In this document: positions 1 through 64,000 of the stretch, one piece after another
Position numbering within the stretch: the first letter of the stretch is position 1
Layout: every line of letters begins with the position of its first letter
Sequence record: NC_100371.1
Strand: one strand, 5' to 3'
Source: a phage
Length of the DNA stretch: 64,000 bases
Notes under the pieces: generated by a model
Databases searched by the model: none
What the model was told of the DNA's origin: nothing
Seen by the model: the letters and a program-made list of their open reading frames with translations, nothing else
Position numbers and translations under genes: made by a program

Positions 1-832
1 ACTTGTTAGGGTCGTATTTGTTCTTGAAGGTCTGAACCTCGTTAGCCTGTTTTGTCAAGAAAACCTGCGTATCTGTAAAGATTGCAGGATTTACTCTCGC
101 CTGACGTTGAGGGTACCCTGTCGATTGGTTAAACCACTGATTACAAGAGTAATCTCTCATATAGTCATAATCAGAGTATTTGTTTGCATCTTCGTTCCAA
201 CACATATTTAGGTTGGTACCGCCCATGCACACAATGTATTCTGCGATATACTTATCGCTTCTGGTAGGAATACCTATGAACCATCTATTAACAGGCTCAT
301 CCCAAGCTGTGCGCTCATCTTTAACGCAGATAGCAATCCAGTCATGTGTTCCTGTTTTCTTGCATACATCTCGCTTCATACCGTAGTAGAACTCTTTAGT
401 ATTCGGCTCAGGTGCATTTATCAGGTAACTCCATGCCTGATTTGCATAAGTTCCATTGGTTCGCGGGTCATGATCAAAGGCATACATGATGATCCTTTCC
501 CCACCAAGATGTTCGCCAAGAGTAACTTTGACATTCACATCGCCGTAACCATTGCGAACAACATCCATATTATCAATAGAGATGCCCCTAGGGGTGTAGG
601 CAATTTTCAGAGAGCTATCTTCACTGGTGCCTCCAAGTGTAATCCCTATGTTGTTTGTTGTCCCGTCGGCATATCTTACTGTGGCTTCCCAGCGTATTCC
701 GAAATATCCTGCATCATGGCTGACAATTTTCAGTGTACGAGCACCTGGGTGAGGTTTTCCAGGATCAGGCCAAGGGTCTGGGTGTTCGTGGACAGTCAAC
801 GACGTTCCGTTTTGCTCGTTAACCTGCAACAT
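1..832 (-). CDS. tail fibre-like structural protein, partial (runs off window start)
   Basis: Minus-strand frame has no stop codon from 934 down to 1; ATG at 832-830 preceded by GAGGCGG Shine-Dalgarno. Missing from ORF track because no stop lies inside the window; plus ORF 344..886 is its shadow. Confidence 0.5.
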   Translation of the reverse strand, partial: MLQVNEQNGTSLTVHEHPDPWPDPGKPHPGARTLKIVSHDAGYFGIRWEATVRYADGTTNNIGITLGGTSEDSSLKIAYTPRGISIDNMDVVRNGYGDVNVKVTLGEHLGGERIIMYAFDHDPRTNGTYANQAWSYLINAPEPNTKEFYYGMKRDVCKKTGTHDWIAICVKDERTAWDEPVNRWFIGIPTRSDKYIAEYIVCMGGTNLNMCWNEDANKYSDYDYMRDYSCNQWFNQSTGYPQRQARVNPAIFTDTQVFLTKQANEVQTFKNKYDPNK

Positions 833-934
833 TTTACCGCCTCTGCCGTTAGGGTTGAACTCCCATACGGCCTGTGTCTGCACTAAGTTGTTGTAGGTAT
901 TTCGTCTCTGATCATAAATCTCTTGGGTAACATC

Positions 935-2785
935 CTAGGTGACTGATCCAGCATCCATTCTGTGGAGTCGGACCATATACGATGTATCTCCTTCTACCGC
1001 AGGCTGAGTCCCATTCAGCCCGAAGTATACAGTATCGTTAACATGGAACTGCTTGTTTCTACCAACGGTATGCCACTTACCGTCAGAAGGATACGCAGGA
1101 ACTATGGTGTTCCAGTTCAAAGTCCTTGTCGTGTGAGTTCTTCCTGTGCCATGTTTGTCATGATAGGTTATTTTTACAGAGTACAGGCCACGTCTGTTAA
1201 CATTCCTGTTATACTGAGTAACAACAACTTCGTTGGCCCCGCCGTGGTTCCAGTTGGTGGAGAATTGGTAATTTGCATCTGTAACAACCGTACCCGCAGC
1301 ATTTACCAGTTCAATCTTGTCAATAATGAACGTAGCCCCCTCTGGCTGAGGCTTCAATTTCATCTTGACCGTGTCACCAATGTAAATATTGCTAACACTG
1401 CTAACACCGTTAACGTCAAAAATATCATCAACACCCCAACTGTCTACTGGGACATTTTTATACCAATTCTCAGGAACCTCTGTGAACCCCTGACTATTAA
1501 GTCTTCCGCCAAACAGGTTGTTAGAGCCTGCAAAACTTCCCCTTGGGATGCCTGACCACCAAAGTTTACCATTAACAACAGTAAAGGTACCTAAAAAACC
1601 TTCTCTGTGAATGCCCTGGAAATAAACACTCTCTGTCCAGCTAACTGGGAGGCGTTGCTCAACGTATTTGGCTGTGGCAAGAGCTTGATAGTGGATAAAA
1701 TTGGCCCTAGGGTTATTGTTTGCAGATTGTGCGCCAATATCATTACATAAGTTGCGAGAGAATCCGCGATACTGCTTAGTGCCATTATTGAAGAAAATGC
1801 CACTTGTTCCGTACCCACGAGCCATTATTACTTCATGGGTGTAGGTAATATTTAAGGAACGCCATGTATCATCTCCCCAGACATCTTGCCCGTAGAATAC
1901 GTTAACAAGCTGCTGATCATTAGGCTTGTGCATCCTCTGCGTTGCAATTATCGCCCCGTTCGGACCACACATGAATCCTTTCCACTCCTCATCTGCAGGA
2001 ATGCCTTTCAAATCGTTGCGAGTAATCTGAGCAGGGGGCCAAACAAGGTCGTTTCTACTGTTGTTTCTCAGAAAGTCGTATCCAGCAATCCAAAAACCTC
2101 TGGGCCCACCGAAAATAACAGAGTTGTCATGCACCTCGCAGTTGATACTTGGGTTTTTCCAAGGGCCTGTTTCAGGATTTTCCGATGTTTCACCAATCTT
2201 TACAGGGGTTGCATGCTGGTTCTTATCTACATGTAAAGATCCGTAGGTGTTGTTACCAGACCCGTACAGGTGTAAAATGCCGTCACCCTCAGCCTCTGCC
2301 ATAACCCAAACAGTGTTGTTAATACCGCCCATTACCTCGATAAGGCGCTCTGGGTGGGTGTCAAGGTGCAATCCTTGAACAATCTGTTCCGGAAGAGGTG
2401 TCCACTCGTTTACGCAAACATCGTTACCACCTGCCGCAGTGGATCCGATAAGACCTGCAGTGCAGCCGATGTAGAAAAACTGGTTATCAAAAGTCCGGAT
2501 CACAAACGCACGGTCTGCTCTCCACACATGATCAACATTCCAGGCCGTCTCGCTCGGGTAGTTTATAGGGTTACGATCCCCAGTGCGACACTCCCCGAAC
2601 TTGTTATAGCCAGTAATATTAAGCTGACCATCGTCAAAAAGTATAGCTAAGCTATTTACATAAGCTACTGTAGTGCTTGTACCGTCACTGTTGTCTATTG
2701 GGTATGACAGAACAGCAAGTTCCTTAACTCCACCCCTCTTATCGAGGAAATGACGACCAAGTTTTAGCAAAGGGATTGGAAGCAT
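935..2785 (-). CDS. tail fibre or tailspike-like protein (616 aa)
   Basis: Long ORF with GGAG RBS upstream; Gly/Asn/Thr/Trp-rich beta-type composition; sits in a run of fibre-like genes. Function from context only. Confidence 0.4.
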   Translation of the reverse strand: MLPIPLLKLGRHFLDKRGGVKELAVLSYPIDNSDGTSTTVAYVNSLAILFDDGQLNITGYNKFGECRTGDRNPINYPSETAWNVDHVWRADRAFVIRTFDNQFFYIGCTAGLIGSTAAGGNDVCVNEWTPLPEQIVQGLHLDTHPERLIEVMGGINNTVWVMAEAEGDGILHLYGSGNNTYGSLHVDKNQHATPVKIGETSENPETGPWKNPSINCEVHDNSVIFGGPRGFWIAGYDFLRNNSRNDLVWPPAQITRNDLKGIPADEEWKGFMCGPNGAIIATQRMHKPNDQQLVNVFYGQDVWGDDTWRSLNITYTHEVIMARGYGTSGIFFNNGTKQYRGFSRNLCNDIGAQSANNNPRANFIHYQALATAKYVEQRLPVSWTESVYFQGIHREGFLGTFTVVNGKLWWSGIPRGSFAGSNNLFGGRLNSQGFTEVPENWYKNVPVDSWGVDDIFDVNGVSSVSNIYIGDTVKMKLKPQPEGATFIIDKIELVNAAGTVVTDANYQFSTNWNHGGANEVVVTQYNRNVNRRGLYSVKITYHDKHGTGRTHTTRTLNWNTIVPAYPSDGKWHTVGRNKQFHVNDTVYFGLNGTQPAVEGDTSYMVRLHRMDAGSVT

Positions 2786-2796
2786 TGTGTTCTCCA

Positions 2797-2824
2797 GATA
2801 AGAAAACCGCCCCGTCAGGAGCGG
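2797..2824 (-). terminator. intrinsic terminator-like hairpin (minus strand)
   Basis: On minus strand CCGCUCC-UGAC-GGGGCGG (7 bp stem incl. one G-U) followed by UUUUCUUAUCU; lies between stop of 2834..4579 and start of 935..2785. Confidence 0.5.
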
Positions 2825-2833
2825 TCAGATATA

Positions 2834-4579
2834 TTAACGTTGTGCAATAACCACATCCACAATATCACCAACACCACAATATGTCAATTGTAGCAAGGTG
2901 ACACTGTTGGCTTTGTTGTTAATAACAGGAGTAGCCGACAGTATGGCATATTTATCGTGTAAAGTCACGTTGTGGCCTACAGCATCCTGAATGACATAGA
3001 TGATTGCAGTGAACGGGTAAGGTTTATCTTCAGCCGATGTTCCAGGCCATTGCCCTATTGTAAAATCCCCTTTCGCGTGGACAACATACATATTGGCCTG
3101 CCCGTTAGGTGTCCATGTCCCACTAGATGCGTCAGCCTCCTCTAAGTCAAACTCCACCTTCCCTGCATGGAAAGCAGGGGCAGTAATAGTTTTACCAGCT
3201 TCAATTTCTTGAGAGGTGGTTATCTTGCCACTAGAGTTAATGCCATTACAGACAAAGTTGACATTAGAGAAGTCTGGCAGCCACCCAGTCACTGTACCTG
3301 ATATTTCAAGGTTGTGAAGGTGGGTGGTGCCAGTCCCTGCTGCGTTTAAACTAACATCTCCATTTACCTGCAAGTTTCTGGTAACGTTGCAGTTTTCAGA
3401 GTTTGCAGTTGTTGCAGTTAAAGTGGTGGTTGTCAGCTCGGTAATTACACCTTTGTTGGCTGTAAGTCCTTCTCCTTCAAAAGTGGCACGCTCATTCACC
3501 CTCAGAGTATTTAAAGATATGTTCTGGACAGATGCTGTGCCACGAATGACTATAGATCCTCCAACCTCTAAATCTCCATTGATCAGTGCATCTCCCGTGC
3601 TTTCAATATAGCTAGGGTAGATCATGGTGCCATCTACAGAGTAGGTTATCCCTGTAACGGTGCCTGTCACCTCAAGGTTCTTAACCCTAGTGGTCCCATC
3701 AACCTGCAATGTCGGTTCGGTGGCTGCCTTCATGGCATTACCGCGAATGTACACGTAGTCAAAAAAGTTATTACCTAGACCATCAAAATGCACATCGTTG
3801 TTATTAGCCACTGGTTTCCCAGAAGTTATAGTGTCAGCTATAACTCTGTGAGTTGATACTTCATGAGGTTGCAGCTCTGTGCTCCTCCAGTCTGCATGCT
3901 TAGGATCGCTCCACGCAAAAGTCAGTGTAGAAGTATTTGCCGTAAGGATTAGGTTCCTGAAGCGTGCAGTAGAATCTGCTCCATTAACAGGTCCGTGTAA
4001 GGTAAGGGTACCCCCAACTATAGTGTTAGCAAGTTCTGTAAGACCTTTTACCACCAAAGATCCTACAGTAACTTTCATCCCCTCCATGGCTTTAAATATG
4101 CTATCCACATAGTCAACAACAAACTCTGTGTTTGCTATAGACTCGGACTTATCATCCATTGGAGGTGTAGGTACTCTCGGGTCACCTTCGAACCTTGGGC
4201 TGTTAAGTTTTGCGTAGTATTTTGCCATTACTGCAGAGTCGGTGTATAATCTCCAGTTCGGAGATTGTGAAGGATCTGCTGGCATCCTAACCGGGTTAGA
4301 TTTTGACGCTGCTGGAGCGTACCACCACTGAGGGCCTGTATCTCCTTTAAACTCATACAGCTGGTTAAAAACTGTTGTGGATGCACCATACGCCCAAGGG
4401 ATCGGTGGCGTTTTAAAATAAAGGTTGTCAAGCATGGCTTTTCGTACCGTAGGGATAGTGGTCCCATCCTCTACGACAACTTCATCCACAGCGTTACCGT
4501 TGACAACCAAGTGCAAACGTTCAGAATCAACAATTACTTGATCTACCGCCTGCTCGAAGCTTGTCATGTCTTGCGCCAT
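2834..4579 (-). CDS. tail fibre protein with repetitive beta-helix-like segments (581 aa)
   Basis: ORF; repeated V-x-G-x-V/T-G type segments typical of fibre/spike proteins; position in fibre module. Confidence 0.4.
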   Translation of the reverse strand: MAQDMTSFEQAVDQVIVDSERLHLVVNGNAVDEVVVEDGTTIPTVRKAMLDNLYFKTPPIPWAYGASTTVFNQLYEFKGDTGPQWWYAPAASKSNPVRMPADPSQSPNWRLYTDSAVMAKYYAKLNSPRFEGDPRVPTPPMDDKSESIANTEFVVDYVDSIFKAMEGMKVTVGSLVVKGLTELANTIVGGTLTLHGPVNGADSTARFRNLILTANTSTLTFAWSDPKHADWRSTELQPHEVSTHRVIADTITSGKPVANNNDVHFDGLGNNFFDYVYIRGNAMKAATEPTLQVDGTTRVKNLEVTGTVTGITYSVDGTMIYPSYIESTGDALINGDLEVGGSIVIRGTASVQNISLNTLRVNERATFEGEGLTANKGVITELTTTTLTATTANSENCNVTRNLQVNGDVSLNAAGTGTTHLHNLEISGTVTGWLPDFSNVNFVCNGINSSGKITTSQEIEAGKTITAPAFHAGKVEFDLEEADASSGTWTPNGQANMYVVHAKGDFTIGQWPGTSAEDKPYPFTAIIYVIQDAVGHNVTLHDKYAILSATPVINNKANSVTLLQLTYCGVGDIVDVVIAQR

Positions 4580-4588
4580 GATTTCTCC

Positions 4589-4780
4589 TTAAGCTTTTTG
4601 CTCTTCGTTTTTAACGTGGTCAGGGTGCTGGCAACCCCACCGGAGCGAGATGAATTTGCTAATAAGCTGGGGGCAGGCTACTGAAGGTGCGTATATCCAC
4701 GCATACCATTCAGGAAGCGTATCATTGTACCCCATATGAATAAACACCCCAGTCATCACTGCCATGCCTATGTAGACCAT
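4589..4780 (-). CDS. hypothetical small protein (63 aa), possible fibre accessory
   Basis: Short ORF directly downstream of fibre gene 4864..5910; no motif recognised. Confidence 0.25.
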   Translation of the reverse strand: MVYIGMAVMTGVFIHMGYNDTLPEWYAWIYAPSVACPQLISKFISLRWGCQHPDHVKNEEQKA

Positions 4781-4863
4781 AGCTTAGATTGGGACACTTT
4801 CGTAGGGTCATCCGATGCCGCAACCAACCCCCATAAAAACTGAGTTAATTTCATTTACCCTCT

Positions 4864-5910
4864 TTAAGCATAAGATATAGTGATCCATTGACCGTTTACA
4901 AATTTTTGAATGGCACCAGTCCAATAGTCGCCTTGATACGGGTGTTTATAGGCGTAATTGCCGGAGCACATTACATGCCCAGGGTATACTCTTGATTCTC
5001 TGTAGGTGGTTCTGAAACGGTTTGCTATCCTTACATCTTCAACACCCCTACTAGGCATAGGAATAGTAAGGTTACCACTGCTATCTGCGCTACTACCATT
5101 TACCCTGCGGACCACGTTTCTCCCACCAACTGTTGCATATTGACCCCTGGCGGTGTTATCGTTACAATCCACTCTTCCACCTATTTGAGCGCTGCCGCAG
5201 GATTGTTGTCCATTAACAGTGGCTCTTGGTATCGTTACCGCATTAGCATTTGCAGAGGAGCTTTTTGCATCATTGCATTCAAGATTCCCTTGGATAGCCA
5301 GTCTTGCACGGTTGGCAGTTATAGCATTAAGCTTCATAGCCGAAAACACAGGCTGCCCACCAGAAGGTTGAAATCTCCAACGGAAACCGTCTATTTGGTG
5401 AGAAGGATCATCAAGGTCTGTGCCGTCAGCGCCGCCGATGTTGTCCATAATCCAGAAATCCATCATCGTTTTGTCTGGAGTTATGGTGGTGTATATCGCT
5501 GCATTGTCTGTTGACGCGGATGCAAACTCGATTCTTTGAAGACCCAAAGTTTGAGTCTGGGTCATTGTGTCTCCAGTCTTGTCAACATACAGGTCATCCA
5601 TTTCTTCAGGCGAGTATACATTGAGGACTTTACGTGCAGCAGCTTTGTCTGGAACGTCTGCCAGATTATTAGTGACCCTTAAGAATCTATTATCCCATCC
5701 AGGGACAACATCTTCTGTTAAATGCTTTAGCCACGCAGAGAGCATGTGGAGTTCAAAGTTAACAACTTCACATGCTATCCTTTGTGTCATATCCCAACCT
5801 TTCAATCTCTCTTCTTTGTTCGGTTGAGACTTGTTCAACTCTCCTGTATTTTCAAGCACAACATCCTGATTGGCCCAAATATCGAGAGGGATAACTGGTT
5901 TAGTCATCAC
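4864..5910 (-). CDS. tail fibre protein, paralog A (348 aa)
   Basis: N-terminal (PLDIWA...KGWD) and C-terminal (KFVNGQWITISYA) segments shared with 6923..7963; contains VDKTGDTMTQ. Confidence 0.5.
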   Translation of the reverse strand: MMTKPVIPLDIWANQDVVLENTGELNKSQPNKEERLKGWDMTQRIACEVVNFELHMLSAWLKHLTEDVVPGWDNRFLRVTNNLADVPDKAAARKVLNVYSPEEMDDLYVDKTGDTMTQTQTLGLQRIEFASASTDNAAIYTTITPDKTMMDFWIMDNIGGADGTDLDDPSHQIDGFRWRFQPSGGQPVFSAMKLNAITANRARLAIQGNLECNDAKSSSANANAVTIPRATVNGQQSCGSAQIGGRVDCNDNTARGQYATVGGRNVVRRVNGSSADSSGNLTIPMPSRGVEDVRIANRFRTTYRESRVYPGHVMCSGNYAYKHPYQGDYWTGAIQKFVNGQWITISYA

Positions 5911-5997
5911 ATTCTCCTGAGAAAATTCCTTAAGGACTATTTTAACACTTTAGAGAACAAAATGCAAGAACGGCATCCTTACCGTTCTTACCTTTGT

Positions 5998-6312
5998 TTA
6001 CCTTTTACTATGCTCTACAAGCATGTGCAAAATCTTTTGTACATCAGCTCGGATACCGGAGACATCTGTCCTGACATCTTGCTTAAGGTCGTTAATATCG
6101 GCCTCTAGCTTACTTAACCGGGTCTCGATAATGGAATCAAGTCTATCTTTTGTAACCATGCTATTTTTCACTAAAATGAGGTCTTTCTCCAGCTCATCCA
6201 ACCTCTTGGAAATGCCTTTCCATTTGGTGTGCCACTGGTTGAAAGCCCATACACAGATCGGGACAACGGTACCCATGCAGATACCGTACAATGCCGCCAA
6301 ATCCAACTCCAC
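5998..6312 (-). CDS. small membrane protein with N-terminal TM helix and coiled coil (104 aa)
   Basis: Hydrophobic segment ALYGICMGTVVPICVWAF followed by heptad-like charged region (LDELEKDLILVKN...LSKLEADINDLKQDV). Confidence 0.4.
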   Translation of the reverse strand: MELDLAALYGICMGTVVPICVWAFNQWHTKWKGISKRLDELEKDLILVKNSMVTKDRLDSIIETRLSKLEADINDLKQDVRTDVSGIRADVQKILHMLVEHSKR

Positions 6313-6323
6313 AACACCTCCTC

Positions 6324-6908
6324 TTAGAGGGTAGGTCGTTCCGGGAAGAAAATGTCAGGGGCTTTAGATGTATCTATTTCAAGAAGTTTTACCCTGTACA
6401 TTTTCAAATCTCTGATGTTGCGTTTTTGGTCATCAGTAAGATCGTATTCAAGGTCAATCATGTCTTGATAGGCACCAATTCTAGCAGTAGCCCAAGCAAG
6501 TTCTGTCTCTATGACACCCTCTGCCTGTTGAACAAAGAATTCATTGTCTGTGACAAATTCATCACCAACTAAACGCAAAGCGTCGTGGTGGAGCATAATG
6601 TTTTCTGGTACCTCTTCTTTTTTGGCGATAACCACACGAAGACCTGGAGCAGGCCACAAGGCATCAGGTTCTTCTGTAGATGTCTTAAGAATACCCTTCT
6701 CGTCAACAAGTAAGAAGATACAGCCGGGATTTTCTTGTCGCAGTGTTCGTGATTGCACATACCAATCGCCATCATCATTACGTAAAAAATATCCAGTGTA
6801 TGCTGTGTAATCCTCAACCTCCTGAGGAGTCAGCTCCTTGGTCTCCTTGTTGGTGTAGTATTCGCCAGATCCCGGTTGGTAAAGTTTAAACTCTTGAAGT
6901 ATTTTCAT
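6324..6908 (-). CDS. hypothetical protein (194 aa), possible fibre assembly/accessory
   Basis: ORF immediately downstream of fibre paralog B; acidic; no motif recognised. Confidence 0.3.
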   Translation of the reverse strand: MKILQEFKLYQPGSGEYYTNKETKELTPQEVEDYTAYTGYFLRNDDGDWYVQSRTLRQENPGCIFLLVDEKGILKTSTEEPDALWPAPGLRVVIAKKEEVPENIMLHHDALRLVGDEFVTDNEFFVQQAEGVIETELAWATARIGAYQDMIDLEYDLTDDQKRNIRDLKMYRVKLLEIDTSKAPDIFFPERPTL

Positions 6909-6922
6909 GCTAGTCCTCCGAT

Positions 6923-7963
6923 CTACGCATAATTAACAGTGATCCATTGACCATTTACAAGTTTTTGTAAAGGTCCTGCCCAGTAGGTTGAACCACGCAT
7001 CTCTTTTTTATCACCAAAATGCCAACCTGTGACAACGTAGCCGTTGCGAACTGGAGATTCAGAAACACCATCAACAAGTCTTGCACCGATTCTGATATCC
7101 TGTACCCCTGTCTGCGGGATGGTGATCGTTACATCTCCGTTACCGTTAGCCGTCACTCCATTCACAGAGCGCACCACATTTCTGTTACCGACAACACAAT
7201 GCTGGCTTCTTACAACCATACTGTCACAACTTGCACCGCCATTAACATATACGGACCCAGCGGTCAACTGACTAGCCACATTACAGTTGGTGAATGTTGC
7301 TGTGCTGCTGATGGTAAGGTTGTTACACCGCATGTTATCGACAACTTCAACATTACCTACCACTTTCAACAGCGCACGGTTAGCCGTGATCGCGTTCAGG
7401 TACATCAAAGTGAACTCTGGATTAATGTCTGGCTGAGTTGGCTGGAATCTCCAACGAAACGCATCTACTGTAGATGTGCCACCATCATCAAACGCCCCAG
7501 TGTTATCACTTAACCCAAAGTCGAGAGTTGTCTTATCTGGACCAATAGTTGTCTCTATCCAAGCCTTATCTGTCTCGGCAGCTTTAAAGTTGATACGCTG
7601 CAAACCTAAGGGGCCTGTCATTGTATCGCCTGTAACTTTTACATACCTGGCGTCTGCCTCTTCCTTAGTGATAATCCCAAGGTTTCTACGGGCAACAGGA
7701 ATGTTCAAAAGATCGCTCAGGTTATTATCACGTACCAGATAACGGCCCTCTTGGGCAGGGATCTGCTCGTCAGCAATATATTTTGCCCAAGTCCCGAGCA
7801 TATTGAAAATATAGTTAAGTTCTTCACATGACGGCTTTTGACCAAGATCCCAACCTTTTCTCCACAAATCATCAATCGGGCGTAGCCTGTTCTGTCTGTG
7901 GGTGTTAGGCAGAACCTGATCCTCCTCTGCCCAAATCTCTAATGGAAAACTAGGTTTTGACAT
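6923..7963 (-). CDS. tail fibre protein, paralog B (346 aa)
   Basis: Shares N-terminal (PLEIWA...KGWD) and C-terminal (KLVNGQWITVNYA) segments and VKVTGDTMTG with 4864..5910; central region divergent. Confidence 0.5.
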   Translation of the reverse strand: MSKPSFPLEIWAEEDQVLPNTHRQNRLRPIDDLWRKGWDLGQKPSCEELNYIFNMLGTWAKYIADEQIPAQEGRYLVRDNNLSDLLNIPVARRNLGIITKEEADARYVKVTGDTMTGPLGLQRINFKAAETDKAWIETTIGPDKTTLDFGLSDNTGAFDDGGTSTVDAFRWRFQPTQPDINPEFTLMYLNAITANRALLKVVGNVEVVDNMRCNNLTISSTATFTNCNVASQLTAGSVYVNGGASCDSMVVRSQHCVVGNRNVVRSVNGVTANGNGDVTITIPQTGVQDIRIGARLVDGVSESPVRNGYVVTGWHFGDKKEMRGSTYWAGPLQKLVNGQWITVNYA

Positions 7964-7975
7964 TTTATCTCCTGA

Positions 7976-10048
7976 TTATGAGAAGTCTGGCGGAACAACA
8001 TCTTCTACATACCCTTTCAGAGCAACCTGCCCCATATGCAGAACAGTAGAATCTCTGGCGGTAACAGTGATGCTGTCAGACATTACTTGCGGGTATGCCC
8101 ACACATACTGTTTTACCTCAGGGTATCTATACTCTATGGTTGCCATGTTTCCGCAAATACATCTCCATAAAAATTCTTGGTAATTCCTGGTTGGGTCGTA
8201 GCCATATACCGGAGCAAGCTCTTTGCTAGGAACGAACCCTGCAAGGTATTGTATTTCAGACGGTTTCCAACCTAACTTAACGATAGGTATGTTTACAGAC
8301 TCTTTTGCCTTTTCAATACCTCCCTGCATCACCCAATCGTAGCACTCAGTGCAGAAGAAATCAAGAGCACCTGCTTCCTTTTTATATTGGTCAGCAAGGT
8401 TCAGTTTTTGCGTAAGCTCGGTTTCCATAATAGTGGGGAAAAACAGTAAAGCTGTCATCTGAGCCGATGCAGCGTGTGCTTTTATTGCCTTTGAAATGGC
8501 TGCAATACGAGCGCCAAGCTTACCACGACAAAATGCTACATACTTGTCATAAACACCGCCAGTTTTAGGATCGTCAATAGTCCCAATGTCTAGTGCATAT
8601 TCACCAGTCTCATCATAAAACGCCTGCTTTGTAGGGTAGTCATAAATACAAGGCTTACGAGTATCGGTATTGAACCACCACCACGGTTCACCAATCTGCA
8701 TAATCACTGGCAGGTTGTTTCTCATAGCGGCTGATGCAAAATTCTTAAATACTGCAGTAAGGAAATTCATGCCCTCTTCAATGGTTGGAGACAGGAGGTA
8801 ACTACAAGGCGTATAGCCTGTTTTAGCATAGTTATCGTTCCAGTCTCTCTGGGTCCATTCCAACGGACAGGCATCGCTATAAAGCTCAAAGCTTACAGAC
8901 TGCATAACGTCGAAGTCATGTCGTTTGGCATTGTACATAAAATCATCATGCCATTTATAAGCTGCAGCGTTTAGAGCTCCTGTTTTGTTTATAGACCATT
9001 GGGTTCCTGACCATGTGTAGTCATAATAATGGCTCATACCAACATAATGGTTTATGGTTCCTGTATAGCCCAGACGCTTGATATTGCTCAACACCCTTAA
9101 AGGGGATACGTTCCACATATCGTCATATGCTGTGCAGATCCCAACATCGTGTTCTTTCACCTGAATATTGTTAAGTTGCATCATTTTCCAGCCTGTGTCC
9201 GGCTGAAGAAGATCTAGACGCAACTCACACTCTACATTTTCCGTTCTCGGGTCTGTGCTATTACCTACCCAATCTTTAGGCATAAGTGGTATTAGAATCC
9301 TTCTCACCTGCCGAGGATCAACACCCATCATGTTGTTGTTCTGGTCCATCCCGACGCAGTCCTCGAAATCAATATGAATTTCTGCAACATTCTTATCCTC
9401 TGAGATGCTGACAGCATATTGAGCTAAAGGAACATAGATGATTGTACCATCAACAAGGTCTACAGTCATAATCATCTTTTCAGGGGTGGAGAAGTTGCTG
9501 GCATTGGTTATTGACATTCTGAACCAAAGCTTGGTGTTTCTCATCTCGTAGTGATCATCAAATCCAATGCCGAAATGGTCATACTTGTCAACTGTTTCCC
9601 AAATGCACCCAGCCATGCCCCCATATGTTCTTGACACTAAACGGTTAATACAGCAGTTATTATCCGCAACAATACAGGTGCTTTCAGTCTGCTGTGTGGT
9701 TGTAACCCAGTATCTTGGGTGAAACATTCTCTCCTCAACTGTATCCCAAGATATTCTGTCAAGATTCTCATCTGAAACTATTGTACATTTCGCTCTTTGT
9801 GTTCCAATCATAACCCCTTGGGAGTTTGATGAAAACTCCATAAAGAAGCTCCTTGGCAACCTGTTTGGCAATTTGTCAACAATTTCTACAGGGATCTCGA
9901 TACTGGTTGCCCCAACCGGGATAGTTACATCGCCCTCAACATGATCATAATCCCTACCCGGAACTGCAGTATCCTGAACTGTGCGGTAATGAAACCGTGC
10001 AGCCATTGTAGAGTAATCACGGTAAGGTTTAAAAACAGCTGTTGCCAT
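7976..10048 (-). CDS. large tail-associated protein, possible carbohydrate-active enzyme (690 aa)
   Basis: Long ORF rich in Trp/Tyr/Asp, embedded in fibre module; enzymatic role is a guess from composition only. Confidence 0.3.
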   Translation of the reverse strand: MATAVFKPYRDYSTMAARFHYRTVQDTAVPGRDYDHVEGDVTIPVGATSIEIPVEIVDKLPNRLPRSFFMEFSSNSQGVMIGTQRAKCTIVSDENLDRISWDTVEERMFHPRYWVTTTQQTESTCIVADNNCCINRLVSRTYGGMAGCIWETVDKYDHFGIGFDDHYEMRNTKLWFRMSITNASNFSTPEKMIMTVDLVDGTIIYVPLAQYAVSISEDKNVAEIHIDFEDCVGMDQNNNMMGVDPRQVRRILIPLMPKDWVGNSTDPRTENVECELRLDLLQPDTGWKMMQLNNIQVKEHDVGICTAYDDMWNVSPLRVLSNIKRLGYTGTINHYVGMSHYYDYTWSGTQWSINKTGALNAAAYKWHDDFMYNAKRHDFDVMQSVSFELYSDACPLEWTQRDWNDNYAKTGYTPCSYLLSPTIEEGMNFLTAVFKNFASAAMRNNLPVIMQIGEPWWWFNTDTRKPCIYDYPTKQAFYDETGEYALDIGTIDDPKTGGVYDKYVAFCRGKLGARIAAISKAIKAHAASAQMTALLFFPTIMETELTQKLNLADQYKKEAGALDFFCTECYDWVMQGGIEKAKESVNIPIVKLGWKPSEIQYLAGFVPSKELAPVYGYDPTRNYQEFLWRCICGNMATIEYRYPEVKQYVWAYPQVMSDSITVTARDSTVLHMGQVALKGYVEDVVPPDFS

Positions 10049-10734
10049 TAACCCTCCTGTCTAGTTGCGTTTACTGTAATACTTTCACAATAAATGGTTG
10101 TAGTGTCCCAATCAAGTCTTACGTCAGGAACATATAACAAAGTAGCCAGCCCACCAACCCCGAACTGATTTTCTTCCCACACTGATCCAAAGCCGAGAGC
10201 TGTAGAGTCCCCTTCAAAACCAAAAGCTTGTCCTTGCGACTCCGTAAGACGCAAATGACAAGGCAATGGCAGCATATCTAAGATTTGGTCGATAGACTGC
10301 AATATGTCAAAGCAAGTTTTTCTAATGTTTATGTCAAACCTGAAATTGTCACCTTTCCACGTATCGAAATTATCTCTTCCGAACAACTGTCGTAAGGTGG
10401 AGATGACATCTTCGCGAGTACCACCTCTTGATGATGCTGCCTGCTGAATAATCAGCGTAGCACGAAAATCCGCGTCTGAAAGACCATTCCTAAGAATACC
10501 AAGTTGATTACCAACTTCGTCAAGGTATCTCCCGCTGGCATTGTTAAGCAATCTTCCTTCAGCCAAGCCTACCAGCATTTTATCAACATTCTCCAACCTT
10601 TTAAGGTACACGGTTAAGAATGTGACTAAATTAACCTTCTCAGCCAGAAAATCCCCAGAGAGGTAATCAAGACCTCCCTGAACAAAATCTGGCAGAGTGT
10701 GGATGTGGTTGACATCCGACTTAATCTCTGCCAT
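10048..10734 (-). CDS. hypothetical structural protein (228 aa)
   Basis: ORF with start overlapping stop of upstream gene (translational coupling) within tail module. Confidence 0.3.
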   Translation of the reverse strand: MAEIKSDVNHIHTLPDFVQGGLDYLSGDFLAEKVNLVTFLTVYLKRLENVDKMLVGLAEGRLLNNASGRYLDEVGNQLGILRNGLSDADFRATLIIQQAASSRGGTREDVISTLRQLFGRDNFDTWKGDNFRFDINIRKTCFDILQSIDQILDMLPLPCHLRLTESQGQAFGFEGDSTALGFGSVWEENQFGVGGLATLLYVPDVRLDWDTTTIYCESITVNATRQEG

Positions 10735-10745
10735 ATCTCACCGCC

Positions 10746-12236
10746 TTAAATAGTTTGTTGGAAAGTTATATTACTTTCGTCTAGATCAAACACCTCAGTC
10801 ATGTTTGCAACAATATCGTTTGTGGTGTAAGCTTCATCAGAGGCCCCCACAGGTTTGACTTGAATTACAAGTCTGTTAAATCTGCCTATTGACACAGCAG
10901 CCGATGCAGCACCAACCAATTGGATATTGTACAATGTATCTGCAACATCCAGTCCGTTAACAACCTGCAAAAGAGCCTCTACAATGGCATCTTTTTCGGT
11001 TGTAGAAAGCGCAGCACCTGAGTAGGTAATTCTTACATCTAGGCGGTAGGTATTTGCCTTGGAGTAATAAATCCTTTCAGTCTGACCGTCTGATGTGGTA
11101 ATATCGTAGAAGATATTCCCATAAGTTCTGTTTGTGCAAGCTATGGTTTGATACAGCGCCTGACAGATATCCTCTGTTGCACCACCAAACACCACCACTT
11201 GAAACTTATAAGGTGGTATACCTTTCGCATCCGTTTTATCGGTGTTGTTAGAGAACACTCTTACTTTCTCAACACCCTTCACCTCGCTTACAGCGCTAAG
11301 GATTGCAGGACGGGTAGCTTTAGATGTCAACTGTTTAGTGCTGGAAGCTCTTAGGCGATACTCAGAGTCTTTCTCAACATCCCTGCCCTCATTGAATCTT
11401 TCTCGGTTGGTAAGCTTGATAAATCCACTGGGAGTAGGTGACATTGTTGTCACGGTTTCTGCCTCTCTTGACAGCTCACCCGCCTCGTTAGCGATAACAT
11501 CTAGGGTGATAGTTCTTTCCCCTACAATCGGGGATACTCTGAAATCTACCCTGCTATTAAGTCCAACTTGATCAAGATTCGAATTGTACCCTATCCACAA
11601 CGTCCCTGTCAACATATCTATCTGAATTAAATCATCATTCAGCAGGGTTGTATTATCGACAATGAATTGCTTAATCTCGCCGTAAAAGCTTGGCAAATCA
11701 GAAGAGTCCAGAGCCTTATCTGTTAAAACCAGACTTTTTGTTTTGATACTTCCGTCTGTCTGGTTGGTAATTTGAAAGTTGTATTTCCCAATTCTTAGGT
11801 CTGGAGCGTTTATTCTGTGAGCAATAAGATTTCCCGCCACCTGCACATCGTTGCTAAGAACAAAGTTGCCACTGTCCAGCGTATAAGTTTTGGAATCATA
11901 AATCATATTGTACGGCACAGTTGTATTGATTGTCAACTGGCAGGTACCTGATGATTTAGAACGGCCTCTTCGGTAAATACCCTGTCTTCCAAGAAGCTCA
12001 TCCAGGTAAATACCTTCTGCCCCATATAGCGTCTGTGATGCGTATACAGATGCTGCCATAAGAATAAGTTGATATTCTCGCTCGTTGAAAATAGTGGTCA
12101 GCTTATCTGCAACTGAGTTACTTTGTACGTTGAAGTTTTCGCCAAAAGCACGGATCAGGCTTTGCTTAGTTTCAACGATTAGGTCATTTAGGGTTGGTAT
12201 AACGAAACCAGCCTCTGTCAATCCATACTTAGCCAC
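10746..12236 (-). CDS. hypothetical tail/fibre-associated protein (496 aa)
   Basis: ORF downstream of J-like gene; Thr/Ser/Asn-rich. Confidence 0.3.
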   Translation of the reverse strand: MAKYGLTEAGFVIPTLNDLIVETKQSLIRAFGENFNVQSNSVADKLTTIFNEREYQLILMAASVYASQTLYGAEGIYLDELLGRQGIYRRGRSKSSGTCQLTINTTVPYNMIYDSKTYTLDSGNFVLSNDVQVAGNLIAHRINAPDLRIGKYNFQITNQTDGSIKTKSLVLTDKALDSSDLPSFYGEIKQFIVDNTTLLNDDLIQIDMLTGTLWIGYNSNLDQVGLNSRVDFRVSPIVGERTITLDVIANEAGELSREAETVTTMSPTPSGFIKLTNRERFNEGRDVEKDSEYRLRASSTKQLTSKATRPAILSAVSEVKGVEKVRVFSNNTDKTDAKGIPPYKFQVVVFGGATEDICQALYQTIACTNRTYGNIFYDITTSDGQTERIYYSKANTYRLDVRITYSGAALSTTEKDAIVEALLQVVNGLDVADTLYNIQLVGAASAAVSIGRFNRLVIQVKPVGASDEAYTTNDIVANMTEVFDLDESNITFQQTI

Positions 12237-12305
12237 GTCACTCCTCCGGTATGAAAATCTCTACAAGGTATTTTACCAAATTTTGTAACAATAGTCAATC
12301 TGAGC

Positions 12306-12334
12306 ATAAAAATAAACCCCGCCGAAGCGGGGCT
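12306..12334 (-). terminator. intrinsic terminator (minus strand) after J-like gene
   Basis: CCCCGC-UUCG-GCGGGG hairpin followed by UUUAUUUUUAU on minus strand. Confidence 0.6.
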
Positions 12335-12341
12335 TTAAAGG

Positions 12342-15300
12342 TTAGTCGTGAGACTCGTTCCAAGGTCCCTGGAAGCTTGAGTTAGAACGACTAACGATCA
12401 CAGTGGGACAGGAGATTGTGACACCTGTCACGCTAGACGTTGACCACGGTGTGTAAATCTCGATAACAATGTCTATAGTTTGTTCACCCAGACCTGTTAT
12501 CCCTACCGCACACATGCCGTTGTTGTCGTTAAAATACTTCTTGCCAGCAAGGATCTGATGACCAGCTATCCATGCATTCAGCTGGGAGCTGGCAAGAGTA
12601 CCATTCAGTTTAAAGAAGAATGTTACGTTCTTACCCTGACCTGAAACGTTATCTACGTATCTCCACCTCCAACGGCAAACCCTTTGCTGGGAGTTATATA
12701 CTGGAGCACAATCTCCGTAAGTCCTGTGTGCAACGATTGCACCTTCGAACTGGTTAGCACGGATAACGGAAGCTTCTACACGTCCACGGAATGTACCTCC
12801 TGTTGCATCTATGGTCCCTCTAAAGCTACCGTTGTTGGCATAAACATCCCCACGGAAGGTACCACTGGTGGCGTTAACTGCCCCTGTGAAGTTACCTGCA
12901 CTAGCGTTAATGTTACCTTTCACCCACACATCCATAAACTGGGCGTGCCCGTTCTTGTTAATATACCAACCGTATTTGTGGTACCCATTGCCATCGTAGT
13001 TGTTTGACGAAATTTCTTGCGCGATCTTGGCAGAAGAGATCGTGCCGTTCTCTATAAAAGCGTCTTTCAAGAACGCTTGGTTGTTCTTGATTGCGAAAGC
13101 AAGGGTTGCTGTCCCATTGCCCGGGTTGTATACCGCAAAGTTGTTTGCGCTAACCATGAAATATGACTGAACTTGGCCTCCAGAGCCTTCCATGCCTAAC
13201 TGGATACCTGCCACATACTTATTCCCTGCGGAGTCTACCTGTATTTTTGTGCCCCATTGAGCATTTACTTTGCCCTCTAAGTCGGTCACAGCCTTAGATG
13301 TTGTAGCCACTGCAGCTCTGAGCTCTGACACATCCCCAACATCATCAATGATCTCCTGCTTAGCAACAGCAAGTTCTTGACGAATAGCTGACGCTGTGCC
13401 GTTAATAAGATCCACGGTTGCTTTGTTGGTATCGGAAATTGTAGCATCCAGAGCTGTCTTTGTGGAGGTCAGTTTACCATCTAAATCCTTAATCGCCTGT
13501 TTGTTGGTAGAAATCTCCCCACGTGCAGAGGTTATCTGCTCTGACAGTGCAGAGGTTTTCTGATTCAACAAATCGGTGGTGGCCTTGTTGGTATTGGCAA
13601 TCAAGGTATTGAGATCAGTTTTTGCGGTAGTTATCTTACCATCAAGGGTGGTATAGTTTTTAGATACCGTCGCGTTTGTCTGACTAATCTTTTGATCCAG
13701 GGTCTCAGAGGTCTTGTTCAAAAGATCCACTGTCGCTTTGTTGGTGCTCAGGATGCTTGCATCAAGTTCCGTTCTCTGGGTGTTGATCTTGCCATCCAGA
13801 GTTTTATCTCCGGCAAGGTATCCGCTCTCCACACCATCTATTTGTTCTACCAACTCCCCTTTGGCTGCAACCAATTTCTCGTCTAAAGCCTCTGTCTTTT
13901 TGTTCAGAAGATCAGTGGTTGCTTTATTGGTTGTCTCGATCAGGGATGCCAGTCTTCCACTTTCAGTGTTCAGATCGTTGGTGAACTTGTTCTGTGCAGC
14001 AACAAGTTTCCTATCCAGAGCTGTGATATTTCCATTGACATCCTCAAACTTCTGAGTTGTCTCTGTAACTACCGCACCTATCCTATCTCCAAGTTGTTGG
14101 AATGCCTCATCTACCCTTCCGTCCATGTACTTGTTAAGCTCTGTGACACGATTTTCAACCTCCTCGATAGAGGAATCTAAAGTGCTCATCAACTCTTTAT
14201 AAGTTTCTGTCTTTTTAAATTCAGCATCTATCTGAGGCATCAAATCTTCAATAGAGGTGTAGCAGCGTGCAGCGCATTCTACAAACTGAGAACTACCAAA
14301 AGCGTTTGTGGTTCGAATATACCAATAATAAATCTTATCGTTCTGCAGACCTTCAGATGTCCAAGTTGAACCAACACCCATACGGGTGGCTTTTGAAGTA
14401 ACGGTTGCATCACTTGTGTCCGGCAACCTTGTCATACCAGATGTCCAAAAATCATACTGGGTGCTTACACTTGCTAAGTCCCTGCTGTGCGGAATCAAGG
14501 TGATAGCAAAGTATCCCTGCTTAACTTCTACAGAAACAGGAGCTTCAGGTGCTTGAATGTTGAACTCGCAGTAGGCTTCTGGAGATACACCACCTTTATA
14601 AGATGTTGCAACCACGGTTGCTGTGTATGACCCTTTGGTCAATCCTTCTACGCGGACAAACTGCTCGACTGTTTGTGCTGTCCAAATAATCTCTCCGTTC
14701 TTTCTTACCTGCACAATATTTTGAGCATAAGTTCCAACGTTGTCCCAAGCCAAAACACCATGAGTTACTTCCCCAGCTTGAAGAACAGAGTATCTGAAGT
14801 TTTGCGGTTGAGCTACGCCGGACGGGGATATCGGAATATCCACATCTCCAGAATCCGGAAGTTGCCCTGTGGCATCATTCCACTCTTTAGCATCTTGACG
14901 GAGTTTTACCTTGACACCGCCCTTTTTGGTGAACTCCCATTCAAGAACCCTCATTTCTTGGCCCACTATACCAATACTTGGAAGGTCCATCGTAACGTAA
15001 CGCCCAGGCTTAAATTTAAAACCCCGCATATTGCAGGTTACTTCAATAATCCTGCCAGCTCTGGCACGTCTTAAGAATATTGCGGAAACACGCTGAGCCT
15101 GATAAGGACTGGTAACAAAACGATAATCTATATCAATTATCTTTCTTTCTCCGTCCTTCTCTACCCATTCAGGTACGAACACCGACGGGAAGTCTGTTTC
15201 AGAATACCCTTTGGTTGGACTGGTGAATCTTCCGGTTATTGTGTTTGATCTTTTGTCGAAGGAGGCTTCAGGATAGATCTTAACCTCACCGCAAACACAG

Positions 15301-16181
15301 TCCTCACTCAGTGTCATTGTTGCCGGGCCATAGTATGCACCTACCAGTAGACCATATTTGCCAGCCACATAGCTAAGGTCTGCACCACAAGCCTTCAGCA
15401 TCTCTGCCATAATACTTGCTGGTGCTTCGTCCATGTCGAACTCGCCATTAATGGTGTAACGGCGCTCACTGGTTCCGTCCGCGTTTTTTACAGCCTCGTC
15501 GCATATGTTGGCAGCTTCCTTGAAGGACTCCCAGTTGATGGTTTCGTCAGGACATTTAAGGTACGTTCTTAGATAGTCCAGAATCACCAAGGCAGCGTTA
15601 TTGGTATACATCTCTTTACTGATACGAGGATCATAACATTTTTTACCAACCTTGACAAGTGTAACGTTTGGCAACCCAAAAGGAAACTTGTTAGGGTCAA
15701 ACTTAAAGCTGGCACGTAGCCAACTGATACCTCTACCTATCATGTCTGGTGACCACGAAGGGCAGTGTGTTCCCATGAAAGGATCAGAGGTTTTCCTGTC
15801 GTTATGTAACTCCCACGATACCAAATCCCCATACGAGGAAATAGGATTACCGTCGATAAGTATATCTTCTATACCTTCCAAGGGATGATTGGCAAGAACA
15901 ATAGCACAATGAAGGGTTCTGTCCCTGTCCTGCTCCAAAAACGCAAGCAACCCAGATGTGCGTGTCTTCCCATACACTACAGAGCAAGGTGCAGCAGAAG
16001 ATCTGAGAAGTTTTTGTCTATCTTGCTGACTCCTGTAAGATTTGTTTCCTTCGAAAATCTTATCCAGGGTTCTGGTGGTAACAGTGTTCAGGCTGTCAGC
16101 CAGAGCTGCCTTGGATGCGTTCCAGTCATAGCTCGAAGATCTTGCAGAAGCAACGATGTTATCAATCATTGCAATTGGCAT
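12342..16181 (-). CDS. central tail fibre / host specificity protein, lambda J-like (1279 aa)
   Basis: Segments KQGYFAITLIPH, YYWYIRTTNAFGSSQFVE and VAGIQLGMEG...FMVSANNFAVYNPGNG resemble the fibronectin-type region and C-terminal part of lambda gpJ as I recall it; size fits. Confidence 0.55.
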   Translation of the reverse strand: MPIAMIDNIVASARSSSYDWNASKAALADSLNTVTTRTLDKIFEGNKSYRSQQDRQKLLRSSAAPCSVVYGKTRTSGLLAFLEQDRDRTLHCAIVLANHPLEGIEDILIDGNPISSYGDLVSWELHNDRKTSDPFMGTHCPSWSPDMIGRGISWLRASFKFDPNKFPFGLPNVTLVKVGKKCYDPRISKEMYTNNAALVILDYLRTYLKCPDETINWESFKEAANICDEAVKNADGTSERRYTINGEFDMDEAPASIMAEMLKACGADLSYVAGKYGLLVGAYYGPATMTLSEDCVCGEVKIYPEASFDKRSNTITGRFTSPTKGYSETDFPSVFVPEWVEKDGERKIIDIDYRFVTSPYQAQRVSAIFLRRARAGRIIEVTCNMRGFKFKPGRYVTMDLPSIGIVGQEMRVLEWEFTKKGGVKVKLRQDAKEWNDATGQLPDSGDVDIPISPSGVAQPQNFRYSVLQAGEVTHGVLAWDNVGTYAQNIVQVRKNGEIIWTAQTVEQFVRVEGLTKGSYTATVVATSYKGGVSPEAYCEFNIQAPEAPVSVEVKQGYFAITLIPHSRDLASVSTQYDFWTSGMTRLPDTSDATVTSKATRMGVGSTWTSEGLQNDKIYYWYIRTTNAFGSSQFVECAARCYTSIEDLMPQIDAEFKKTETYKELMSTLDSSIEEVENRVTELNKYMDGRVDEAFQQLGDRIGAVVTETTQKFEDVNGNITALDRKLVAAQNKFTNDLNTESGRLASLIETTNKATTDLLNKKTEALDEKLVAAKGELVEQIDGVESGYLAGDKTLDGKINTQRTELDASILSTNKATVDLLNKTSETLDQKISQTNATVSKNYTTLDGKITTAKTDLNTLIANTNKATTDLLNQKTSALSEQITSARGEISTNKQAIKDLDGKLTSTKTALDATISDTNKATVDLINGTASAIRQELAVAKQEIIDDVGDVSELRAAVATTSKAVTDLEGKVNAQWGTKIQVDSAGNKYVAGIQLGMEGSGGQVQSYFMVSANNFAVYNPGNGTATLAFAIKNNQAFLKDAFIENGTISSAKIAQEISSNNYDGNGYHKYGWYINKNGHAQFMDVWVKGNINASAGNFTGAVNATSGTFRGDVYANNGSFRGTIDATGGTFRGRVEASVIRANQFEGAIVAHRTYGDCAPVYNSQQRVCRWRWRYVDNVSGQGKNVTFFFKLNGTLASSQLNAWIAGHQILAGKKYFNDNNGMCAVGITGLGEQTIDIVIEIYTPWSTSSVTGVTISCPTVIVSRSNSSFQGPWNESHD

Positions 16182-16618
16182 TAATACCTCCAGACATCAA
16201 CAACGATAGAATCTTTCATGTCGAACATAAAGATCCCTTTATCACCTTTCGCCCAAATCTGGTTGTTCCAGAACACACCAGCGGTTAGCCCGTTCAGACC
16301 TTTGAAAATAACAATATCACCACGCTGAACCTGTTTAGGAGTATCCAGTCGAGTCAAAAAGAGATCAAAAATAGTAGGCAGGTGTGTGGTTTTGAAACGA
16401 AGCATGCACCATCTCTTGCTTTCCAACTCTGTTTTATATGTTCCTTCAAAGTTAGAAATAAAATCTGTTCCGTATTGGGCATCAACACACTTAGCCGCAA
16501 AGGTGCAGCAATCGTGGAATCCCCATTCAAACGGGACGGTGGCTTCTTCGTCAAACACTTTCCACAATCTTTCTTGCCAGTCTACTAAACGAGGGTGTGT
16601 GCTCATTAAACCTCCCAA
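16181..16618 (-). CDS. tail tip assembly protein (145 aa), possible Cys/His peptidase-like
   Basis: Start overlaps J-like gene start region; contains FHDCCTF; placement like lambda I/K. Confidence 0.3.
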   Translation of the reverse strand: MGGLMSTHPRLVDWQERLWKVFDEEATVPFEWGFHDCCTFAAKCVDAQYGTDFISNFEGTYKTELESKRWCMLRFKTTHLPTIFDLFLTRLDTPKQVQRGDIVIFKGLNGLTAGVFWNNQIWAKGDKGIFMFDMKDSIVVDVWRY

Positions 16619-17172
16619 ATGATCGGGCGGCTTGCCACCTGATCCACATATTTAAAAAATCTGTCATTATCGTTTCTTGAGCTATGGCTTTCCTCTGTGT
16701 ATCGATAAGGAAAACCTCTTAACCAGCTGTTGAAGATGGAAGAGATGGATATAGACAAAGCACTATTCTCCCCTGTCTGAATAGCCATGTCTGTTATAAG
16801 GCCGTCAAACAAGCCATTAGTTGTAACAGGTAAACCATTCTCCATAGCGGTGATATATAACGTGGCACGGCAACCAGAATACTCCGTCTTCAGCAGATCA
16901 CCTACATACTTGGGATCAAACCCGTTCAATGTTGCTACCACAGATCCGAAGTTGGTGGCATCTTTCTCAGACACAGCAGTCAATGTTGCTGATCCACCTA
17001 TTCCTATAAAATGTTGCCCCTCAATCACCACAACACCAGTGCCTGAGCACACCCTGACAGTTCCTGTTGGCAGCTCTAGCTTTGCAGCAATTAAGATCTC
17101 AACACTATCAAGCTCTAGCTTTTCAAGAAATAAATTATCTAATGGCGCTCTTATCATCTTAGAAATCCTCAA
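16606..17172 (-). CDS. tail tip protein (188 aa)
   Basis: ORF overlapping neighbours in an M-L-K-I-J-like run; no motif recognised. Confidence 0.3.
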   Translation of the reverse strand: MRISKMIRAPLDNLFLEKLELDSVEILIAAKLELPTGTVRVCSGTGVVVIEGQHFIGIGGSATLTAVSEKDATNFGSVVATLNGFDPKYVGDLLKTEYSGCRATLYITAMENGLPVTTNGLFDGLITDMAIQTGENSALSISISSIFNSWLRGFPYRYTEESHSSRNDNDRFFKYVDQVASRPIIWEV

Positions 17173-17749
17173 AGAAGTTGATAACTATATTGTCACCTTT
17201 CTGCATAGCATCAACCTTTTGCTTAATCTTATAGAGATCCCTGATATGAAATCTACCCTTCGGAGATTGAGTTATTATCTTCATAGTATCTCCTGCGGCA
17301 ATAGGTTTCCTAAGTCTTGGTGATATGTTTATAACAGCTGCCCCCACACCATCACTTCGCACTGAGGATGTTACAACTTTCAACTCATCATTGACAGATA
17401 TTTTATCCCCAGCCCTGACTATATCTCTGTTCGGTTCCCAACCAACCGTCTTCAAAAAATCGTCATTACCAGTTGGTCCTAGAGCGATTGGCTCATTGGA
17501 AGTAACTGAATGACCATAGGCCTTGATAAGAAAAATGTTTCCATCTTTGTAAACCTGATCAACAAAACTTTTAAGCTCCAATAGCTGGGACTCACTTATA
17601 TTGGAAACCGTCAAAGTTCCTTTCCAGTTGGGCGTGGCATAGGTTACTTTTTGCGTCTTACCTGTAAACGGGCTTTTAAACGTAACAATATCTGCCAGCA
17701 ACTCCAATCTAATATCTGGAAGATATCTAGGTCTTTCCCATAAAAACAT
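17159..17749 (-). CDS. minor tail protein (196 aa)
   Basis: ORF in tail-tip run; size resembles lambda gpL-class proteins; weak. Confidence 0.3.
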   Translation of the reverse strand: MFLWERPRYLPDIRLELLADIVTFKSPFTGKTQKVTYATPNWKGTLTVSNISESQLLELKSFVDQVYKDGNIFLIKAYGHSVTSNEPIALGPTGNDDFLKTVGWEPNRDIVRAGDKISVNDELKVVTSSVRSDGVGAAVINISPRLRKPIAAGDTMKIITQSPKGRFHIRDLYKIKQKVDAMQKGDNIVINFFEDF

Positions 17750-17810
17750 TATGCCTCCAGGTTAAACAATTATGATAGTTATTTTACCAGATTTTAAGTT
17801 AATACGCAAT

Positions 17811-17841
17811 ACAAACAAAAAGCCCTCGCCGAAGCGAGGGC
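17811..17841 (-). terminator. intrinsic terminator (minus strand)
   Basis: GCCCUCGC-UUCG-GCGAGGGC hairpin followed by UUUUUGUUUG on minus strand, just downstream of 17855..18187. Confidence 0.6.
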
Positions 17842-17854
17842 AATACTTTATACT

Positions 17855-18187
17855 TTAAAGTGCTTCCAAGGTAGATACTGATGGGTCGAACATGTTCAAC
17901 CTTATCGGATCTACAATTTTTCCGCTTTTAGAGATGATATTTTCTGCATCTTCGTCCAGAGCCAGAACGTTGACATAAAACAATTTACTTTTCTCGCAAA
18001 CTGGGTAGACAACCATGTTGCCAAACTCATCCTCGGCCTCATAAGTGTCTTCAGTTTCTGTGTAAATGAACCCGACAACCTCTACAAGAAGGGTGTTTTG
18101 CAACACCTCATTCTCGTAAAAGCCGATTTCGTCCATGAAACCGTTAAAATCCTCCCTACCAGTAAACCCAAGGGTAAAAGTATTCAT
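17855..18187 (-). CDS. minor tail protein (110 aa)
   Basis: Small acidic ORF overlapping stop of the 1479-aa gene; size like lambda gpM. Confidence 0.3.
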   Translation of the reverse strand: MNTFTLGFTGREDFNGFMDEIGFYENEVLQNTLLVEVVGFIYTETEDTYEAEDEFGNMVVYPVCEKSKLFYVNVLALDEDAENIISKSGKIVDPIRLNMFDPSVSTLEAL

Positions 18188-21100
18188 TATTCAACACTCT
18201 CCATCATAAGCTGGGTGTCGGTCAATGCAGAGTTCCAAACTCTTACATCTTTAATATGACCAAACAAATGTCTTTCACCTGTCGCCGTTTGACCTCCGAG
18301 ACGGATGAGAGCGCCTCCTGCCAGGAATTCCCAAGAAGATTGCGTTTCCGTACTCACCAATCCGTTAGCAAAAGAGCAGGTTTTACCGTCATCTTTTATC
18401 CTGAACCCAATTTTCAATTTACGTGTTTTAGCCATCTCATAGACACGTCTGTTTGAACCGCCAATATCACAATATGGATAACCATCTTCTGCAATATTTG
18501 CTGCAGAGCCAAATCCCATGATAAATGCAGCACCGTATTGGTGGCCCTCTGTATCAATAACTCTAGGAGCTGCGTTAGGAGCTTTTCCCCAACCTCTCCA
18601 GTTGGCATCCACCGTAGCGGCGATGGTGAACGGTCTAGGTGCTAAATTATCAGTCATTGGGAATTTACAAAGGTCTGCTGCCCTAGTCACTGGTGAAGAC
18701 CCTGTAGGGATAAACGAGGACTCACAAGATCCTAACTCGAACTGAGGTATTGCGACGTCAACCCAATCCCCTACGGCATGTTGAGAACCATCCGGTGGGG
18801 CAATCTGGAACTGGCACCCAATATTCATGTCAGAGTCCACTGCCTCAAACGTAGCAACAACTCTTATCCAAGCAGGTCCGGCTGTTTGCCATCTCTCAGC
18901 TTTTACTTTAATTCTCCCAGCTGCAACACCTGTTGTTTTAACTTCAAGTGTTGACAGGTTAACATAGGCATCACCTTGGAATACTGTGGTGGATCCGTTA
19001 TACATGTCAAATCTTACACGCAGTCTCTGGTGAGCTTTACCACCTCTTGCAATAATAGACCCAGTACAAAATTTCTCAGCACCTGTTACATCTGCACCAC
19101 GGGTGGCTGGAACTGTAGCCAGGTTTAACGCTGTTGTTTCTACACCGGATACGTTGCTTACTGTAAATCTTGCACCTTTTGTGCCGTTGGTGTTTGTTAC
19201 AGTGTTACCGACCGTAATCTGTGACTGGGCTCCCCATTTGCTCGGATCTTCACTGTTAAGCATCAGATTTGTCCTTTGACCTTCAATGAGCAGACCATCT
19301 CTTTCGAAACGTGGTTGGTTTGCCTGTGCAACAGCCATGACACCGCGCTTAGTGAAATAGGTTGCGGTAGAAGGTCTGGAGAAGATCATCTCCCCCTCAC
19401 CTAACACAGGTTTCAGGTTAGAGGTTAAAGGTAGCCACAGATCTGGCATAACTGGGGCAGTTGTACTTTCTGGGAAGCTAGTTCTCTTCCAAGGGCTCCA
19501 GTTCATTCCACTGCCAGTGTTATTATAATACCTTTCCCACGTTCCACCAAGATACATTTTATATATCTGGACACACCCTGTACCCTCGTTGGCAGAGTTT
19601 CTAAGCACGATAAGCGTACCAGCCATCTGCTGTCCTGGTGGGTAGTGTCTCTCCGCTGTGGCGTTGGCATTTGCCTCTTGATGGTAAATACCTTCGCGAT
19701 CCGCTTTGTAATCGTTAAGGTCGCTAGTTCCCAACCCTTGTCCACGGTGCTGAATAACTTTGTTCCACGCTCTGTGGTTACCCTGCTCTATGGAACGGGT
19801 GTACAGCTGATCTAAACGACCTGCCATCTGGAAAGCATAGTTTCCAGAAAATGCCACAGACAACCCACCAACAACCATTGAACCTTCAGGCCCGTTGACG
19901 TTGCCAGCCAGTATTTTGGACGGATTATTATTTCCGAACTGGTTGTTCCAGTCTGCACCTGTGTGGCATACAAAACCACCTGGGGCCGAGAAAGTACCGT
20001 CTTTGTTGAAATTGTAGAATCTGTGAGCTGTGCCAACAACATCGCGAACAATAACTTGACCCGCTTCTGGAGTAGATCTGAACTCTGCCTGACCTTTGAG
20101 ACCAGCACCATTGCCGCATTTAGAGGTAAATGTGCCGTTAGTCAGATCCTCTGTCCCATCTGATGCACACTGGAATCCTGCATTAGAGAATAACGCCTTT
20201 CTAGGACTGCTGTAGCACAAATAGTCAATACCGTCTGCCCATAGCTCGACTTTCGGCATGTTCATTTTGCTCATCACTGCATAGCGTTCAGCAGTGCCTA
20301 TATAGTGCCACTGTGTGCCGCCGCCAGTGTAGAACCCAGAAGTACCTTTGAAGTCAACAATAGGTCTGGTGTTTGTATTGTTATCTCCAAGAACAGCAAG
20401 ATTCAAGTCTGCCGACTGGAGAGGTGAAACGAACTTAACACCGTCCTGATTGTTTGTTACAGAGCCGACCTGATAATCTTGCTCTCTGGTAAACACTTCG
20501 ACAACATTTCTACTTGCGTATATGCTAACAGGGAAAGCACGAGCCTCTACATAGAAAGCAACATACTCTTGTTTACCCCTTGTTGGAGCAACCATCCCAA
20601 GAATTGCTTTTTCATTCTGGTAGAAATTTACTACCCCGTAGAAAGAGTCTCCTCTGTCTGTCCAACCACCAGTTCTATAGTGACACTGCAAGGTGGCGCA
20701 GTTCATAGGGTCACCGCCAGATGAAGATCTGGTAACTATGGTAATATCAGTGCCAGTTGCTGGAGCATAGTACGGATCTGTTCTGACGATGATCGGGTAG
20801 TATTTCCCATCTTCCATTCCTGCGGTTCTTGGCAGTGTTAAGAAGTCTTTTACACCTGCTGCTATAGGAACTTTGAACAGATTCTGAGCATCTGCTAAAG
20901 TTGTAGCCCCAGTGCCGCCTGCGGCTTGAGGTAAAGGTTCCCACTTGGCCTTCCGGTTGTTATACACACCCCATTCCAGAGTGCCGTTACCGGATTCATC
21001 CATCCCTCCATCCCAAACGACCATTTTTGCGGCTTTCTTGGATCCCCAGAACCCTCTTTCTGCTCCTGAACTACGGATCCATTCCCCAAGTCCCCAGTTT

Positions 21101-22626
21101 GTCAGCTGACCAGTGAGATCCCCAACCTGCATGTATTTAGGACAATCTAATACGCCATCCTCACGGAATCCTAAATATCTATGAGTTTCAGATCCTTTTG
21201 CACCTTTGTGGAGGTGAATTGTTAACCAAGCCTTATTATCGTTTCTTACCTCGGAGTAGATCCTATACCCATGCTCAAGAACACCGTCGGTGTCATATTT
21301 ATCCCCATGGAGAATACCTGAAGCAGATTTAACATCTCCTGAGTATTGAGCCAAGTAAAGGTGCCCGAAAGCAGGGGAGTTGTTTTTACCAAGGCCGATA
21401 TGAGATCTGAAGGTGTCATCATTCCGAGGTCTGACCATCGGCTGCCATGCAGTCCACTGGTTTGTGTTGGCCTGATAGGTTCTCAAATACCAAACATCTA
21501 CGTTAGAGAATGGATAGTATTCCTGACGACAGCCAGTGCCACCGTTAGCATTGTTCTGCCAAACAATCAGGTGACCAGCACCAGAACCTGCAGGGTAACC
21601 ATTTGCCTCAGTTGCATTAGCGGTTATCGGCTGGTAGTATATGCCGTCCTGATTACCAGTCAAGTTATTGATATTGAAATTTGCCTCAAGGGCTGCACGT
21701 TGCTTATAGAAAGCACCGATATTGATACGGACTCCAGCGGCATCTCTAGCTCCTGTACCGCCTTGCTCTATAGCAAGAGGTTGCCACGAGGCTGTTTGTT
21801 GGTTCCACATGCCCCAACGGCCTGCTGCATCAAGCTGCAAATACCCTGCCGTGTTTAAATCATCTCCGGCACGGATAACTGTTCTTGTTGGGTTGTTTGC
21901 CTCTAGGCGTTTAAATTCATCACGAAGTGCTATTCTTTTTGTTGTTGCCACACCGTTGGTCACTGCAATGGTGTACATGGCTCCGGAGGTAGCGCCACGG
22001 AAAATACCATCAACAGTTGTAGTATCACGACGAGATACCACACCGTTCAGAAATTTTTCACCAGCTGCTTCAGAAGGGTAGTTAGTAGTTCTTCCCTCTT
22101 CAATAACTGCAGGACCCACAAAGTTGACAAGGTGAATAACATCGCCTACAGTATGCACTGTACCAAAATCTACCCGCTGTGCAAGTGCTTTAGCATCGTT
22201 GGCTGTCTGAACAGTAACATCCATTACATCCTGGACAGACTGCCCTTCGGCTGTCATGATCATAGATGCGCCAATGGTAGATTCCAGCTCCTCCCTTAAG
22301 GACGGATCTGTATATACCATCCATGCAGCGTCAGTAATCCCCCCGTCGGAGTACGGTGAAGACAGTGCAGGAACAGTGTGTGGAAATTCGCCTTTCCAAC
22401 GCAGGTAGAGGTCTTCCTCTTCGAAGTAGGCAAAATCCATTGGGCCGTTTAACTTACCACCTTCCTTAAAGGAGATTACATGAGAAACAGTCCCATCCAC
22501 ATGGACAACATCGCCAATTTTTACACGACGGGTCAGGTCTGGTTGTTGAACAACCAGGTAATCATCCTCTGTCACTGCGGTAGTGGCAGGAAGAGATTCA
22601 ATTCTGACAACTTTAATATCAGCCAT
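18187..22626 (-). CDS. giant tail fibre protein (1479 aa) with internal duplication
   Basis: N-terminal ~100 aa homologous to N-terminus of 25263..25931; duplicated segments (ANATEANGYPAGSGAGHLIVWQNNANGGTGC vs ANANATAERHYPPGQQMAGTLIVLRNSANEGTGC; WQPLAIEQGGTGARDAAG vs WEPLPQAAGGTGATTLADA). Confidence 0.5.
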   Translation of the reverse strand: MADIKVVRIESLPATTAVTEDDYLVVQQPDLTRRVKIGDVVHVDGTVSHVISFKEGGKLNGPMDFAYFEEEDLYLRWKGEFPHTVPALSSPYSDGGITDAAWMVYTDPSLREELESTIGASMIMTAEGQSVQDVMDVTVQTANDAKALAQRVDFGTVHTVGDVIHLVNFVGPAVIEEGRTTNYPSEAAGEKFLNGVVSRRDTTTVDGIFRGATSGAMYTIAVTNGVATTKRIALRDEFKRLEANNPTRTVIRAGDDLNTAGYLQLDAAGRWGMWNQQTASWQPLAIEQGGTGARDAAGVRINIGAFYKQRAALEANFNINNLTGNQDGIYYQPITANATEANGYPAGSGAGHLIVWQNNANGGTGCRQEYYPFSNVDVWYLRTYQANTNQWTAWQPMVRPRNDDTFRSHIGLGKNNSPAFGHLYLAQYSGDVKSASGILHGDKYDTDGVLEHGYRIYSEVRNDNKAWLTIHLHKGAKGSETHRYLGFREDGVLDCPKYMQVGDLTGQLTNWGLGEWIRSSGAERGFWGSKKAAKMVVWDGGMDESGNGTLEWGVYNNRKAKWEPLPQAAGGTGATTLADAQNLFKVPIAAGVKDFLTLPRTAGMEDGKYYPIIVRTDPYYAPATGTDITIVTRSSSGGDPMNCATLQCHYRTGGWTDRGDSFYGVVNFYQNEKAILGMVAPTRGKQEYVAFYVEARAFPVSIYASRNVVEVFTREQDYQVGSVTNNQDGVKFVSPLQSADLNLAVLGDNNTNTRPIVDFKGTSGFYTGGGTQWHYIGTAERYAVMSKMNMPKVELWADGIDYLCYSSPRKALFSNAGFQCASDGTEDLTNGTFTSKCGNGAGLKGQAEFRSTPEAGQVIVRDVVGTAHRFYNFNKDGTFSAPGGFVCHTGADWNNQFGNNNPSKILAGNVNGPEGSMVVGGLSVAFSGNYAFQMAGRLDQLYTRSIEQGNHRAWNKVIQHRGQGLGTSDLNDYKADREGIYHQEANANATAERHYPPGQQMAGTLIVLRNSANEGTGCVQIYKMYLGGTWERYYNNTGSGMNWSPWKRTSFPESTTAPVMPDLWLPLTSNLKPVLGEGEMIFSRPSTATYFTKRGVMAVAQANQPRFERDGLLIEGQRTNLMLNSEDPSKWGAQSQITVGNTVTNTNGTKGARFTVSNVSGVETTALNLATVPATRGADVTGAEKFCTGSIIARGGKAHQRLRVRFDMYNGSTTVFQGDAYVNLSTLEVKTTGVAAGRIKVKAERWQTAGPAWIRVVATFEAVDSDMNIGCQFQIAPPDGSQHAVGDWVDVAIPQFELGSCESSFIPTGSSPVTRAADLCKFPMTDNLAPRPFTIAATVDANWRGWGKAPNAAPRVIDTEGHQYGAAFIMGFGSAANIAEDGYPYCDIGGSNRRVYEMAKTRKLKIGFRIKDDGKTCSFANGLVSTETQSSWEFLAGGALIRLGGQTATGERHLFGHIKDVRVWNSALTDTQLMMESVE

Positions 22627-22640
22627 TCTTTCTCCTGAAA

Positions 22641-22657
22641 GGGGGCAAACAGCCCCC
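22641..22657 (-). terminator. hairpin (attenuator-like) immediately upstream of RBS of 1479-aa fibre gene
   Basis: GGGGGC-UGUUU-GCCCCC on minus strand followed by UUUCAGGAGAAAGAAUG (RBS and start of 18187..22626). Confidence 0.4.
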
Positions 22658-22663
22658 TATATG

Positions 22664-25261
22664 TTAAAGGTACAATCCACGGTATTGAGCATAAAGACCC
22701 AGACCGCGAAGGATTTCGCCAGAGTGATAGCCAACCGGATCAGAAACTGCCCAGCAGCCGTTTAAAATATTATCCCCGTTAATGAAGTGGTGCTTTTGCA
22801 GTAACTTCACACAGGCCTCTACAACAATATCTATTTGAGGTATTGTCTCTGAATACCCGCAAAGACCTAGCCAGCAGCAACCTGCAAGCCATTCACCTAC
22901 CACCCACATCCTGTCACCTCTGTCTTGATAAGAGTATCCACCAGAGGTGTTAAAGTCTGTAGGCAAATTTCCTGAATGGGATGACTGGAATCTGTTGAGG
23001 AACCATGCCCATTTCTGGCAGAACAGGAATAGTCTTTCATCAACAGGCTCTTTATGTTTCTTGAGCTCATATATTGTGCGGCACGCAGCAACAAAAGATC
23101 TTGACTGGAGTTTAGAGTTATCTACCATCTCCCACCAACCAGTCAACCCTTCATTACCTCTCTGCCATACATAACGTGAGGCAACTGGACCCTCTGTCTT
23201 AAATGTATTGTTATACCAGACTTGAGAGTCATACAGAAAGCCTATTGTATTTGACAATCTATGGCGGTCTATGTTTTCTGCGCCCATGCAGTAGACTGCT
23301 GGGTATTGCATACCAGGGTAGGGCCAATTTGGCCTTTCCTCTAAGAGATAATTTTCCTTATCTATCACCTTTCCGGCAGGGAACACACCCGGCGTGTGCC
23401 TGTATGCACCTTGCTTGTAGTTTCTGACATAACAATCGCCAACCTTAGCGGTCGATTCTGTCTTGCTTGCCATCCATACACTAAACCAAATTAGGTAAGC
23501 ATCTCTATCTGCAACATAAAATTGCGGTAGCGTGTTGACGCAATACAGATCAAACAAGCCATTGCCTATCTGCCTGTCGCTCAGACTGAAATCTACAGAG
23601 GTGATCCCCTTGGTGTTAGCAAAGAAAGGTTTAATCTCCTCTTCGGTGTGATGAGGTTGTGTAGGGTCTAGTTTAAAATCTCCCAGAGTAAGAGTTTCTG
23701 TTATCCATTGTCCATTAGTGGCATATAGATCAGCATACCATAACCAACGGTCTTTGTCAAGAAATTTGACCCTTACCATCTCATCATCTGATCGATAAGT
23801 CACTGAGTTTAAAGAAATCTCTCTTCCAAAATTGAAAGTTACTTTGCCTTTTACTATATTGCAACGGGTGAAGTTGTCAGAGTGGTTGTAAATGTCGGTA
23901 TCATACTGCATACTAACACTAGCGCCACCGCTTACGGCAATGTTTTCCTCTTTTGGCAAGAGATATGGGTTACCGTCTTTACCAACCACCTCTACAAAAT
24001 CAGTAACCTTGGCAACTGTTTCTGTTACCTCTGCCCCTCCAAAAGGGACACCTATTCTGTACTGTTTTTTGTTATTGTTGCCATCATTAAGGATGAAATG
24101 TGGCTGGAACAGAACCCCTTCTCCTCCGAAATTCATAACAATTTCAGCATCTCTGCCTATTTTGTATGTAGTCCCTTTTTGGATTATTTCGCAAGGCTGG
24201 CGTGCGTTCATTCTAAAATTGATATATCCGTCACTATCCCTACTTATGACAGGTACTGTTCCTGCAACTAGACAAGTGCCATCTGTGAACGGGGCCTTAA
24301 TCAACGTGGTCTTTCTGAACAGCTTGTCGTAGGCATTTATATCACTAAAATTAAGCAACTTATTGTAAGACTGCTTAAACGCGGTGTAATACTTTTCCTC
24401 ACCTGTCAGGGTGTAGAGTTGATAACAAGCGTCACACCACATCTCTTCCCCATCTAACTCTGGGGCTTGATTGTCTGCAACCACGTTTATAGGATTTACA
24501 ATTACAGGGGATCCAGCAGGTATCACCGATCCGCCCTGCTCTTGAGGCAATCTCACACAATAGGTAACCTTGTGGTTGCCTGTAACACCCTTATCTTGCA
24601 GTTGGATTGTGCCGAACTCTGCAGACGTATGACCACTGTCGGCTATGCTACCGTTGGCCCAATAGCGGTTACCATCCCATGCTATATACCACTCAACCCA
24701 CCAACTTAATCCGGAAGTTGTCCAATTAGGATTAGCATCTGTGCCGCCGTAAACATCAGAGTCTACAGTGTTTCTTCCTAAAACACCGTTATACGCCTGA
24801 AAAGCCTTGTCCAAGTATTCTCCCCATGTCGGGGATCCTGCTGGTATTTTTCCTCTACCTTTGTTAAAAGACACAACCACATCTTTAAACCCACCATGTG
24901 ATGGAACTCCATCTGTGGATAACGGGTAGTGGGACAATCTTTGCATTTTACTTTCTACTGCATATACGCCCAGAAGATGACTGTTGTAGGCTTCCCAAGC
25001 CTCTTTGGCCCTGTCTAGATAAAAATCGCTTTTTGATGCCCTGTATGCCTCAATGTATCCCAGAATCAACACAGCTTGGGACTCATGCATTGCCCAATCA
25101 TTATTTATCTTACTCCCTGACCAACCTGACGCTATAAGTCCATCCTGGTTTACCAGTTTGTTCTGTGTAGGGAGATTGGTAATACCTGTGTTGTTATCGA
25201 GGCACTTCCTGTGCCCCTCGATCATCTGAAATACGTTATCAATGTTGTGTTGAATACGCAT
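22664..25261 (-). CDS. large tail-associated protein, possible glycan-degrading receptor-binding protein (865 aa)
   Basis: Long Trp/Tyr/Asn-rich ORF between baseplate-like genes and giant fibre; enzymatic role is a guess. Confidence 0.3.
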   Translation of the reverse strand: MRIQHNIDNVFQMIEGHRKCLDNNTGITNLPTQNKLVNQDGLIASGWSGSKINNDWAMHESQAVLILGYIEAYRASKSDFYLDRAKEAWEAYNSHLLGVYAVESKMQRLSHYPLSTDGVPSHGGFKDVVVSFNKGRGKIPAGSPTWGEYLDKAFQAYNGVLGRNTVDSDVYGGTDANPNWTTSGLSWWVEWYIAWDGNRYWANGSIADSGHTSAEFGTIQLQDKGVTGNHKVTYCVRLPQEQGGSVIPAGSPVIVNPINVVADNQAPELDGEEMWCDACYQLYTLTGEEKYYTAFKQSYNKLLNFSDINAYDKLFRKTTLIKAPFTDGTCLVAGTVPVISRDSDGYINFRMNARQPCEIIQKGTTYKIGRDAEIVMNFGGEGVLFQPHFILNDGNNNKKQYRIGVPFGGAEVTETVAKVTDFVEVVGKDGNPYLLPKEENIAVSGGASVSMQYDTDIYNHSDNFTRCNIVKGKVTFNFGREISLNSVTYRSDDEMVRVKFLDKDRWLWYADLYATNGQWITETLTLGDFKLDPTQPHHTEEEIKPFFANTKGITSVDFSLSDRQIGNGLFDLYCVNTLPQFYVADRDAYLIWFSVWMASKTESTAKVGDCYVRNYKQGAYRHTPGVFPAGKVIDKENYLLEERPNWPYPGMQYPAVYCMGAENIDRHRLSNTIGFLYDSQVWYNNTFKTEGPVASRYVWQRGNEGLTGWWEMVDNSKLQSRSFVAACRTIYELKKHKEPVDERLFLFCQKWAWFLNRFQSSHSGNLPTDFNTSGGYSYQDRGDRMWVVGEWLAGCCWLGLCGYSETIPQIDIVVEACVKLLQKHHFINGDNILNGCWAVSDPVGYHSGEILRGLGLYAQYRGLYL

Positions 25262-25262
25262 C

Positions 25263-25931
25263 TTAGATAGCTCCTGCGATGATCAGTGCCCCGTACCAAG
25301 TTAGTCCATTATCATATGTTTCCAACTTGAAAATGTCTGTTGCACCAGCTGTAAATGTTAGGATAGGATCTCTTCCGTAGGCCCATTTAACATTGTCAGG
25401 CCAATAAACTTTGTTACCACCAGAGGTCTGCGTTATGCATACAGTTATAGTTCTTGCCACTCCGTCGAGCCCTTCTGTTTGATTTTCAAAAGAGATTGTG
25501 GTGTTTGAAGTGAGCCGAACTTTAAACGTGTCTGCAACGTCAAGATCCATGTCAAGTTGACCACCAATAGAGCCGTAATCAACTATCCTACCTGAAGAAG
25601 TTGCAGCAAGCTCTCCAAAAACAGACCATGCTTTTGCAGACACACCTCCGGCACCCTCTACAGTGGAATCTGGGAGGATTATTTTAGGATAATCTCCATT
25701 CCATGTGTAGTAGCGCTTAGTTTCCGGATCATAAGCAAAATCCTTCTTGCTCTTAAGATAACCGCCCTCTGTGAAATAAACTATTTTAGTAATGCTAAGA
25801 TCATTGACAACATCATCAATCTTAGCCTTTCTTGTCCCGTCAGTCTGGTTGACAACCAAGAAGTCATCACTCAAGACTGTTTCTGCATCTTCAAGATCTG
25901 GGATTGGTATTGTAGGATAAGCTACAGCCAT
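25263..25931 (-). CDS. tail protein sharing N-terminal anchor domain with giant fibre (222 aa)
   Basis: Residues ~10-110 align with N-terminus of 18187..22626 (FLVVNQTDGTRKAKIDDVV vs YLVVQQPDLTRRVKIGDVV; FTEGGYLKSKKDFAY vs FKEGGKLNGPMDFAY). Confidence 0.45.
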   Translation of the reverse strand: MAVAYPTIPIPDLEDAETVLSDDFLVVNQTDGTRKAKIDDVVNDLSITKIVYFTEGGYLKSKKDFAYDPETKRYYTWNGDYPKIILPDSTVEGAGGVSAKAWSVFGELAATSSGRIVDYGSIGGQLDMDLDVADTFKVRLTSNTTISFENQTEGLDGVARTITVCITQTSGGNKVYWPDNVKWAYGRDPILTFTAGATDIFKLETYDNGLTWYGALIIAGAI

Positions 25932-25940
25932 GATTTCTCC

Positions 25941-26657
25941 TTAGTTAACATCAATAGCACGACCAGACTGGTTGGCAATAGCCTCATCATTAGAGGTAGC
26001 AATAACACCAGAATATTCGCGCTCATCTGGAGCAAGCGTCCAGGTATTGCGGTTAATGGTTTGTTCTGCATCAGTCATCAGCAGATCTTTATCCTGAGTC
26101 AACAGAGAACCTACAGGGATCGGGTTTTCCATCTCAGGACCAGCATACTGGTTCCACCACGTAGCATCCCCAGTTCTAGGCAATCTGAAATTGATCAGGT
26201 AGTACAGTTTATTAGCCCACTTAATCCAACCTTCATCATCACAAAGAGAGGTTGCCCCGTCATCAGGCTGTGGGTAGGTAAACTGATCAAGACCTACGAA
26301 AGCCAGCCTTACAATCTCGTTCTCCTTGGTAACAACCTCAAAGAACGCTTGGTATGTTCTCGATCTTCGATCCATAGTAGACTGGAAGTTTATGATGTTT
26401 AGCACATCTGGCTCTTGTCTTGCCACTTCCATAATCTTGTTATCAAGAACAGTCTTCATGACCTTCTTACTGAGAAAGTCCATATAAGGGAAACCAAACA
26501 ACTCATCAAAGTACCAGCTCCCCTTCCATGTATTAAACCTCATCCACAGGCGCTGGCGCAGACTTACTTGGTTTGAATCTATCAACTCAAGACCTTTGTC
26601 TATCGCCAAATCACCTGTCTGTGGGTCCATCAATATATCACTATAAAGCGTAGCCAT
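25941..26657 (-). CDS. baseplate-like protein (238 aa)
   Basis: Position just downstream of spike-like gene; no motif recognised. Confidence 0.3.
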   Translation of the reverse strand: MATLYSDILMDPQTGDLAIDKGLELIDSNQVSLRQRLWMRFNTWKGSWYFDELFGFPYMDFLSKKVMKTVLDNKIMEVARQEPDVLNIINFQSTMDRRSRTYQAFFEVVTKENEIVRLAFVGLDQFTYPQPDDGATSLCDDEGWIKWANKLYYLINFRLPRTGDATWWNQYAGPEMENPIPVGSLLTQDKDLLMTDAEQTINRNTWTLAPDEREYSGVIATSNDEAIANQSGRAIDVN

Positions 26658-26669
26658 TCAAGCCCTCTA

Positions 26670-27347
26670 TTAGTGCGGTCCACTTGTCTCGCCATCAGGG
26701 CAAGAGTGGGTATGACCTTTATATTCTGCATAGAATGAGTCCAAATCCACACCAGCAGCCGTTATAATTCTACCTGATGGGTCTATTGTGGCACCATTCA
26801 TTCTGATATTTCCATCCACAGCAGCTCGTAAATTGGCAGCCCCGTTGGTGAAAGAAAACTCCCCGCTACTGTCGCACCGTAATGTTCCACCAGGTGTTTG
26901 AAGCTCAAAATCACCAGAAGGTGTCAGCTTAAAATAAACCCTATCATTCCATAACTCCACATTATCAGGATCGATCTGTAAAGCGTTAGAGTCTGAATGA
27001 ACAGAGGTTATTGCCCACCCTGGAAACAGGCCGTGAGTTTGTTGATCATCATTATTGTTTTCATTTCTCTCTGAAAACTGCAATCCTACAACATCACCAG
27101 CCTTAATAGGAAGTGTTAACCTTGCCTTCCCGCTGTTTGCAGACATCACCTGGATTGGCACATCATAGATAAGAGGGTATCTCTCAACATCCCCGTCATC
27201 AAACGTGGTTTCAGCTATTGGCTGCACTGCTGCGGAGGGGATACTGTAATCTACACTGACAACTCTGGCCCTGATACTGGTGTGGTAGTCCCTCATTATT
27301 TTTTCTATAAAGGATCTTACAGCAGCATCTTTCCTATTAATTGCCAT
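26670..27347 (-). CDS. baseplate central spike-like protein (225 aa)
   Basis: Size and position like gpV/gp5-type spikes; C-terminus YKGHTHSCPDGETSGPH has an HxH motif as found at spike tips. Confidence 0.4.
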   Translation of the reverse strand: MAINRKDAAVRSFIEKIMRDYHTSIRARVVSVDYSIPSAAVQPIAETTFDDGDVERYPLIYDVPIQVMSANSGKARLTLPIKAGDVVGLQFSERNENNNDDQQTHGLFPGWAITSVHSDSNALQIDPDNVELWNDRVYFKLTPSGDFELQTPGGTLRCDSSGEFSFTNGAANLRAAVDGNIRMNGATIDPSGRIITAAGVDLDSFYAEYKGHTHSCPDGETSGPH

Positions 27348-28348
27348 TATACCTCCTCAGTTTTGTCAACAACTCCACCCACTGTTTCCCCAAGGCCAAG
27401 CTCTGTAGTGTAATCACCACCTTCTATGGTGCCCTTATGATGGACTGTGATCACCTTATAGAAGCCTGTGTATTGCCTACTTTTAAGATAAATGGTGGAC
27501 TCTGGGAGGATAGCCCCGTTAAGACATGTGGTTACAGTAAGACCAACATCCTCTCTCGGGTTTTTCTTTTTCTTCTTACTTGTGCCACCTTTCGCAGCAG
27601 CTTTAGCTTTTCGTTTTTTAGCAGGTTCTGGGTTTTTAGGTGTGGGTGAACCGTGCATCCCAGACTCTGCACTTATTTCAAACACAGAGTCCTTGAACCT
27701 TTTTCCAACCTTGGTCCAATATAAAGCCCCGTCCTGAACGCTAAATGTTGAGTTTGTCAGCCTTGCAAACCTGCGCAGGTTCTCTGCGGTGTTTCCGGAG
27801 AAAGCCATAGAGTATTGCAAAGTTTGGTTTCCAAAACCAACAACCCTCCCTTTTGGCAAGTTCATATCCTTCAGCAGGTCATTAAGCACAGAGTTCAGAG
27901 GTGTACCTTTCTGATAAGATCTTGTGCTTTGGCACTTAATGATGTTCTCAGTGCCATCCCCAAAGATGAACTTAGTTTTTCTGGTAGGGCCTTCCCATCT
28001 GTCCTCAACAAACTCTACAGTTCCGGAGAATATCAACTGGTTCTCATTATCATAGCCAGCCTCAAACATAACTGCAAGAGCATCAGCTTGATGCATATCT
28101 AGATAGTTAACTGTATCGTCAGACAGGTTGTAAACTGTCACATAGCCTTTGTTTGGCTCTTTGGTATTGTCCTTTTGTATGTCAAACTCTATATTGGCAG
28201 CACCAGTGTCCGAGCTAATCTCATAAACTCCGGAATCACTTTCTCCTTTCTTTTCAACAGATTTCGGGATATTGGTTTTTGATTTACCACCATGCTCTAC
28301 AGGGCGACCAAATAACAATCGCCATGTTCTACGTCTGTACTCTGCCAT
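27347..28348 (-). CDS. baseplate hub-like protein (333 aa) with Lys-rich linker
   Basis: ORF with PAKKRKAKAAAKGGTSKKKKKNP segment; position after tape measure as in P2/Mu-type baseplates. Confidence 0.3.
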   Translation of the reverse strand: MAEYRRRTWRLLFGRPVEHGGKSKTNIPKSVEKKGESDSGVYEISSDTGAANIEFDIQKDNTKEPNKGYVTVYNLSDDTVNYLDMHQADALAVMFEAGYDNENQLIFSGTVEFVEDRWEGPTRKTKFIFGDGTENIIKCQSTRSYQKGTPLNSVLNDLLKDMNLPKGRVVGFGNQTLQYSMAFSGNTAENLRRFARLTNSTFSVQDGALYWTKVGKRFKDSVFEISAESGMHGSPTPKNPEPAKKRKAKAAAKGGTSKKKKKNPREDVGLTVTTCLNGAILPESTIYLKSRQYTGFYKVITVHHKGTIEGGDYTTELGLGETVGGVVDKTEEV

Positions 28349-28728
28349 TATTCTAACCCTTGCTGTTCCTTGTAAAGATCAACTGGAGTACCGTATACAA
28401 GTTGCAACTCAGATCTTGCTCCAAGGTTGTATCTTCCAACTCTCCCCCAATATTGATCGTCTTTAAACGACAGCGCCATCAATCTACCTTTCGGTAAATC
28501 GTCTCTGTAATGCAGTCCGTCTAGAATATCTTGACAAGCTGTTACTTTTCTGGTTACTAAAGGGCTGTCACCTACCGGACCAAGAGATAACCACCAGGAC
28601 TCATCCCTCTCATTCCATTGCATACGCATTTCATACGTCTCATTGTCTAAAACAACACGCATGGTTTGATCAGGAAAGCCGTCAATGTCCCACACAAAGG
28701 TGATTATGCACCAATCTTTAAGCTCCAT
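28348..28728 (-). CDS. baseplate/tail assembly protein (126 aa)
   Basis: Small Trp-rich ORF with start overlapping stop of downstream gene. Confidence 0.3.
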   Translation of the reverse strand: MELKDWCIITFVWDIDGFPDQTMRVVLDNETYEMRMQWNERDESWWLSLGPVGDSPLVTRKVTACQDILDGLHYRDDLPKGRLMALSFKDDQYWGRVGRYNLGARSELQLVYGTPVDLYKEQQGLE

Positions 28729-28739
28729 TGCACGCCCCC

Positions 28740-29651
28740 TTATTTTCCGTTAACTTTGTTGTAGTTTCCCTGCTCAGATGGGACTATGGTAGAAGGTCTT
28801 CCATATTCCTGATAGTACCAATCCGCAGCAGATTGGGTGACACCGTTTTCATCTGTCCACATCATAGATTTGTATGGCTGCCACTCTTCTGCGGCATTTG
28901 TGGATGCAGTGTCTGCAAATGCCCCTGTGTCCCTCTTGTTACCTACGTTACTGCCATTCTTACAGTCGTTGACAGCACCTTTTTGCTGGGTCTTGCCTAC
29001 TTTCTTAGGGTTGCTGTATACAGTTGCATTAACAACCTTGTTCAAGTAGAATGTGCGGAACTCTGTAAGTTCTACATCAAACACCATCGCAGCACCTTCA
29101 CCAACAGACTTGTTGGCAGAAAGGCTGGTTATGATGTAGTTCTCAAGGAGTCTTTCCTCGGTAACCAAAGAAACCAACTGGCGCTTATTAATGATCTCAG
29201 TCAAAGCCTCCAGTGCAGCGCCTGGTCGCATAGATGCTGCAGGATTTTTAGAGTCAGTATTCCTGTCAATGTAGTTTTGCTCATAGATTATATGTGGTGA
29301 TGTATTTACCCTACCAGTAAAAGAAAATACACCATCTTTAATTACAGCGTGGTCTGACAGAGTAGATTTATCTTCCACCGCAAACCCAGTTTTATCAACA
29401 GAATGTTTGAAAGAGTAGTTCTCAACCTGATCGAAGATAATGGCAAGATCGTTAGTAAAGTTTTTACCCTTCATCTCCATATTGCGACCACCATAGTTAA
29501 GACCGCTGACAAACATAGTGTACTTTACATCGCTTTCAGTTTGCTGCTCTGCCTTTTCAGCCTTTGGAGATTTAACCTCTTGAGGCTTGTACAGGTCTTT
29601 TTCATCAACTATATTGCTTGGCATAACCTCTCCAGGACACTCCGATACCAT
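28740..29651 (-). CDS. tail protein downstream of tape measure (303 aa)
   Basis: ORF immediately after tape measure gene; function from position only. Confidence 0.3.
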   Translation of the reverse strand: MVSECPGEVMPSNIVDEKDLYKPQEVKSPKAEKAEQQTESDVKYTMFVSGLNYGGRNMEMKGKNFTNDLAIIFDQVENYSFKHSVDKTGFAVEDKSTLSDHAVIKDGVFSFTGRVNTSPHIIYEQNYIDRNTDSKNPAASMRPGAALEALTEIINKRQLVSLVTEERLLENYIITSLSANKSVGEGAAMVFDVELTEFRTFYLNKVVNATVYSNPKKVGKTQQKGAVNDCKNGSNVGNKRDTGAFADTASTNAAEEWQPYKSMMWTDENGVTQSAADWYYQEYGRPSTIVPSEQGNYNKVNGK

Positions 29652-29692
29652 CTAGATATTGTATCATAAAATAGCCGTTTTTACAACACCGA

Positions 29693-29717
29693 TAAAATAA
29701 AGGGGGCCGGAGCCCCC
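29693..29717 (-). terminator. intrinsic terminator (minus strand) after tape measure gene
   Basis: GGGGGC-UCCG-GCCCCC hairpin followed by UUUAUUUUAU on minus strand. Confidence 0.6.
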
Positions 29718-29730
29718 TATGTGCCGTTTA

Positions 29731-32067
29731 TTACCAAAGATCTGTTGACATAAAGTTAATATCTTTGTTGTTCTCCCACTCAAGTTTTGCATCAATTATT
29801 TTGTTAAACTCGCCCTCATTTATTGAAATAGTGATTTTCCCATCACTGATCTCTAAAGGTAGCATTTCCATAGTTCTTAATTGAGAAGCAAAACCAGGGC
29901 CACCTGGCAACGGAAGAGTACCGCCAAGTAAGGTGTCCAAAGGATCAACAAACCCGTTACCTCCCGATATGATATCTTTGCGAATCATATCGCTGATAGT
30001 ATCCAGTTGCTGATTTCTCTCACTCAGTGGGTTGAAACGGTCATTAAATAACTCTCCGGCGCTCAATATTGTACCGATAATACCCAGCTTACCAAGCAGG
30101 CCAACTTTACCACCAGGTGTCTTGAGGCCACCTCCACCTTTTCCTGCCGCGCCACCACCACCAGATCCTTCTGCAGTAGCTGCACCTGCTGCTCCAGCTG
30201 CGCCTCTTATAGAGCTAAGGAATTTAAAGGTTTTTACAAGCATAGATGCCATGACAAAACCTTTTGTTAGGGCGTTGACGACCAGCATGATGGCAGCAGC
30301 AAAACCTGCCCATTTAGCATAACTAAAGGTGTCATGAAGCTCTTCAGAATATTCCTTCGTCTTAGCTGTTATGAATCCCCATTTAATCCCCCATTCAAGG
30401 AAAAACAGGCGGATCTTGACTATGGTATTGTTTAGTTCACCAACTACCCAGTTGAGGCCTCTCACAAACCCGCTAACAAAATCACCAGAGGCATCCCACA
30501 CAAATTGCAAAGTCTCACCAGTGCGAATCAGTGTATAATAGAACTCTGTTAGTTCGTCAGCCCAACGGGTGAACAGTTTCTGACGGGACAGTTCGATGAA
30601 GGTTTTCAGCCTGTTTTCTGCCAACACGTTAGACTTCTGCATTCTCTCATAACCAGCTGCAGATGCCTCGTTCATGTACTTAGCCACATACTTCATGATC
30701 TTGGCTGTTTTAACCTCGCCTTTCTTCATCATGTCCATGAACTGATCCATGGAGAGTTCAGAAAGACCAAAAGCCTCTTTGGTGGCCTTGATAAAAGGTT
30801 CATATGCCCCAGGTAACGCTTCAGCAAGCTGTTGCTTAAGTTCTTCGGACATTACCTGCCCTTTACCGAGCATTTGCTGGATTGCCATAATACCGCGCTG
30901 GTATTTTACCTCATCAGCACCATAAGCAGCAGCATACTGGGAGTATGCAGAGAATAGCTCATGGACCTCTTGGTTTGTCATCTGGTTTTTGGCGTTTACC
31001 GCCATCTGGGCGTAACCTTGAAGACCAGATTTGAGATCAAAACCAAGACGCATAGCCTCTTGCTGGACAAACGCAACCTCACTGTTGGCTTTGTTTGGAT
31101 CTCCAGTAACAGCAGTAAGAGCAGCACTTGCCCCCTCCATCATGTGACCAGATCTGTTCACAGCAGTAAATCCAGAGAAAGCCGTATACGCAGCTGTTGC
31201 ATTAATAACAGATCTACGTAAGTCTCTCATGGCATCGCCTAGTGTAAGCGTTTGGCTGGTGGCGCTTTTAAATCCAGACTGCAGCGCTGACAGGTGGGCG
31301 TTAAAGGTTGACTTTTTCATCTCTCCGCGAGCAAACCTAGACTCTAACTCTGAGTATCCAGGCAAGCTTCCACGGAATCCGGCTCCATACTTGGCAGAAA
31401 GTCTTATTGCAGAGTTGTAGAGGTGGGTTCTCCTTGCCTCACGATCCGACATAAGCCTATTATCCATACCAGCTTTACTGTCCCTTCTTAGCTGTCTATG
31501 ATAACGATTCATAGCTGCTGTCTGAGCTTTCACAAGGTTAGGGTCGGAAGCCACACCACCCATATTAGGGTTACCGGGGATATACTTGAAAGATTTGGCA
31601 TTAGCCAAAACTCTTGCCTTAGGTGCCTTATAACCGCCGTAAGACACTGGTGCAGATTTGGCAACCTTTTTGGCCTCTTTAGCTTGCTGCTGGTAGAACT
31701 TACGCATCCTAGCCATTTCTGGATTTTTAGCGGTAAGATTACCTACAGCTTGTTTACGTCTCGCGTTCTCCCTACGTTCTATTGCAGCCCTTACTGCAGC
31801 CTCTTTCTTGGCTTGTGTTACGCTCTCCCTGTGCAGTTTAGCATTTGCCTGAGATTGCTGTCTGGCAACCCGCTGCATTGTTTGCTGGGTTTTAACAGCC
31901 ACTGCCTGCCATCTACTCATTGGGTTGGCTGAGTTAAAATCCTCGCCCAGTTTCCTGAACTCCCTCCCAATACTGCGAATTTTCTCTACAGCTTTTTTGT
32001 AGGAGGAGTTCTCTATCTCAAAGCCAATCTTGTTGACTGTTGTGGCAACTATTTTGTTTGTAGCCAT
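29731..32067 (-). CDS. tail tape measure protein (778 aa)
   Basis: Alpha-helical Ala/Gln/Lys-rich N-terminal half, hydrophobic segments, Gly-rich tract (GAAGAAGAATAEGSGGGGAAGKGGGG); preceded by chaperone pair. Confidence 0.7.
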   Translation of the reverse strand: MATNKIVATTVNKIGFEIENSSYKKAVEKIRSIGREFRKLGEDFNSANPMSRWQAVAVKTQQTMQRVARQQSQANAKLHRESVTQAKKEAAVRAAIERRENARRKQAVGNLTAKNPEMARMRKFYQQQAKEAKKVAKSAPVSYGGYKAPKARVLANAKSFKYIPGNPNMGGVASDPNLVKAQTAAMNRYHRQLRRDSKAGMDNRLMSDREARRTHLYNSAIRLSAKYGAGFRGSLPGYSELESRFARGEMKKSTFNAHLSALQSGFKSATSQTLTLGDAMRDLRRSVINATAAYTAFSGFTAVNRSGHMMEGASAALTAVTGDPNKANSEVAFVQQEAMRLGFDLKSGLQGYAQMAVNAKNQMTNQEVHELFSAYSQYAAAYGADEVKYQRGIMAIQQMLGKGQVMSEELKQQLAEALPGAYEPFIKATKEAFGLSELSMDQFMDMMKKGEVKTAKIMKYVAKYMNEASAAGYERMQKSNVLAENRLKTFIELSRQKLFTRWADELTEFYYTLIRTGETLQFVWDASGDFVSGFVRGLNWVVGELNNTIVKIRLFFLEWGIKWGFITAKTKEYSEELHDTFSYAKWAGFAAAIMLVVNALTKGFVMASMLVKTFKFLSSIRGAAGAAGAATAEGSGGGGAAGKGGGGLKTPGGKVGLLGKLGIIGTILSAGELFNDRFNPLSERNQQLDTISDMIRKDIISGGNGFVDPLDTLLGGTLPLPGGPGFASQLRTMEMLPLEISDGKITISINEGEFNKIIDAKLEWENNKDINFMSTDLW

Positions 32068-32085
32068 GCTTTCCTCATAATAAAA

Positions 32086-32117
32086 AGGGCCAGATCCCAG
32101 AAAAGGAATCCGGCCCT
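32086..32117 (-). terminator. hairpin/attenuator between chaperone genes and tape measure gene
   Basis: AGGGCC...GGCCCU stem with 20-nt loop followed by UUUUAUUAUGAGGAAAGC-AUG (tape measure RBS/start) on minus strand. Confidence 0.4.
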
Positions 32118-32121
32118 TAGA

Positions 32122-32370
32122 TTATCCTCTCCTGCGCTTAGCTTTCGCAGCAGCTGCGGCAGCCTTCTGCTCCCGCTCCATTTCCCTGTTTTGGACGGTA
32201 TCTAGGAATTCTTCGATATCAAGATACTCACAGAGCTTCAGGAAATACGCCATATCTGCAAGATTTAGCGATTCAAAATTTTCCCCTTTGAAATTCTTGA
32301 GCACCCTGCACCAAAGAAAGTCGAACCAGTTAAGTGAACTGTTCTTGGCTGCCCACTCACTGGCCCTCAC
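32122..32370 (-). CDS. tail assembly chaperone, -1 frame extension (T-like part of a G/GT pair)
   Basis: ORF in -1 frame relative to 32382..32855; its frame stays open upstream across the slippery site near 32481-32490; C-terminus Ala/Lys/Arg-rich. Confidence 0.5.
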   Translation of the reverse strand: MRASEWAAKNSSLNWFDFLWCRVLKNFKGENFESLNLADMAYFLKLCEYLDIEEFLDTVQNREMEREQKAAAAAAKAKRRRG

Positions 32371-32381
32371 AACAACCTTGC

Positions 32382-32855
32382 TTATTCCTGCTCTTCCGGA
32401 GTCTGATCCAGATTGTTCACCTGCTGGATCATACCCATCTGCTGTAACATCTCCAGAAGGCTTCCTAAACCGTCTTGTGTGAAAAAACAGCCGTAGTTAA
32501 CCTCCAGAACCTTACCTGCCAGCTTAATCATCTCCAGCAGATGCCCTGCAAACACAACATCAGGGTTAAGCTTATCCACACCATCCACGGTAATATCTTC
32601 GAACAAGATTTTAAATAACTCTTCAATAGAGTTATCATCAAGTTCTTGGAACAGGTAAGCCAGGGCTGTAGGAAGGACCTCTGCCATATTCTGACCGCCT
32701 GAGAGAATAGATCCACCGATAGCACCTAGTGGGACAGCCACAATCTTACCGATTTTAGGCATGTTTTTCATTGCTTTCATCGGTCCCCAGTGAGTGATCA
32801 CAAAGTTGTGCCCTGCTAAATCAATCTCTGTTGTAGGTCTAAAGTTTATAGCCAT
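32382..32855 (-). CDS. tail assembly chaperone (G-like, 157 aa)
   Basis: Acidic ORF between tube-like gene and tape measure gene; contains slippery UUUUUUC near its 3' end. Confidence 0.55.
   Translation of the reverse strand: MAINFRPTTEIDLAGHNFVITHWGPMKAMKNMPKIGKIVAVPLGAIGGSILSGGQNMAEVLPTALAYLFQELDDNSIEELFKILFEDITVDGVDKLNPDVVFAGHLLEMIKLAGKVLEVNYGCFFTQDGLGSLLEMLQQMGMIQQVNNLDQTPEEQE
32481..32490 (-). promoter_or_regulatory. candidate -1 programmed ribosomal frameshift site (U UUU UUC)
   Basis: Minus strand reads GGC UGU UUU UUC ACA in frame of 32382..32855; the -1 frame is open from here into 32122..32370. Confidence 0.45.
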
Positions 32856-33018
32856 TTTATAGCATCCTTATTAGTCATGTTGTGCACCATATTTGTGTAT
32901 TTTACCATGATTATAATGCATTGTCAATTTAACCTTTCAAGCAATCCAAAAATGGTGTGTCAAAACCATAAAAGCAAAAAGCCCCACCCGAAGGTGAGGC
33001 TTATACTAAAGTGTGCCC

Positions 33019-33492
33019 TTAGATAATGCCTGCAAGACCTGCGAGGCCAGTGAGAGCACCAGTGATGTTGTCACGGTTGAGCCATGCATCCAGAATACCG
33101 ATATCCCAGTCCAGCTGACCTACTTCGGTTCCGTAAGTGAGGTCAGGCTGTTTTTGGATCCAACCGATTGTAGCAATACCAGGACCCTGGCTACCTTCCA
33201 GCAGAACCGGGAAGAATACCAGACCAGTAATAGATGCCTGTTTCTGCCAGTCAGAAAGGTAAGCGTTCCATACAGAAGTGTTCTGCAAAGACACAGTCAT
33301 AACACCGGATTGGTTACGAGACAGGGCCGCAGACATTTCGCCATCCACACCAACATGAGGGTAGATGTTGTCTTCGTTTCTTGAAACAACGATCTTGGTG
33401 TCAGCAGCGAAGCCAGTGACACGCTGCTGCATCAGGTACAGTTTGACCTTTTTAGGGTCATAAGCATAAGGAGTTAAAATTTGAGTTTCCAT
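33019..33492 (-). CDS. tail tube-like protein (157 aa)
   Basis: Small ORF directly downstream of sheath-like gene and upstream of chaperones/tape measure; size typical of tube proteins. Confidence 0.45.
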   Translation of the reverse strand: METQILTPYAYDPKKVKLYLMQQRVTGFAADTKIVVSRNEDNIYPHVGVDGEMSAALSRNQSGVMTVSLQNTSVWNAYLSDWQKQASITGLVFFPVLLEGSQGPGIATIGWIQKQPDLTYGTEVGQLDWDIGILDAWLNRDNITGALTGLAGLAGII

Positions 33493-33502
33493 CTAGTCTT
33501 CC

Positions 33503-34879
33503 TTATTCAGTCATTGCAACAGCATTGGTGGATTTAGAACCAACTTTGTCCAGAAGGACGTTGATCCGGATACGAACGAAGTGCAGGGCGTTGTTATACA
33601 CCAGTTCTACTTTCACACCTTCCAGAACACGAGCAGCCAACTGATTGGTTGGGATCTCTGCACGTTTAGGAACTGTGATAATCGGGTCGTAGAACACATT
33701 GTTGTCTTCGTCAAAACCTGTCAGGATCGCGCCATTCTTAATGCCAGTATTGATCGGGTTGTTCATCAGAACAGACTTGATAACCGGAAGATCATCATCA
33801 GACATCTTCATGCTTAAACCCATATTGGAGCGGCGATGCATGTACCCAAACATGGATTCTTCAGATCTGAACTTGATCCAGTGTGCAAAACGAATAGCGT
33901 CTGCATACTGACCTGAAGCACACTTACCTTCCCAGAAAGCGCCAACACCGTTAATCATTCTGTAGAAGTTAACGTGGTTTTCCCAAATCGCCATACGCTG
34001 AGTTAAAGTCAGAGATGGTGCAATCACACCCGGCATCTGTTTTAAGTGCAAGCTGTCACCGTAGGACGGATCGTTGGATGCCATAGCACCTATGATACCA
34101 CCCTCCGGGAAGTCCTTATCTGCACGAGGATCGTACATGCCAACACTGTCATATTGTGCAGCTTTCAGTTTGGTAGCGATGTTGCTATCTTTGCCAGTCA
34201 CATCTTCTGCAGTAGAGTAGACGTGCAGCTTGTAGTTGGCCTGAGCCCACTTAGCACATGCTTCAATGTCGGTGTGGTCTTCATGGCACAGGAAGTACCA
34301 ATTGTCCCGCTCAGCATTGATCTTATCAACTACTGTAGAAGGTTTTTCAGAATTGGCGATATTCTTGATTGTATAGTTACCAGTATGATAACCAACAGTG
34401 CAGTTACCAGTGATGGTGATAACACCTTCTTCAGCCTCTACAGTGATACCGTCCAAATTATCATCTGCTTCGATTTTAGTCTTCATTGACTCTGCAATCT
34501 GAGTTGCACCTGTTCCACCAGAGATAGGCACTATCAGAGAGGTATTGTAGCCACCTTTTGCAATAGTCATTACGACATCGGTATCGGCTGCGGCAGCAAT
34601 ACCTTTAAAGTCTACAGTGGTTTTTTCTTTGGCCTGTCTGCCGATCATAACATATTGTGGAGGGAATACACCACCAAAAGCTTTTGCTGCAAACTCATAC
34701 GCTGCAGAGCCTTGTGCGAAACCATCTTCCACCATCTGATCCAGCTCCGCATATACGCGAGCTCGCTCAGTAAAGTTGTTGTGGATAGCGATGAACAGGG
34801 GAGTTTCGAAACCTACAGTGTCAATAGGTTGGGTTCCGAGGTTAACTGTAACATCTACCACTTTATCTAAATATGGCAT
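33503..34879 (-). CDS. tail sheath-like protein (458 aa)
   Basis: Size and position (neck genes, then this, then tube-like gene, chaperones, tape measure) match contractile-tail gene order; no motif confirmation. Confidence 0.45.
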   Translation of the reverse strand: MPYLDKVVDVTVNLGTQPIDTVGFETPLFIAIHNNFTERARVYAELDQMVEDGFAQGSAAYEFAAKAFGGVFPPQYVMIGRQAKEKTTVDFKGIAAAADTDVVMTIAKGGYNTSLIVPISGGTGATQIAESMKTKIEADDNLDGITVEAEEGVITITGNCTVGYHTGNYTIKNIANSEKPSTVVDKINAERDNWYFLCHEDHTDIEACAKWAQANYKLHVYSTAEDVTGKDSNIATKLKAAQYDSVGMYDPRADKDFPEGGIIGAMASNDPSYGDSLHLKQMPGVIAPSLTLTQRMAIWENHVNFYRMINGVGAFWEGKCASGQYADAIRFAHWIKFRSEESMFGYMHRRSNMGLSMKMSDDDLPVIKSVLMNNPINTGIKNGAILTGFDEDNNVFYDPIITVPKRAEIPTNQLAARVLEGVKVELVYNNALHFVRIRINVLLDKVGSKSTNAVAMTE

Positions 34880-34951
34880 TTGTTTCCTCTTAATATCTGT
34901 GCACGGATATCAAACACGCAGTGTAATCATTACACTACACAATTATAACGA

Positions 34952-35503
34952 TTACTGACCACTGTCTGTAACCGCTTTACCAGAATTGGGTGAAGGGAAG
35001 TGTGTGGTTATTTCAGCCTTAATTCCCTGAAGATCCTCAAAAGCCCCAATGTCTGTCTCAACAAACCTTACGTTAAATGTCAGCATTACGGTGGCTCTAT
35101 TTTCATACGTCTGCTTATTCAACGGCACCCTTTGAGGTGAAATTGTTGAATTGTTAGAGTAGGCAAAGCACGATCCCAGAGGGAAATACTTGTCATAAAA
35201 CATTGGAAGGTTTATTGCTTGCAATACTCTGCTAAGTGCAGCATATGCCCTGCCGCGATAAGCTGTTAACAGATAAGAAACAGTGTAACTGTGGGTGACG
35301 TAAGCATTACCCTCCGCATCTTGAAACTCATTATCTTCCCAAGTGGTGGGATTGATCGCCAGGGTTTGCAAAAGTACAAACTCACCTTCCGGCTTCGGTA
35401 TGGTAGAGCTTTCTGCCAGAACTACAGTTCTTCCTGTGGCAACCTTGACAAGCTTAGCGATGGTTGTTTCAAGATCAGAAAAAACTTTTTCGAAAGCTTC
35501 CAT
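34952..35503 (-). CDS. neck / tail completion protein (183 aa)
   Basis: ORF between head and tail modules. Confidence 0.3.
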   Translation of the reverse strand: MEAFEKVFSDLETTIAKLVKVATGRTVVLAESSTIPKPEGEFVLLQTLAINPTTWEDNEFQDAEGNAYVTHSYTVSYLLTAYRGRAYAALSRVLQAINLPMFYDKYFPLGSCFAYSNNSTISPQRVPLNKQTYENRATVMLTFNVRFVETDIGAFEDLQGIKAEITTHFPSPNSGKAVTDSGQ

Positions 35504-35928
35504 CAGTTTTCTCCTTCAGGCTCTTCTACCACAAAAAATCTATATCTTCCACCACCAGACGTGACATAAGCATCACATTTTAAAACGGTAAACCACTTCA
35601 GGTCACCACGGATGTCAGGCAGTTGAATTTGATCAGCCATTGCATATGTTCCTTCGTCTGGACTATACAACCTGGTTGAGGAGTAAACTGTAAAAGCCTC
35701 GTACTGTCTGTCACCCTCAGGATTTATTTGAGAGGAGTAATCTTTAGCTGCCCTTCCTGTCAACGGCTGCACAACACATTCTAAGACATCAAACTCTTCA
35801 TACTCAAGTTCTAACCCCTCGTTAGCAAAAGGACCACCAACTGTTTTGTTATACACTCTGTGGCGACCTTTGAATGTTTTGCGAGGTATTAGCCTGTTCT
35901 TTCCTATCAGCTTATAACCTGCTGCCAC
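35503..35928 (-). CDS. neck / head-tail joining protein (141 aa)
   Basis: ORF with overlapping start/stop with neighbour, between head and tail modules. Confidence 0.3.
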   Translation of the reverse strand: MAAGYKLIGKNRLIPRKTFKGRHRVYNKTVGGPFANEGLELEYEEFDVLECVVQPLTGRAAKDYSSQINPEGDRQYEAFTVYSSTRLYSPDEGTYAMADQIQLPDIRGDLKWFTVLKCDAYVTSGGGRYRFFVVEEPEGEN

Positions 35929-35943
35929 TCAACCCCCTTATTT

Positions 35944-36414
35944 TTACTGTCCAATTTTAAAGGTTGCAGATTCAAGCAGCACATCGTAATGCCGCATAGC
36001 CTCGTTGAAGCCCTTCTCTTGTGCCCACTGCTCACTAACAGTGGGGTTACTAAACTGACCAGCCTCAATAACAAACTGGATAGCTTTGGCCCCTGTATCC
36101 CCCATCTGCCTAAGAACAGCCTCTGCACTTGATCCTCTAGCCATAGCTCTCAACAATTTTTCTGTTAAGGTCTGCAGTTGCGTGCTGTGAAATGCAAAGG
36201 CCGTCTCCATGAAATTGCGAACAGGCAGCCCGTTCCAACCGAAGTTGTGAATAGCTGCCAATGTTGCCATATTTAAGCCTGACGGGTGAGGTTCATCATA
36301 AAAGCCGTAGGTTATTGTTTTGCTTTCAAGTTTCACAAGGTCTTTATAAAAGCGATCTAAACGCTTTAGGTTGAACCTTGTTTGACATTTAACCTTTAGC
36401 ATTATATTCCTCAC
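35944..36414 (-). CDS. head completion / neck protein (156 aa)
   Basis: ORF between head and tail modules. Confidence 0.3.
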   Translation of the reverse strand: MRNIMLKVKCQTRFNLKRLDRFYKDLVKLESKTITYGFYDEPHPSGLNMATLAAIHNFGWNGLPVRNFMETAFAFHSTQLQTLTEKLLRAMARGSSAEAVLRQMGDTGAKAIQFVIEAGQFSNPTVSEQWAQEKGFNEAMRHYDVLLESATFKIGQ

Positions 36415-36455
36415 TAATGTATTTTACCACAAAGATACATCAAAAGCAACAATTT

Positions 36456-37133
36456 TTAAAAACTGCGTTTGCGTCTTGGGTGGCGAGGAGGTTGATTATT
36501 TAGACCACTGATAGGTGTAATCCCTTGAACATCGAACGGGCCGTTACTGTTTTCATTAAATTTAACCCGAATTCCCTCGTCTACACGAACACCGCCGATG
36601 ATAATCATTCTGCTATAAGCATCTAGCTCAGAGTCTACATAATCTGGGTGTGCCAGCAGCCAATCAAGAAAATCTTTCCACTGGGCGTAGGAAGATCCAC
36701 CACGAATCTCTATGGTCTCATCACCTATTTTTTCCAGACGAGAAGTTATACTTGCATTACCACTAGAAACTTCCTGCATCATCAGCCACCGCACAAGCTG
36801 CACAAGCACATTGTACTTAAGCAGGGGTAGCTTATCGGGGTCTGCCGGATAGTTTAGTTTCAGCTTCTCCATGTCAAGGAATGTTTTAATTACCTCATCA
36901 GGGAGTGTTTCCTCATCAACATTGCCAAGCAATAACCTCATAATATCGATAAGAGGTTGGTCTGGATCAGGTTCCGGAGGCACAGGATCTTCTTTTGGTG
37001 GTTCTTCTGGGGTATCGACTACACCATCATGGTTAGGCGGTGACGGGATAATCTCTTCATCTTCATACCATGCCATTTGAAAATACCTCGTAAAAATAAA
37101 GCCCCATTCCTGATTTGGAAGGGGCCTTAACAA
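36456..37133 (-). CDS. hypothetical head-associated protein (225 aa)
   Basis: Acidic Pro-rich ORF downstream of capsid gene. Confidence 0.3.
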   Translation of the reverse strand: MLRPLPNQEWGFIFTRYFQMAWYEDEEIIPSPPNHDGVVDTPEEPPKEDPVPPEPDPDQPLIDIMRLLLGNVDEETLPDEVIKTFLDMEKLKLNYPADPDKLPLLKYNVLVQLVRWLMMQEVSSGNASITSRLEKIGDETIEIRGGSSYAQWKDFLDWLLAHPDYVDSELDAYSRMIIIGGVRVDEGIRVKFNENSNGPFDVQGITPISGLNNQPPRHPRRKRSF

Positions 37134-37135
37134 AA

Positions 37136-37990
37136 TTATGCCAGTGCAGCCTCAAAATCTTTCATCATATTTTGGAAAGTTTTTGCCTTACTTAAGGTAA
37201 CACCGTGCTCTTTAGCGAAGGTTTGGAGTGCATCTTTCGAACCACTCTTGTCATCTTCGTTGTTAAGAGCTGCGGCTTGCTGCAGTATGGCATCAACATC
37301 GCCGTGAGAAGATCTTGATTCTTGTGCCTGTTCAGGATCCTGCTCAGTACCTTCCGTACCCTCCGGTGCGGTCGGACCCGGTGATTCCTCACTGCCACCA
37401 CCAGGTTCAGTAGGGCCTACAGGTGGCTCCGGCTCTGGTTCAGGTTCTGGGGCTACTGTAGAAGTCAGACCAAGATTTACAACCTGAGAACGTTTCTTAG
37501 GCCACTCAATGGTGAAAGTCTGGGTATCTTCTGCATAAGCAACATCGCATTGCTCATCGTTTATGGTCACTTTTTTGGGCATCCCTTCAGGGTCCCACAG
37601 ATGACCTTCTGCCACTGAAACTTTGAAAGCGGCATCTACCTCTTTAAACACTGACGGGGTGAGTGTGATATTGACATCACCGCTTTGCAGTGTTAAAGTG
37701 CTTTCATCAAGGTTCTCTGTGAAGAACAGAAGAATAACACCCATACGGATAGTTGAGATACCAGTATCAATTGGCAGGCCTGTGTGTTTTGCAATCTTCT
37801 CGAAGAAGTCTACAATCGTTCTGCACGGATAGTGAACACTGCCAATAACGAATTCTGTTGGTGGCAGCAGGGCTGATAAACCAACATTGATTTCTGGATT
37901 GTATTGTGCTAAAAATTGATAAAAACTTAACTGATTGTTGAAAACTCTTAATAGAGGATCATACTCGACTGGATATACGGCTCTCTTCAC
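37136..37990 (-). CDS. hypothetical head-associated protein with PEPEPEPEP linker (284 aa)
   Basis: ORF downstream of major capsid gene; low-complexity Pro/Glu linker and acidic tail. Confidence 0.3.
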   Translation of the reverse strand: MKRAVYPVEYDPLLRVFNNQLSFYQFLAQYNPEINVGLSALLPPTEFVIGSVHYPCRTIVDFFEKIAKHTGLPIDTGISTIRMGVILLFFTENLDESTLTLQSGDVNITLTPSVFKEVDAAFKVSVAEGHLWDPEGMPKKVTINDEQCDVAYAEDTQTFTIEWPKKRSQVVNLGLTSTVAPEPEPEPEPPVGPTEPGGGSEESPGPTAPEGTEGTEQDPEQAQESRSSHGDVDAILQQAAALNNEDDKSGSKDALQTFAKEHGVTLSKAKTFQNMMKDFEAALA

Positions 37991-38016
37991 GGGACACTCC
38001 TGTTAAACCCTAATAA

Positions 38017-38046
38017 GTAAAAAGGGGAGGGGAGAACCCCCTCCCC
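38017..38046 (-). terminator. strong intrinsic terminator (minus strand) after major capsid gene
   Basis: GGGGAGGGG-AGAA-CCCCCUCCCC hairpin (written as on plus strand) followed on minus strand by UUUUUACUU. Confidence 0.65.
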
Positions 38047-38070
38047 ATATGGGATGAATCACATTAGTGA

Positions 38071-39093
38071 TTATTCACTTTTCAGAGTTACTTTAACAAC
38101 CAGCTCTGGGCGGGTGTTAACTGCCAGCATGGAAGTTTCAGATTCGATTTTCTGTTCTCTCAGGTAGGCAGAGTGTTTATACCACATATACAGCTCTTGA
38201 GCTGGGGTATTTGCATCTTCCAGAGTGTCAGCCGGAGCAAAGTGCAGCTGGAACATCTGATCGATACCCATAGGCATCAGACGAGCCTCACCGTCCGGAA
38301 TGTTGCCAGAGATGTCTTCGATGAAGGTCATACCCTTGTGTTCAAACACACGGTAAATGCTCTGTTCACCACCTGCACCCAGACGACGACGCAGCGGTTC
38401 CTGAGAAGAGCTGTAGTAGGTGTAAGCCAGCTCTACCAGCGGGTGATGAACCAGTGCTGAGAAGAATTTCGGAGAGCACAGCGCGATGATGTTGTAAGCA
38501 CCAGCGTTGTCACCAGCCTGCAGAGCAATGTGCAGACGTGCATCTTCGATTACTTCCATCGGGTCCTGTGCTGCATTTTTAGGATCGATTTCGATAGATT
38601 TCTGGGAAACGCCCCACAGTTTGTAATAGTCATACTGACAGGTGGTGTCGCCAGGGGCATATGATTTACCCAGAACTGCAGCAAACAGTGCTTTTTCACG
38701 CAGAGTTTCGTGGGTCAGACGGATACGACGAACCACACGGGTAACTACGTCCTGAACAGTTTTCGGTGCATCAGGGGTGAAGTAGCGACGGAAGTTCTGA
38801 ACATCCGCAGCGGTGATGCCTTTATCCAGCGGGAAGAACGGGATGTTCAGGTTTTTGATCTGAGCACGTTCGCTACCAACGTAGTTACGTTCACCACCAC
38901 GGCGACGTGCAGCAATATCACCAACCACTTCATCTACACGTTCAATCTGTGCGATTGTTGAGGTGCCTAGATGAGTTTCAAACAGATCCATACCAGTGAT
39001 CAGTCGGAATTGGCGCGGAACCAGTTCAAGAGTAGCACCTAAATCAACAATACCAAAATCATCTTTACGGGTGTTAGCCATTATTTTCTCCAA
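38071..39093 (-). CDS. major capsid protein (340 aa)
   Basis: Order scaffold-decoration-this gene as in lambda Nu3-D-E; size like HK97-fold capsid proteins; strong terminator follows. Confidence 0.6.
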   Translation of the reverse strand: MEKIMANTRKDDFGIVDLGATLELVPRQFRLITGMDLFETHLGTSTIAQIERVDEVVGDIAARRRGGERNYVGSERAQIKNLNIPFFPLDKGITAADVQNFRRYFTPDAPKTVQDVVTRVVRRIRLTHETLREKALFAAVLGKSYAPGDTTCQYDYYKLWGVSQKSIEIDPKNAAQDPMEVIEDARLHIALQAGDNAGAYNIIALCSPKFFSALVHHPLVELAYTYYSSSQEPLRRRLGAGGEQSIYRVFEHKGMTFIEDISGNIPDGEARLMPMGIDQMFQLHFAPADTLEDANTPAQELYMWYKHSAYLREQKIESETSMLAVNTRPELVVKVTLKSE

Positions 39094-39127
39094 ATAACTT
39101 TAAAATTTATTTCCCAAAGATCTAGGA

Positions 39128-39502
39128 TTATTCCTGAACTTTGTTGCCTTTGGCTTCAAGCTCTGCCAGAACTGCTTCAGCTGCCGCTGTGCCGCCAGCA
39201 ACTTTCAAATGAGCTTTAGCGAAGGTTACACCGCGAACAGCAACAACCAGCTTGTACTTCTCGCCAACTTTCAGCGGTTCTGCAAGATTTACACGACCAG
39301 CAGAGTCGGGCAGAAGCGCACGGTCAACCAGCACACCAAAGGTGTCTGAACCATCTTGATTAGCCAGAGTACCGGTTTTGGTAACTACTGCGCCAGCAAC
39401 GTGATCAGCAGTGAGAGTGATTTCAATTTCTTTAAAGTTGAAACCTGCATCGCTAGAATCAACTTTGCCGAGCACGATATCAGAATATTGAGTGGTGATC
39501 AT
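39128..39502 (-). CDS. head decoration protein-like (124 aa)
   Basis: Small Gly/Ala/Val-rich ORF between scaffold and capsid genes. Confidence 0.45.
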   Translation of the reverse strand: MITTQYSDIVLGKVDSSDAGFNFKEIEITLTADHVAGAVVTKTGTLANQDGSDTFGVLVDRALLPDSAGRVNLAEPLKVGEKYKLVVAVRGVTFAKAHLKVAGGTAAAEAVLAELEAKGNKVQE

Positions 39503-39523
39503 TATTTTCCCCTATTAAACAAA

Positions 39524-40504
39524 TTATTTATTGGATTCTTTACGTGCGCGAGCCAGAGCTTTAGCGACGTTTTCAGCAATAATGTCTTCAGCAGATTTAG
39601 CAATGTCGTCCACCACGACATCACCATCTTTACCTTGCTCTGTGGTTGCGAACTCTTCTTTAGCTTTTTCAACTTTAGCTTCCAGTTCAGCAATACGAGC
39701 TTGAGCTTTTTCCAGCAATTCAACAACAGGGGCGTTAGCTTTATCCAGCATGAATTCGACCAGAGATGCGTGGTCTTCTTCAGTGGTGAAGCTTAACGCC
39801 TGAGCTTTTTCCAGCATTTTAGCTTTTTCAACTTCTACCTGAGCCTTGATGATTTCTTCAGCTTTTTCATTGGTAGCTTTCAGTTCTTCGAACTGTTTCA
39901 GCAGGTCCAGGTACTCTTGAGACTTGGTTACGTCTTCCACCGGATTCTCCTCGGTATTTGCGGATTTATCAACATTGTCCACAGCGTCTGTAACAACTTC
40001 TTCTGTGGTTTCCTGTGCCGCTTTAATAAGTTTCCCTTCTTCATCGAAGAGATCAGCGGTCATCTGCTCAAAAACTTGTTGGGTTTTCAGCAGAGTGTAT
40101 TGGTCAACAATACTTAAATCTTTACCTTCTTTAGCAGCTTTGTGAATGGTTACGTTATCACAACGTTCTTCTAACCACTGCACACAAGCCTCTGCATCAG
40201 CCTGTGCCCACTCCCAATCTGGGTGTTCTTTTGCCCAAGCTTCTTCCTCAATCTCGAACCCAAGCAGGTGAGCCAGTGCCTTAGCATCGTCATACCACAT
40301 ATCGAAAAAACGACGCAGGTATTCTTCAAAGCTAAGTTCAACAGTAACTTGGCGAAGAGCCTTAACGATATCCTCTGTTAACTGCTCAGGCTTAAGATCG
40401 CTCTTCATTAAAAGAGATACAGGTCTGTTGTTAGCGCTATAACCTTGCGCCTTATGGCACAGGGCAATCCCCTTCTCTTTAATAGTGATTGTTTTTTCAG
40501 ACAT
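39524..40504 (-). CDS. capsid scaffolding protein (326 aa)
   Basis: Highly acidic, heptad-rich Glu/Lys/Ala C-terminal half (ELEAKVEKAKEEF...); position between portal-side genes and capsid gene. Confidence 0.55.
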   Translation of the reverse strand: MSEKTITIKEKGIALCHKAQGYSANNRPVSLLMKSDLKPEQLTEDIVKALRQVTVELSFEEYLRRFFDMWYDDAKALAHLLGFEIEEEAWAKEHPDWEWAQADAEACVQWLEERCDNVTIHKAAKEGKDLSIVDQYTLLKTQQVFEQMTADLFDEEGKLIKAAQETTEEVVTDAVDNVDKSANTEENPVEDVTKSQEYLDLLKQFEELKATNEKAEEIIKAQVEVEKAKMLEKAQALSFTTEEDHASLVEFMLDKANAPVVELLEKAQARIAELEAKVEKAKEEFATTEQGKDGDVVVDDIAKSAEDIIAENVAKALARARKESNK

Positions 40505-40923
40505 TATTCATTGCCCTCTTCTACAACACTGATCCCGAAATTTACGTTGGTAATTTCGCCCGTCTCTTCATCAACATTGCCTGTTGCCTGAATGCTTAGG
40601 CCACCAACAATGCCAGCCTTCTTAGCTTCCCATAATTCAGGATTATTGTATTTAACTTTAGCAACCCAAGAGCCAGCCTTGATGACCTGCTCAGTACCAA
40701 TTACTACAACATCAAACTCTTCTTGAATCCACGTCTTTTCAATAGTGAAAGCATCTGTAGAGGTCAAGTGGAAAAGGTTTTCAGAAACTAGGCCTGCGGC
40801 GTATGCTGCGTCCCAATTATCTTTAGCCTTTTTGATGGTGTCTTTACTCATCCACTCACCGTGAGCGTCTTTAGTGTCCGGTTCGTAGATGATTTCGTAG
40901 GAAATCATTTCTTCCTGTGGCAT
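40504..40923 (-). CDS. head morphogenesis protein, possible prohead protease (start uncertain)
   Basis: ORF track start at 41076 overlaps portal; internal ATGs at 40935/40923/40905 have better RBS (GGGGA, AGGAAG). No protease motif seen. Confidence 0.3.
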   Translation of the reverse strand: MPQEEMISYEIIYEPDTKDAHGEWMSKDTIKKAKDNWDAAYAAGLVSENLFHLTSTDAFTIEKTWIQEEFDVVVIGTEQVIKAGSWVAKVKYNNPELWEAKKAGIVGGLSIQATGNVDEETGEITNVNFGISVVEEGNE

Positions 40924-40990
40924 CTTATTCCCCATGTGGATTATTTTATCACGCCAAAGGAGGTTTTGCAACCCCCTGTGTTGATAATTT

Positions 40991-42547
40991 TTAATTTTCC
41001 ATGTTGGATATGGAATTATCTCTGGTTGATGACATCTTAGAAGTGCCGTTGCCAGTGGATCCTGCAGCCATTCCATCGCCAGCTCTACTGATGTCCTGGC
41101 CCAAGAGCTTCATTAGCTCTTCCTGATCCATGTCCTCGTCAAATCTTTCATCAAACCCACCTACTTCAAGAATCTTATTAATTACTGCAGGAGTTTTTGG
41201 CAAGTAACCTACAGCACCGATCCTCTGGACAAACTTGGAGAAGCTCTCCATGTCCACCTCTTCAATCAGGCCAGGTTTCAGTTTAGGCATATCATCATCT
41301 TCAAGGATGATACCATTCAATGCCAGAAGCTGTGGAATAAGATCTTTATTGAAGGCCTCAGTGATAATATCTATATCACGCTGAACAAAATGACCATGGA
41401 TAGACTGTTTTGACTCAGACAGAGAGAAGGATCCAACGTTATCGTTACCGAGGTTAATAAAGCCAGCACCGAAACGGTCAAGAATCGCCTTCTTACGGGC
41501 ATCAATCAAATCTTTAGTGGAATACTGCTTACCCATACCGTCAACCCCCTTCAGGGTCATGGAGTAAAGCTCTTTACCAGACTTATCTCTATCAGACGGA
41601 AGTATAAAGAAACTTTGCTCCCCACTATGGGCGTTTGCTGCGTCCAACATAAGATCTGCAACCATTCTCCCTTCCATCGAATTCGGGTCAATGCTGGCCT
41701 TGTTCAAAATATTGGAAGGAATTTTCAGCTCAAGCACACCACCAAGGTCTTTGGAGCAGCCAACAACCTCAAGGTTTTCAATCAAAACTTTCTCACGGAA
41801 AGATCTGTAGCAACCTATCATCGGTGACACACCTGCAGGATTAGATTCTGTTCCTGACAGAGTCATGAGCATAAGCTTTTTAGCAGGGATGAAAATTTCA
41901 GGCTCATTAAAGCCTTTTGAAGGCATTGCAGCGAGAGGTCCAGCCCAGCGTGCATTCTGAGTGTTTAGAAATGCATTAGGTGACTGATAAATACCTGTCA
42001 GTGTTCTGCTATTCTTGTCAAAGACAAACGGCTCTGATCTGGACAAACTGGCCTGTGGTCGGAATGCAATTTTATCAATAAGAAGCATCCCGGCATATTT
42101 ACCTTCTTTCTCTCTGCGGTATACTTTCTCAAACAGTGAAAAACCATACTCGTTAAAGGTAGCTGCGCTTCTTGCAATATCTCGAAGAGTTTGTTGGTTT
42201 GCCAAATTACGCAAAGAATACTCTATAAGCTCGGCGGCTTTCTTAGAGTCTTCACTTTTAACATTATAAAGGATCTTAAAATCATTGAATGCTTTCGTGA
42301 TGAAAACATATTTTGTATCTAAGGCAGTAGCAACTGTGGAATCACATTTCATAGTCTCCACTGTGGCAATCAGCTGAGGCCAACGCAATTCCTCAACCAT
42401 CATAGATTGTGATTCTGCCATAATTTGGGAAAGTGCGCCAGAACCGATCTCACTCATACGAACATTATGAGTTGGTGCGCCTGCGTTCCCAGATTTATTC
42501 ACAGTTTTGGCTGTGGCGTTGTGTTTCCTGCGGTTCTTTTTGGACAC
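40991..42547 (-). CDS. portal protein (518 aa, GTG start)
   Basis: Large ORF immediately downstream of terminase large subunit; GAGGGG RBS 9 nt upstream of GTG. Confidence 0.55.
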   Translation of the reverse strand: MSKKNRRKHNATAKTVNKSGNAGAPTHNVRMSEIGSGALSQIMAESQSMMVEELRWPQLIATVETMKCDSTVATALDTKYVFITKAFNDFKILYNVKSEDSKKAAELIEYSLRNLANQQTLRDIARSAATFNEYGFSLFEKVYRREKEGKYAGMLLIDKIAFRPQASLSRSEPFVFDKNSRTLTGIYQSPNAFLNTQNARWAGPLAAMPSKGFNEPEIFIPAKKLMLMTLSGTESNPAGVSPMIGCYRSFREKVLIENLEVVGCSKDLGGVLELKIPSNILNKASIDPNSMEGRMVADLMLDAANAHSGEQSFFILPSDRDKSGKELYSMTLKGVDGMGKQYSTKDLIDARKKAILDRFGAGFINLGNDNVGSFSLSESKQSIHGHFVQRDIDIITEAFNKDLIPQLLALNGIILEDDDMPKLKPGLIEEVDMESFSKFVQRIGAVGYLPKTPAVINKILEVGGFDERFDEDMDQEELMKLLGQDISRAGDGMAAGSTGNGTSKMSSTRDNSISNMEN

Positions 42548-42564
42548 AAGCTTTACCCCTCAAA

Positions 42565-42599
42565 ACAGTATAACAAAATAGCCCTCGTGTCAGAGGGCT
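42565..42599 (-). terminator. hairpin between terL and portal gene (terminator/attenuator-like)
   Basis: AGCCCUC-UGACAC-GAGGGCU on minus strand followed by AUUUUGUUAUACUGUUUUG. Confidence 0.4.
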
Positions 42600-42649
42600 A
42601 GTATCTCCGATTACTCTATTCTACCACATCTAATTAAGATTGGCAACAC

Positions 42650-43741
42650 TTAGATAAAACGCTTGAACATAGAAGGTGATGAGATTGATGGAATCACACA
42701 AGGCAGCGCTACCTCCTCTTTCTCCAGGAAATTAATCGCAGAAGCTACACAGTCGGCCCAGTCGTCTTTTCTGTTAAATGTTGATCTTTCCCCGTTGAAC
42801 TTTTCAAGTTCAGTCAGAAATGCTTCCAGAGTGTCAGGATGGAAACTGGATTTTACAATCCTCACCATTCCTTGTTGGGCAAGATTGGCAAAAGGTGAGA
42901 ACCTTGTCAGTTTAGATTTGTTGGAAGGCATTGGATCTTCTTCAACCCTGAACCCTTCGGCGAGCAAGGATCTGGACGAGGTTAAGAATTCACTCTTACC
43001 TGCCTGACCGGGGTCCACAGAAAATACGATTATGCAATCATCTCCATCAAACTGCGCCTGTTTCCTGATGATCACATCTCGTTCCCCAGCCTTTTTACAG
43101 AACTTACCTTCCAGACCTGTGGAATACCTACCGTCATCCACGTTCTCAGGACAATAATCTCCGGACAGGTAATAAAAGCCGTCGCTATCTTTACTTACCT
43201 TAACACTGGCGGTAAAGTCAGGAAATTTATTACCGGAAGTTCTCTCGGTTCCTGCTTTATCCCATGCCCTGCAAGATACTGATCCAAGAGGTACTCTATC
43301 GGCATCACGAAGGAAAGATCTTTGGAAATAGTTTGCACCCTCAGGTTTGGCAAACCAGTTGCCATGAAGAAGCTGGGCTTTTTCAAGCTCTGGCAGACCT
43401 TCAAGGAAAGCAAGGTATTCTGGGTTGTCTCTCAAGCAGACAGGGTTATCGAAAATTGTTGCTCCTATAAACGAGAATGACAACGGTCTTGGCTTGATCT
43501 CCACACCCAGTCCGTTAACCGTGGTGTATTTCTCTATTAACTCTTCTTTAGAGTCTCCCCAAATAAATTCACCGTCGCGTCGGATAAAATATCTTTTCTT
43601 ACCACATTTCTCCGGATCTGGATACCCTTCATCGTCCAACCACCACCTGACCAGTTTGGCAAGCATGTGTTCTGAGTCGGGGTTACAACTGATAACCATT
43701 CTTGATGGATACTTTGACTGAGATCGCAGACGAGACATCAA
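42650..43741 (-). CDS. terL: terminase large subunit, exon 2 (C-terminal part; 5' boundary approximate)
   Basis: Begins near SRMVISCNPD (motif III-like) and continues through a nuclease-type region; reading frame is open upstream into the intron, exact 3' splice site not determined. Confidence 0.65.
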   Translation of the reverse strand: MMSRLRSQSKYPSRMVISCNPDSEHMLAKLVRWWLDDEGYPDPEKCGKKRYFIRRDGEFIWGDSKEELIEKYTTVNGLGVEIKPRPLSFSFIGATIFDNPVCLRDNPEYLAFLEGLPELEKAQLLHGNWFAKPEGANYFQRSFLRDADRVPLGSVSCRAWDKAGTERTSGNKFPDFTASVKVSKDSDGFYYLSGDYCPENVDDGRYSTGLEGKFCKKAGERDVIIRKQAQFDGDDCIIVFSVDPGQAGKSEFLTSSRSLLAEGFRVEEDPMPSNKSKLTRFSPFANLAQQGMVRIVKSSFHPDTLEAFLTELEKFNGERSTFNRKDDWADCVASAINFLEKEEVALPCVIPSISSPSMFKRFI

Positions 43742-44654
43742 ATAGTCTATCTGCTCCCATTCGAATTGCGTCGTTTATGTTCGGGCAAGGTCGCTAGTCT
43801 TGCCCCGCCATTTTCAGGCAGCTGCATGTCTCCATGCAGACCAGACTATATCTTATGAATGTGCAAATACTCTGCTGCTCTAAGAATGGTTTCCTCATCC
43901 TCTTGGAAGAAACCTAAAGCTCTGTTGCATTTATCACAAAGCAACCCTCTTACAGCACCAGTTTTATGGTCATGATCAACACAAAAGAAATCTCTGTACC
44001 CTTGCGTCCTATACTCATCAAGAGATATTCTACAAATGGCACACTTATGATCTTGATCTGAGAGTAAGCGATAGTATTCATCTTTTGTTATGTGAAATTT
44101 CTTCTCAATCTGATAAAACTTTTCACACATCTTACACCTGTTCGTAACCAGATACACTTTACCATAGTCACGTTTTGTGTAAAAACTATCAGCAAGCATA
44201 CTTTCATGACAAGATTTACATTCAAAAAGCTCACCTTTCTTCAGTAAGTCTTGAATAAAAGATGCTGCATCATCTCTCTTAACCATATTTTTGTTTCTAC
44301 GAGATCCATTCTTCCTGTAGTACATATAGCATTCCTTGCATGTACCGGAGTATCCATCCTTGCTCTTAGATGATAAAAAGAAATCATCAAGAGGTAGAAC
44401 TCTTTGGCAATCCATACATTTTTTAGTATTACACATTCACCCTCCCGTTTCGAATCGCTTGATTCTACGTCTTTCGACTAGTCGTTGAACGTTCATCCTT
44501 TCGGATGCTTCGCTGCGGATTATCTAAATTAACACACTGTTACCATACCTTCGATCTCTCTTCGAAGCCTCTATCATGTTACCATGACAGGTTGGTGGTG
44601 TCAATAATAAAGATTTCCCCGCAATTAGGGAGGTTTTACGAGAGCTACAAATTA
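43742..44654 (-). mobile_element. group I intron (td-like) in terL, carrying HNH homing endonuclease ORF
   Basis: Minus strand begins UAAUUUGU... right after exon codon GGU (in-frame UAA); contains P-like AAUUGCGGGGAAA, Q-like AAUCCGCAGC, R-like GUUCAACGACUAGUC and S-like AAGAUAUAGUCU in canonical order. Confidence 0.7.
43846..44436 (-). CDS. HNH homing endonuclease (intron-encoded, 196 aa)
   Basis: Own GGGAGGG RBS; several CxxC zinc-finger pairs and HNH/EndoVII-type motif CVDHDHKTGAVRGLLCDKCNRALG; stop codon UAG lies inside the S element. Confidence 0.7.
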   Translation of the reverse strand: MCNTKKCMDCQRVLPLDDFFLSSKSKDGYSGTCKECYMYYRKNGSRRNKNMVKRDDAASFIQDLLKKGELFECKSCHESMLADSFYTKRDYGKVYLVTNRCKMCEKFYQIEKKFHITKDEYYRLLSDQDHKCAICRISLDEYRTQGYRDFFCVDHDHKTGAVRGLLCDKCNRALGFFQEDEETILRAAEYLHIHKI

Positions 44655-45080
44655 ACCCTCATCGAAGCAAACCATGGTGTACTCAAGTCCTTGATGGTTA
44701 AGCTTATCTTGGACATACTCCATGTGGCAGTATTTTACAACAGCTCCTTTTTTGCTCCTGTCCCACTTGCCAGTGCTCGGATCAAACCGTGGAAAAATAA
44801 ACTTATGATCCTTCTCTCTGAACTTTGGTTTAATGTTTTCAGGCAGATCACTGTAAATAGCTACTGCTTTAGGCCATAGCCCACCCTCACCTTCCAACTG
44901 TGGAGTTGTTCTTCGGAACATAACCACAGAGCTGTGTGGGTCATCAATAATTTTAAGCGGCATCAACTGCAGGAGGAACGACTTACCTGACCCAGCCGCA
45001 CCACCAATGACAAGAATGTCTGCATCGTTTTCCAGGATCATCTTCTGCTTTTCAGAACACGGTCCGTAAATCTTAGACAT
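44652..45080 (-). CDS. terL: terminase large subunit, exon 1 (N-terminal ATPase part)
   Basis: Walker A ILVIGGAAGSGKSF and Walker B MVCFDEG; ORF ends at TAA directly after DEG, which I read as the first intron codon. Confidence 0.7.
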   Translation of the reverse strand: MSKIYGPCSEKQKMILENDADILVIGGAAGSGKSFLLQLMPLKIIDDPHSSVVMFRRTTPQLEGEGGLWPKAVAIYSDLPENIKPKFREKDHKFIFPRFDPSTGKWDRSKKGAVVKYCHMEYVQDKLNHQGLEYTMVCFDEG

Positions 45081-45367
45081 TAACCTCTCTCCTTTGGAAA
45101 CAGTGTTCTAATATAGTCTTGCAAAATGATCAATTTAGCCCTATCATTACTGCAAGACAGGTTATTATCCCTCATAATGCCAGAATTCACCGCATCAGGC
45201 GCACCTTTCTTTAAAGGTATAGCTTTAGCAGGAGGCTTCATAGCACCCTCGGGAGGTTTAACAATCAACCTTCCTACATCCGGAGGGTCAATCTTGTATT
45301 CTCTCTCAACGCTGGTTGCACACCCACACAATAACAAGCACAAAACAACCAGTGCAGTAACTCTCAT
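45080..45367 (-). CDS. o-spanin-like outer-membrane lipoprotein (95 aa)
   Basis: Signal peptide with Cys-containing lipobox-like LLLCGC; Pro-rich (PPDVGRLIVKPPEGAMKPPAKAIP); overlaps i-spanin stop by 4 nt. Confidence 0.5.
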   Translation of the reverse strand: MRVTALVVLCLLLCGCATSVEREYKIDPPDVGRLIVKPPEGAMKPPAKAIPLKKGAPDAVNSGIMRDNNLSCSNDRAKLIILQDYIRTLFPKERG

Positions 45368-45762
45368 CGAACCTCCTGATTGATACTCTCATTATAAATA
45401 TCTATTAGCTGATCAGGAAGTGTTGACTTCTTACCTTCAGGAGATTGGAGGTAGATAATCTGCTTTTCTTTGCCTGCCTTCTCAGCCATATTTAATTTAT
45501 CCTGTAGATCAGAAAGAGATTTTTCAAGGTTTTTAACCTCCTCTGCGTGGCCCATTTTAATTTTGTCGGCCTGCTTTTGTTGTTGGTCAAGGATCCGTTC
45601 CCACTTTAACTCTGTTGCTGACACACCTTCTTGATAAGCATCATTGAGCTTAGAGTTAAACCAATACACGGCCCCAAGATAAGCCATACCTATAGCCGCT
45701 GCAAAAACTAAACCTTTTATGATCCCTCTGTGTTTACTCATCAATGTTAAAACTGAAATCAT
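45364..45762 (-). CDS. i-spanin-like protein (132 aa)
   Basis: N-terminal TM helix (GIIKGLVFAAAIGMAYLGAVYWF) followed by coiled-coil region; GGAG RBS. Confidence 0.5.
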   Translation of the reverse strand: MISVLTLMSKHRGIIKGLVFAAAIGMAYLGAVYWFNSKLNDAYQEGVSATELKWERILDQQQKQADKIKMGHAEEVKNLEKSLSDLQDKLNMAEKAGKEKQIIYLQSPEGKKSTLPDQLIDIYNESINQEVR

Positions 45763-45781
45763 TTTTAAGGCTCCAGAAACG

Positions 45782-45812
45782 AAAAAACCCCGCAGCTATA
45801 CAGCTAACGGGG
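45782..45812 (-). terminator. intrinsic terminator (minus strand) downstream of tRNA cluster
   Basis: CCCCG...CGGGG stem with inner AGCU/AGCU pairing followed by UUUUUUCG on minus strand. Confidence 0.55.
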
Positions 45813-45868
45813 CGGGTTAAAATTGAGTAACCTAAATAGATCGAAACTAACTAAAAGGAGACTAATAC

Positions 45869-46138
45869 TTATCGAGGCACTCGGTGGATGATTCTGACAG
45901 TAACCGCATTCTCATTCATCAAGTAAGCATCCACATCTCTGTAAATATAAAACTTCTGCTCGCTATCAACAACACAAGCTACTGCCCCTTCAGAGTTGTC
46001 TTCAAAGAAGACCACAACTGCATCGCAGCTTAGTTCATGATACGACTCTCGAAGATTTACAGCAAGAGGGTTGAAATCGTCACGAAGATCTAAAGTATGG
46101 GTTGGATTTACACGTTCTACAATTTTAAGTGTATACAT
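45869..46138 (-). CDS. hypothetical protein (89 aa)
   Basis: ORF between tRNA cluster and terminator. Confidence 0.35.
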   Translation of the reverse strand: MYTLKIVERVNPTHTLDLRDDFNPLAVNLRESYHELSCDAVVVFFEDNSEGAVACVVDSEQKFYIYRDVDAYLMNENAVTVRIIHRVPR

Positions 46139-46184
46139 TTTAAAGGTTCCTTTTGTGTGTATATATTTAAAGTATAACTAAAGG

Positions 46185-46261
46185 TGGTCTCCACGGAGTG
46201 ATTCGAACACTCGACCTCCTGATCCCAAATCAGGCGCTCTACCAAGCTGAGCTACGCGGAG
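46185..46261 (-). tRNA. tRNA-Pro (anticodon UGG)
   Basis: Manual fold: acceptor CUCCGCG/CGUGGAG, anticodon arm CCUGA-UUUGGGA-UCAGG, T-arm GAGUG-UUCGAAU-CACUC, encoded CCA. Confidence 0.75.
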
Positions 46262-46272
46262 TATTTATTATT

Positions 46273-46347
46273 TGGTGGCCCTGGGTGGAATTGAACCACC
46301 GTCTGGCGATTATGAGTCGCTTGCTTGAACCTTCCAGCTACAGGGCC
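46273..46347 (-). tRNA. tRNA-Met (anticodon CAU; could be Ile-lysidine type)
   Basis: Manual fold: acceptor GGCCCUG/CAGGGCC, anticodon loop CUCAUAA, T-arm GGUGG-UUCAAUU-CCACC, CCA. Confidence 0.7.
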
Positions 46348-46348
46348 A

Positions 46349-46424
46349 TGGTGCTGATGGCAGGACTTGAACCTGCAACCTATTGATTACAAATCAATTG
46401 CACTGCCAATTGTGCTACATCAGC
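46349..46424 (-). tRNA. tRNA-Thr (anticodon UGU)
   Basis: Manual fold: acceptor GCUGAUG/CAUCAGC, anticodon arm AUUGA-UUUGUAA-UCAAU, T-loop UUCAAGU, CCA. Confidence 0.7.
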
Positions 46425-46430
46425 AAAAGG

Positions 46431-46527
46431 TGCTAGGTGATGGAATCGAACCATCTATGTATTCAACGACTACCTCGTCTATTTTCAGGATTAAAAATCC
46501 TCGCCCTTGCCAAAGGGCTTACCTAGC
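46431..46527 (-). tRNA. atypical tRNA-like gene (97 nt; Lys-like UUUUUAA loop; identity unresolved)
   Basis: Perfect 7-bp acceptor GCUAGGU/ACCUAGC, D-arm GCCC-UUUGGCAA-GGGC, T-arm GAUGG-UUCGAUU-CCAUC, but 46 nt between D- and T-arms; no encoded CCA. Confidence 0.4.
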
Positions 46528-46625
46528 TCAGCATGTTGACCATGTTGCTAGTCGGCGATGACGACTGTAACATTTGATAATCCGGTTCTGCTTCCGGCTT
46601 TCGCTTAATTACAAGGTCAACAATA

Positions 46626-46716
46626 TGGCAGAGGATAATGGAATCGAACCATCATCGAGTCATCCTCAACGGGACGGTTTTCAAGACCGCTTGAGCACCA
46701 TTGCTCCCTACCCTCT
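46626..46716 (-). tRNA. tRNA-Ser (anticodon UGA), class II
   Basis: Manual fold: acceptor AGAGGGU/AUCCUCU, anticodon arm GCGGU-CUUGAAA-ACCGU, long variable arm, T-loop UUCGAUU, CCA. Confidence 0.7.
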
Positions 46717-46830
46717 TTTATAAACAATACTGATAATGACACTGATTTTCGAGCAGTTAGTGACTAGTATAAACGACGATAAATATCAATGCCATTATCT
46801 GTATGATTTATGCATTTAAAAATATAAATT

Positions 46831-46918
46831 TGGTGGTGAGTGATGGAGTCGAACCACCCGAATCGCAATGATAACAGATTTACAGTCTGCCCCGCTACCC
46901 CTACGGAATTAACTCACC
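46831..46918 (-). tRNA. tRNA-Tyr (anticodon GUA), class II
   Basis: Manual fold: acceptor GGUGAGU/ACUCACC, anticodon arm GCAGA-CUGUAAA-UCUGU, long variable arm, T-loop UUCGACU, CCA. Confidence 0.7.
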
Positions 46919-47048
46919 TAAATACTAATATTTAAATTCTTTTTAAAATAGCTAGTGTTCTAACCACTAACTATGAGGTATCGGTAAAGTGGTTACCGCC
47001 ACTTGCCGAAGATTTACTCTGCTAAAGTAAGCTACATTAAAAAGAACT

Positions 47049-47123
47049 TGGCACCCCGTACTGGACTCGAACCAGTGTCAACGGCTTAGAAGGCCGCTGC
47101 TTTATCCACTAAGCTAACAGGGC
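47049..47123 (-). tRNA. tRNA-Arg (anticodon UCU)
   Basis: Manual fold: acceptor GCCCUGU/ACGGGGU (two G-U pairs), anticodon arm GCGGC-CUUCUAA-GCCGU, T-arm ACUGG-UUCGAGU-CCAGU, CCA. Confidence 0.65.
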
Positions 47124-47181
47124 ACTGGGTGGCTTTCTTTTACACCTGAGCCGCCAGAAAAGGTGGGAGACCATGTTTATA

Positions 47182-47210
47182 ATATTACACTGTTAGGCAA
47201 AGTTTGTCAA
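47182..47210 (-). promoter_or_regulatory. sigma70-like promoter for tRNA cluster (minus strand)
   Basis: Minus strand TTGACA, 17 nt spacer, TAATAT, about 55 nt upstream of tRNA-Arg 5' end. Confidence 0.5.
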
Positions 47211-47219
47211 GAAAATATT

Positions 47220-47558
47220 TTAACTATTGCCAACAGGCTGTATTTCTGTGGTAAATGGCATAAAAGGTGCTGGTTTTTCAGCCTCTTCCACTACCACCTC
47301 TTCCTCTTCACCAAACATCTCATCATATTCTTCCTGCATTCTGTCTGCCTTATCAAGAACATACTCTGCAATGCTTTGACGAATATTTTGTTTGGTTTTC
47401 GGGTCCAACATCAGCTCTCTTAAAACTTTGTGAGCTTCTGGAACCATCGCTATAAAAGATTCCTTCATATCAAGAATGTTCTTCTCTAGCTGAATGGCGT
47501 TGGACTCCTCTTTCAGAGGTCTGCCTCTACGGCGACGCTTTTTAGTTGTATCCGCCAT
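47220..47558 (-). CDS. hypothetical basic/acidic DNA-binding-like protein (113 aa from internal ATG)
   Basis: Protein starts MADTTKKRRRRGRPLK (AT-hook-like RGRP) and ends with acidic EEEEVVVEEAE; ORF track start at 47678 likely too far upstream. Confidence 0.35.
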   Translation of the reverse strand: MADTTKKRRRRGRPLKEESNAIQLEKNILDMKESFIAMVPEAHKVLRELMLDPKTKQNIRQSIAEYVLDKADRMQEEYDEMFGEEEEVVVEEAEKPAPFMPFTTEIQPVGNS

Positions 47559-47903
47559 GTTTCCTCCATTATCACGTGATAGGTGGATTTTATCACGGCA
47601 AATACTGATTGTCAAGTTCGCCGCAGGGTGGTATTCCCTGCGACTTGCCCAGCGTCCTGGACCAGCAAGACCCAACAAGTGGGTTACCAGATACCCATTA
47701 CCGCGCTCTGGCTCGACCTTATTACAGGTTGGCTGGGGTCACATCGTCATGTGCTGGCTGCCCCTACCATTTTAAGTGTGGTGCACTATCAAGCCCTCTA
47801 AGGGGAACTCAGCCTTCTCCGAACCCTGTTTCAAAGCATCCGGAGATAAAGCCATCAAACTCATCTTTAAATTGGATATTCATCATGATACACGAAAACA
47901 ACC

Positions 47904-48146
47904 TCATTGTAAAGCACAAATAAATAAAACATACTTAATTTGTTTGTTATCAGGCTCAGGGTAGAAGTAGAAGATCTTGCTATCACCGATCTGAACACCA
48001 CCATCCCAACAGCATAACCCATAACCAGTATTCATACAAGCTAAGTCGTTGGCAAAATCTATTGCATCATCTAGTGCACGAAATTCACCTTCATCTTCTA
48101 AATAATCCTCATTCATGGAACGGAAAACGAGCTTAACCTTAAACAT
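47904..48146 (-). CDS. hypothetical protein (80 aa)
   Basis: ORF only. Confidence 0.3.
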   Translation of the reverse strand: MFKVKLVFRSMNEDYLEDEGEFRALDDAIDFANDLACMNTGYGLCCWDGGVQIGDSKIFYFYPEPDNKQIKYVLFICALQ

Positions 48147-48222
48147 AGCATTACCTGTAGACCTCGTAAGTTAAAATTGTATCACATCATATTGCAGATC
48201 TTATCAGGTAACATTATTTTTG

Positions 48223-48411
48223 TCAACAGATTCCGGCCTTATCCCTCCTGTCTGCGTATTCTTTAATCGCAACCTCACCTGCATTGGTAACCAGATCTTC
48301 AAAGTAATTCTCAAGCTCCTCGTCAATGTCCGGTGACCAGCTCTTTTTCCTGTCAGTGTGAATTGCAGACTTGTTGAACTTATTACAATTCTTTGCTACC
48401 GGATTGTTCAT
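48223..48411 (-). CDS. hypothetical protein (62 aa)
   Basis: ORF only. Confidence 0.25.
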   Translation of the reverse strand: MNNPVAKNCNKFNKSAIHTDRKKSWSPDIDEELENYFEDLVTNAGEVAIKEYADRRDKAGIC

Positions 48412-48421
48412 TAAGCTCTCC

Positions 48422-49000
48422 TCAACGTTCGTAGTAAATCTTATTCAACATTACCTCATCGTTTGCAGAAAGGATATCAAGATATGCATCACCAAATCTG
48501 CCTGCAACAACCTCTGCATGATACATCACTTCGTTAACATCGTCAAGAGTGATAACCGGATGACCATATCTTTCTGAATATTGTCTCAGTGTGCGATGTA
48601 ACGAGTCGTCATCATATGCAGACTTTTTAATATCACAAACACGACGAATGGCCTTGATGTCGAAAAAACCTGTGCGATACCACCCAAGAAAAAAGTTCCG
48701 TGTAGTGTCAACATCTACATCAATACCATTAAGAACCTTATCTACAAGATAGCTGTCATCCTTTGGACTAGCGTCCTTAGTGCGAATGTAGTTGCCATCT
48801 TTTCCAGGTGATAGCTCCTTCTCATCACCAACCTGCATGCCATCATTTGGCGGTGTTAGCCACTTATCAGGATGCTTACGATCACGAGCGTTAGAATGAT
48901 TACGCTGGAAACCTGGCTTCCACTTGAAAGTTTTCTCCATCTGTTCTTCATTCTGATAACGTTTTGCAATCTTTTCACTGGCATCTTTGCGTGAACTCAT
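48422..49000 (-). CDS. hypothetical protein (192 aa)
   Basis: ORF with start overlapping upstream ORF stop; no motif recognised. Confidence 0.35.
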   Translation of the reverse strand: MSSRKDASEKIAKRYQNEEQMEKTFKWKPGFQRNHSNARDRKHPDKWLTPPNDGMQVGDEKELSPGKDGNYIRTKDASPKDDSYLVDKVLNGIDVDVDTTRNFFLGWYRTGFFDIKAIRRVCDIKKSAYDDDSLHRTLRQYSERYGHPVITLDDVNEVMYHAEVVAGRFGDAYLDILSANDEVMLNKIYYER

Positions 49001-49140
49001 AGCAGACTCCTCTTCAAGTTATAGAAAAACTCACTGTATCGCTTTGTAACGAGCTTTTCTATCAAACTGGTGCGATTGCCTTACTTGGTATAGTTTATAT
49101 AGCTGTGGAGCGATTTAGGGGCCTTCTTGTCAGTTTCCAC

Positions 49141-49375
49141 ACATAAACTTTATCCGAACTCGCGCGGGAGGCTCTCAACCGACTCCTTCCGGCGCTGGCA
49201 AGCTTTCGTCGGTGGTCCACATTAGTGCTCGGCCTTTGGCCTGCGCTATCGCTTCGCTCCCACACATGTTAACAGTCCTGCATGTATGCACTTCTGTTAT
49301 TGTGTGCACTATGGAGGCCCGGCATCTCGCCCCTCGTAGGCGAGTGCCAATGAAGGGCCGACACTACCCATAATA
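49141..49375. other. GC-rich hairpin-dense island in intergenic region
   Basis: Composition shift versus AT-rich flanks; multiple local dyads (CCGAC...GUCGG, GGCC-UUU-GGCC, CUCGCC-CCUCGUA-GGCGAG); no ORF of 60 aa or more. Confidence 0.3.
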
Positions 49376-49505
49376 AGTAATAAATTTAAAACATGGTACT
49401 TAGGATCTAGTATATTCTACATAAGTTAAGTATATGTACTTTAGTACCATAAGTACTAGATCTTTTATTTTTTATTATTTAGTTATTTTAGTTATATTCT
49501 TTATG

Positions 49506-49587
49506 TGTCCGTATCACGGACAGTTAGTGTCCGTATTACGGGCAGATGTGTCCGCGTGACGGACAGTAGTGTCCGTATCACGGACAG
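49506..49587. repeat. four tandem 21-22 bp iteron/operator-like repeats with internal dyad symmetry
   Basis: TGTCCGTATCACGGACAG at 49506 and 49570 (identical), variants at 49528 (TGTCCGTATTACGGGCAG) and 49549 (TGTCCGCGTGACGGACAG); period 22/21/21 bp; AT-rich tract with inverted repeat AGATCTAGTA at 49402-49462 just upstream. Confidence 0.6.
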
Positions 49588-49661
49588 TTACTAACCTCTG
49601 TTCCAGAGTGAACATAAAACATACAAATCCTTATAGTACAGATGTTTAAGTTTTTACTGGT

Positions 49662-50012
49662 CTAACCAGTTGTTGACATTCGAATAACTTCTTCTGGTGG
49701 CAAAACTTTGGAAAATGTGCATCTTTTACCTCTCCCTTGTGTGGATATTTCAACCACTCCTGCACATTCTAAAGTTTTAACGCACGCTGCTGCTTTTGTT
49801 TTCTTTATCCCAACATCTGCTGCAATTTTCCTGGTGCTGGGTGTGAAGCGTGAATTTTCTCCAAGCTTATACCAGTTGTGCAGGTAGCAGTATACGATCT
49901 TGTCATATAAGTCAAGAACAATAACCTCCCCAGTTGTGCCATTCAAAACTTTTGACATAGACAGTATTTCAAGGGGGACTTTAAGATATAGCAGCTTATC
50001 CCCATCTTTCAT
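49662..50012 (-). CDS. helix-turn-helix DNA-binding protein (116 aa)
   Basis: Segment FTPSTRKIAADVGIKKTKAAACVKTLECAGVV resembles a winged-helix/HTH; adjacent to the repeat array. Confidence 0.4.
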   Translation of the reverse strand: MKDGDKLLYLKVPLEILSMSKVLNGTTGEVIVLDLYDKIVYCYLHNWYKLGENSRFTPSTRKIAADVGIKKTKAAACVKTLECAGVVEISTQGRGKRCTFSKVLPPEEVIRMSTTG

Positions 50013-50059
50013 ATCTCCTGATTCTCCTTGTGTGGCAATTTTCTTTAAAATAGCAGGGA

Positions 50060-50614
50060 TTACTCCCCGCTGTCAATAGCAAGACTCATTGCAATACGGT
50101 ATGCCTCTTCTAATGGTAAGAGTCTCCCCCACACATCCCAACCGACATCAAACTGCCTGCCAAACAACTGCTGTGTGGTTCCGTGAGCATGACCGAACAG
50201 TTGGACTGATCCGTGAGGCTTTCTGTTCCACTTTGCAAACTGGTAATGGCTCATACAGATCAAATTCTTGTTGTGGCGAAGCTCGTAATAATCTACAACC
50301 TCATGACCGAACTCTTTCATAATTCTGACAGTCGTCCTTGTGTCATGGTTACCACGAACAAGAATAATATGTCCGTTCAACATATTTAGAACATCTGGAA
50401 GCAATTTGTTGATATTCTTATCATTAGTGCACGCAATATCCCCCAAGTGAAACACAGTGTCTGCAGGTGACACAACAGAGTTCCACTTGGTGATGATTCC
50501 CGCATTCATACTGTCAAGATTGTGATCATACTGAGATCTGTGTTTTTGACATGAGTCGAACTCCATTACCCGCTGGTGGAGAAAGTGTGTGTCGCTTGTT
50601 ACAAAGTATTTCAT
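50060..50614 (-). CDS. calcineurin-like metallophosphoesterase (184 aa from ATG at 50614)
   Basis: Motifs SDTHF, GDI, GNHD, GHAHG; start with GAGGAA RBS; ORF-track start at 50719 would overlap the kinase. Confidence 0.6.
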   Translation of the reverse strand: MKYFVTSDTHFLHQRVMEFDSCQKHRSQYDHNLDSMNAGIITKWNSVVSPADTVFHLGDIACTNDKNINKLLPDVLNMLNGHIILVRGNHDTRTTVRIMKEFGHEVVDYYELRHNKNLICMSHYQFAKWNRKPHGSVQLFGHAHGTTQQLFGRQFDVGWDVWGRLLPLEEAYRIAMSLAIDSGE

Positions 50615-50621
50615 ACATTCC

Positions 50622-51032
50622 TCATTTAAGTTTAATGCAGTTTTTAAGCTGGCGTTCCATACGATCCACAACCCTGTCTGGAACATCATGAATGCTTTTA
50701 TTACCATGGCGGTTTTCAACCACGATCACGGTATAACTATATCCATGACTGATCGCCATGTCAATATATTCTTGCACATATTTTTCTTTTGTAAACGTAT
50801 TACTTACCACGATACGGTCGTAGCCCATACGCATCATATCTTCTACGTTATCTTTGCACCATTTTGCTGCAAGTGTTACTTTACTTGCATCCCAATTGTA
50901 ATTGCCGTCATCGTCGTACCAGAACATATCGTTCTCAAAATGTGGATACAGACCTTCTAAAGATAGCGCATTTGCCAGTGTTGATTTGCCAGACCCTGGT
51001 AGACCACGCACGATATATAGCATTTTAGACAT
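50622..51032 (-). CDS. P-loop polynucleotide-kinase-like kinase (137 aa from ATG at 51032)
   Basis: Walker A IVRGLPGSGKSTLA near N-terminus; GGAGAG RBS upstream of ATG at 51032. Confidence 0.5.
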   Translation of the reverse strand: MSKMLYIVRGLPGSGKSTLANALSLEGLYPHFENDMFWYDDDGNYNWDASKVTLAAKWCKDNVEDMMRMGYDRIVVSNTFTKEKYVQEYIDMAISHGYSYTVIVVENRHGNKSIHDVPDRVVDRMERQLKNCIKLK

Positions 51033-51150
51033 AGTAACTCTCCGTTTTAATTTTAATGATAGTATACCTAACTGTTTTGTTAATTTCAAGTGTTGACACC
51101 AGGTTATTTGTGTGGCAGAATAAAGGGACAAAATGACAAATGAGGAATGT

Positions 51151-52068
51151 ATGATGAAGTATTTTAATGCAGACGACCTGGTTGACAAAGGTCTTGTAAC
51201 CAGCAGATATTACCCAGATCTTGGATTAAAGATCTACAAATATGCCAGAAAAGTATTCTACAACAATTTATGGCATTTGTCTCCGCGTTTACTAGAGTGC
51301 CGAGGCATTGTTGTCGGTAATGAAGGAAATGTTGTGGCATGGCCCTTCACAAAAGTGTTTAATTTGGGAGAAAACTCCACCAACCTGCCTGACAATAAAC
51401 TTGTGACGGCGGTAGAGAAAAAGAACGGATTCCTTGGTGTGGTATCATCTCATAAAGGTGAACTATTGTTTTCAACAACCGGGTCTCTTGATTCTCCATA
51501 TTGTAACCTTGCAAAGGAAACCATCCAGGAGCAATGTGGTAATTTAGATCTTATCAAGAAGGTTATGGGCCATGAAAACATGACATTCATGTTTGAAATT
51601 TGTCACCCTTCAGATCCGCATATTGTTCAGGAAGATCATGGCGCATATTTGATAGGTTGCAGATATAATGATTCTGGAATAATGCTACCAGAAGCAGCTT
51701 TAGATGGGATTGCCAAATACCTTGGTGCAAAACGTCCTCACACTGTGCGTGAAATTCCGTTCAGCTATGCAAAAGAATTAGCTGCAGAAACAAGGGGTGA
51801 AGGGTATATGATCCGTAAGCCTTACTACCCTTATGACCTGCAACTAAAGATCAAGTCTCCCTACTATCTGGCACGGAAGGCCGTAATGAGGTGTAGAGCT
51901 TGGAAGATTTGGGATGATGATATCTTTAAACGTGTTGACGAAGAGTTTTACGGCATGGTAAACTTCATTCGTAGGAACTACACAGAAGATGTGTGGAATT
52001 GCCTCCTGGAGCAGGAACGCCGTGAGATACTTGACTGCTATTTCCACAACGAGGACTATATGCAATGA
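51151..52068 (+). CDS. RNA ligase-like nucleotidyltransferase
   Basis: Motif I-like VEKKNGFLG (KxNG as in Rnl1/tRNA-ligase type); GAGGAA RBS before ATG 51151; divergent from kinase/phosphatase pair. Confidence 0.5.
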   Translation: MMKYFNADDLVDKGLVTSRYYPDLGLKIYKYARKVFYNNLWHLSPRLLECRGIVVGNEGNVVAWPFTKVFNLGENSTNLPDNKLVTAVEKKNGFLGVVSSHKGELLFSTTGSLDSPYCNLAKETIQEQCGNLDLIKKVMGHENMTFMFEICHPSDPHIVQEDHGAYLIGCRYNDSGIMLPEAALDGIAKYLGAKRPHTVREIPFSYAKELAAETRGEGYMIRKPYYPYDLQLKIKSPYYLARKAVMRCRAWKIWDDDIFKRVDEEFYGMVNFIRRNYTEDVWNCLLEQERREILDCYFHNEDYMQ

Positions 52069-52415
52069 AGAAGTTGATTGTGTGGCTTGATGATTTTAGA
52101 GATCCGTCAGATTATGGACTACCAGACGCTCTGTGGCTGAAGAATTCTTCTGAGTTTATGGATTTTCTTAATGATAAGAGAAAGCTCTACAGACGCGTAT
52201 CTGAGTGGTATTTTGACAATGATCTAGGGGAAGTGCTTGAAGGGTACGACTGCTTCTCTGCGCTAGAGGAGAAACTTGTATTCGGAAAGCCACCACTTAT
52301 TGACAACGTGATTATTTTCGTGCATACTTCTAATCCATCGGCAGCTCGTAAATTTATGCTTGCTGCTGACTCATTCAAGAAGTTTGGAATAGAGATCAAA
52401 CAAAACATCTACTAA
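52065..52415 (+). CDS. hypothetical protein (116 aa), translationally coupled to RNA ligase
   Basis: ATGA start/stop overlap with RNA ligase gene; no motif recognised. Confidence 0.35.
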   Translation: MKKLIVWLDDFRDPSDYGLPDALWLKNSSEFMDFLNDKRKLYRRVSEWYFDNDLGEVLEGYDCFSALEEKLVFGKPPLIDNVIIFVHTSNPSAARKFMLAADSFKKFGIEIKQNIY

Positions 52416-52423
52416 GGACATTT

Positions 52424-53185
52424 ATGCGACGACTTATTGTTATTTCTGGTGCTGGCTTGAGCGCAGAATCTGGGATCCCAACTTTTCGTTCTGGTCAAAC
52501 TGCAATGTGGGAGAATTTCAGCATCGATGAGGTGTGTAACATCCACACCTTTGCCAAGAACTACTATAAGGTGCATGACTTTTACAATGCACGGCGTGTA
52601 GCTCTGGGCAGTGTTGATCCTAACCTTGCACATCTCCGGATCGCTGAGTGGTATTCACGTTGGTCTGGTCGTGTGATCAACCTGACAACCAATGTAGATG
52701 ATTTGCTGGAGCGTGCTGGTGTTAAACATGAAGATATCTTACATGTCCACGGGTATTTGCCTGAAATCACCTACGAAGATGCTGAAGGTAATGATGTAAT
52801 TAAAAATATCGGATACACGGAGGTAGATACAGGCAAGTATACTTGGGTTAAGCCCAATGTGGTGTTCTTCGGTGAGGTTGCTCCTAAGTATACAGACATG
52901 TATGACCTATTGACATCTCTTACCAGCAATGATATGGTGATCCTGGTGGGTTGTTCTAACACAGTTATTAATTTTAACTGGGAATTGTTTCCTGCTACTT
53001 GTAAAGGCACAAAACTACTGATTGTAAACAAGTATGATTCGCAGAGTGCAGATGGAAGCGGCATTTCACGTAGCGACCTTTATCAATATGAGGATCGCGG
53101 GATCCCGGTTTGGTTTAACGGGGCGGTTGATGCTTTCTCTGATAAAACATTCATTGAGACCGTAGAAAACTTTATGGAACTTTAA
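52424..53185 (+). CDS. Sir2 (sirtuin-fold) family protein lacking zinc-ribbon cysteines
   Basis: Motifs GAGLSAESGIPTFR, NLTTNVDDL, catalytic-type HG (LHVHGYL), VGCSNT; no CxxC pairs where the sirtuin Zn module would be. Confidence 0.6.
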   Translation: MRRLIVISGAGLSAESGIPTFRSGQTAMWENFSIDEVCNIHTFAKNYYKVHDFYNARRVALGSVDPNLAHLRIAEWYSRWSGRVINLTTNVDDLLERAGVKHEDILHVHGYLPEITYEDAEGNDVIKNIGYTEVDTGKYTWVKPNVVFFGEVAPKYTDMYDLLTSLTSNDMVILVGCSNTVINFNWELFPATCKGTKLLIVNKYDSQSADGSGISRSDLYQYEDRGIPVWFNGAVDAFSDKTFIETVENFMEL

Positions 53186-53198
53186 AAGGAGACCTTTA

Positions 53199-53912
53199 AT
53201 GCTGAATACCAAATTAATTGACAACCTGGAAAAACTGTCCCAGCCTGAAAACTACCTTTGGTCTGCCAACTGGGTGGAAAACTGGAACCGTGTAGCAGCT
53301 AAAGTGAAAAAATCATACACACCATTCGAACTTCAGCTGAGTTTCATTGAGGAAGAGTTCAATGAGGTTTTGGAAGAGTTGGAGAAAGGTGATGGTGGGG
53401 ATCATCTCCTAAAAGAGGCCTGCGATCTTCATGTTGTCACAAGTTATGCCGCTTATCTTGTTAACGATAACCATGAAAAGTGGTCAAACCTGTTTGATAA
53501 TCCGCGAGGTCTTAAGTTTAAGATCGGTGAATTTTATGATACACTGATCGCTGCGAAAAATACCTCTAAGCAAAGAGCGTCTGCTTACCGCTTAGCAGAG
53601 TTGTCAACAGCTTTGCTGTTCCAGCTTCGCGGTGATGTGTGCGGGATGATGCGGAAGGTTCTAAAATCTAATGACAGCAAGTTTGCACGCGTCAACCATC
53701 TGCGGTATTCACACGGTGCCAGTGCAGATATGCCTGCTGAACAACTCATCGAGTTGGAGATTAAAGATCTTGAGCGACGCTTTGATGGTCGCTATGAAGG
53801 TTTTGTTGCTAAAGAAGAATTCTACAACGGAAATAAAGTTATCATATTCCTTGACAGTAAAGGTAAGATTATGAAGCCTTCAAGCTTCAAAGATGTAACA
53901 GAATATATTTAA
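53199..53912 (+). CDS. MazG-like nucleotide pyrophosphohydrolase domain protein (237 aa)
   Basis: N-terminal EEEFNEVLEELEKGD...EACD matches the MazG/HisE E-x2-E...E-x2-D pattern; C-terminal half unassigned. Confidence 0.4.
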   Translation: MLNTKLIDNLEKLSQPENYLWSANWVENWNRVAAKVKKSYTPFELQLSFIEEEFNEVLEELEKGDGGDHLLKEACDLHVVTSYAAYLVNDNHEKWSNLFDNPRGLKFKIGEFYDTLIAAKNTSKQRASAYRLAELSTALLFQLRGDVCGMMRKVLKSNDSKFARVNHLRYSHGASADMPAEQLIELEIKDLERRFDGRYEGFVAKEEFYNGNKVIIFLDSKGKIMKPSSFKDVTEYI

Positions 53913-53918
53913 TAACAT

Positions 53919-53947
53919 AGCCGGGGCGATCCCGGCTTTACTTGTTT
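53919..53947 (+). terminator. intrinsic terminator (plus strand)
   Basis: AGCCGGG-GCGAU-CCCGGCU hairpin followed by UUACUUGUUU, 7 nt after stop of 53199..53912. Confidence 0.6.
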
Positions 53948-53976
53948 CGGAAAGTATGCAAGTGAGGTAGAAAGTT

Positions 53977-54285
53977 ATGTACAAGCACTCCAGAGATCTT
54001 GAAAACGATGATGTGTTTGGGGATCAGATGAAAGAATTGGTTAAACTTATAGGTAGGATAGAGGATAAGTTTGACACTAAGATCTACATCGACAGTAAAG
54101 TATTCAACCACAAAATATGGACAAATCTGTGTGTTGGACTGCATGGAGATAAAGATGTGGTAAATTTGGTTGTAATTAAGTTCATAGTGTGGCAGAATAA
54201 AACTATAAATTATTACGATCCACACCCACTTGTTTACCCGATAAAAGACCTATTAGAGAAGGAGGACTGCAATGCAGTTATTTAA
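53977..54285 (+). CDS. hypothetical protein (102 aa)
   Basis: ORF only. Confidence 0.3.
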   Translation: MYKHSRDLENDDVFGDQMKELVKLIGRIEDKFDTKIYIDSKVFNHKIWTNLCVGLHGDKDVVNLVVIKFIVWQNKTINYYDPHPLVYPIKDLLEKEDCNAVI

Positions 54286-54541
54286 TCTTGCTAAACCTGT
54301 AGAAGCACACCAGTTTGACGGAAGCTCTTCATCAGTATCTGATCTGCAACGGTGGATTGATACAGGTGTGTTTACACCGTCACCTGTTCGGACCAGAGAT
54401 ATTCTTCGCATGTGTGAGCTTGTCGAGCCGTTTGGTAACCTGGTCTTGTACCAAGGGGATTGGTTAGTTGACTTTATGGGAGACTGGTTGGTAATTAGCA
54501 AAGAAGAGATGTTTAAAATTTTTAAGGAAGAGGCTGAGTAA
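54272..54541 (+). CDS. hypothetical protein (89 aa)
   Basis: ORF with overlapping start/stop with neighbours. Confidence 0.3.
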   Translation: MQLFNLAKPVEAHQFDGSSSSVSDLQRWIDTGVFTPSPVRTRDILRMCELVEPFGNLVLYQGDWLVDFMGDWLVISKEEMFKIFKEEAE

Positions 54542-55824
54542 TGCATCAGATCAAAACAACACTGTACGCACTGAACAAAGATGGCAGCTACCAACAGTGG
54601 AAAGTATTCACGGATGGTGATAAGGTTATCGTAGAGTTTGGCAAGCTTGATGGTAAACTGCAATACAAAGAGACGATCTGCACACCTAAGAACGTGGGTC
54701 GTGCCAATGAAACTACAGCTGAGCAACAGGCTGAGCTGGAAGCGATCAGTAAGTGGGAAAAACAAGTCCGTCTGGGGTATGTTGAAAATATGGAAGATTG
54801 CGAGCAGGGTGTTGACCTTTTACCCATGTTGGTGCATGACTACCTGAAGCGTGGAAAGGCACTTAAATTACCTTGCTGGATTTTGCGTAAGTTAGATGGC
54901 CTTCGTCTACTGGTTGTTTTCCAAAACGGTGAGCCTAAATTTATTTCCCGTGGTAATAAGTCCTACCCTATTCAAGGAAAGCTTCTGGAGCAACTTCGTT
55001 CTTTCCACTTCACCACCGGGATTAAACAGCTCGACGGAGAGATCTATATTCATGGTCTGCCTCTGCAGAAAATAGTGTCTCTTGCTAAACGGTGGCGCAC
55101 ACAGGAAGAGATTCAGGCCGAGATCGATAAAGACTACGAGGCAGATAAAAAACGCCGTCATGCCGCAATTAAGGCAGGCTTATCAACATACAAAAACTTC
55201 AATAAGGTAGATATTCCTGTTGATGTTGAGCCTGTTCGTGATGATTTGCGTTACGGAGGGTACTGTAGCTATGACTTAGAGTATCATATTTTCGACATCC
55301 CTAGTGACAAGGTATGGTGGGATCCAGAAACAGAATCTGGACGATGCAAGGATCTTATGGATGCAGAAGATACCATTACCACCCTGATGCTTGACCATAT
55401 CAAGGTTGTTGACGCAGAGCTTGCGTACACAGTTGATCATTGCGAAGAATCTGTTGGTGTATTCATGTCCGAAGGATATGAAGGTACTATCATGCGTAAC
55501 TTCTGTGGTAAATATGAATATGGTCAGCGAACATCTGAAGCATTGAAATGGAAAAAGTTCAACGATGCTGAGGTGAAAGTTATTGACGTTGAGAAAGATA
55601 AGAATGATGAAGGTGTTCTTATCTGCGTTGACAAGGAAGGTATCGTTGTTAAAATGAAGATGAAAGGCACGCACGAGGAGCGTAGCTATGACAGGATGCA
55701 GGAAATGATCGGCAAGTTTATCACCTTCAAATATCAAGCAAGGACAGAAGACAACAACTACCAATTCCCTGTCGGCATCTGCGTCCGAAATGTTAACCCT
55801 GACACTTGGGAGGTTCTGGAATGA
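54541..55824 (+). CDS. ATP-dependent DNA ligase
   Basis: Motif I KLDGLR (KxDGxR) at about residue 118; size compatible with phage ATP ligases. Confidence 0.55.
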   Translation: MHQIKTTLYALNKDGSYQQWKVFTDGDKVIVEFGKLDGKLQYKETICTPKNVGRANETTAEQQAELEAISKWEKQVRLGYVENMEDCEQGVDLLPMLVHDYLKRGKALKLPCWILRKLDGLRLLVVFQNGEPKFISRGNKSYPIQGKLLEQLRSFHFTTGIKQLDGEIYIHGLPLQKIVSLAKRWRTQEEIQAEIDKDYEADKKRRHAAIKAGLSTYKNFNKVDIPVDVEPVRDDLRYGGYCSYDLEYHIFDIPSDKVWWDPETESGRCKDLMDAEDTITTLMLDHIKVVDAELAYTVDHCEESVGVFMSEGYEGTIMRNFCGKYEYGQRTSEALKWKKFNDAEVKVIDVEKDKNDEGVLICVDKEGIVVKMKMKGTHEERSYDRMQEMIGKFITFKYQARTEDNNYQFPVGICVRNVNPDTWEVLE

Positions 55825-55948
55825 TGTAGGAATGTTTAGTAGATAATGGTAGCCAATTGAATGATGGTTTTTCAATTGGCACCTACATAACCACATTATG
55901 CAGTGTTGTTGATCTGGTTAGTTATGAGTAAACTGGAGAGTATGAAAA

Positions 55949-56419
55949 ATGAAACTTGATAAAAATGTTCAACGAAAAGCTTTCTTGGATATGATCGCAT
56001 ATTCAGAAGGTACAGATAATGGTAGACAACCTACCAAGGATCGGGGCTATGATGTCATAGTCGGTGGCAAGCTGTTTAGCGATTACAGTAAGCATCCAGG
56101 TGTTTACGTTAAGCTAAATGCTAAACTTACCTCCTCTGCTGCTGGGCGTTACCAGATTTTGGAGAAGTTTGCTAAACACTATATGGAACAGTTAGGATTA
56201 CCAGATTTTGGCCCTGCCAGTCAGGACAAGATTGCATTGCAACTGATCCGTGAGTGTAAGGCTCTCACTGACATTGACGAAGGTCGCATCCACGAAGCTA
56301 TCCGCAAATGCCGTTCCCGCTGGGCTTCGTTACCCGGTGCCGGATACGGTCAGCATGAACAGAAGATTGAGAAGTTGATCGAGGTGTTTAAAAAGGCAGG
56401 CGGCATTGTCCTAGATTAA
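55949..56419 (+). CDS. endolysin, lambda R-like lytic transglycosylase
   Basis: Near-identical blocks to lambda R as I recall it: QRKAFLDMIAYSEGTDNGRQ, GYDVIVGG, AGRYQ, WASLPGAGYGQ. Confidence 0.8.
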   Translation: MKLDKNVQRKAFLDMIAYSEGTDNGRQPTKDRGYDVIVGGKLFSDYSKHPGVYVKLNAKLTSSAAGRYQILEKFAKHYMEQLGLPDFGPASQDKIALQLIRECKALTDIDEGRIHEAIRKCRSRWASLPGAGYGQHEQKIEKLIEVFKKAGGIVLD

Positions 56420-56482
56420 TCATTGACATGACCACATGGACGTGGTATTGTTACCTAGTAAAATGTTAAGAAGGGTTTAACC

Positions 56483-56689
56483 ATGAAAGATTTTCTGTTG
56501 GCAATTTTGTTCATGGCAGCATGTCTGGCCTGTGGTGTCGTGTTTGCAGGTGAAACAGCGTATCTTGTCGATGTATATCGGGACAATGGTAAACGTATTT
56601 GCCTTTATGAAACAAGCCAAGGTGAGCTCTACGAGCTTGTTAAACAAGGCGAGGCTGGATCTTGTCCTCGGACTCACTTCTTCGAATAA
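56483..56689 (+). CDS. small membrane protein, candidate holin or lysis accessory (68 aa)
   Basis: Single N-terminal hydrophobic segment FLLAILFMAACLACGVVFA; directly downstream of endolysin. Confidence 0.3.
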   Translation: MKDFLLAILFMAACLACGVVFAGETAYLVDVYRDNGKRICLYETSQGELYELVKQGEAGSCPRTHFFE

Positions 56690-56699
56690 GGTTGGTAGT

Positions 56700-56918
56700 A
56701 TGGCTTTAGAAGGCACTGATTATATTCACGATTACCGTGGGAGTGCAGTGTATGTGGGCGATACTGTTGCAGTATACTACGGTTATGGTTCCCTAGAAAC
56801 AGCGAAGGTCATACAGATCAAGAATGACCGTGCTAAGCTTGAAGTTTATTACTCTAATGGTGAAAGATCGATTTCTAAGTGGAAAGATGGTCATTGTATG
56901 GTCAAATTGGAGGGCTGA
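56700..56918 (+). CDS. hypothetical protein (72 aa)
   Basis: ORF from ATG 56700; ORF-track start at 56532 probably too far upstream. Confidence 0.3.
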   Translation: MALEGTDYIHDYRGSAVYVGDTVAVYYGYGSLETAKVIQIKNDRAKLEVYYSNGERSISKWKDGHCMVKLEG

Positions 56919-57382
56919 TGGAAGACGGACGTTTAATGAAGTCTGAACGCAGGCTTATTGTGCAGCTGATCCCAGAAACAGCTTGGTATAATAATCTCCG
57001 AAACGCTGTGAAGAAGAGTGAGTGGGATAAGATCCGTAAGAAGTGCTACAGAGAAGCCAACTATACTTGTGAGGTGTGCGGCGGTAAAGGCAGCAAACAT
57101 CCGGTGGAGTGTCATGAACTTTACACTTTCGAAGAGGGAGTGATCCGGCTTGTCGGACTGATAGCGTTGTGCCCAGATTGTCACACATCGGTGCATCCTG
57201 GGTTAGCAAATATCCGTGGAAAGTATGCTCAGGCAGTTAATCAGTTGGCTAAGGTGAATAAGATCACCAAGGGTATGGCAGAGGCCTATTACCGAGACTG
57301 CTTTGCAGAATGGCGGGAGCTTAGCAAAGTTCCTGAATGGAGAACTGACTTTTCGTGGATAGAGGGTTACCTTGATGGCTAA
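56918..57382 (+). CDS. HNH-like zinc-finger nuclease family protein
   Basis: CEVCGG...ECHELY...LCPDCHTSVH pattern; GGAGGG RBS; ATGA overlap with upstream ORF. Confidence 0.35.
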   Translation: MEDGRLMKSERRLIVQLIPETAWYNNLRNAVKKSEWDKIRKKCYREANYTCEVCGGKGSKHPVECHELYTFEEGVIRLVGLIALCPDCHTSVHPGLANIRGKYAQAVNQLAKVNKITKGMAEAYYRDCFAEWRELSKVPEWRTDFSWIEGYLDG

Positions 57383-57665
57383 GAAACCTGTAAAAGAGAA
57401 ATTTGATAAGACAGCTTTTGTATTCGATACACCTCTGGACGACATTATTAGAGGTATGCAAGCACTGTATCGAAAGGCTGAATCTGAGCAGTTGTCTGAA
57501 TCAGAACTTTACTGGCTTGGTTGGTGGGAGTTAAACCTGCCTAAAGCTGAAAGTTCTTGTCTGAGAACTGTTAAAACGTGCGCCCAAGAAAACGCCGCAC
57601 TTGGAATCTACCACAAAAGGAAAAGATCAACAAAAAGCTCTCCAAGAAAGACTAAAAAGTCTTGA
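57372..57665 (+). CDS. hypothetical protein (97 aa)
   Basis: ORF only; basic C-terminus. Confidence 0.3.
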   Translation: MMAKKPVKEKFDKTAFVFDTPLDDIIRGMQALYRKAESEQLSESELYWLGWWELNLPKAESSCLRTVKTCAQENAALGIYHKRKRSTKSSPRKTKKS

Positions 57666-57691
57666 CAAAAGTGCTATTAATCTGATATTAT
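57662..57691 (+). promoter_or_regulatory. sigma70-like promoter
   Basis: TTGACA (57662-57667), 18 nt spacer, TATTAT (57686-57691); GGAG RBS and ATG of 57725..58033 follow. Confidence 0.5.
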
Positions 57692-57724
57692 CAGTCAGAT
57701 ATTTATAAACTAGGAGAACTAGAC

Positions 57725-58033
57725 ATGCTTAAAATTTTTATTGTTGAAGATAAAGATATTGTCCAGTTGTATGCAAACGAGAATCATAAAGGTATGATCC
57801 TGAAGAAGGCAAGCAACCTTCATGAAAACACCATTCAACCTGGCGATGTAATTAAGATCTGTGGCTATCTGATACCAGACTCCTTGATGAAAATAACCCA
57901 CCACTGGGGGTCTAATCCGTTCCTTTTTGAAAAATATTGGGATGTTGAGTCGCTTATTGCAGAGAGTGATGATGCATTCCATTACAGCATCCAACCATCT
58001 TGCAGAGTAACTAACAGGAGGGTCTTTGAGTAG
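57725..58033 (+). CDS. hypothetical protein (102 aa)
   Basis: ORF with RBS downstream of promoter-like site. Confidence 0.35.
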   Translation: MLKIFIVEDKDIVQLYANENHKGMILKKASNLHENTIQPGDVIKICGYLIPDSLMKITHHWGSNPFLFEKYWDVESLIAESDDAFHYSIQPSCRVTNRRVFE

Positions 58034-59165
58034 AGAATATCCGCTTATTGAGTCCATAGATTGTCTAGCTGATCTTCTTGAACCTGACGCTATAGTTTAT
58101 TATGACTTCGATCAGGTTGCATACCAAGCTGCAGCAAGCTGTGAAAAAAGGACAATTGAGGTAACACATAAAGCCTCCGGACGTAAGAAGGTGTTTAAAA
58201 CACGAACAGAGTTTTGGGGGAGGCAGAAGAACGCAGTTGGCGGCTGGTTAAAGGCTGAGAACACCAACCGTGAAGCTGCATGTAAAAAAGCTGGCAAGGA
58301 GTTTATTCCGTGGACACGAGAAGATTTCGATGTCTTGGATATCCAAACCCCTGATCCTGTAGAGAACTGCTTGCACACAATTAAGTGTAAAGCTAATGCA
58401 GTCCTTAACTATCTCGGTATTCCTGAAGATCGGTGCGTAGGGGTGCTTGGAGGAACAGGCAATTTCAGACTAGATCTTCCCATGCCGGAACGATATAAAG
58501 CCAACCGTAACAATACTCTTCGACCACTGTTGCTTGAAGATGCAAGACAGTATCTACAAAAGCAATATAACGCTCAAGTGATCAACGGTATTGAAGCTGA
58601 CGACTGGTTAGCTATCCAGCAATTTGAAGGTTGGAACCACTACCAGAAAACAGGAAAGTTCAACAAGTTTATTATCTCTATAGATAAGGACCAGCGAACA
58701 CTTCCTGGGCTTGTATTCGATCCGATGAGGAACGATAAAGGTGATTTTGTAAGAGAGACACCTATGCTCATTGATAACGGTATGGGTAACATATTCATGA
58801 AACCAAACGGCGATGTTGGTGGGTATGGAATGTTGTTCTTCGGTTATCAAATGCTGTGTGGTGACTCGGCTGACAATATTAAGCCTTACCAAGGGCTTAT
58901 TGGTAAAGGAAAGTTTGGAGATGCATCTGCATTCTCCTTACTGTCTCAGTGCAGCACACCGAAAGAGATGTGGTTAGCAATTATTGATCAGTATAAAAAA
59001 TGGTTTCCGAAAGGTGCCGTTAAGTATACTGATTTCAATGGTATCGACCGTAGGATTTCCGTAGGCCAGTGGATGAGTATAATTTTTGACTGTTTGTATA
59101 TGAAGCGAACATTCAATGATCAAACAAAACTTGTTAACGTTCTTAGAAATGTTGGAGCAATTTGA
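58026..59165 (+). CDS. 5'-3' exonuclease / flap endonuclease (T4 RNase H, T5 D15 family), TTG start
   Basis: Motifs INGIEADDWLAIQ and LCGDSADNIKPYQG typical of FEN/5' nuclease family; AGGAGG RBS before TTG. Confidence 0.6.
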   Translation: MSREYPLIESIDCLADLLEPDAIVYYDFDQVAYQAAASCEKRTIEVTHKASGRKKVFKTRTEFWGRQKNAVGGWLKAENTNREAACKKAGKEFIPWTREDFDVLDIQTPDPVENCLHTIKCKANAVLNYLGIPEDRCVGVLGGTGNFRLDLPMPERYKANRNNTLRPLLLEDARQYLQKQYNAQVINGIEADDWLAIQQFEGWNHYQKTGKFNKFIISIDKDQRTLPGLVFDPMRNDKGDFVRETPMLIDNGMGNIFMKPNGDVGGYGMLFFGYQMLCGDSADNIKPYQGLIGKGKFGDASAFSLLSQCSTPKEMWLAIIDQYKKWFPKGAVKYTDFNGIDRRISVGQWMSIIFDCLYMKRTFNDQTKLVNVLRNVGAI

Positions 59166-59488
59166 TGACTAAAAATTCTGTAGATAATGCAATTATGGAA
59201 GCTGTTTTTGAGGATGATCATACAACAGGGACCCTTAAAACAAAAAATACATTTATTGTTGCTACAGGTATGTGGCGGTTGTATGAAGATGACACTATTG
59301 CATACATCCTGTATACTGATGATTACGCAGATGATCGTGTATGGTCTGCTGTTTTAAAAGAAGATTGCGAGCTGATTGAGGGCGAGCGGTTATGCATGTT
59401 TACCAGCGTGGAAACAGACGTTAAGCTTTGCTCTCTTGTGCTATTCAAAGACAAAGCTTATTCTCCAGATGAAGAGGAAACAGCATGA
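59162..59488 (+). CDS. hypothetical protein (108 aa)
   Basis: ORF with overlapping start/stop with neighbours. Confidence 0.3.
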   Translation: MMTKNSVDNAIMEAVFEDDHTTGTLKTKNTFIVATGMWRLYEDDTIAYILYTDDYADDRVWSAVLKEDCELIEGERLCMFTSVETDVKLCSLVLFKDKAYSPDEEETA

Positions 59489-60114
59489 GAGAAAGACTGC
59501 TGTCTATAGACCAGTCTCTTACCCACACAGCCTGTGTTGTATGGGACGATGGTAAGCCTGTTCATAAGATTGTGTTACGCACACAAAGCTCATCTGCAAA
59601 AGAGAAGAAACCAGGGACGGTTTCTTTTGCAACAGCTGCTGAGCGTATTGACTGGATCTGCAAACAGGTTAGATATTATATCCACACGCACGGAGTCGAT
59701 ACTGTGGTTATGGAAGGGCTTTCCTTTGGATCGCGAGGTGATGCCACACGTGAGCTGGCTGGGTTGTTTTACGGTCTTGAAGTTATGCTTTGGGATGCTT
59801 TAGCAGATTGTGAAAATGACGGCCTGTTTAAGGTTCACACAGTGACACCAACAACTGCCAAAAAGTTTGCTCGTAGTCATCTTCCTGAAGAACTTGCTTT
59901 TGAGGAGAAGAAAAAGCTTGACAAAAGGACAGGTAAAGAGCATACTGTGAAGAAACCTGTTACGATGGATAAAAAGTTGATGGTTAAGGCCTGCGAAGTA
60001 TCTGAACCCGGGTTCCTGGATGGGATCAACTTGGTACAAGGTAAGGCCGATCTCGCAGATGCTTATTGGATAGGCAGGGCGCATCTGGAGGGATTATCGC
60101 AAAGCGTAAAATAA
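59485..60114 (+). CDS. RuvC-like Holliday junction resolvase
   Basis: N-terminal LSIDQSLTHTACVVWDD, MEGLSFG and C-terminal DAYWIGRAH acidic-residue pattern consistent with RuvC/RNase H fold resolvases. Confidence 0.45.
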   Translation: MRERLLSIDQSLTHTACVVWDDGKPVHKIVLRTQSSSAKEKKPGTVSFATAAERIDWICKQVRYYIHTHGVDTVVMEGLSFGSRGDATRELAGLFYGLEVMLWDALADCENDGLFKVHTVTPTTAKKFARSHLPEELAFEEKKKLDKRTGKEHTVKKPVTMDKKLMVKACEVSEPGFLDGINLVQGKADLADAYWIGRAHLEGLSQSVK

Positions 60115-60201
60115 GAAAGAAAGCTGTCAAAGCCCCCGTTCATAGCGGGTGGCTAAAAGATTCTAAGGACATAGCTAACTTTCGGAAAGAATTGTCAGAA
60201 G

Positions 60202-60671
60202 AGCAGGATGGTCTTGATCCGATCTTGTGCGAACCACTTCGTAAGCCTTGTTTAGATCATGATCATCTGACTGGTCGTTGCAGGGGTGTTTTGTCCCAAT
60301 GCACTAATACCTTTGAGGGGTATGTGCTTAAATACTGGATGAAATACTGTAACGAGTATACAGATTGCAGTTTATCAGAGGCGTTACGCCGGATGGCTGA
60401 CTATCTGGAGAAAGACTACAGCGACTTCCCGCTCCACAAAAACTACAGAGATGATATGACAAAGTTCTTGAGGAGATGCTCTAAAGCTACGATTATTGCA
60501 CGTGCAGAATCAGATCTCGGTCTTGTCATTAATTCAGAGTATACCAAGCATGAGGCTATTGAGGCCTACATGCAGGAGTTTATAAAGAAAACTGAGGAGA
60601 GAGATTTCTATGGGGACGAAAAAGGTATTCAATCCTTGCGATTCAGTTCTGATCAGGATGAAATACCGTAA
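60202..60671 (+). CDS. endonuclease VII-like (T4 gp49-type) HNH nuclease; start uncertain (TTG 60202 or 60066)
   Basis: CEP...CLDHDHLTGRCRGVLSQCTN matches EndoVII core as I recall it; no in-frame ATG near 5' end. Confidence 0.5.
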
Positions 60672-60831
60672 CTGGAAAGGTGTTGTTGCAGATCGCTGCG
60701 TTACTGAGCCTAATTTATGGTTTGGCTCTACAGAGTATCATAAAGAAGAGCAGTGGTTGATGCATGCATTTGACGTAGATAAGGGCGAATACCGTGACTT
60801 CGCTTTAAAAGACATTCTTCAGTTTTACTAA
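60658..60831 (+). CDS. hypothetical small protein (57 aa)
   Basis: ORF from ATG 60658 overlapping end of EndoVII-like gene. Confidence 0.2.
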   Translation: MKYRNWKGVVADRCVTEPNLWFGSTEYHKEEQWLMHAFDVDKGEYRDFALKDILQFY

Positions 60832-60843
60832 GGAATCTTAACG

Positions 60844-61827
60844 ATGATGACAAAGTTAACTCTTGAGCAAATTTTAACACTAAAGCAACAGGGATACACT
60901 AATAGACAAATTGCTCGTGAATTTTTAGGGCGTGAGTCGCGTGAGAGCTGGATCCGACTACAGCTTAAACGTGCACAAGAGAATATGTCAGAGATTGTAG
61001 GAGAGGCAACGGAGCGCTTCCTTGAAGAACACAAAGGCGCTAAAGTTTGGGTGTATGATACAGAGACATCCCCAACAAACGGCTGGTTCTTTGGGCACTA
61101 TAAGACCAACATTCAAACCTGCGGTATTGAAATTATGCCTTATATGCTAACTTTCGCAGGTAAATGGTTAGACAGCCCTAGTGTGGTCGACTGTGCTCTT
61201 CCTGATTACAAAATGTGGGGCGAGGATATCCACAACGATCTTGAACTGATTCAAGATTTGTGGTATTATCTGGATAAATGTGATGTTGCAGTAGCGCACA
61301 ACTCTGGTTTTGACTGTGGATGGGCCAACCAACGATTTGCATTTCACGGTTTACCACCAACAAGTCCATACAAAGAGGTTGACACCCTCAAGATGATTAA
61401 AAAGGCATTCCGTTTGAATGCAAACACGTTAGAGTATGCATGTAAATACTTCCAACTGGCCCGACAGAAGCTGATTGACCACACATTTGAAATGTGGATC
61501 AAGTGTGTTCATGGTGATCTTGAGGCGTTTAAACAGATGCGGGAGTATAATGTTGGGGACATCTTGTCTCTTGAAGGCCTGTATTTGCTGGCGCGTCCGT
61601 TTGCTAAGCAGCACCCTAACATGTCGTTGTACTACCAAGATGAGGAGTCAAAAGTTCGTTGCCCACGTTGTGGTGGAGAACACCTTCACGAGGAAGAAGC
61701 TTTGGCGTATACTCAGCTGAGTGCATTTAAAACATACCGCTGCGAAGGTTGTGGATCTGTTGTTCGTGATCGTAACAACATCCGTACTAGGGAAGAGATG
61801 AAAAACACCCTTATTCAGATAATCTAA
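60844..61827 (+). CDS. DEDD-type 3'-5' exonuclease with C-terminal Cys4 zinc finger
   Basis: Exo I-like VWVYDTETSP and Exo II-like VAHNSGFD motifs; CPRCGG...CEGCG near C-terminus. Confidence 0.5.
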   Translation: MMTKLTLEQILTLKQQGYTNRQIAREFLGRESRESWIRLQLKRAQENMSEIVGEATERFLEEHKGAKVWVYDTETSPTNGWFFGHYKTNIQTCGIEIMPYMLTFAGKWLDSPSVVDCALPDYKMWGEDIHNDLELIQDLWYYLDKCDVAVAHNSGFDCGWANQRFAFHGLPPTSPYKEVDTLKMIKKAFRLNANTLEYACKYFQLARQKLIDHTFEMWIKCVHGDLEAFKQMREYNVGDILSLEGLYLLARPFAKQHPNMSLYYQDEESKVRCPRCGGEHLHEEEALAYTQLSAFKTYRCEGCGSVVRDRNNIRTREEMKNTLIQII

Positions 61828-61833
61828 CAAATA

Positions 61834-61863
61834 GAGGGAGGCTTGCGCCTCCCTTTTCCTTTT
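61834..61863 (+). terminator. intrinsic terminator (plus strand)
   Basis: GAGGGAGGC-UUGC-GCCUCCCUU hairpin followed by UUCCUUUU; directly after stop of exonuclease gene. Confidence 0.55.
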
Positions 61864-61872
61864 GGAGGCACT

Positions 61873-62679
61873 TTGAGCAAGAAAGAGTCCAACGACAAAT
61901 ATTACACAGACCCCGAGTATGCAGAATATCTTGTTGGTAAAGTAAAAGGTAAGTATGGGAATTGTGCATACGTTGAGCCTTCTGCTGGAAAGGGTTCTTT
62001 TTCAAAACTATTTTCAGAGATACTGTCGTATGATTTGGTACCAGATCCTGAATTTGAAGGCCCAACCCCGTGTATTAAGGCAAACTTCTTAGAGGTGTAC
62101 CCCAAGGCCGATGTATTCATAGGTAATCCTCCATTCGGCAAAAATTCGTCTTTAGCTTGCAAGTTCTTTAACCACTGTGCATCATTGCTAGAGCCTGGTG
62201 GAGCTATAGCCTTCATCTTGCCACGGACTTTTGAAAAAATATTTTTTGCAAACAAACTGGACATGTCGATGCACCTTATTTACAGCGAAAGGTGCCCCAA
62301 GAACTCGTTTTTACTTAACGGCAAACCTTATGACGTGCCATGTGTTTTCCAAATTTGGGAGAAAAAGGTGTGCAATAGGGACCCTGTAGAGATCGGGGAG
62401 AATAAGTTATTTTCTTTTAGCACACCGGACGATTACGACTTCTGTATAAGACGTGTTGGGTATAATGCTGGGAAAGTATTGGGAGAGGATGACCCAAAAT
62501 CTGAAGAATCAACATATTTCATAAAATCTTTAGTTGATGGTGTTGACAGAGTGTTTGCTGAGTGCTATTCTTCTTTTCAAGAAGAAGCAGGTAAGACTGC
62601 TGGAATGAAGAGTATAGGCAAGAAAGAACTACAATACATTTTGGAGACCAGGTATGATCAAAAGTATAGACTTGACTAA
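61873..62679 (+). CDS. DNA N6-adenine methyltransferase (TTG start)
   Basis: Motif I EPSAGKGSF and motif IV FIGNPPFG; GGAGG RBS 4 nt before TTG 61873, downstream of the terminator. Confidence 0.55.
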   Translation: MSKKESNDKYYTDPEYAEYLVGKVKGKYGNCAYVEPSAGKGSFSKLFSEILSYDLVPDPEFEGPTPCIKANFLEVYPKADVFIGNPPFGKNSSLACKFFNHCASLLEPGGAIAFILPRTFEKIFFANKLDMSMHLIYSERCPKNSFLLNGKPYDVPCVFQIWEKKVCNRDPVEIGENKLFSFSTPDDYDFCIRRVGYNAGKVLGEDDPKSEESTYFIKSLVDGVDRVFAECYSSFQEEAGKTAGMKSIGKKELQYILETRYDQKYRLD

Positions 62680-63112
62680 AGAGCTTACTGATGCAAAAGC
62701 TTTTGGTGAGACAGCTGTGCAAAGGGGGCAGGCTATGGGGCTGGCACTACCTTTTGTCTTAAAAGAGCATTTTACAGATTTTCAGCTTATCCGTGGTGAA
62801 AAGGGGATGCTTATTCTGGAGCATAAGCTGAGTAAGAAACGTTATAAAGTTGTTTTTAATTCTAAAGCTCCAACAAAACTTGGATTCAGAACTTACAATC
62901 TCAACCCTTCTTATACTAAGGGTGTTGGAAGAGTGGAACAGCAACATCTCAGTGCTAGAGCTTCTTTAGCCCCTTTGATGCTAAATTTCTCAGGTGTTGC
63001 TTTGGGATACCTGGATAAGAAAAGAGTTCTTCATGTTCGTTTTACAGACTTCGTAACGCTTTTAGCTAACAACGAAGTAGATGAAAAGGGACGTGTAAAA
63101 ACAAACTTCTAA
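62654..63112 (+). CDS. hypothetical protein (152 aa)
   Basis: ORF only. Confidence 0.3.
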   Translation: MIKSIDLTKELTDAKAFGETAVQRGQAMGLALPFVLKEHFTDFQLIRGEKGMLILEHKLSKKRYKVVFNSKAPTKLGFRTYNLNPSYTKGVGRVEQQHLSARASLAPLMLNFSGVALGYLDKKRVLHVRFTDFVTLLANNEVDEKGRVKTNF

Positions 63113-63127
63113 TAACGTGCAGTATGA

Positions 63128-63331
63128 TTGGAGACCGCAATGACACCAGAGTTAACAATTCCAGACAGCTTTTCAGAAAGCTTTATCCCAGAAATGATGA
63201 AGAAGATGCAATCACTGCTTGATCAGATTGAGGAGGCTGTTTGGGAAGACGATGCTGTAGTAGCTAACGAGCTGGTAGATAAGTGTAAAAGTATTATTGA
63301 TGCAATTGAAGAATACCACGGAGGTTTTTAA
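63128..63331 (+). CDS. hypothetical acidic protein (67 aa)
   Basis: ORF only. Confidence 0.3.
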   Translation: METAMTPELTIPDSFSESFIPEMMKKMQSLLDQIEEAVWEDDAVVANELVDKCKSIIDAIEEYHGGF

Positions 63332-63933
63332 TGGATATTATTGTTCTTAATGCTCCACCAAGTTCTGGAAAAGACCATATCGCAGATCTTTTGTTGGAAG
63401 CCATTCCAAACTCGCATCACCGCGAGGTAAAGGAAATGCTATTCAGTGTGGCAATTAAGGCAGCGGGTATTTCACCACAGTTGTGGAATGCACTCTATGA
63501 TCGCCGCTACAAAGAAGAACCGTGCCCGTTCTTAATGATAGACGGCAAGCATGTTTCTCCGCGAGAATGGATGATCCATTGTAGTGAAAATCTGATTAAA
63601 CCTATCTTTGGTGAAGACGCTTTCGGTAAGGCCGCAGTCGCATCCTTGAAGAAAGATTTCCCTGAAGGTAAAGGGGTTGTTGTTTACTCCGATGGTGGCT
63701 TCAAAGAGGAGCTGGCATGCCTTGGCGAGTACGCATACAGCACAGGTGGCGATCTTCTACTGTTCCGTATCCACCGTGCAGGATATGATTGGGGAAATGA
63801 TTCCAGAACTTACCTTAGCCTAGAGAAGAACGGGATAAAAGGTATCGAGTTTGATGTTGTTAACCCTGAGGGGTCTCCTTGGGAGTGCGCATCTGAGATT
63901 GTGTGCAAGTATATTGATGCTAAAGAGGTCTGA
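63331..63933 (+). CDS. P-loop nucleotide kinase, dNMP kinase-like
   Basis: N-terminal IVLNAPPSSGKDHIADL resembles the glycine-rich loop of T4 gp1-type dNMP kinases; weak. Confidence 0.4.
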   Translation: MDIIVLNAPPSSGKDHIADLLLEAIPNSHHREVKEMLFSVAIKAAGISPQLWNALYDRRYKEEPCPFLMIDGKHVSPREWMIHCSENLIKPIFGEDAFGKAAVASLKKDFPEGKGVVVYSDGGFKEELACLGEYAYSTGGDLLLFRIHRAGYDWGNDSRTYLSLEKNGIKGIEFDVVNPEGSPWECASEIVCKYIDAKEV

Positions 63934-64000
63934 GAACAATGCTGATCGGAACTGATGTAGATTTAACACTGGTAGACTCAGGAACAGCATGGTGGGAGTG

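Follow-up and report, generated by a model that had tools for sequence, protein, structure and literature searches.

The window analysed here, the whole 64,000-nucleotide stretch of DNA from a Vequintavirus (rV5-like) phage, contains a tRNA-shaped RNA gene of 97-99 nt on the minus strand (46527-46429), which is very probably a functional, structured RNA gene and the Vequintavirus member of a five-armed tRNA-like family extending across the Vequintavirinae. The conservation of this family is far beyond chance. As to its role in Vequintavirus, we tentatively favour the co-option of the scaffold as an unconventional, nuclease-evading surrogate tRNALys(UUU); judged from sequence, the element may aid phage survival against bacterial tRNA-cutting enzymes.

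Detection and architecture of the gene

The element is matched by the Rfam tRNA model (RF00005) at 46431-46527(-) with 37.5 bits (E 2.7e-4 for the whole window), above the gathering score of 29 bits, a threshold missed by the Avunavirus homologue. ARAGORN reports it at 46429-46527(-) as 'tRNA-???', with an 8-nt loop, the 4-base anticodon AUCC and an all-A:U stem, a reading that is rejected because the homologues from Seunavirus, Mydovirus and Henunavirus are unable to form this stem. Resolution as a standard tRNA by a gene finder, which the earlier note had set against its own interpretation, thus did not occur, the four-base anticodon being meaningless. The minimum-free-energy fold displays the same five-helix shape as that described below (-34.8 kcal/mol, z = -4.0), none of 200 shuffled sequences folding as well. 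No Rfam family outside the tRNA clan matches the element at E values up to 10, so that a hammerhead-like reading of CUGA...GAAA was dropped; ARAGORN found no tmRNA, and the sole match to the Y-RNA-like family YrlA (25 bits versus 69) covers tRNA-Met and tRNA-Pro, outside the element.

GenBank labels for the family gene conflict, comprising tRNA-Lys, tRNA-OTHER, tRNA-TERM, '???' and hypothetical protein, and in many records the gene is left unannotated; the six tRNAs given in the rV5 genome paper do not include the element. Literature searches retrieved no publication describing the five-armed tRNA-like family, no paper joining Vequintavirus or rV5 with 'tRNA-like' or 'tRNA-Lys', only irrelevant matches for Vequintavirinae and anticodon, and nothing on the element among papers on Hena1, suppressor tRNAs or phage tRNA-like anti-defense; rV5-type phages are unmentioned in the PARIS papers.

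All the parts reported in the earlier note, namely an acceptor stem, a D-arm, a T-arm, a Lys-like hairpin and an extra hairpin, are present in the gene, which runs from G1 (46527) through A73 (46431) to C75 (46429), with a U (46428) in the place of A76. The acceptor stem comprises the strands GCUAGGU (46521-46527) and ACCUAGC (46432-46438), whose seven pairs are 100% paired in the 30 homologues, five of them with compensatory changes. After the dinucleotide AA follows the D-arm, GCCC-UUUGGCAA-GGGC (46503-46518), whose four stem pairs are 100% paired in the 30 homologues, three of them with compensatory changes; it can be drawn either with 4 bp and an 8-nt loop or with 6 bp and a 4-nt loop UGGC, as in tRNASec, and RNAalifold extends the stem by the invariant pairs U14:A21 and U15:A20. 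A D-loop G (46510) covaries with C56 of the T-loop (46448), as G:C in 10 of 17 sequences and as U:A in the other 7, forming the 19:56 elbow pair. Position 8 is A instead of U, and nucleotide 26 is absent.

The 17-nt anticodon-like stem-loop, G-AGGA-UUUUUAA-UCCU-G (46486-46502), displays covarying stem pairs and comprises only four Watson-Crick pairs with an invariant G on either side, or alternatively five pairs closing a 5-nt loop. Its 7-nt loop, UUUUUAA, contains U33, A37 and a Lys-like 'anticodon' UUU at 46493-46495. The region that follows spans 30 nt and consists of (i) a 6-nt 5' linker, AAAAUA (46480-46485), (ii) a 15-nt fifth hairpin, GACGA-GGUAG-UCGUU (46465-46479), and (iii) a 9-nt 3' linker, GAAUACAUA (46456-46464), departing from both canonical forms of the variable region, the short one of 4-5 nt and the class II arm with its short linkers. 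The T-arm, GAUGG-UUCGAUU-CCAUC (46439-46455), is 100% paired, with compensatory changes in two pairs and a canonical T-loop. The 7-bp acceptor stem, the 5-bp T-stem with its 7-nt loop and the elbow pair are those of a canonical tRNA. The earlier note correctly recognized an excess length between the D- and T-stems, although the spacing is 47 nt and not 46. The 3' end, A73-CC-U, is followed by UUU and then by tRNA-Thr.

Conservation and covariation across the Vequintavirinae

The 30 distinct homologues derive from five Vequintavirinae genera and from uncultivated phages. Of their 630 helix cells, 99.2% are paired, compared with 32-44% when the partner strand is slid as a control, and compensatory double changes are observed in 13 of the 21 helix pairs; in a 17-sequence set all 374 cells pair, including 19:56. 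An independent RNAalifold consensus discloses the same cloverleaf. A family covariance model (R1) scores its members at 87.7-122.8 bits and ordinary tRNAs at no more than 27.4 bits, detecting one copy per searched phage locus, with the element itself at 106.7 bits (E 3e-25); such a family-specific model (88-123 bits versus at most 27) would fix the inconsistent annotation. No host or prophage copy was found in 5,426 E. coli genomes, and the single match among 185,579 species genomes, in a Bdellovibrionales MAG, lacks a tRNA-like flank and is regarded as a chance match. Pattern scans of IMG/VR and metagenomes returned many chance matches, so the presence of a tRNA body was required.

The covariation refutes the reading of the gene as a decaying tRNA pseudogene or an annotation artefact, which we consider extremely improbable. 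The unencoded CCA, the low scores of the standard tools and the many records without annotation would fit such a decay, but the gene is conserved in five genera with the pairing described above, its unpaired linkers are invariant, and it is kept in Vequintavirus despite the loss of most of the subfamily's tRNA genes. The earlier note had offered a pseudogene as one option and a tRNA with an insertion as another; the latter describes the shape properly, yet the 30-nt extra region is no recent insertion, being an ancient and family-defining part across the Vequintavirinae.

The most conserved bases of the molecule are those of the two single-stranded linkers. G-AAAA (with G at 46486) and AUACAUA with the next G are invariant in all 30 homologues, with zero parsimony changes over the five columns of the former and the last seven columns of the 3' linker. 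The fifth hairpin is predicted in every homologue folded singly (17/17) and shows a compensatory A:U to G:C change in Avunavirus, its length and sequence differing among genera. The anticodon-like loop evolves at roughly sixfold the rate of the D- and T-loops, with 17 changes over 8 columns (2.1 per column) versus 0.3-0.4 per column, a ranking from which the extra-arm region is excluded, its count being inflated by misalignment. The anticodon is not conserved among orthologues, the loop triplets across genera comprising UUU, UAU, UCA, UCC and GCC, and in most members the loop is non-canonical, with 8 nt, with 6 nt on a 5-bp stem, or with A33. Between the KE22 and NINP13076 copies, three of the four differences fall inside the 6-nt loop. 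Since the loop is the fastest-changing unpaired part apart from the extra-arm region and is mostly non-canonical, the conserved function of the family's scaffold is probably not decoding.

Lysine-like features, genomic context and candidate functions

The identity set of LysRS consists of the UUU anticodon and the A73 discriminator, and the element carries both. This combination is observed in all six distinct sequences from Vequintavirus and is absent from every other genus; the three Avunavirus sequences display UAU with C or U at position 73, and all 21 remaining family sequences end in U73-CCA. Of the genera sampled, Vequintavirus alone lacks a canonical phage tRNALys(UUU), possessing six ordinary tRNAs and no tRNALys according to the rV5 paper, the BASEL record and the window, whereas Avunavirus, Mydovirus and Seunavirus encode their own tRNALys(UUU) and carry an element with a non-Lys loop and U or C at position 73. 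Positions 30-41 of the element (GAUUUUUAAUCC) match those of E. coli tRNALys (GACUUUUAAUCA), a stem-loop 100% identical across 5,426 genomes, at 10 of 12 bases. The site U36AAUC-C41 bears an A41C change, which 'substantially inhibits' cleavage by AriB (PMC12409363).

The element belongs to a seven-gene tRNA cluster together with tRNAs for Arg, Tyr, Ser, Thr, Met/Ile-CAU and Pro, and, alone among the seven genes, does not encode CCA. The earlier note had reported this absence as well as the CCA of all six neighbours, rightly in both respects, yet CC is in fact encoded in the element. In close relatives the place of CCA is occupied by CCU, CAU or ACA, and the constraint on their 3' end looks relaxed from the sequences. 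Four nucleotides downstream lies the phage tRNAThr(UGU) gene (46349-46424, minus strand), which is the nearest or next-nearest gene in the four genera checked directly and adjoins the element in Henunavirus annotations too; tRNAThr(UGU) is another AriB target, and the phage copy retains the host-like AriB site UAAUCA. A sigma-70-like promoter match, TTGACA-17-TAATAT (47182-47210, minus strand), is located upstream of the cluster and represents a consensus match only.

At 3.5-5.5 kb from the element, the window encodes an RNA-repair kit that comprises (i) an RNA ligase of the T4 Rnl1 family (51133-52068, plus strand; Pfam RNA_lig_T4_1, E 8e-15), (ii) a P-loop polynucleotide-kinase-like protein (ORF 50622-51188, minus strand; Pfam AAA_33), and (iii) a metallophosphoesterase (ORF 50060-50719, minus strand; Pfam Metallophos), annotated in the relative MZ501061 as 'RNA ligase', 'polynucleotide kinase' and 'putative phosphoesterase', respectively. 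The ORF starts of the latter two (within 50060-51188) are probably too long. In Seunavirus, a ligase and a phosphoesterase are likewise encoded upstream of the tRNA cluster. A tight operon link between the element and these genes was rejected, since the distances of 3.5-5.5 kb here and 7-10 kb in GAP31 indicate regional synteny only.

According to the favoured reading as a surrogate tRNALys, we infer that the element is expressed together with the tRNA cluster and processed as a tRNA: RNase P would cut its 5' end, the RNase P cut of the adjacent tRNAThr would release its 3' trailer, and the trailer would be trimmed to ...A73-CC, the final A being added by the host CCA-adding enzyme. Charging by LysRS would proceed via U35/UUU and A73, and the product would supply AAA/AAG decoding once Lys-directed tRNA nucleases, of the PrrC type or the PARIS AriB type, have destroyed the host tRNALys. 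Its resistance would stem from being a poor nuclease substrate, owing to the altered stem (C41), the extra arm and the unusual core, and the nearby ligase, kinase and phosphoesterase would answer the same pressure. Several features count against this proposal, including the fast-changing, mostly non-canonical loop of the family as a whole, the mere four Watson-Crick pairs of the anticodon stem, A8, the lack of nucleotide 26, a variable region of 30 nt with no counterpart among class II tRNAs, and the missing CCA together with the CCU, CAU or ACA of close relatives. A PARIS-specific version of the story is incomplete because of the AriB site retained by the adjoining phage tRNAThr. On a footing about as tentative, the five-armed scaffold, with its tRNASec-like D-arm, may more generally be an 'armoured' tRNA or bait module against tRNA-cutting immune systems, with the loop and discriminator rewritten between genera (Lys in Vequintavirus; UAU, UCA or Gly-like in others); the linkers and extra arm would then shield it from nucleases or trap them. 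Appendaged tRNAs have precedents in the same subfamily, which also speak for the surrogate reading: tRNAAsn(GUU) of Av-05 and GAP31 has a long variable arm, and the GAP31 tRNALys(UUU) has a hairpin inserted in its D-loop. Under the armoured-scaffold reading, these would represent further counter-defence appendages in sister genera.

Nearly as likely as a surrogate tRNALys, and no less tentative, is a non-decoding tRNA mimic acting as bait or competitive inhibitor, which would be processed and L-shaped like a tRNA, remain unused by the ribosome and occupy a host factor that recognises tRNAs, the most plausible target being a nuclease with which an anti-phage system attacks anticodons or tRNAs. 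The loop would track the nuclease repertoire of the host, while the linkers and extra arm would serve to prevent cleavage or to tighten binding. A decoy substrate for anticodon nucleases was among the options of the earlier note, and the Lys-like loop, close to the host tRNALys stem-loop, would suit it. A conserved body and linkers with a diversifying loop, as between KE22 and NINP13076, loops that are non-canonical in most genera, the loose 3'-end constraint in Vequintavirus and Avunavirus and the proximity of the repair kit are consistent with this proposal; so is a Lys-like stem-loop that retains the AriB-recognised UAAU motif while carrying C41, the PARIS authors having suggested that over-expressed viral tRNAs may inhibit AriB by competition. 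A decoy, however, has no need of A73, which is nevertheless joined with UUU in Vequintavirus only, and the strict retention of U73-CCA in the 21 non-Lys members suggests that the acceptor end matters; moreover, the loop is wholly different in other genera, and no nuclease is known to act on loops of the Gly or UCA type in the hosts concerned, Salmonella, Klebsiella and Erwinia.

Rather unlikely is a structured RNA that acts through its invariant linkers and tRNA core, either by binding a protein of the phage or the host or by serving in the processing or regulation of the cluster ahead of the late genes, with the Lys-like loop incidental and the loop and extra arm free to drift. The distribution of change along the molecule argues for it, the unpaired linkers being its most conserved parts and the loop and extra arm its least, as do a D-arm and core nearer to those of tRNASec than to those of ordinary tRNAs (relatives score best on RF01852, at up to 37.6 bits) and the stable tRNA-like RNAs encoded in the T4 tRNA cluster. 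It leaves unexplained why the stem-loop is nearly identical to that of host tRNALys, why position 73 changed to A and why the Lys-like form and a canonical tRNALys are distributed in complementary fashion; the analysis identified no partner protein, and pairing of the 3' linker with phage mRNAs was rejected, the complement CTATGTATTC (at most one mismatch) occurring four times in the window versus 4.1 expected. The 'tRNA-TERM' label in Erwinia phage records implies a tRNASec-like or UGA-suppressor tRNA, an extremely remote prospect for this element, in which UUU in place of UCA excludes the reading for the window. Six relatives do combine a loop C/U-A-UCA-A-A with U73-CCA and have RF01852 as their top Rfam family; the relatives score only 22.8-37.6 bits, below the gathering score of 47, and the UCA types carry A33 in place of U33.

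Defence by tRNA cutting (PrrC, PARIS, some retrons and Cas13) and the phage tRNAs that neutralise it form a very active topic, in which viruses are so far known to respond with an ordinary tRNA that bears a few point changes; a conserved five-armed scaffold with invariant linkers and a re-writable loop would be another kind of answer. Should the scaffold be charged and decode, the structural limits of a working bacterial tRNA would be wider. Phages of the rV5, PVP-SE1 and Mydo types, which see wide use in therapy and biocontrol, carry the element, and it is directly testable because carrier phages are available in the BASEL collection.

Comparison with known tRNAs and tRNA-like RNAs

Class II tRNAs (Ser, Leu and Tyr) share with the family the 7-bp acceptor stem, the 5-bp T-stem, the T-loop, the D-loop GG, the elbow pair and a fifth hairpin placed before the T-arm. 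Their linkers measure 0-2 nt, whereas the hairpin of the element is flanked by invariant unpaired linkers of 6 and 9 nt, and the variable region of the family, 30 nt long in the element, reaches 38-39 nt in most of the other genera. The element further differs in A8 for U8, the absent nucleotide 26, the 4-bp anticodon stem with G..G and the unconserved anticodon.

Bacterial tRNASec (RF01852) has in common with the element a long extra arm and a D-stem that can be drawn with 6 bp closing a 4-nt loop, which reads UGGC in the element and UGGU in the model consensus. The UCA-containing loop of the six relatives is one change from the Rfam consensus CUUCAAA, and among the Rfam families RF01852 fits best the copies from Erwinia phages, uncultivated phages and SSE-121. 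In contrast, the acceptor and T stems are 7/5 and not 8/5, and the discriminator is U or A instead of G. Long extra arms and anticodons that diverge widely among close relatives are likewise features of the allo-tRNAs and tRNASec-like tRNAs; allo-tRNAs, which Mukai et al. are said to have described in 2017, reportedly are bacterial and display polymorphic anticodons and 8/4 or 9/3 stems. The family differs in its 7/5 stems, phage-borne location and arm geometry.

Species 1 and 2 of phage T4 (rnaC and rnaD) are small stable non-tRNA RNAs that, like the element, are encoded inside a phage tRNA cluster. The T4 record gives 'small, stable RNA' as their only function. At 139 nt, rnaC forms no cloverleaf and ends in a T-arm after a hairpin; the family model detects neither gene at the T4 locus, matching tRNAThr and tRNALeu only, at 23-24 bits.

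A further relevant comparison is with the tRNALys(UUU) of phage T5, an ordinary, PARIS-resistant tRNA that experimentally rescues infection (PMC11464382, PMC12409363). Both are phage RNAs of the Lys(UUU) type, encoded along with a phage tRNAThr(UGU), in which the anticodon stem departs from that of the host at the AriB site, with C41 in each case. The element differs in possessing a fifth arm, a non-canonical core, no encoded CCA and a retained U39, the sequence homology between the two being confined to general tRNA features.

Sequence and fold of the element

The element (46431-46527, minus strand) is matched by the Rfam tRNA model with 37.5 bits (gathering score 29), and ARAGORN places a 'tRNA-???' having a 4-base anticodon at 46429-46527(-). 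The RNA reads, 5' to 3', GCUAGGU-AA-GCCC-UUUGGCAA-GGGC-G-AGGA-UUUUUAA-UCCU-G-AAAAUA, followed by GACGA-GGUAG-UCGUU-GAAUACAUA-GAUGG-UUCGAUU-CCAUC-ACCUAGC-A-CC-U. Taken alone, it folds at minimum free energy into a cloverleaf of five helices (-34.8 kcal/mol, z = -4.0); a 6-bp stem and a 4-nt loop describe the D-arm equally well. The 17-nt stem-loop is of canonical size and displays a canonical-looking loop, with U33, UUU, A37 and A38. The details listed in the earlier note are all present, small corrections apart: the spacer between the D- and T-stems is indeed long but measures 47 nt rather than 46 nt, and CCA is not encoded, the terminal A being replaced by U, but the CC is.

A conserved five-armed family

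BLAST and pattern scans yielded 30 distinct sequences, with homologues in (i) Avunavirus, (ii) Seunavirus (PVP-SE1, GAP31, 4MG, SSE-121, KE22 and others), (iii) Mydovirus (Mydo, KB57, VIK251, Ro1), (iv) Henunavirus (Erwinia phages Hena1 and pEp_SNUABM_01), and (v) uncultivated phages. Each phage locus searched carries one copy. A search of 5,426 E. coli genomes found none, and one of 185,579 species genomes, bacterial and archaeal, gave no real copy. In a MAFFT-based alignment of the first 17 homologues, the cloverleaf and the tertiary 19:56 pair comprise 374 cells, 100% paired, with 10 compensated pairs, and the elbow pair covaries between G19:C56 and U19:A56; when the 17 are folded singly, all form the five helices, the extra hairpin among them, and the stem of that hairpin carries compensatory changes. 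The covariance-model alignment of all 30 sequences is 99.2% paired over 630 cells, with double changes at 13 of 21 pairs and only 32-44% pairing in slid-partner controls, counts biased towards the model to which the alignment was fitted and including many compensated cells that trace back to few events. RNAalifold, run on this model-fitted alignment, recovers the same structure, and both it and the MAFFT-based count agree with the covariation counts. The covariance model scores family members at 87.7-122.8 bits, compared to 27.4 bits or less for all ordinary tRNAs; a weak match at 53857-53945 (+), with 16.9 bits and E 0.08, is probably noise. Judged by this conservation of sequence and pairing, the element is a member of a conserved family and not the pseudogene that the earlier note had offered as an option.

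Substitution rates, obtained as parsimony counts on the 30-sequence alignment, reveal an unusual anatomy. The unpaired linkers beside the fifth hairpin are frozen (G-AAAA, 0 changes in 5 columns; AUACAUA, 0 in 7), the D-loop (0.38 changes per column) and T-loop (0.29) are nearly so, the anticodon-like loop accumulates 2.1 changes per column, and the extra arm varies freely in both length and sequence. Four positions separate KE22 from NINP13076, and three of these lie inside the anticodon-like loop. The 4-bp register gives every stem-loop the form G-[4 bp]-loop-[4 bp]-G. Vequintavirus has the loop UUUUUAA and Avunavirus UUUAUAA; Henunavirus and three uncultivated lineages have CAUCAAA or UAUCAAA; and Seunavirus and Mydovirus have an 8-nt CCAUCCAG, CCAGCCAG, CCCUCAAG, CCCGCCAG, CCCUCCAG or CCUUCCAG, alternatively read as a 6-nt loop on a 5-bp stem. 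The 3' end is A73-CCU, once A-CAU, in Vequintavirus, C/U73-ACA in Avunavirus, and U73-CCA in 21/21 sequences from elsewhere.

A large extra-arm loop, GAACUAACAGUAC, is common to Henunavirus (loci L084, L086) and Mydovirus (L032, L034, L040, L045) and missing from the window copy; its short stem shows a compensatory GCC/GGC to GUC/GAC change, and the loop may be a second conserved motif. HNH homing-endonuclease genes adjoin the element in Ro1 (L038 1-300), stopping 6 nt short of it, and in SSE-121 (L037 516-588), and another lies inside the tRNA cluster of 241Ecol014PP. GenBank labels for the element gene comprise tRNA-Lys, tRNA-OTHER, tRNA-TERM, 'tRNA-???(atcc)', hypothetical protein or none. 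The genome paper on rV5 (PMC3606486) reports six tRNAs and makes no mention of the element.

The tRNA cluster and lysine-like features

The six neighbour tRNAs (Arg UCU, Tyr GUA, Ser UGA, Thr UGU, CAU and Pro UGG) all have CCA encoded, and a candidate sigma-70-like promoter match lies upstream of the cluster. Escherichia phage vB_EcoM_10C2_SA_NWU matches the cluster at 99.9% identity, and rV5, FV3 and BASEL Vequintavirus phages are ~97% identical. The E. coli rV5-type cluster also turns up, at 97-99% identity, in about 18 GenBank records (MG0656xx) named 'Campylobacter phage', a pattern suggestive of phages that are mislabelled or contaminants. The tRNA-Tyr GUA (46831-46918, minus strand), with a long variable arm and encoded CCA, scores 39 bits with Rfam and is missed by ARAGORN, unlike its counterpart in the relative L001. 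Most Vequintavirus genomes lack the ~127 nt that separate it from tRNA-Arg (46919-47048); in them only 4 nt lie between the two genes, and a query with the cluster aligns as two pieces with 89% coverage. An RNA ligase of the T4-Rnl1 family (51133-52068, plus strand), with a P-loop kinase and a metallophosphoesterase (within 50060-52068, minus strand), lies 3.5-5.5 kb upstream of the element; the component types are those of the T4 Pnkp/Rnl1 tRNA-repair pathway, which counters PrrC. RNA ligase 1 and phosphoesterase genes are also present in the corresponding region of GAP31 (L089).

Across positions 30-41 the element (GAUUUUUAAUCC) is identical at 10 of 12 positions to E. coli tRNALys (GACUUUUAAUCA), a host sequence confirmed at 100% identity in 5,426/5,426 E. 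coli genomes; C32U and A41C account for the two mismatches. The discriminator base is A73, that of tRNALys, and among the 30 sequences its combination with UUU occurs in Vequintavirus only. The PARIS nuclease AriB cleaves host tRNALys at U36AAUC↓A41, a cut that A41C 'substantially inhibits' (PMC12409363). The prime AriB targets are Lys UUU and Thr UGU, with Asn GUU third. The phage tRNAThr(UGU) (46349-46424, minus strand), which begins 4 nt downstream of the element, retains a host-like U36AAUCA41 site; position 39 is G in tRNAThr of Av-05 and Mydo.

Vequintavirus is the only sampled genus without a canonical phage tRNALys: rV5 and the BASEL record each list six ordinary tRNAs, none Lys. Av-05 (Avunavirus) has 14 tRNAs, Lys UUU, Asn GUU and Thr UGU among them, Mydo has UUU and CUU tRNALys genes, and GAP31 has CUU and an 87-nt UUU. 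By comparison of these sequences, the Lys-type loop thus occurs exactly where the ordinary phage gene was lost.

Several tRNAs of these relatives are themselves irregular. The GAP31 tRNA-Lys UUU annotated in GenBank (L030 5268-5354, plus strand) has a D-loop with an ~11-nt hairpin insert and is missed by ARAGORN. The 89-91-nt tRNA-Asn(GUU) of Av-05 (L090 4636-4726, minus strand) and GAP31 (L030 5524-5612, plus strand) displays a class-II-like variable arm, GGGAG-GAAU-CUCCC, and G73, unlike the normal 75-mer of Mydo. Immediately upstream of the element in Seunavirus and Mydovirus lies a non-canonical tRNA whose anticodon differs among phages (L030 2938-3011, L003 1419-1494, L031 2931-3005). In GAP31 it is an Arg GCG whose position 37 is C, in KE22 an 'Ile' GAU carrying C33 and U37, and in Mydo it has a 6-nt loop, ACGAUA. 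Another tRNA-like gene of GAP31 (L030 4344-4413) also has a 6-nt loop.

Candidate functions and known systems

The element is very probably a structured RNA that is functional and matured in the manner of a tRNA. The acceptor stem, T-arm and elbow, read by RNase P and the CCA enzyme, evolve under strong purifying selection across the family. The functional readings derive wholly from sequence comparison, with the LysRS and GlyRS identity rules and 3' exonuclease behaviour as background. The reading ranked first, tentatively, is an unconventional surrogate tRNALys: the 3' end would be trimmed to ...A-CC and completed by the host CCA-adding enzyme, LysRS would charge the RNA, and the charged form would serve when host tRNALys is attacked. 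It is favoured by UUU and A73 having been gained together, by the distribution complementary to canonical tRNALys, and by the appendaged, presumably working tRNAs of sister genera (tRNAAsn of Av-05 and GAP31, D-loop-inserted tRNALys of GAP31). Almost as likely, a non-decoding mimic or bait would fit a body conserved across the family while the loop is non-canonical and fast-changing, and the loosely constrained 3' end in Vequintavirus. In a rather improbable third possibility, the invariant linkers would carry the function, the loop then reflecting drift. A pseudogene is effectively excluded, as is, for the window copy, a tRNASec or suppressor, the latter yet more firmly.

Compared to known RNAs, the element scores above the gathering threshold of the generic Rfam tRNA model and departs from class I and class II elongator tRNAs in the defining variable region and anticodon conservation; it also does not come out as a pseudogene. 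Among Rfam families, tRNASec fits the copies of the Erwinia phages, SSE-121 and uncultivated phages best, at 22.8-37.6 bits against a gathering score of 47, because of their 6-bp/4-nt D-arm, long arm and CAUCAAA loop; tRNASec has 8/5 stems compared with 7/5 in the family, and by these stems and the score the element falls outside tRNASec. The literature searches turned up no publication that describes this five-armed tRNA-like family. T4 stable species 1 RNA is analogous to the element, not homologous, and, by analogy, the element may be functionally parallel to the PARIS-resistant tRNALys of T5.

Follow-up and report, generated by a model that had tools for sequence, protein, structure and literature searches.

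In the window, the whole 64,000-nt stretch of phage DNA analysed here (NC_100371.1), the minus-strand genes at 48422-49000 and 49662-50012 leave a gap of 660 bp between them, and this gap holds an island rich in G+C and in hairpins. When the 801 bases around the island were compared with phage genomes, 118 records matched at 90-99.8% identity, all of them rV5-like myophages of the genus Vequintavirus, to which the window belongs. Eighteen of the 118 are labelled 'Campylobacter phage' and match as the coliphages do. The gene on the left (48422-49000, minus strand) falls in phrog_12226, to which no function is assigned, and is preceded by a leader/promoter region (49001-49103, minus strand) with an internal hairpin (49021-49032 paired with 49051-49062). 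This region shows 3.4% divergence (here and below, the mean pairwise value among nine close phages) and is conserved in the divergent Vequintavirus genome L009. None of the records examined annotates the island as a feature.

The G+C content of positions 49141-49375 is 55.7%, compared to 43.9% for the whole window and 36.8% for the immediate flanks, a value reached by only 0.09% of all 235-nt windows. Just three regions of the 64 kb have at least 55% G+C: 37201-37507, which lies within an ORF, 47594-47854, and 49099-49388. Paralogy of the two G+C-rich islands was rejected, as their alignment score equals the shuffle mean. Folding exceeds that of shuffled sequence, with z-scores for 49100-49400 of -4.1 on the plus strand and -1.9 on the minus strand. 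For 49121-49375, dinucleotide shuffles gave -3.4 (plus) and -1.8 (minus) with RNA parameters and -2.7 and -2.1 with DNA parameters, under which the hairpins are stable on both strands. The abrupt rise in G+C and the several stable hairpins that a preliminary description had pointed out are therefore real, as is its observation that no ORF reaches 60 amino acids; the longest overlapping ones are of 56, 53, 44, 32, and 31 aa. That description had placed the island at 49141-49375, and while the island stands, its left boundary does not: the true edge is some 35 nt further left, near 49104. The structured and conserved part runs from about 49104 to 49365 (56% G+C versus 37% in the flanks).

The island is built from four or five stem-loop cassettes, several with a C/A-rich CCCACACA end, all described here on the plus strand. 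A leading cassette (49104-49143), seen in the fold, pairs GTGGA...TCCAC around GCGATTTAGGGGCC and ends CCACACA (49137-49143); its GCGATTTAG(G/A)GG is also found upstream of the arrays of the plasmids described below. The only likeness to a DnaA box is a single 8-of-9 match at 49131-49139. Cassette M1 (49160-49222) has a stem (49176-49183 paired with 49208-49215), a 24-nt loop at 49184-49207 reading TCCTT(C/A)CGGCGCTGGCAAGCTTTC, and the 3' tail GGTCCACA. H2 (49223-49266) pairs TAGTGC/GCGCTA around GGCC-TTT-GGCC and continues into a mini-hairpin, GC-TTC-GC (GCGAAGC on the minus strand), before its end CCCACACA (49259-49266). H3 (49261-49306), a variable module, is one long hairpin, CACACA..TTAACAG..TGCA-TGTA-TGCA..CTGTTA..TGTGTG. 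M4 (49313-49365) is nested, GGCCC / GGCA(T)CTCGCC - CCTCGTA - GGCGAGTGCC / GGGCC, followed by GACAC. T7-type primase sites (GTGTC here, GGGTC in L009) flank M4 on the minus strand, an observation made by eye and post hoc.

To the right, the island adjoins an AT-rich stretch (20% G+C over 49376-49500) that forms an imperfect palindrome (49370-49487) ending TTTTATTTTTTATTATTT on the plus strand, a candidate unwinding element and/or bidirectional terminator. Next come four iterons (49505-49590), each 21-22 bp long with the palindrome TGTCCG-N5-CGGACA and spaced by 22, 21, and 21 nt. They are the sole tandem repeats in the gap and its sole direct-repeat family of more than two copies. In phage V18 exactly one iteron unit is absent, and in L009 the iterons are replaced by unrelated repeats. 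The stop codon of the right-hand gene (49662-50012, minus strand) adjoins the iteron side, and its 116-aa winged-helix product, the presumed iteron binder, matches phrog_12838 at 6e-78, annotated 'replication initiation protein', as well as Pfam DUF6945 and HTH_36. Its best PDB match, 4ro3, is only a hypothetical winged helix-turn-helix (wHTH) protein, and its L009 counterpart has 143 aa and 26% identity.

The island matches no known RNA family. At the gathering threshold, Rfam 15 returned only six tRNAs for the whole window, and relaxing the filters gave rli43 as the top hit in the gap, at 24.6 bits versus a threshold of 100; the search of Rfam that had been proposed for the island thus identified no known ncRNA family in either mode. 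Rfam likewise gave nothing usable for the second G+C-rich island, and ARAGORN found no tRNA or tmRNA at 49100-49400, all six genes lying at 46185-47123. Among 50,697 phage records there are no homologs outside Vequintavirus. The island occurs at no place on 5,426 E. coli chromosomes; six places were found, all on plasmids, and an origin from host repeats of the REP/BIME type was rejected because chromosomal copies are absent in these 5,426 genomes. Scans of genome and metagenome collections with 18-mers returned mostly chance matches in G+C-rich genomes, with L136, L143, L156, L201, L207, and L209 as the only genuine ones; L008 (IMG/VR) was rejected as a chance match inside a gene.

To judge constraint on the island, divergence was compared across the gap and its flanking genes. 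The island is present in all 118 Vequintavirus records and diverges by 3.8% overall, with M4 at 0.0% in the nine phages, H2 at 0.5%, M1 at 2.8%, and H3 at 6.3%. The AT-rich stretch (0.7%) and the iterons (0.2%) diverge even less, compared to 10.6% at third codon positions of the left-hand gene and 3.3% at those of the winged-helix gene. Set against the 10.6% of the left-hand gene, these values indicate that the island and its right-hand neighbours are under purifying selection. The suggestion that the island is a remnant of an inserted element finds no support here, as none of these 118 relatives lacks it and its divergence lies below that of synonymous sites. Within variable H3, phages A6-1 and Pr121LW carry an 18-nt deletion that still leaves TGCA-TGTG-TGCA.

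Outside Vequintavirus, the only homologs of the island lie in unannotated DNA of a few small, circular E. coli plasmids of 13.2-13.7 kb; one 39.6-kb plasmid record matches three times and is as large as a trimer would be. These plasmids encode a major capsid protein, a tape measure protein, a tail or baseplate protein, and a neck protein, and the last three have 25-50% amino acid identity to proteins of the window. Iteron arrays of their own accompany a Rep-like winged-helix protein of 303 aa, likewise their own, and neither terminase nor portal was found among the ORFs scanned. Because of this gene content we read them as plasmid-resident elements that, by sequence, look like satellites of Vequintavirus. 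Two metagenome contigs supply further variants, giving a set of four ~13-kb plasmids and two contigs. In the literature, our searches turned up no account of satellites for rV5-like phages.

All six satellite sequences contain M1, at 84-86% identity, and M4 is found in NZ_CP020521 only, with 87% identity. In each satellite array M1 comes first and is followed by two to five further units, which vary from plasmid to plasmid. Many of these units read as three mini-hairpins with 3-nt loops, often G-N-A on the plus strand, and each ends CCCACACA(C) on that strand. The phage island follows the same cassette-array logic. Searches with an M1 covariance model gave a single copy in each replicon, and nothing additional or divergent in the window, in the satellites, in the non-coding box of phage LL12 described below, or at the corresponding loci of the sister genus Mydovirus. 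Rfam had no match to the satellite array region at E <= 1. Fold z-scores for the phage and satellite arrays lie at about -2.7 to -5.3, with the divergent L009 island at only -1.0 to -1.7.

Comparison of phage and satellite copies shows that base pairing in M1 and M4 has been kept by compensatory change. The M1 stem is CAACCGAC/GTCGGTGG in the phage but TTGCTGCC/GGCAGCGG in its satellite counterparts; in three of the eight pairs both partners differ, and pairing holds in 93% of cells. When the M1 partners were slid by one to three columns as a control, no compensatory pair appeared and at most 64.5% were paired. The 24-nt loop of M1, in contrast to this changing stem, is invariant between phage and satellites bar one position. 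M4 contributes two compensatory pairs (GGCA/TGCC to GTCA/TGAC and CTCGCC/GGCGAG to CTCTCC/GGAGAG), bringing the total to five. An alternative long M1 stem (GCGC.GGGAGG / CCTTCC.GCGC), which might have served as a pseudoknot partner, was rejected, as it shows no covariation and leaves 12% of cells unpaired. Pairing therefore appears to be the selected property, which implies a single-stranded, folded state with an M1 loop that is read by sequence. The covariation rests on few events because only two or three independent lineages exist, and inverted protein-binding half-sites that change together could imitate it in M1, which is less plausible for the nested and bulged M4. A search of the 64 kb for complements of the M1 loop gave only chance 9-10-mers, and neither a complementary target nor a binding partner was found there.

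As to the strand, the plus strand carries all of the C/A-rich punctuation and the G-N-A triloops. In the satellites the M1 stem has gained two U.G pairs, which exist on the plus strand only, and the H2 outer stem has a T.G wobble on the plus strand, to which L009 adds a second; both are mismatches on the minus strand. In our reading of the alignments, wobble-compatible variation favours the plus strand by 4 to 1, with one change in L009 that pairs on the minus strand only. Two wobbles in a 6-bp stem are more tolerable in RNA than in DNA, which makes us lean toward a plus-strand RNA. In L009 and L136, hairpins with T runs that resemble terminators lie on the plus strand 3' of the arrays and beyond the island itself (four sites in terminator scans versus 0.6-0.9 expected in shuffles), and the same hairpin is seen by eye at the array end in four more satellites. 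In the window, a long AT-rich hairpin with a T run occupies the terminator position and folds better on the plus strand (z = -2.0, compared to -0.2 on the minus strand). Fold z-scores and RNAalifold on phage-only alignments show no consistent strand preference.

Signals for transcription are harder to place. Scans of both strands upstream found no conserved sigma-70 promoter; a candidate divergent plus-strand extended -10, TGGTATAGT at 49087-49095, is absent in L009 and was not picked by the scan. The rV5 genome paper predicts neither promoter nor terminator in this gap, and a scan of 48900-49750 for intrinsic terminators (G+C-rich hairpin plus T run) found none. A general promoter motif was rejected, as GTGTGGG and TGTGGGA are not enriched in the window; CCACACA is enriched ~2.3-fold overall, mostly within coding sequence. 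As for the physical form, we favour a plus-strand transcript over single-stranded DNA hairpins. The earlier proposal of a structured ncRNA consequently holds in its first half, since purifying selection and five compensatory double changes support a structured element; that the element is an ncRNA is plausible, with no Rfam match, no convincing conserved promoter, and an ambiguous strand on the other side.

Non-coding, under selection, common to phage and satellites, and with its pairing kept by compensation, the island also holds a constant position by the iterons. In the divergent Vequintavirus genomes L009, L201, and L222, it is kept at about 85% identity together with the left-hand gene, while to its right the T-rich stretch is a different one, the repeats are unrelated, and the winged-helix protein has just 26% identity. 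The T-rich stretch of L009 is non-homologous to the AT-rich stretch of the window and occupies the same place. The satellite arrays in turn adjoin their own, unrelated iterons, with an AT-rich stretch or a short G-rich spacer in between. The order of array, AT-rich stretch or spacer, and iterons thus recurs with three different sets of repeats and proteins, in the window, in L009, and in the satellites, and this recurrence is our main reason for tying the island to a replication-control block.

The remainder of the block resembles an iteron origin, in which at least three direct repeats about two helical turns apart lie next to an AT-rich element; here, four repeats at 49505-49590 adjoin the AT-rich stretch at 49376-49500. 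An initiator candidate lies nearby, named as such by phrog_12838. Pfam and PDB identify it only as a wHTH protein, and its 116 aa are too short for a full initiator; as it is an initiator by its PHROG label only, it could be an ordinary regulator with four operators. By synteny, the whole block is absent from Mydovirus and therefore is not the universal origin of the subfamily, and where another phage encodes a homolog of the left-hand gene (50% identity), the upstream region shows no island. The authors of the rV5 genome paper were unable to locate an origin.

Our best reading, held tentatively and with somewhat less than even confidence, is that the island is a structure-dependent docking element of a replication-control block that satellites have copied. 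We infer a role in replication and a binding partner common to phage and satellites, and prefer RNA over DNA and the plus strand. The block would be specific to Vequintavirus and plasmid-like, comprising the wHTH gene, the four iterons, the AT-rich palindrome, the hairpin array, and a divergent promoter region. The array would act single-stranded and folded, as a docking platform, with M1 offering its invariant 24-nt loop on a stem that is free to vary to a phage or host factor that reads the loop, and the other cassettes contributing stable hairpins with unpaired C/A-rich tracts between them. In its favoured form the array would be a plus-strand transcript of roughly 270-380 nt, starting near 49100 and stopping in the AT-rich palindrome; alternatively, single-stranded DNA hairpins may be extruded upon melting of the AT-rich stretch. 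The satellites, which carry their own M1-led array by their own origin, would presumably engage the same factor when a helper infects.

As the key hairpin recurs only in small satellite-like plasmids of E. coli, the island is probably a place where phage and parasite draw on common machinery. It is possible, with confidence clearly short of even, that the island is a helper-side, structure-specific recognition element, which an as yet undescribed class of satellites has copied to gain access to the replication or RNA machinery of the helper. If this is true, M1 would be the first molecular handle on the helper-satellite interface for a virulent coliphage, and the hairpin-plus-CCCACACA array a new modular cis/trans element outside known families of RNAs or origins. 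rV5-like phages are among the coliphages most commonly isolated and are used in therapeutic cocktails, with their origins, ncRNAs, and parasites essentially uncharted, and the island is a precise candidate for a structured element linked to replication or regulation. Its homologs also point to circular E. coli elements of ~13 kb that are apparent plasmid-maintained satellites of a virulent myophage. The element could serve as a marker for further satellites or as a part for engineering mobilisable cargo.

The island falls into no known family; in kind it is a fresh variation either on the cis-elements that helpers share with their satellites or on structured nucleic acids near origins. Phages P2 and P4 share the cos site and a dyad upstream of late promoters that is read by Ogr/Delta. 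As in that pair, phage and satellite keep near-identical non-coding sequence even though their proteins have diverged much further or are unrelated, which implies a common trans-acting reader. Unlike P2/P4, the stem here covaries around an invariant loop, and the island lies neither at the reported genome end nor at a fixed distance from a promoter. The helper is also a virulent myophage of 137 kb, with a satellite that exists as a plasmid. Among theta replicons, structured elements include RNA II of ColE1 and the ssi or primosome assembly sites of ColE1, pAMbeta1, and the G4 type. By analogy, the island resembles these in being G+C-rich, hairpin-dense, 100-300 nt long, probably orientation-dependent, and within ~150 bp of what would be the unwinding or initiation point. 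It departs from ssi sites in that, in the simplest fork geometry, its plus strand is not the displaced strand, and in that rV5 encodes a T7 gp4-like primase-helicase and does not rely on PriA/DnaG.

The lambda-type origin combines four dyad-symmetric repeats, an AT-rich stretch, and an O-like initiator. The candidate origin described here has four 21-22-bp dyad repeats, an AT-rich neighbour, and a wHTH gene whose PHROG is annotated as an initiator. However, its protein has only 116 aa and no helicase-recruitment domain, its repeats are located outside the gene, on the downstream side, and nothing of similar size in lambda corresponds to the hairpin array.

The rival that survives best is a free-standing, trans-acting ncRNA unrelated to replication, a decoy or sponge whose hairpin-plus-CCCACACA units would titrate a protein that binds RNA. 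Conceivable targets are a defence or toxin protein and host factors such as Rho, which loads at C-rich, G-poor sites; phage and satellite would each have a version because both must neutralise the same host factor. The modular build, the variable number of satellite cassettes (two to five), and the constant, strand-specific punctuation would all suit a decoy, as would the terminator-like ends 3' of the arrays on the plus strand and a G+C-rich island in an AT-rich genome, which is typical of structural RNAs. We nevertheless consider it doubtful. No promoter was found, the constant place of the array beside an origin-like region is left unexplained, and the CCACAC hexamer is enriched in both orientations across the non-coding DNA of the satellites, which fits a DNA-level motif as well. 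There is precedent for an RNA decoy in PhiTE, an rV5-related phage whose pseudo-ToxI RNA acts against a host system (PMC3475682), and this too is a non-coding, repeat-containing locus. Unlike ToxI, which consists of tandem near-identical 36-nt repeats, the cassettes of the island differ in sequence and are not the near-identical repeats of type III antitoxins. A ToxI-like antitoxin was itself rejected, since only the iterons form a direct-repeat family with more than two copies in the gap and neither flanking gene has a Pfam match to a toxin family.

A packaging site, pac-like and read by the helper terminase, which satellites would copy for their encapsidation, is unlikely. Non-coding sequence shared by helper and satellite is classically a packaging signal, as with the cos site of P2 and P4, and some 4 kb separate the island from the large terminase gene, which follows downstream on the same strand. 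The only report of termini for the genus, a PhageTerm analysis of the close relative LL12, puts a 459-bp non-permuted terminal repeat elsewhere, in a 2.5-kb non-coding box between convergent transcripts (PMC6658697), and on this literature basis the packaging site proposed in the preliminary description loses most of its appeal. Nothing in the window matches the LL12 box. All four satellite plasmids compared share, at 96% identity, a 24-nt stretch that lies just within the LL12 repeat, which makes this stretch the better candidate for a packaging mimic. The LL12 box and the satellites also have a triple mini-hairpin cassette in common, which occurs inverted near an LL12 gene and at different places in the satellites. 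Satellites thus appear to copy several non-coding pieces of the helper. Other Vequintavirus reports describe permuted or headful genomes and do not name a site.

It is quite unlikely that the island is a transcriptional boundary or leader, that is, an insulator, a Rho-dependent terminator, or a structured leader separating the wHTH operon from the next one, with the satellite array shielding the rep promoter and origin. The phage and satellite arrays do lie upstream of a minus-strand operon and beside terminator-like hairpins, and the C-rich unpaired tracts between hairpins resemble Rho loading sites. The island itself, however, has no terminator of the hairpin-plus-T-run kind, and an insulator would not need an invariant 24-nt loop while the stem changes. 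Very unlikely are selfish or neutral hairpin cassettes, like REP/BIME or miniature mobile elements, that do no service to the phage. Cassettes are shuffled among satellites, a related triple mini-hairpin occurs in the LL12 box, near an LL12 gene, and at varied satellite places, and REP/BIME elements are likewise intergenic arrays of G+C-rich imperfect palindromes. But unlike these, the island has no homolog on 5,426 E. coli chromosomes and lacks the REP consensus, M1 is single-copy per replicon, and M4, H2, and M1 diverge far less than synonymous sites.

That the island encodes small proteins (a 56-aa ORF at 49095-49265 and a 31-aa ORF at 49269-49364, both on the minus strand, and a 53-aa ORF at 49212-49373 on the plus strand) is barely credible, even though some GenBank records annotate two hypothetical proteins here: frameshifting indels in relatives and the lack of any Pfam or PHROG match for these ORFs lead us to reject coding. 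In an eight-phage alignment, 1-nt indels inside the small ORFs shift the frames in Alma, Phage 206, and V18, so that the comparison with related phages does not reveal an ordinary coding sequence in place of the island. The starts and stops of the ORFs differ in L009, the ORFs are not kept in the satellites, and substitutions track the stems rather than codons.

Circular Escherichia coli "plasmids" of about 13 kb (L004, which is NZ_CP020521, and also L003, L005, L006, L136 and L156) carry genes for a major capsid protein and a tape measure protein along with tail and neck genes that share 25 to 50% identity with Vequintavirus proteins. They also possess their own Rep and their own iterons, and neither a terminase nor a portal gene was found in them. 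The elements appear to be satellites of virulent rV5-like phages that exist in plasmid form, a kind not described before. The record NZ_CP043822 is 39.6 kb long and contains the match three times, a size that fits a trimer.

Non-coding pieces are common to the satellites and the close relative LL12. First, a 24-nt stretch of the LL12 locus L007 (positions 2493 to 2516; approximately 104992 to 105015 of the LL12 record) lies 27 nt inside the terminal repeat predicted by PhageTerm. Its counterpart in L004 is at 519 to 542, and it is 96% identical in four of four satellite plasmids compared, making it a candidate packaging-signal mimic. Second, three mini-hairpins (CTGGC-TAT-GCCAG, GTGACC-TTT-GGTCAC, and CCC-TTC-GGG) form a cassette that occurs in the LL12 non-coding box (L007 3085 to 3136) and, inverted, near or inside an LL12 gene (L007 968 to 1024). 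Satellite copies include L006 5943 to 5994 and L004 10884 to 10934; the locations vary among satellites, and one copy falls within an annotated Rep gene.

When whole satellites (L004 and L136) were examined, the hexamer CCACAC/GTGTGG was found 25 times in a 13.7-kb satellite versus ~7 expected, mostly in non-coding DNA, in both orientations, and often as TGTGGG(A/T)AAT. Across the window, CCACACA likewise occurs 25 times versus 10.8 expected. The motif may be protein binding or promoter related.

A second non-coding G+C-rich island, at 47620 to 47850, is among only three stretches of the window with at least 55% G+C and lies directly upstream of P074, a sigma-70 promoter named in the rV5 paper. 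It is 92.6% identical between the window and the divergent Vequintavirus L201/L222, and on the minus strand the differences include one compensatory pair and six one-sided, wobble-compatible changes. An Rfam search with this island returned no match, it has no similarity to the first island, and the satellites lack it. The island is a candidate second ncRNA.

The large terminase gene is in two pieces on the minus strand (42650 to 45080). By domain content, 44652 to 45080 encodes the N-terminal part of Terminase_6N, and 42650 to 43741 encodes its remainder plus Terminase_6C, with an Endonuclease_7-type open reading frame between them (43846 to 44436). In phage NHEP1 the gene is an unbroken 1,548 nt. 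The split looks like a homing-endonuclease insertion or a mobile intron; Rfam called no group I intron there.

Right of the 660-bp gap, an RNA-repair-like cluster (50060 to 53185) comprises a metallophosphoesterase, an AAA_33/zeta-like kinase, an Rnl1-type RNA ligase, and a Sir2 protein. In the sister genus Mydovirus, the ligase and phosphoesterase are co-directional, and the block of winged-helix gene, iterons, and first island is absent.

In the minus-strand tRNA cluster (46185 to 47123), ARAGORN and Rfam calls differ: ARAGORN reports a tRNA of 99 nt whose anticodon is 4 nt long (46429 to 46527) and a tRNA-Ser (46626 to 46716), while the tRNA at 46834 to 46918, tRNA-Tyr in the NHEP1 annotation, is called by Rfam instead.

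Follow-up and report, generated by a model that had tools for sequence, protein, structure and literature searches.

The O protein of phage lambda is about 300 aa long, and its C-terminal domain recruits P/DnaB. In the lambda origin, ori-lambda, four imperfect inverted repeats of 19 bp adjoin an AT tract, and an O dimer binds each of them. Stx phages carry six iterons, and in lambdoid origins two iterons together with the AT tract are enough for unwinding (PMC7466680). A second described type is found in the iteron-based theta replicons (F, P1, pSC101, RK2), in which phased sites of 17–22 bp occur with a T-rich unwinding element and an adjacent rep gene. In these plasmids, both the phasing and the number of the iterons matter, and the Rep proteins carry two winged-helix domains (PMC10797057). 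Several dyads with a dimeric HTH protein encoded next door are also seen in multi-operator regions, such as repressor sites at phage early promoters. Phased initiator sites beside an unwinding tract are a well-known kind of element; the setting considered here is different, namely a subfamily of large virulent myoviruses with an unmapped origin (PMC3606486). In rV5, the origin was not located and skew analysis yielded transcription switches only (PMC3606486). We found no description of the array reported below, or of any Vequintavirinae origin, in the searchable literature.

The window, by which we mean the whole 64-kb stretch of DNA analysed, belongs to a Vequintavirus, an rV5-like virulent myovirus of E. 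coli. It is 99.6% identical to Escherichia phage ECP2303 and shares 91–99% identity with about 118 other Vequintavirus (rV5-like) genomes, which are those of virulent myoviruses and measure approximately 136–137 kb. Whole-genome tests were performed on the window supplemented with the remaining 72 kb taken from ECP2303. A gene-free stretch of 661 bp (49001–49661), flanked by two minus-strand genes, contains an array of repeats. The main transcription-direction switch and the GC-skew minimum are located near 51,100, at 1.5 kb from this locus. The large terminase gene is at 42650–45080, with spanin genes upstream of it. The features of the locus are as follows, in the order in which they are met along the minus strand:

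50047–50076, minus strand: promoter of sigma-70-like type (TTGACA-18-TATTTT, TG-extended) preceding the winged-helix gene (10 of 12 matches).
49662–50012, minus strand: gene for a 116-aa winged-helix protein (rV5 ORF 79 / gp075), the proposed array binder (Pfam, PHROG, PDB).
49591–49661, unstranded: fast-evolving 71-bp spacer from the array to the winged-helix stop codon (12.3% divergence, hotspot 49590–49611).
49609–49637, plus strand: promoter-like TGAACA-17-TATAGT in the spacer (9 of 12 matches, not above chance in comparison with shuffled sequence).
49505–49590, unstranded: array of four units of 21–22 bp, proposed iterons or operators for a dimeric protein (repeat and dyad analysis).
49505–49526, 49527–49547, 49548–49568 and 49569–49590, unstranded: the array units (start-to-start distances 22/21/21).
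49506–49522, 49528–49544, 49549–49565 and 49570–49586, unstranded: dyad cores TGTCCG-N5-CGGACA, one per unit.
49370–49504, unstranded: AT-rich tract of 135 bp with 19% GC, proposed DNA-unwinding element (duplex stability, composition).
49100–49369, unstranded: conserved GC-rich (~54%) non-coding block beyond the AT tract, possibly part of the element (composition).
48422–49000, minus strand: next gene past the GC-rich block (PHROG 12226).

From these features and their conservation, we propose that the array, the AT tract and the winged-helix gene form a candidate replication-origin module of the lambda/iteron type with a minimal initiator, a reading to which we assign about an even chance.

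An earlier note on this DNA had described four repeats at 22/21/21 bp spacing, with the first and the fourth identical and the middle two diverged. Both observations were confirmed: units 1 and 4 are identical, and identity to them falls to 82% in unit 2 and to 77% in unit 3. The 8-bp palindrome arms given in the same note are shorter, as perfect arms measure 7 bp in units 1 and 4 (TGTCCGT/ACGGACA around a 3-nt centre) and the core conserved across all four units comprises 6 + 6 bp around a 5-nt centre. Its distance of 75 bp to the HTH gene holds for the last dyad core, whereas the last unit ends 71 bp from the gene (stop codon 49662–49664). Tandem Repeats Finder scored the array at 110–126, and every other tandem repeat in the 64 kb at 39 or lower. 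When up to two mismatches were allowed, TGTCCG-N5-CGGACA occurred at these four places only in the window, and it was absent from the other 72 kb of ECP2303 at up to one mismatch. Isolated half-sites elsewhere occurred at chance frequency. IMG/VR scans with the exact unit gave no match, and no element related to the array was present in 5,426 complete E. coli genomes. A few GenBank records mark the array, solely as an automatic 'repeat_region', and several assemblies break at it.

The array was compared among 19 genomes and contigs, including lineages in which the winged-helix protein is only 84–88% identical. Ten distinct unit variants were found in this set. Positions 1–6 and 12–17 of the unit are invariant, except for the symmetric positions 3 (T>C) and 15 (A>G), which never change together in one unit and never in a compensatory manner, and the centre positions 7, 8, 10 and 11 are free to vary. 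The 22/21/21 register is constant across all genomes compared, and the number of units changes in whole-unit steps, with two in YN3, three in FFH2 and A147, four in most genomes and six in O157 typing phage 14. Mean pairwise divergence is 1.9% for the array, 2.1% for the AT tract, 5.3% for the GC-rich block and 12.3% for the spacer to the right of the array; overall, the flanking non-coding DNA diverges by 4–12%, against 1.9–2.1% for the array and the AT tract. The combination of a fixed half-site sequence, two-turn spacing and free centres is typical of sites for a dimeric DNA-binding protein and argues against RNA hairpins, which should have shown compensatory changes. Judged from the sequences, this pattern of conservation fits that of the DNA sites of a dimeric protein, and not that of an RNA structure.

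No duplex in the genome of about 136 kb is less stable than the AT tract adjoining the array, as calculated from nearest-neighbour free energies in windows of 60, 100 and 130 bp, and this minimum is clear at the 100- and 130-bp windows. Its right part, which abuts the array (49459–49504, 46 bp), is 67% T on the plus strand. It begins with GATCTTTTATTTT at 49459–49471, the sole perfect match within the 64 kb to GATCTnTTnTTTT, the consensus of the E. coli oriC 13-mers. Because the site is a single one, the match serves as a lead only. The right part also contains four TTATT motifs, and T-rich repeats with such motifs have been described for DNA-unwinding elements (PMC10797057). A DnaA box (TTWTNCACA) was not found nearby, the closest match being located more than 5 kb from the array. 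The left part of the tract contains interleaved inverted repeats (49393–49412 / 49443–49462) and two GATC sites. An inverted repeat had been noticed here before; it is present, with its position and length corrected to 9 nt (GATCTAGTA at 49404–49412 and TACTAGATC at 49454–49462), and is interleaved with a second pair of 8 nt (ATGGTACT at 49393–49400 and AGTACCAT at 49443–49450). As the two pairs follow each other in the order A-B...A'-B', they do not form a simple hairpin.

Beyond the AT tract, the GC-rich block shows folding z-scores of −3.4 on the plus strand and −2.3 on the minus strand. An RNA structure in this block is not supported, since 0–1 compensatory pair was found against 7–10 broken pairs, giving no covariation support. 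Rfam yielded no match to the block; a lone rli43 match obtained with gathering and permissive thresholds is meaningless (24.6 bits against a gathering threshold of 100). Substitutions in the block are distributed over the codon positions as 11/13/12, without periodicity, and in phage naam the ORF annotated here is interrupted by an in-frame stop. On account of the lacking codon periodicity and the in-frame stop in one genome, the intergenic ORFs were rejected as genes, namely rV5 ORF 78, three 'hypothetical proteins' of the BASEL collection and a 41-aa ORF across the array.

The gene that ends beside the array encodes a 116-aa protein, most of which is filled by a single winged helix, and which is without a C-terminal helicase-recruiting domain. 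It matches Pfam DUF6945 (1.4e-6; 28.8 bits against a gathering threshold of 28) and HTH_36 (1.9e-5), and no match to Pfam Phage_rep_O was found. Over its full length, the protein belongs to PHROG 12838, 'replication initiation protein' (6e-78), and it is more weakly related to the PHROG initiator families 8102 (1.8e-5), 428 and 270, in the range of 2e-5 to 1e-2. Among named proteins, it is closest to the DNA-binding domains at the N-terminus of phage replication initiators; the label of PHROG 8102 and 12838 is an annotation inferred from the winged-helix domain. The closest solved structure is the uncharacterised 4ro3 (2e-5), followed with weak scores by CodY-type winged helices, and weak E-values link the protein to transcription factors (CodY, MarR, LexA) in PDB and NCBIfam. 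The family is restricted to this genus, in which 118 phage records share 87–98% identity: no relative above 34% identity was detected outside the genus among 1.84 billion representative proteins, and an IMG/VR scan with the protein gave no match. Remote matches were rejected as generic HTH_36 domains in unrelated architectures and one spurious immunoglobulin protein; HTH_36 domains are also found in unrelated contexts, such as fusions with GIY-YIG and T5orf172. An AlphaFold model based on a shallow alignment was set aside (mean pLDDT 44). Gene 79 and its relatives are variously labelled as transcriptional regulator, DsrC-like protein, replication initiation protein or hypothetical protein. The neighbours of the gene encode a metallophosphoesterase and a P-loop protein matching the AAA_33 / polynucleotide-kinase families.

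Sister genera were reached via the neighbouring phosphoesterase gene. Mydovirus, Henunavirus and the Seunaviruses 4MG and GAP31 encode a winged-helix protein of 105–107 aa; that of Mydovirus shares 33% identity over 48 aa with the 116-aa protein (E 4e-6) and has the same DUF6945 match. Upstream of the winged-helix gene, these phages have two repeats TCAAWTTGAGCAYAGGCT at 22–23 bp spacing. The repeats are preceded by an AT tract of about 100 bp that starts with GATCT-T-rich motifs, in the same polarity as in the window, and are located between this tract and the ribosome-binding site of the gene. In Erwinia phage pEp_SNUABM_01 (Henunavirus; 147 kb, 48.7% GC), two genome-unique repeats TCAATTTGAGCATAGGC accompany a 107-aa winged-helix gene, and the least stable segment of the genome (88,6xx–88,750, at all three window sizes) abuts both repeats. 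Salmonella phage SSE121 (Seunavirus; 148 kb, 45% GC) has at the equivalent place a 120-aa ORF that is not annotated and is weakly similar to HTH_36 and DnaD-like domains, and three dyad units of the type ATTCCC-N4-GGGAAT (a perfect unit, a second with one mismatch and a degenerate, inverted third), the direct copies being 24 bp apart; these dyads are abutted by the least stable segment of that genome (139,023–139,152). The module of the sister genera is located exactly at the transcription-direction switch. Three genera thus place unrelated, genome-unique phased repeats in the same layout with the easiest-melting DNA of the genome and a small winged-helix gene. Because alignment scores between the intergenic DNA of the window and that of the sister genera (34–36, against a shuffle maximum of 29–33) are at the edge of chance, our claim is limited to a shared architecture and does not extend to homology of the non-coding DNA. 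The winged-helix proteins of the different genera are 24–27% identical, and the repeat sequences differ likewise.

The winged-helix proteins of the sister genera match PHROG 8102 at 1e-35, covering only the N-terminal third of the 337-position profile, as well as 'replication initiation O-like' and DnaD-like loader families at 1e-7 to 1e-4. By these matches, each of them resembles the origin-binding N-terminal domain of a phage initiator occurring as a separate protein. Within the families concerned (PHROG 8102/12838, DUF6945/HTH_36), the window protein belongs to 12838 and the sister-genus proteins belong to 8102.

Compared with the lambdoid origins, the locus has tandem dyad sites of ~18–19 bp at a spacing of about two turns with an adjoining AT-rich unwinding tract, a copy number that differs among relatives (lambda 4, Stx 6; here 2–6), a winged-helix binder (proposed here) encoded at the locus, and transcription through the site. 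It contains at least two tandem dyad-symmetric sites (four, of 21–22 bp with 6–7 bp arms; two to six in relatives), and the AT-rich tract lies directly beside them, as it does in two sister genera. The differences are that ori-lambda lies within the O gene, whereas the sites described here begin 71 bp past the stop codon, that the 116-aa protein has neither the C-terminal helicase-recruiting domain of O nor a Phage_rep_O match, and that the host replicon is a virulent myovirus of 137 kb with its own primase-helicase and polymerase. With the iteron plasmids, the locus shares phased sites (22/21/21 in all genomes) next to a T-rich element (49459–49504) and an adjacent gene for the putative binder, and the order AT tract, repeats, gene in the sister genera is the plasmid layout. 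Iteron plasmids differ in having direct repeats and a monomeric Rep with two winged-helix domains, whereas dyad units and one winged helix in 116 aa are found here, and DnaA boxes are distant, as described above. The multi-operator regions resemble the locus in their several dyads and in the dimeric HTH protein encoded next door, but in this genome the sites do not overlap a recognisable promoter, are downstream of the regulator gene and lie beside the stability minimum of the genome.

The array may nevertheless consist of operators, with the winged-helix protein acting as an ordinary transcription regulator, which is compatible with a role in an origin, as in iteron plasmids; taken as the explanation of the locus, it is the strongest competitor of the origin reading, although we regard it as somewhat unlikely. 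Winged-helix proteins of this size are usually regulators, the structural neighbours are of the CodY, MarR and LexA type, GenBank annotates the gene as 'putative transcriptional regulator', and the regulator is encoded beside its presumed sites, with the gene end 71 bp from the array. The position of the sister-genus repeats, between AT tract and ribosome-binding site, is a classic autoregulatory one. The sites are, however, not at the gene's own promoter (50047–50076, of which the rV5 equivalent is annotated as promoter P76), where half-sites were looked for and none was found. Four phased sites at a single locus, in 2–6 copies, are unusual for a simple operator, and a promoter does not need to be the least stable DNA of its genome, as the tract is in three genera; near 51,050, the true divergent promoter region of this genome is far less extreme in duplex stability.

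Several variants of this explanation can be distinguished. Bound protein could stop read-through transcription that starts at the early promoter before it enters the minus-strand genes downstream. Such read-through is plausible because no terminator-like site was found between the winged-helix gene and the array, and transcription from 50047–50076 would traverse both the array and the AT tract. Alternatively, the protein could control an unrecognised promoter in the AT tract, but this tract has no sigma-70-like match on the minus (gene-coding) strand, in a scan that covered promoters of the sigma-70 type. The observation in the earlier note that the array is not at an obvious promoter therefore holds, both for the AT tract and with respect to half-sites at the HTH promoter. 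A third variant is control of the plus-strand site at 49609–49637, which would give an RNA antisense to the winged-helix gene. The −10 element of this site is kept and becomes the consensus TATAAT in the divergent Aya lineage, but the match as a whole is no better than chance.

Less probable by far is that the array is a pac site and that the 116-aa protein is an unrecognised small terminase subunit that starts headful packaging. A small terminase is often a short helix-turn-helix protein with repeated binding sites, as in the case of lambda Nu1 at cosB. A small terminase is neither annotated nor found next to the large terminase gene, and Vequintaviruses have been reported as circularly permuted with headful packaging (PMC8407724, PMC13211470). 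The breaks of several assemblies at the array would fit a pac site, but are equally explained by poor coverage of the tract with 19% GC or by copy-number heterogeneity. Against this explanation, the winged-helix gene lies 4.4 kb from the large terminase gene, with lysis genes and the tRNA cluster in between, it is located behind a sigma-70-type early promoter among nucleotide-metabolism genes, and its product shows no PHROG or Pfam similarity to any terminase family.

It is very improbable that the palindromes act as RNA stem-loops that stabilise, process or terminate the winged-helix mRNA in its 3' untranslated region. A 7-bp hairpin could form in each unit, and the array starts 71 nt past the stop codon on the transcribed strand. 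Yet it is the sequence of the arms that is kept and not just their pairing, as the changes at positions 3 and 15 each break a pair on one or the other strand and are never compensated, and the loop positions vary while the 21–22 bp register remains exact. Furthermore, a U-tract or terminator-like site is absent, and the analogous repeats of the sister genera are upstream of the gene. Least probable is a partition (centromere-like) site for plasmid-like maintenance. Centromere-binding proteins do bind arrays of short repeats, and among the database entries for Vequintavirus genomes there is one of 137.6 kb, circular, that is called a 'plasmid' of an E. coli isolate. Against such a site, no ParA/ParM-type partner was found nearby (the P-loop neighbour is of the AAA_33 / polynucleotide-kinase type), the phage is virulent and no related element was found in the 5,426 complete E. 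coli genomes.

Among the options of origin, partition site or multi-operator region that had been put forward for this array, we favour the origin; an operator array is a less probable alternative, and partition is left without support, given the missing ParA-like partner and a virulent headful packager. The origin reading is favoured because the site cluster is genome-unique, helically phased and touches the least stable duplex of the genome. It is also favoured because the neighbouring protein is of the initiator-N-terminal type, and because this layout is found independently, with other repeats, in two further genera. This is supported by conservation of the kind seen in protein sites, with an array and AT tract that diverge less than their flanks, by an architecture and a range of 2–6 copies as in lambdoid origins, and by the location 1.5 kb from the transcription switch and GC-skew minimum, the sister modules being exactly at the switch. 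Other observations weigh against an origin. The protein is a 116-aa single winged helix with neither a helicase-recruiting nor a second winged-helix domain, has no Phage_rep_O match, and has transcription factors as its (weak) PDB and NCBIfam neighbours. The sister repeats lie just upstream of the ribosome-binding site, as in a simple autoregulated promoter, promoter regions are also AT-rich, and no DnaA box is nearby. Moreover, large virulent myoviruses can start replication without an initiator, in a transcription- or recombination-dependent manner.

We infer that the 116-aa protein would bind the array, that the AT tract would unwind and that replication would begin there. In such a mechanism, host RNA polymerase would transcribe the 116-aa gene early from its own sigma-70-type promoter. 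Dimers of the protein may then bind the four TGTCCG-N5-CGGACA dyads, in which the half-sites are about one helical turn apart; since the dyads recur every 21–22 bp, i.e. every two turns, all dimers would be on one face of the helix. Cooperative binding could bend the DNA or wrap it, in the manner of lambda O in the O-some, and the strain would be released by melting of the adjoining T-rich tract, the easiest to melt in the genome. The T7-gp4-like primase-helicase and the DNA polymerase of the phage, both of which are annotated in relatives, would load at the melted region. Read-through transcription from the upstream promoter may aid the opening, as in lambda.

The recurrence of the layout further raises the possibility, which we hold tentatively and at less than an even chance, that the Vequintavirinae (rV5, PVP-SE1-like and Mydo-like phages and the Erwinia relatives) share an unrecognised origin module, of which the initiator is a stand-alone winged helix of 105–120 aa. 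Judging by its family matches, this initiator would correspond to the origin-binding N-terminal domain of O/DnaD-type initiators without the helicase-recruiting part. Protein and repeats would have co-diversified between the genera, and the protein would need only to open the unwinding element for the primase-helicase of the phage. The same module might permit a plasmid-like carrier state, as hinted by the phage genome deposited as an E. coli 'plasmid'.

The rV5-like phages are among the most often isolated E. coli myoviruses and have been widely proposed for therapy and biocontrol. The locus provides a precise and cheaply testable origin candidate, in which one small protein is combined with a site cluster of 85 bp and a tract of 135 bp. 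If it is an operator array instead, control would be exerted here between the early genes on one side and the tRNA, lysis and late genes on the other. If the origin reading is true, it would give a correct annotation for gene 79 and its relatives, and an engineering handle, for example for origin-based plasmids, replication-defective mutants and copy-number reporters. A further departure from the known systems is that the initiator is apparently reduced to a single winged helix, and a true origin at this locus would mean that a lambda-style origin is workable with an initiator stripped to that single domain.

Three of the seven Logan contigs examined (L017, L021 and L022) terminate at or inside the array of dyad units or where it meets the AT tract; GenBank record MG065672.1 (A141) ends in this way too. 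Since the exact repeats in the array are short (22 nt at most), these ends probably stem from low coverage of the tract with 19% GC or from copy-number heterogeneity. Less probably, the ends at the array correspond to a physical DNA end. The features considered in this part are listed below.

Features in the window and in Salmonella phage SSE121
42650-45080, minus strand: large terminase gene, in pieces around an HNH endonuclease gene
46429-46527, minus strand: tRNA-like gene of 99 nt with a four-base anticodon (atcc), predicted by ARAGORN inside the tRNA cluster
46834-46918: tRNA found by Rfam and missed by ARAGORN; tRNA-Tyr in relatives
About 47560-47900: second GC-rich island, reaching 54% GC, on the upstream side of the gene matching PHROG 3330
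49100-49369: conserved, non-coding GC-rich block of about 54% GC, separating the AT tract from the next gene
SSE121, NC_027351.1 139,234-139,596 (2282-2644, minus strand, in L015, the SSE121 locus compared here): unannotated 120-aa ORF, PHROG 8453

The large terminase of rV5 is annotated as a three-part join. Upstream of the large terminase gene in the window no recognisable small terminase gene was found, and two spanin genes occupy this position. The tRNA-like gene with the four-base anticodon scored 37.5 bits against the Rfam tRNA model and is labelled 'tRNA-OTHER' in GenBank records.

The same four-unit array is present in CP057073.1 (locus L027), a complete circular Vequintavirus genome of 137,565 bp that is listed in PLSDB and was deposited as 'plasmid pRHB39-C03_2' of an E. 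coli strain isolated from cattle faeces. No sequence related to it was found in 5,426 complete RefSeq E. coli genomes. The entry may represent a carrier state or contamination.

Annotation of the winged-helix gene at 49662-50012 is inconsistent: GenBank records variously name its product 'hypothetical protein', 'putative transcriptional regulator', 'DsrC like protein' or 'replication initiation protein', and its equivalent is not annotated in the YN3 record. The 120-aa ORF of SSE121 lies between gp228 and a divergent intergenic region, directly adjoining the dyad repeats of that phage, and shows weak N-terminal HTH_36 and DnaD-like similarity.

Upstream of gene 48422-49000, the motif CTCACTGTATCGCTTTGTAACGAGCT (49030-49055) resembles a sequence in the corresponding intergenic region of the phi92-like phage EmilieFrey (locus L016), which occurs there as an inverted pair (score 35; shuffled sequences reached at most 33). 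The motif may be a phage promoter or regulatory motif common to both phages. The second GC-rich island is probably non-coding as well, because the mechanical ORF at 47220-47678 is longer than its family-matching part (residues 41-151 only).

ORFs annotated within the GC-rich block at 49100-49369 (rV5 ORF 78; BASEL phages) showed no codon periodicity, and one genome carries an in-frame stop in such an ORF. An 18-bp segment of the block (49283-49300) is absent from rV5 and A147. Compared with shuffled sequence, the block folds more favourably (z of -3.4 on the plus and -2.3 on the minus strand); an Rfam search gave no match and a covariation check of the fold no support. Some plasmid origins include a GC-rich segment, and by analogy the block may belong to the candidate origin region.

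Follow-up and report, generated by a model that had tools for sequence, protein, structure and literature searches.

Which function might be served by a small open reading frame (ORF) packed between the genes for an RNA ligase and a Sir2-like protein? This question is raised by the window analysed here, a stretch of phage DNA of 64,000 nucleotides (NC_100371.1), in which the original prediction had placed a 116-aa ORF at 52065-52415, describing it as unassigned, without a recognisable motif and as a possible partner or specificity subunit of a ligase/Sir2 module. The position, plus strand and length of this ORF, hereafter called cREC after the family discussed below, were all reproduced (Table 1), and its borders are likewise as described: the cREC ATG (52065-52067) shares bases with the TGA of the ligase gene (52066-52068), forming an ATGA at 52065-52068 (junction sequence: TATATGCAATGAAG), and the Sir2-like gene starts at 52424, 9 nt past the last base of the cREC TAA (52415), which leaves a spacer of 8 nt. 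A GAGGA is found 9 nt 5' of the cREC ATG, and an AAGGA Shine-Dalgarno-like sequence straddles the cREC stop, ahead of the Sir2 gene. The ORF is tightly packed with both the ligase and the Sir2-like gene, and its predicted expression together with them is almost certain. Two loci from another phage clade (L003 and L004), with cREC proteins that are 61-64% identical, share the ATGA overlap between ligase and cREC, and in the related loci compared a GGAG comes after the cREC stop regardless of which gene is next.

Table 1. Features of the cREC locus, in window coordinates
Feature	Coordinates	Strand	Size, matches and remarks
tRNA cluster (Pro, Met, Thr, odd 99-nt tRNA-like gene, Ser, Tyr, Arg)	46185..47123	-	Context, 5 kb upstream
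Calcineurin-like metallophosphoesterase	50060..50614	-	184 aa; Pfam Metallophos/Metallophos_2; PDB 1xm7 E 7e-11
Stand-alone P-loop kinase	50622..51032	-	136 aa from V5's ATG; Pfam AAA_33 E 1e-9, Zeta_toxin 3e-5; V5 gp077
Sigma-70-like promoter match	51093..51121	+	TTGACA-17-CAGAAT with TG; consensus only; 12 nt 5' of ligase ATG
T4 Rnl1-type ATP-dependent RNA ligase	51133..52068	+	311 aa; Pfam RNA_lig_T4_1 E 8e-15; PHROG 562; V5 annotation RNA ligase 1
cREC ORF	52065..52415	+	116 aa; PF20274; equivalent is rV5 gp079; shortened CheY-like receiver fold (predicted)
CobB/SIRT5-like sirtuin	52424..53185	+	253 aa; Pfam SIR2 E 5e-28
MazG-like nucleotide pyrophosphohydrolase	53199..53912	+	237 aa; last operon gene; PHROG 671 E 5e-22; weak Pfam PRA-PH match; V5 annotation
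Terminator-like GC-rich hairpin, then T-run	53919..53937	+	Consensus only; directly after MazG-like stop

When considered as a transcription unit, the four genes for the ligase, cREC, Sir2 and MazG appear to be bracketed by a promoter-like site and a terminator-like hairpin, both of them consensus matches. The region 50600-53950 matches 121 phage records, nearly all from rV5-like Vequintavirus coliphages, and is 95% identical to phage V5. In the RefSeq record of V5, gp079 (ORF 83), to which the window cREC protein is 99% identical, is a 'hypothetical protein' flanked by gp078 (RNA ligase 1) and gp080 (Sir2), with gp077 (ATPase) and gp076 (phosphoesterase) transcribed divergently. The divergently transcribed kinase of the window, named polynucleotide kinase in BASEL phages and without a phosphatase domain, is a candidate 5'-OH polynucleotide kinase, and the metallophosphoesterase resembles Aquifex aq_1665 (1xm7) and, weakly, phosphodiesterases of the YfcE/PdeM type. 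The sirtuin has E. coli CobB (1S5P) as its best PDB sequence match and is also close to SIRT5; it carries the GAGxS…GIPxFR and HG motifs, and the CxxC...CxxC cysteines of the zinc ribbon are absent. PADLOC holds no model for cREC or its neighbours and returned no convincing defence-model match for the sirtuin. Kinase, metallophosphoesterase, Rnl1, cREC, sirtuin and MazG make up a compact six-gene module.

The cREC ORF is a real gene under strong purifying selection: comparison with phage V5, from which it differs by 6 synonymous changes and 1 non-synonymous change, gives a dN/dS of 0.04, and comparison with an 89%-identical relative gives 0.07. Its product clearly belongs to PF20274 (cREC_REC, 'Cyclic-phosphate processing Receiver domain'): over profile positions 2-83 of 88 it scores 52.1 bits (E 1.1e-13), where the gathering threshold is 27. 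It also matches PHROG 1479, for which the function is not given; NCBIfam has no model for it. The description as unassigned and without a motif is thus incorrect; UniRef names several close homologues 'Cyclic-phosphate processing Receiver domain-containing protein' and one GenBank Salmonella-phage record does the same. Among 5.8 billion proteins, 55 homologues were recovered at E<=1e-3, all except one precomputed as PF20274, and a profile search of 1.84 billion cluster representatives gave 1479 relatives at E<=1e-3, mostly stand-alone proteins of 100-125 aa. Within the phage collection, homologues are present in 359 records. Domain fusions were sought in ten longer family members, which contain PF20274 alone. 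Two kinds of match were discarded. Several large repeat proteins (P0076, P0078, P0103, P0121 and others) match positions 56-100 only, and do so repeatedly, the sole one inspected (P0076) being a run of 'FVHD' repeat units; the PDB chains matched by the cREC profile are acyl-carrier proteins (E 0.07-1.7), aligned by chance via an 'F-x-N-D-L-G' string.

The family has been described before in silico. Iyer, Anantharaman, Krishnan, Burroughs and Aravind defined cRec in 2021 as a divergent receiver that never occurs with histidine kinases and is linked to NAD+/ADP-ribose (ADPr) enzymes and to several RNA-ligase families, and posited that it is a phosphoesterase acting on cADPr or 2',3'-cyclic nucleotides (PMC7824862). 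A paper of 2022 by Iyer et al. names the phage V5 neighbourhood itself in its section 3.7.3, comprising sirtuin, T4-like tRNA ligase, cREC, kinase, MazG and calcineurin-like phosphoesterase, and describes Nudix-cREC fusions; cREC is predicted there to open RNA 2',3'-cyclic phosphates or to process ADPr>P with a site called metal-independent, while the sirtuin is proposed to be KptA-like, stripping 2'-phosphates (PMC9503650). By its account, cREC has yet to be characterised experimentally, and our search of the literature on cREC and phage sirtuins found no experimental work, only these comparative papers of the Aravind group (PMC7824862, PMC9503650). The window protein shares the motifs, size, phage habitat and V5-prototype neighbourhood of the published family (PMC7824862, PMC9503650). 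Gene family, fold and V5 neighbourhood are therefore already on record, and the finding is confirmed but not new.

From a structural point of view, the protein was followed up by structure prediction, which had been proposed together with the original prediction. The AlphaFold2 model, built with 32 homologues, is confident (pLDDT 92, pTM 0.85) and has a receiver-like Rossmannoid fold, with strands predicted at residues 4-8, 23-25, 45-51, 82-88 and 109-115; the last helices (91-98 and 101-105) precede strand 5 and none comes after it. Compared by Foldseek with viral models, it returned other phage cREC proteins. A confident fold together with a Pfam match above threshold, low dN/dS values and homologues in hundreds of phage records leaves hardly any room for a chance or decaying frame without a functional protein product: nothing was found in support of such a reading, for which one could point to the 'hypothetical protein' label of most records, and conservation effectively refutes it.

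Among 120 diverse members of the family, D9, D10 and D51 are present without exception, and R12, P14, D53, L54, G55, E68, H87 and N90 are conserved in >=93%; only H or N is found at position 52, and only T or S at position 88. The family motifs are [WFY]-L-D-D-x-R-x-P, D-[HN]-D-L-G and H-[TS]-x-N-P, represented in the window protein by D9, D10, R12 and P14, by D51, N52, D53, L54 and G55, and by H87, T88, N90 and P91, with G60 and E68 completing the conserved set. A family profile aligned by hhalign with E. coli CheY gave a probability of 0.3% and no alignment. The active site was for this reason mapped by secondary-structure position: D9 and D10 are placed after strand 1 of the model, strand 3 terminates in D51, D53 being two positions further on, and H87-T88 end strand 4. 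By this mapping, the conserved residues would take the places of a receiver's two acidic residues, its phospho-acceptor Asp and its Thr/Ser. The Lys that follows strand 5 in receivers is absent: K112 is not conserved, and K96 lies in helix 4 and is K or R in only 68% of members. Helix 5 is missing, since Y116, immediately after strand 5, is the last residue. The model thus suggests that cREC keeps an acidic phosphoryl-binding pocket, having lost the lysine and helix 5 of receivers. From the published family the window protein differs in no essential respect. V5-type cRECs have an additional strand at the C-terminus (109-115) that ends in a conserved Tyr and is lacking in the 88-position Pfam model and in the many family members that end after helix 4, before strand 5.

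How far these features separate cREC from known systems can be seen by comparison. Canonical receivers such as CheY and Spo0F (PF00072) share with it, by position, the two acidic residues, the Asp and the Thr/Ser, whereas cREC lacks their Lys and helix 5 and adds a conserved Asp at D+2 as well as a His and an Asn around the Thr. Because of the missing Lys and helix 5, the protein is filed here as a cREC and not as a canonical receiver; PF00072 (Response_reg) gave no match to it at E<=0.1, and PF20274 was the sole Pfam report. A histidine kinase was sought among the scanned neighbours, in the window operon and in related loci, and none was seen, the Pfam scan covering part of the window. Unlike canonical receivers, cREC is a phage gene in an operon without a histidine kinase, stands outside any two-component signalling system and is a predicted enzyme rather than a signalling switch.

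The RNA-end phosphatases of the HAD class, such as the phosphatase domain of T4 Pnkp, whose mechanism proceeds through an aspartyl phosphate, and HAD_SAK_2 (PF18143), offer another comparison. The D-x-D of cREC would likewise suit aspartyl-phosphate chemistry and, as in the T4 Pnkp setting, cREC is found near a polynucleotide-kinase-like gene and an Rnl1 ligase. In contrast, HAD enzymes (DxDxT) place their D-x-D after strand 1, while that of cREC follows strand 3 (residues 51-53), and cREC has neither a HAD cap nor motifs II-IV, nor any sequence or HAD Pfam match, so that the likeness is one of functional analogy only. Taken with the conserved His and Asn, the D-x-D suggests hydrolysis by way of an aspartyl phosphate, as in HAD phosphatases. 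The 2H cyclic phosphodiesterases are built on a duplicated fold with two H-x-[T/S]-x motifs, whereas cREC has a single H87-T88 dyad in a different fold and no Pfam 2H match. The substrates proposed for cREC, RNA 2',3'>P and ADPr>P, are those of the 2H and KptA/Tpt1 route, and the cREC module shares the KptA/Tpt1 logic of pairing an NAD+-using enzyme with a cyclic phosphodiesterase (PMC9503650). KptA has an ART fold, while the NAD+ enzyme here is a zinc-less CobB-like sirtuin; the folds are unrelated and the activity is a predicted one. That cREC might instead act as a sponge, sequestering a phosphorylated or cyclic nucleotide signal without turnover as known phage anti-defence sponges do, would agree with its small size, its abundance in phages, its conserved ligand-type pocket and its links to NAD-related genes. 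Such a role is nevertheless highly improbable, for the constellation of D-x-D, His and Asn resembles hydrolytic sites, the operon context is one of RNA repair, and no similarity to any known sponge fold was seen. PADLOC consists of models of host defence systems, in which a sponge is not expected to show.

To place the gene in its wider context, cREC neighbourhoods were surveyed in viral loci, gathered by searching viral contigs with an alignment of closer homologues, and in cellular or MAG loci, found with a degenerate DNA pattern on genome contigs, where 3 of the 16 matches were false or incomplete and the other 13 loci were sampled. The V5-like order has Metallophos and kinase genes transcribed in one direction and Rnl1, cREC, Sir2 and MazG, in this order, in the other, whereas in the clade of Klebsiella, Raoultella and Cronobacter phages (cREC 61-64% identical) it runs Metallophos … Rnl1, cREC, kinase, Sir2 and DNA ligase. 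V5-like, Klebsiella-phage and phi92-like genomes all combine cREC with Rnl1, kinase and Metallophos. Two more groups of enterobacterial phages show the order cREC, one gene, Metallophos, with Rnl1 and the kinase present in L011 and L012 and not in L009 and L013; no sirtuin was found within 6 kb of cREC in L009 or in L011-L013. In the phapecoctavirus Ro121lw, 32 kb separate cREC from the sirtuin; in Proteus phage Privateer, cREC lies 2.5 kb downstream of an RtcB ligase with the sirtuin not nearby; and in Streptomyces phage Coruscant, cREC stands between a tRNA cluster and an RNA ligase. Recognisable neighbours in the 13 cellular or MAG loci were Metallophos (two loci, three genes), NUDIX (one locus, L027) and an integrase (one locus), the rest being unrelated; the Metallophos genes adjoin cREC in a Burkholderiales MAG and a Nitrosotalea MAG, some MAG loci have no nearby sirtuin, and no RNA-repair neighbour was recognised in most of the 13 sampled.

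Partner genes are also found without cREC. The phage collection holds the sirtuin clade in 1022 records and Rnl1 relatives in 764. In T5-like phages, sirtuins of this clade (46-58% identity) occur with no cREC, and a HAD_SAK_2 RNA-repair phosphatase is found two genes downstream instead. Pakpunavirus K8 and Vibrio phage Pontus combine Metallophos, Rnl1, kinase, Prs-like and NAMPT genes with cREC again absent; since Rnl1, kinase and Metallophos co-occur there without it, cREC is dispensable for basic heal-and-seal. The phage loci that share a context are related to one another and hence are not independent observations. Within these limits, the calcineurin-like phosphoesterase is the most persistent neighbour of cREC in the loci surveyed and, together with RNA ligases of two families, forms its most persistent company, while the link between cREC and the sirtuin is real but facultative.

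This distribution bears directly on the proposal, made by Iyer et al. in 2021 (PMC7824862), that cREC is a small-molecule enzyme of the NAD+/ADPr network and does not act on RNA, either opening a product of the sirtuin, ADP-ribose 1''-2'' cyclic phosphate, or destroying NAD-derived immune signals of the host. Beyond the adjacency of the sirtuin in the window and in the Klebsiella-phage clade, such a role could draw on NAMPT and Prs-like genes 2-4 kb upstream of cREC in L011 and L013, on the NUDIX gene of L027, on a MazG gene and an NAD-dependent DNA ligase fragment that adjoin cREC in L016, and on the published Nudix-cREC fusions (PMC9503650). We consider it the chief alternative to a role in RNA-end healing and yet rather unlikely, because the tightest and most conserved coupling of cREC is to the RNA ligase and not to the sirtuin, because cREC and sirtuin lie far apart in the phapecoctavirus and cREC accompanies RtcB without a nearby sirtuin in Privateer, and because T5-like phages keep the sirtuin without cREC.

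The same loci speak to the partner or specificity subunit of the original prediction, which rightly counted the ORF as a functional member of the ligase/Sir2 module. In its explicit form, cREC would be a non-catalytic pseudo-receiver that regulates or targets the ligase or the sirtuin, for instance by serving a CobB-like deacylase as its CheY-like adaptor or substrate, as might befit a small single-domain protein without the receiver lysine and helix 5 whose translational coupling would lead to roughly equimolar synthesis with the ligase; deacetylation of CheY by E. coli CobB is reported in a reference given in PMC9503650. A role of this kind is quite improbable and not the best reading, as the invariant residues, acidic ones together with His and Asn, look catalytic and map to the receiver pocket instead of forming a surface patch, and it is further weakened by partners that vary (Rnl1, RtcB, Metallophos, Nudix) or are not recognisable at all, by several loci with cREC and no nearby sirtuin, and by sirtuins, including those of T5-like phages, and ligases that are widely present without cREC. 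An independent pathway enzyme fits better than an obligate subunit because of the conservation of the pocket residues and because cREC and the sirtuin each occur without the other.

From the reality of the gene, its family, fold, residue conservation, operon and neighbourhoods, we infer that cREC is probably, though by no means surely, a small phosphoesterase of a phage tRNA heal-and-seal pathway, for which the catalysis, the substrate and the order of steps are proposed as follows. Cleavage of tRNA by host anticodon nucleases generates 2',3'-cyclic-phosphate and 5'-OH ends; the stand-alone kinase would then phosphorylate the 5' end of the cut tRNA, the opening and removal of the cyclic, 2' or 3' phosphate would be shared by cREC and the calcineurin-like phosphoesterase, and the Rnl1 ligase would seal the break. 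The sirtuin may supply an NAD+-dependent, KptA/Tpt1-like removal of the 2'-phosphate, and cREC could also, or instead, open the by-product ADPr>P. Canonical receiver chemistry is Mg2+-dependent, in contrast to the metal-independent site predicted for cREC in PMC9503650. In the mechanism envisaged for cREC, Asp51, the last residue of strand 3, would attack the phosphate by receiver- or HAD-like chemistry, Asp9 and Asp10 would hold Mg2+, and Asp53 (D+2), His87 and Asn90 (T+2) may serve to protonate the leaving group and to position water. The T5-like phages, in which HAD_SAK_2 stands beside the sirtuin in place of cREC, suggest that the two are interchangeable partners of the aspartyl-phosphatase type; a HAD phosphatase in the place of cREC is the most suggestive single observation for such a function, while being only an analogy.

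A bolder version of this proposal would make cREC the first receiver-fold protein shown to be a true enzyme, a phosphoesterase that works through an aspartyl phosphate on damaged RNA ends (2',3'-cyclic, 2'-phosphate or even ADP-ribosylated termini), which with the zinc-less sirtuin would provide rV5-like phages with NAD+-dependent tRNA repair independent of KptA/Tpt1 and an escape from host anticodon nucleases. We put it forward tentatively, as possible yet doubtful. The enzyme idea itself was published as a prediction in 2021-2022; novelty would lie in its demonstration and in the specific mechanism suggested here, which involves D51/D53/H87/N90.

As the finding of a genome scan, the locus carries little weight, since the family, the fold and the V5 neighbourhood are already in print. 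The widespread occurrence of cREC (1479 representative clusters and 359 phage records) nevertheless makes it a well-defined experimental target, and the six-gene module is compact enough to be rebuilt in vitro. Establishing the roles of cREC and of the phage sirtuin would settle whether receiver folds can be phosphoesterases and whether phages possess an NAD+-dependent RNA repair distinct from KptA/Tpt1, and both questions bear on the resistance of phages to tRNA-cleaving defence systems.

The ATP-dependent DNA ligase gene of the window is set in a well-conserved neighbourhood, its flanking genes being 93–100% identical to those of the close relative phage V5, yet the ligases themselves share only 56% identity. 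In another relative (L002), the DNA ligase is 92% identical to that of the window, and the comparison suggests allele replacement or mosaicism at this gene. When GenBank records are considered, about 20 “Campylobacter phage” entries (MG0656xx), with C. jejuni as the stated host, are 87–99% identical across the module to rV5-like and related coliphages, and their host or organism labels look doubtful.

The tRNA cluster includes a 99-nt tRNA-like gene that scores 37.5 bits against the Rfam tRNA model (gathering threshold 29), and its predicted fold (-34.8 kcal/mol, z -4.0) is a cloverleaf in which the extra arm is long. ARAGORN labels it “tRNA-???”, with an anticodon of 4 bases. We take the anticodon loop to be UUUUUAA, in which case the anticodon would be UUU (Lys). 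Phage V5 keeps this gene with a single, pair-preserving difference in the T-stem, and the V5 record leaves the gene unannotated.

Coordinates of the features discussed in the window and in related loci
Feature	Locus	Position	Strand	Flanks
tRNA-like gene	Window	46429-46527	-	tRNA-Thr, tRNA-Ser
Sirtuin	Window	52424-53185
ATP-dependent DNA ligase	Window	54541-55824
ATP-dependent DNA ligase	L001 (phage V5)	9941-11206
Prs-like + NAMPT-like pair	L011	1247-3945
Prs-like + NAMPT-like pair	L013	1365-4301
Prs-like + NAMPT-like pair	L036 (phage K8)	4822-7648
Prs-like + NAMPT-like pair	L037 (phage Pontus)	5983-7900
cREC gene gp099 with RtcB-type ligase, ATPase, band-7 genes	L038 (Proteus phage Privateer)	488-4339
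Firmicutes MAG cREC relative	L021	1114-1416
Firmicutes MAG cREC relative	L025	2957-3259
Firmicutes MAG cREC relative	L028
Firmicutes MAG cREC relative	L029	1186-1476

The phage sirtuin keeps the NAD-binding and catalytic His motifs, while the CxxC...CxxC zinc-ribbon cysteines are absent from its sequence; its nearest sequence neighbours are CobB and SIRT5 rather than defence-type SIR2 NADases. Several unrelated phage families carry genes for a Prs-like phosphoribosyl-pyrophosphokinase and a NAMPT-like protein next to the Rnl1/kinase/Metallophos cluster, a pair that we take to resemble the NARP1 NAD+-reconstitution pathway. In the 64-kb window, neither of the two genes has a homologue.

Among the proteins matched by the cREC (PF20274) profile, six large ones (P0076, P0078, P0103, P0121, P0182 and P0193; 1163–3483 aa) gave 5–12 matches each at profile positions 56–100, and P0076, the only one inspected, is built of “SVASDGTQ…FVHD” repeat units. 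The matches look like artefacts of composition or motif rather than cREC domains, and these proteins were discarded. In Privateer, the cREC gene gp099 is preceded upstream by genes for a tRNA ligase of the RtcB type, an ATPase of 415 aa and a band-7 protein, whereas the ligase near cREC in the window belongs to a different family. Finally, in the cREC relatives from Firmicutes MAGs, two of which (L021 and L025) adjoin an alpha/beta hydrolase gene, the motif D-[HN]-D-L-G is replaced by D-Y-E-L-G, and H-[TS]-x-N-P by H-S-T-H; these proteins may represent a divergent subgroup with an altered pocket.
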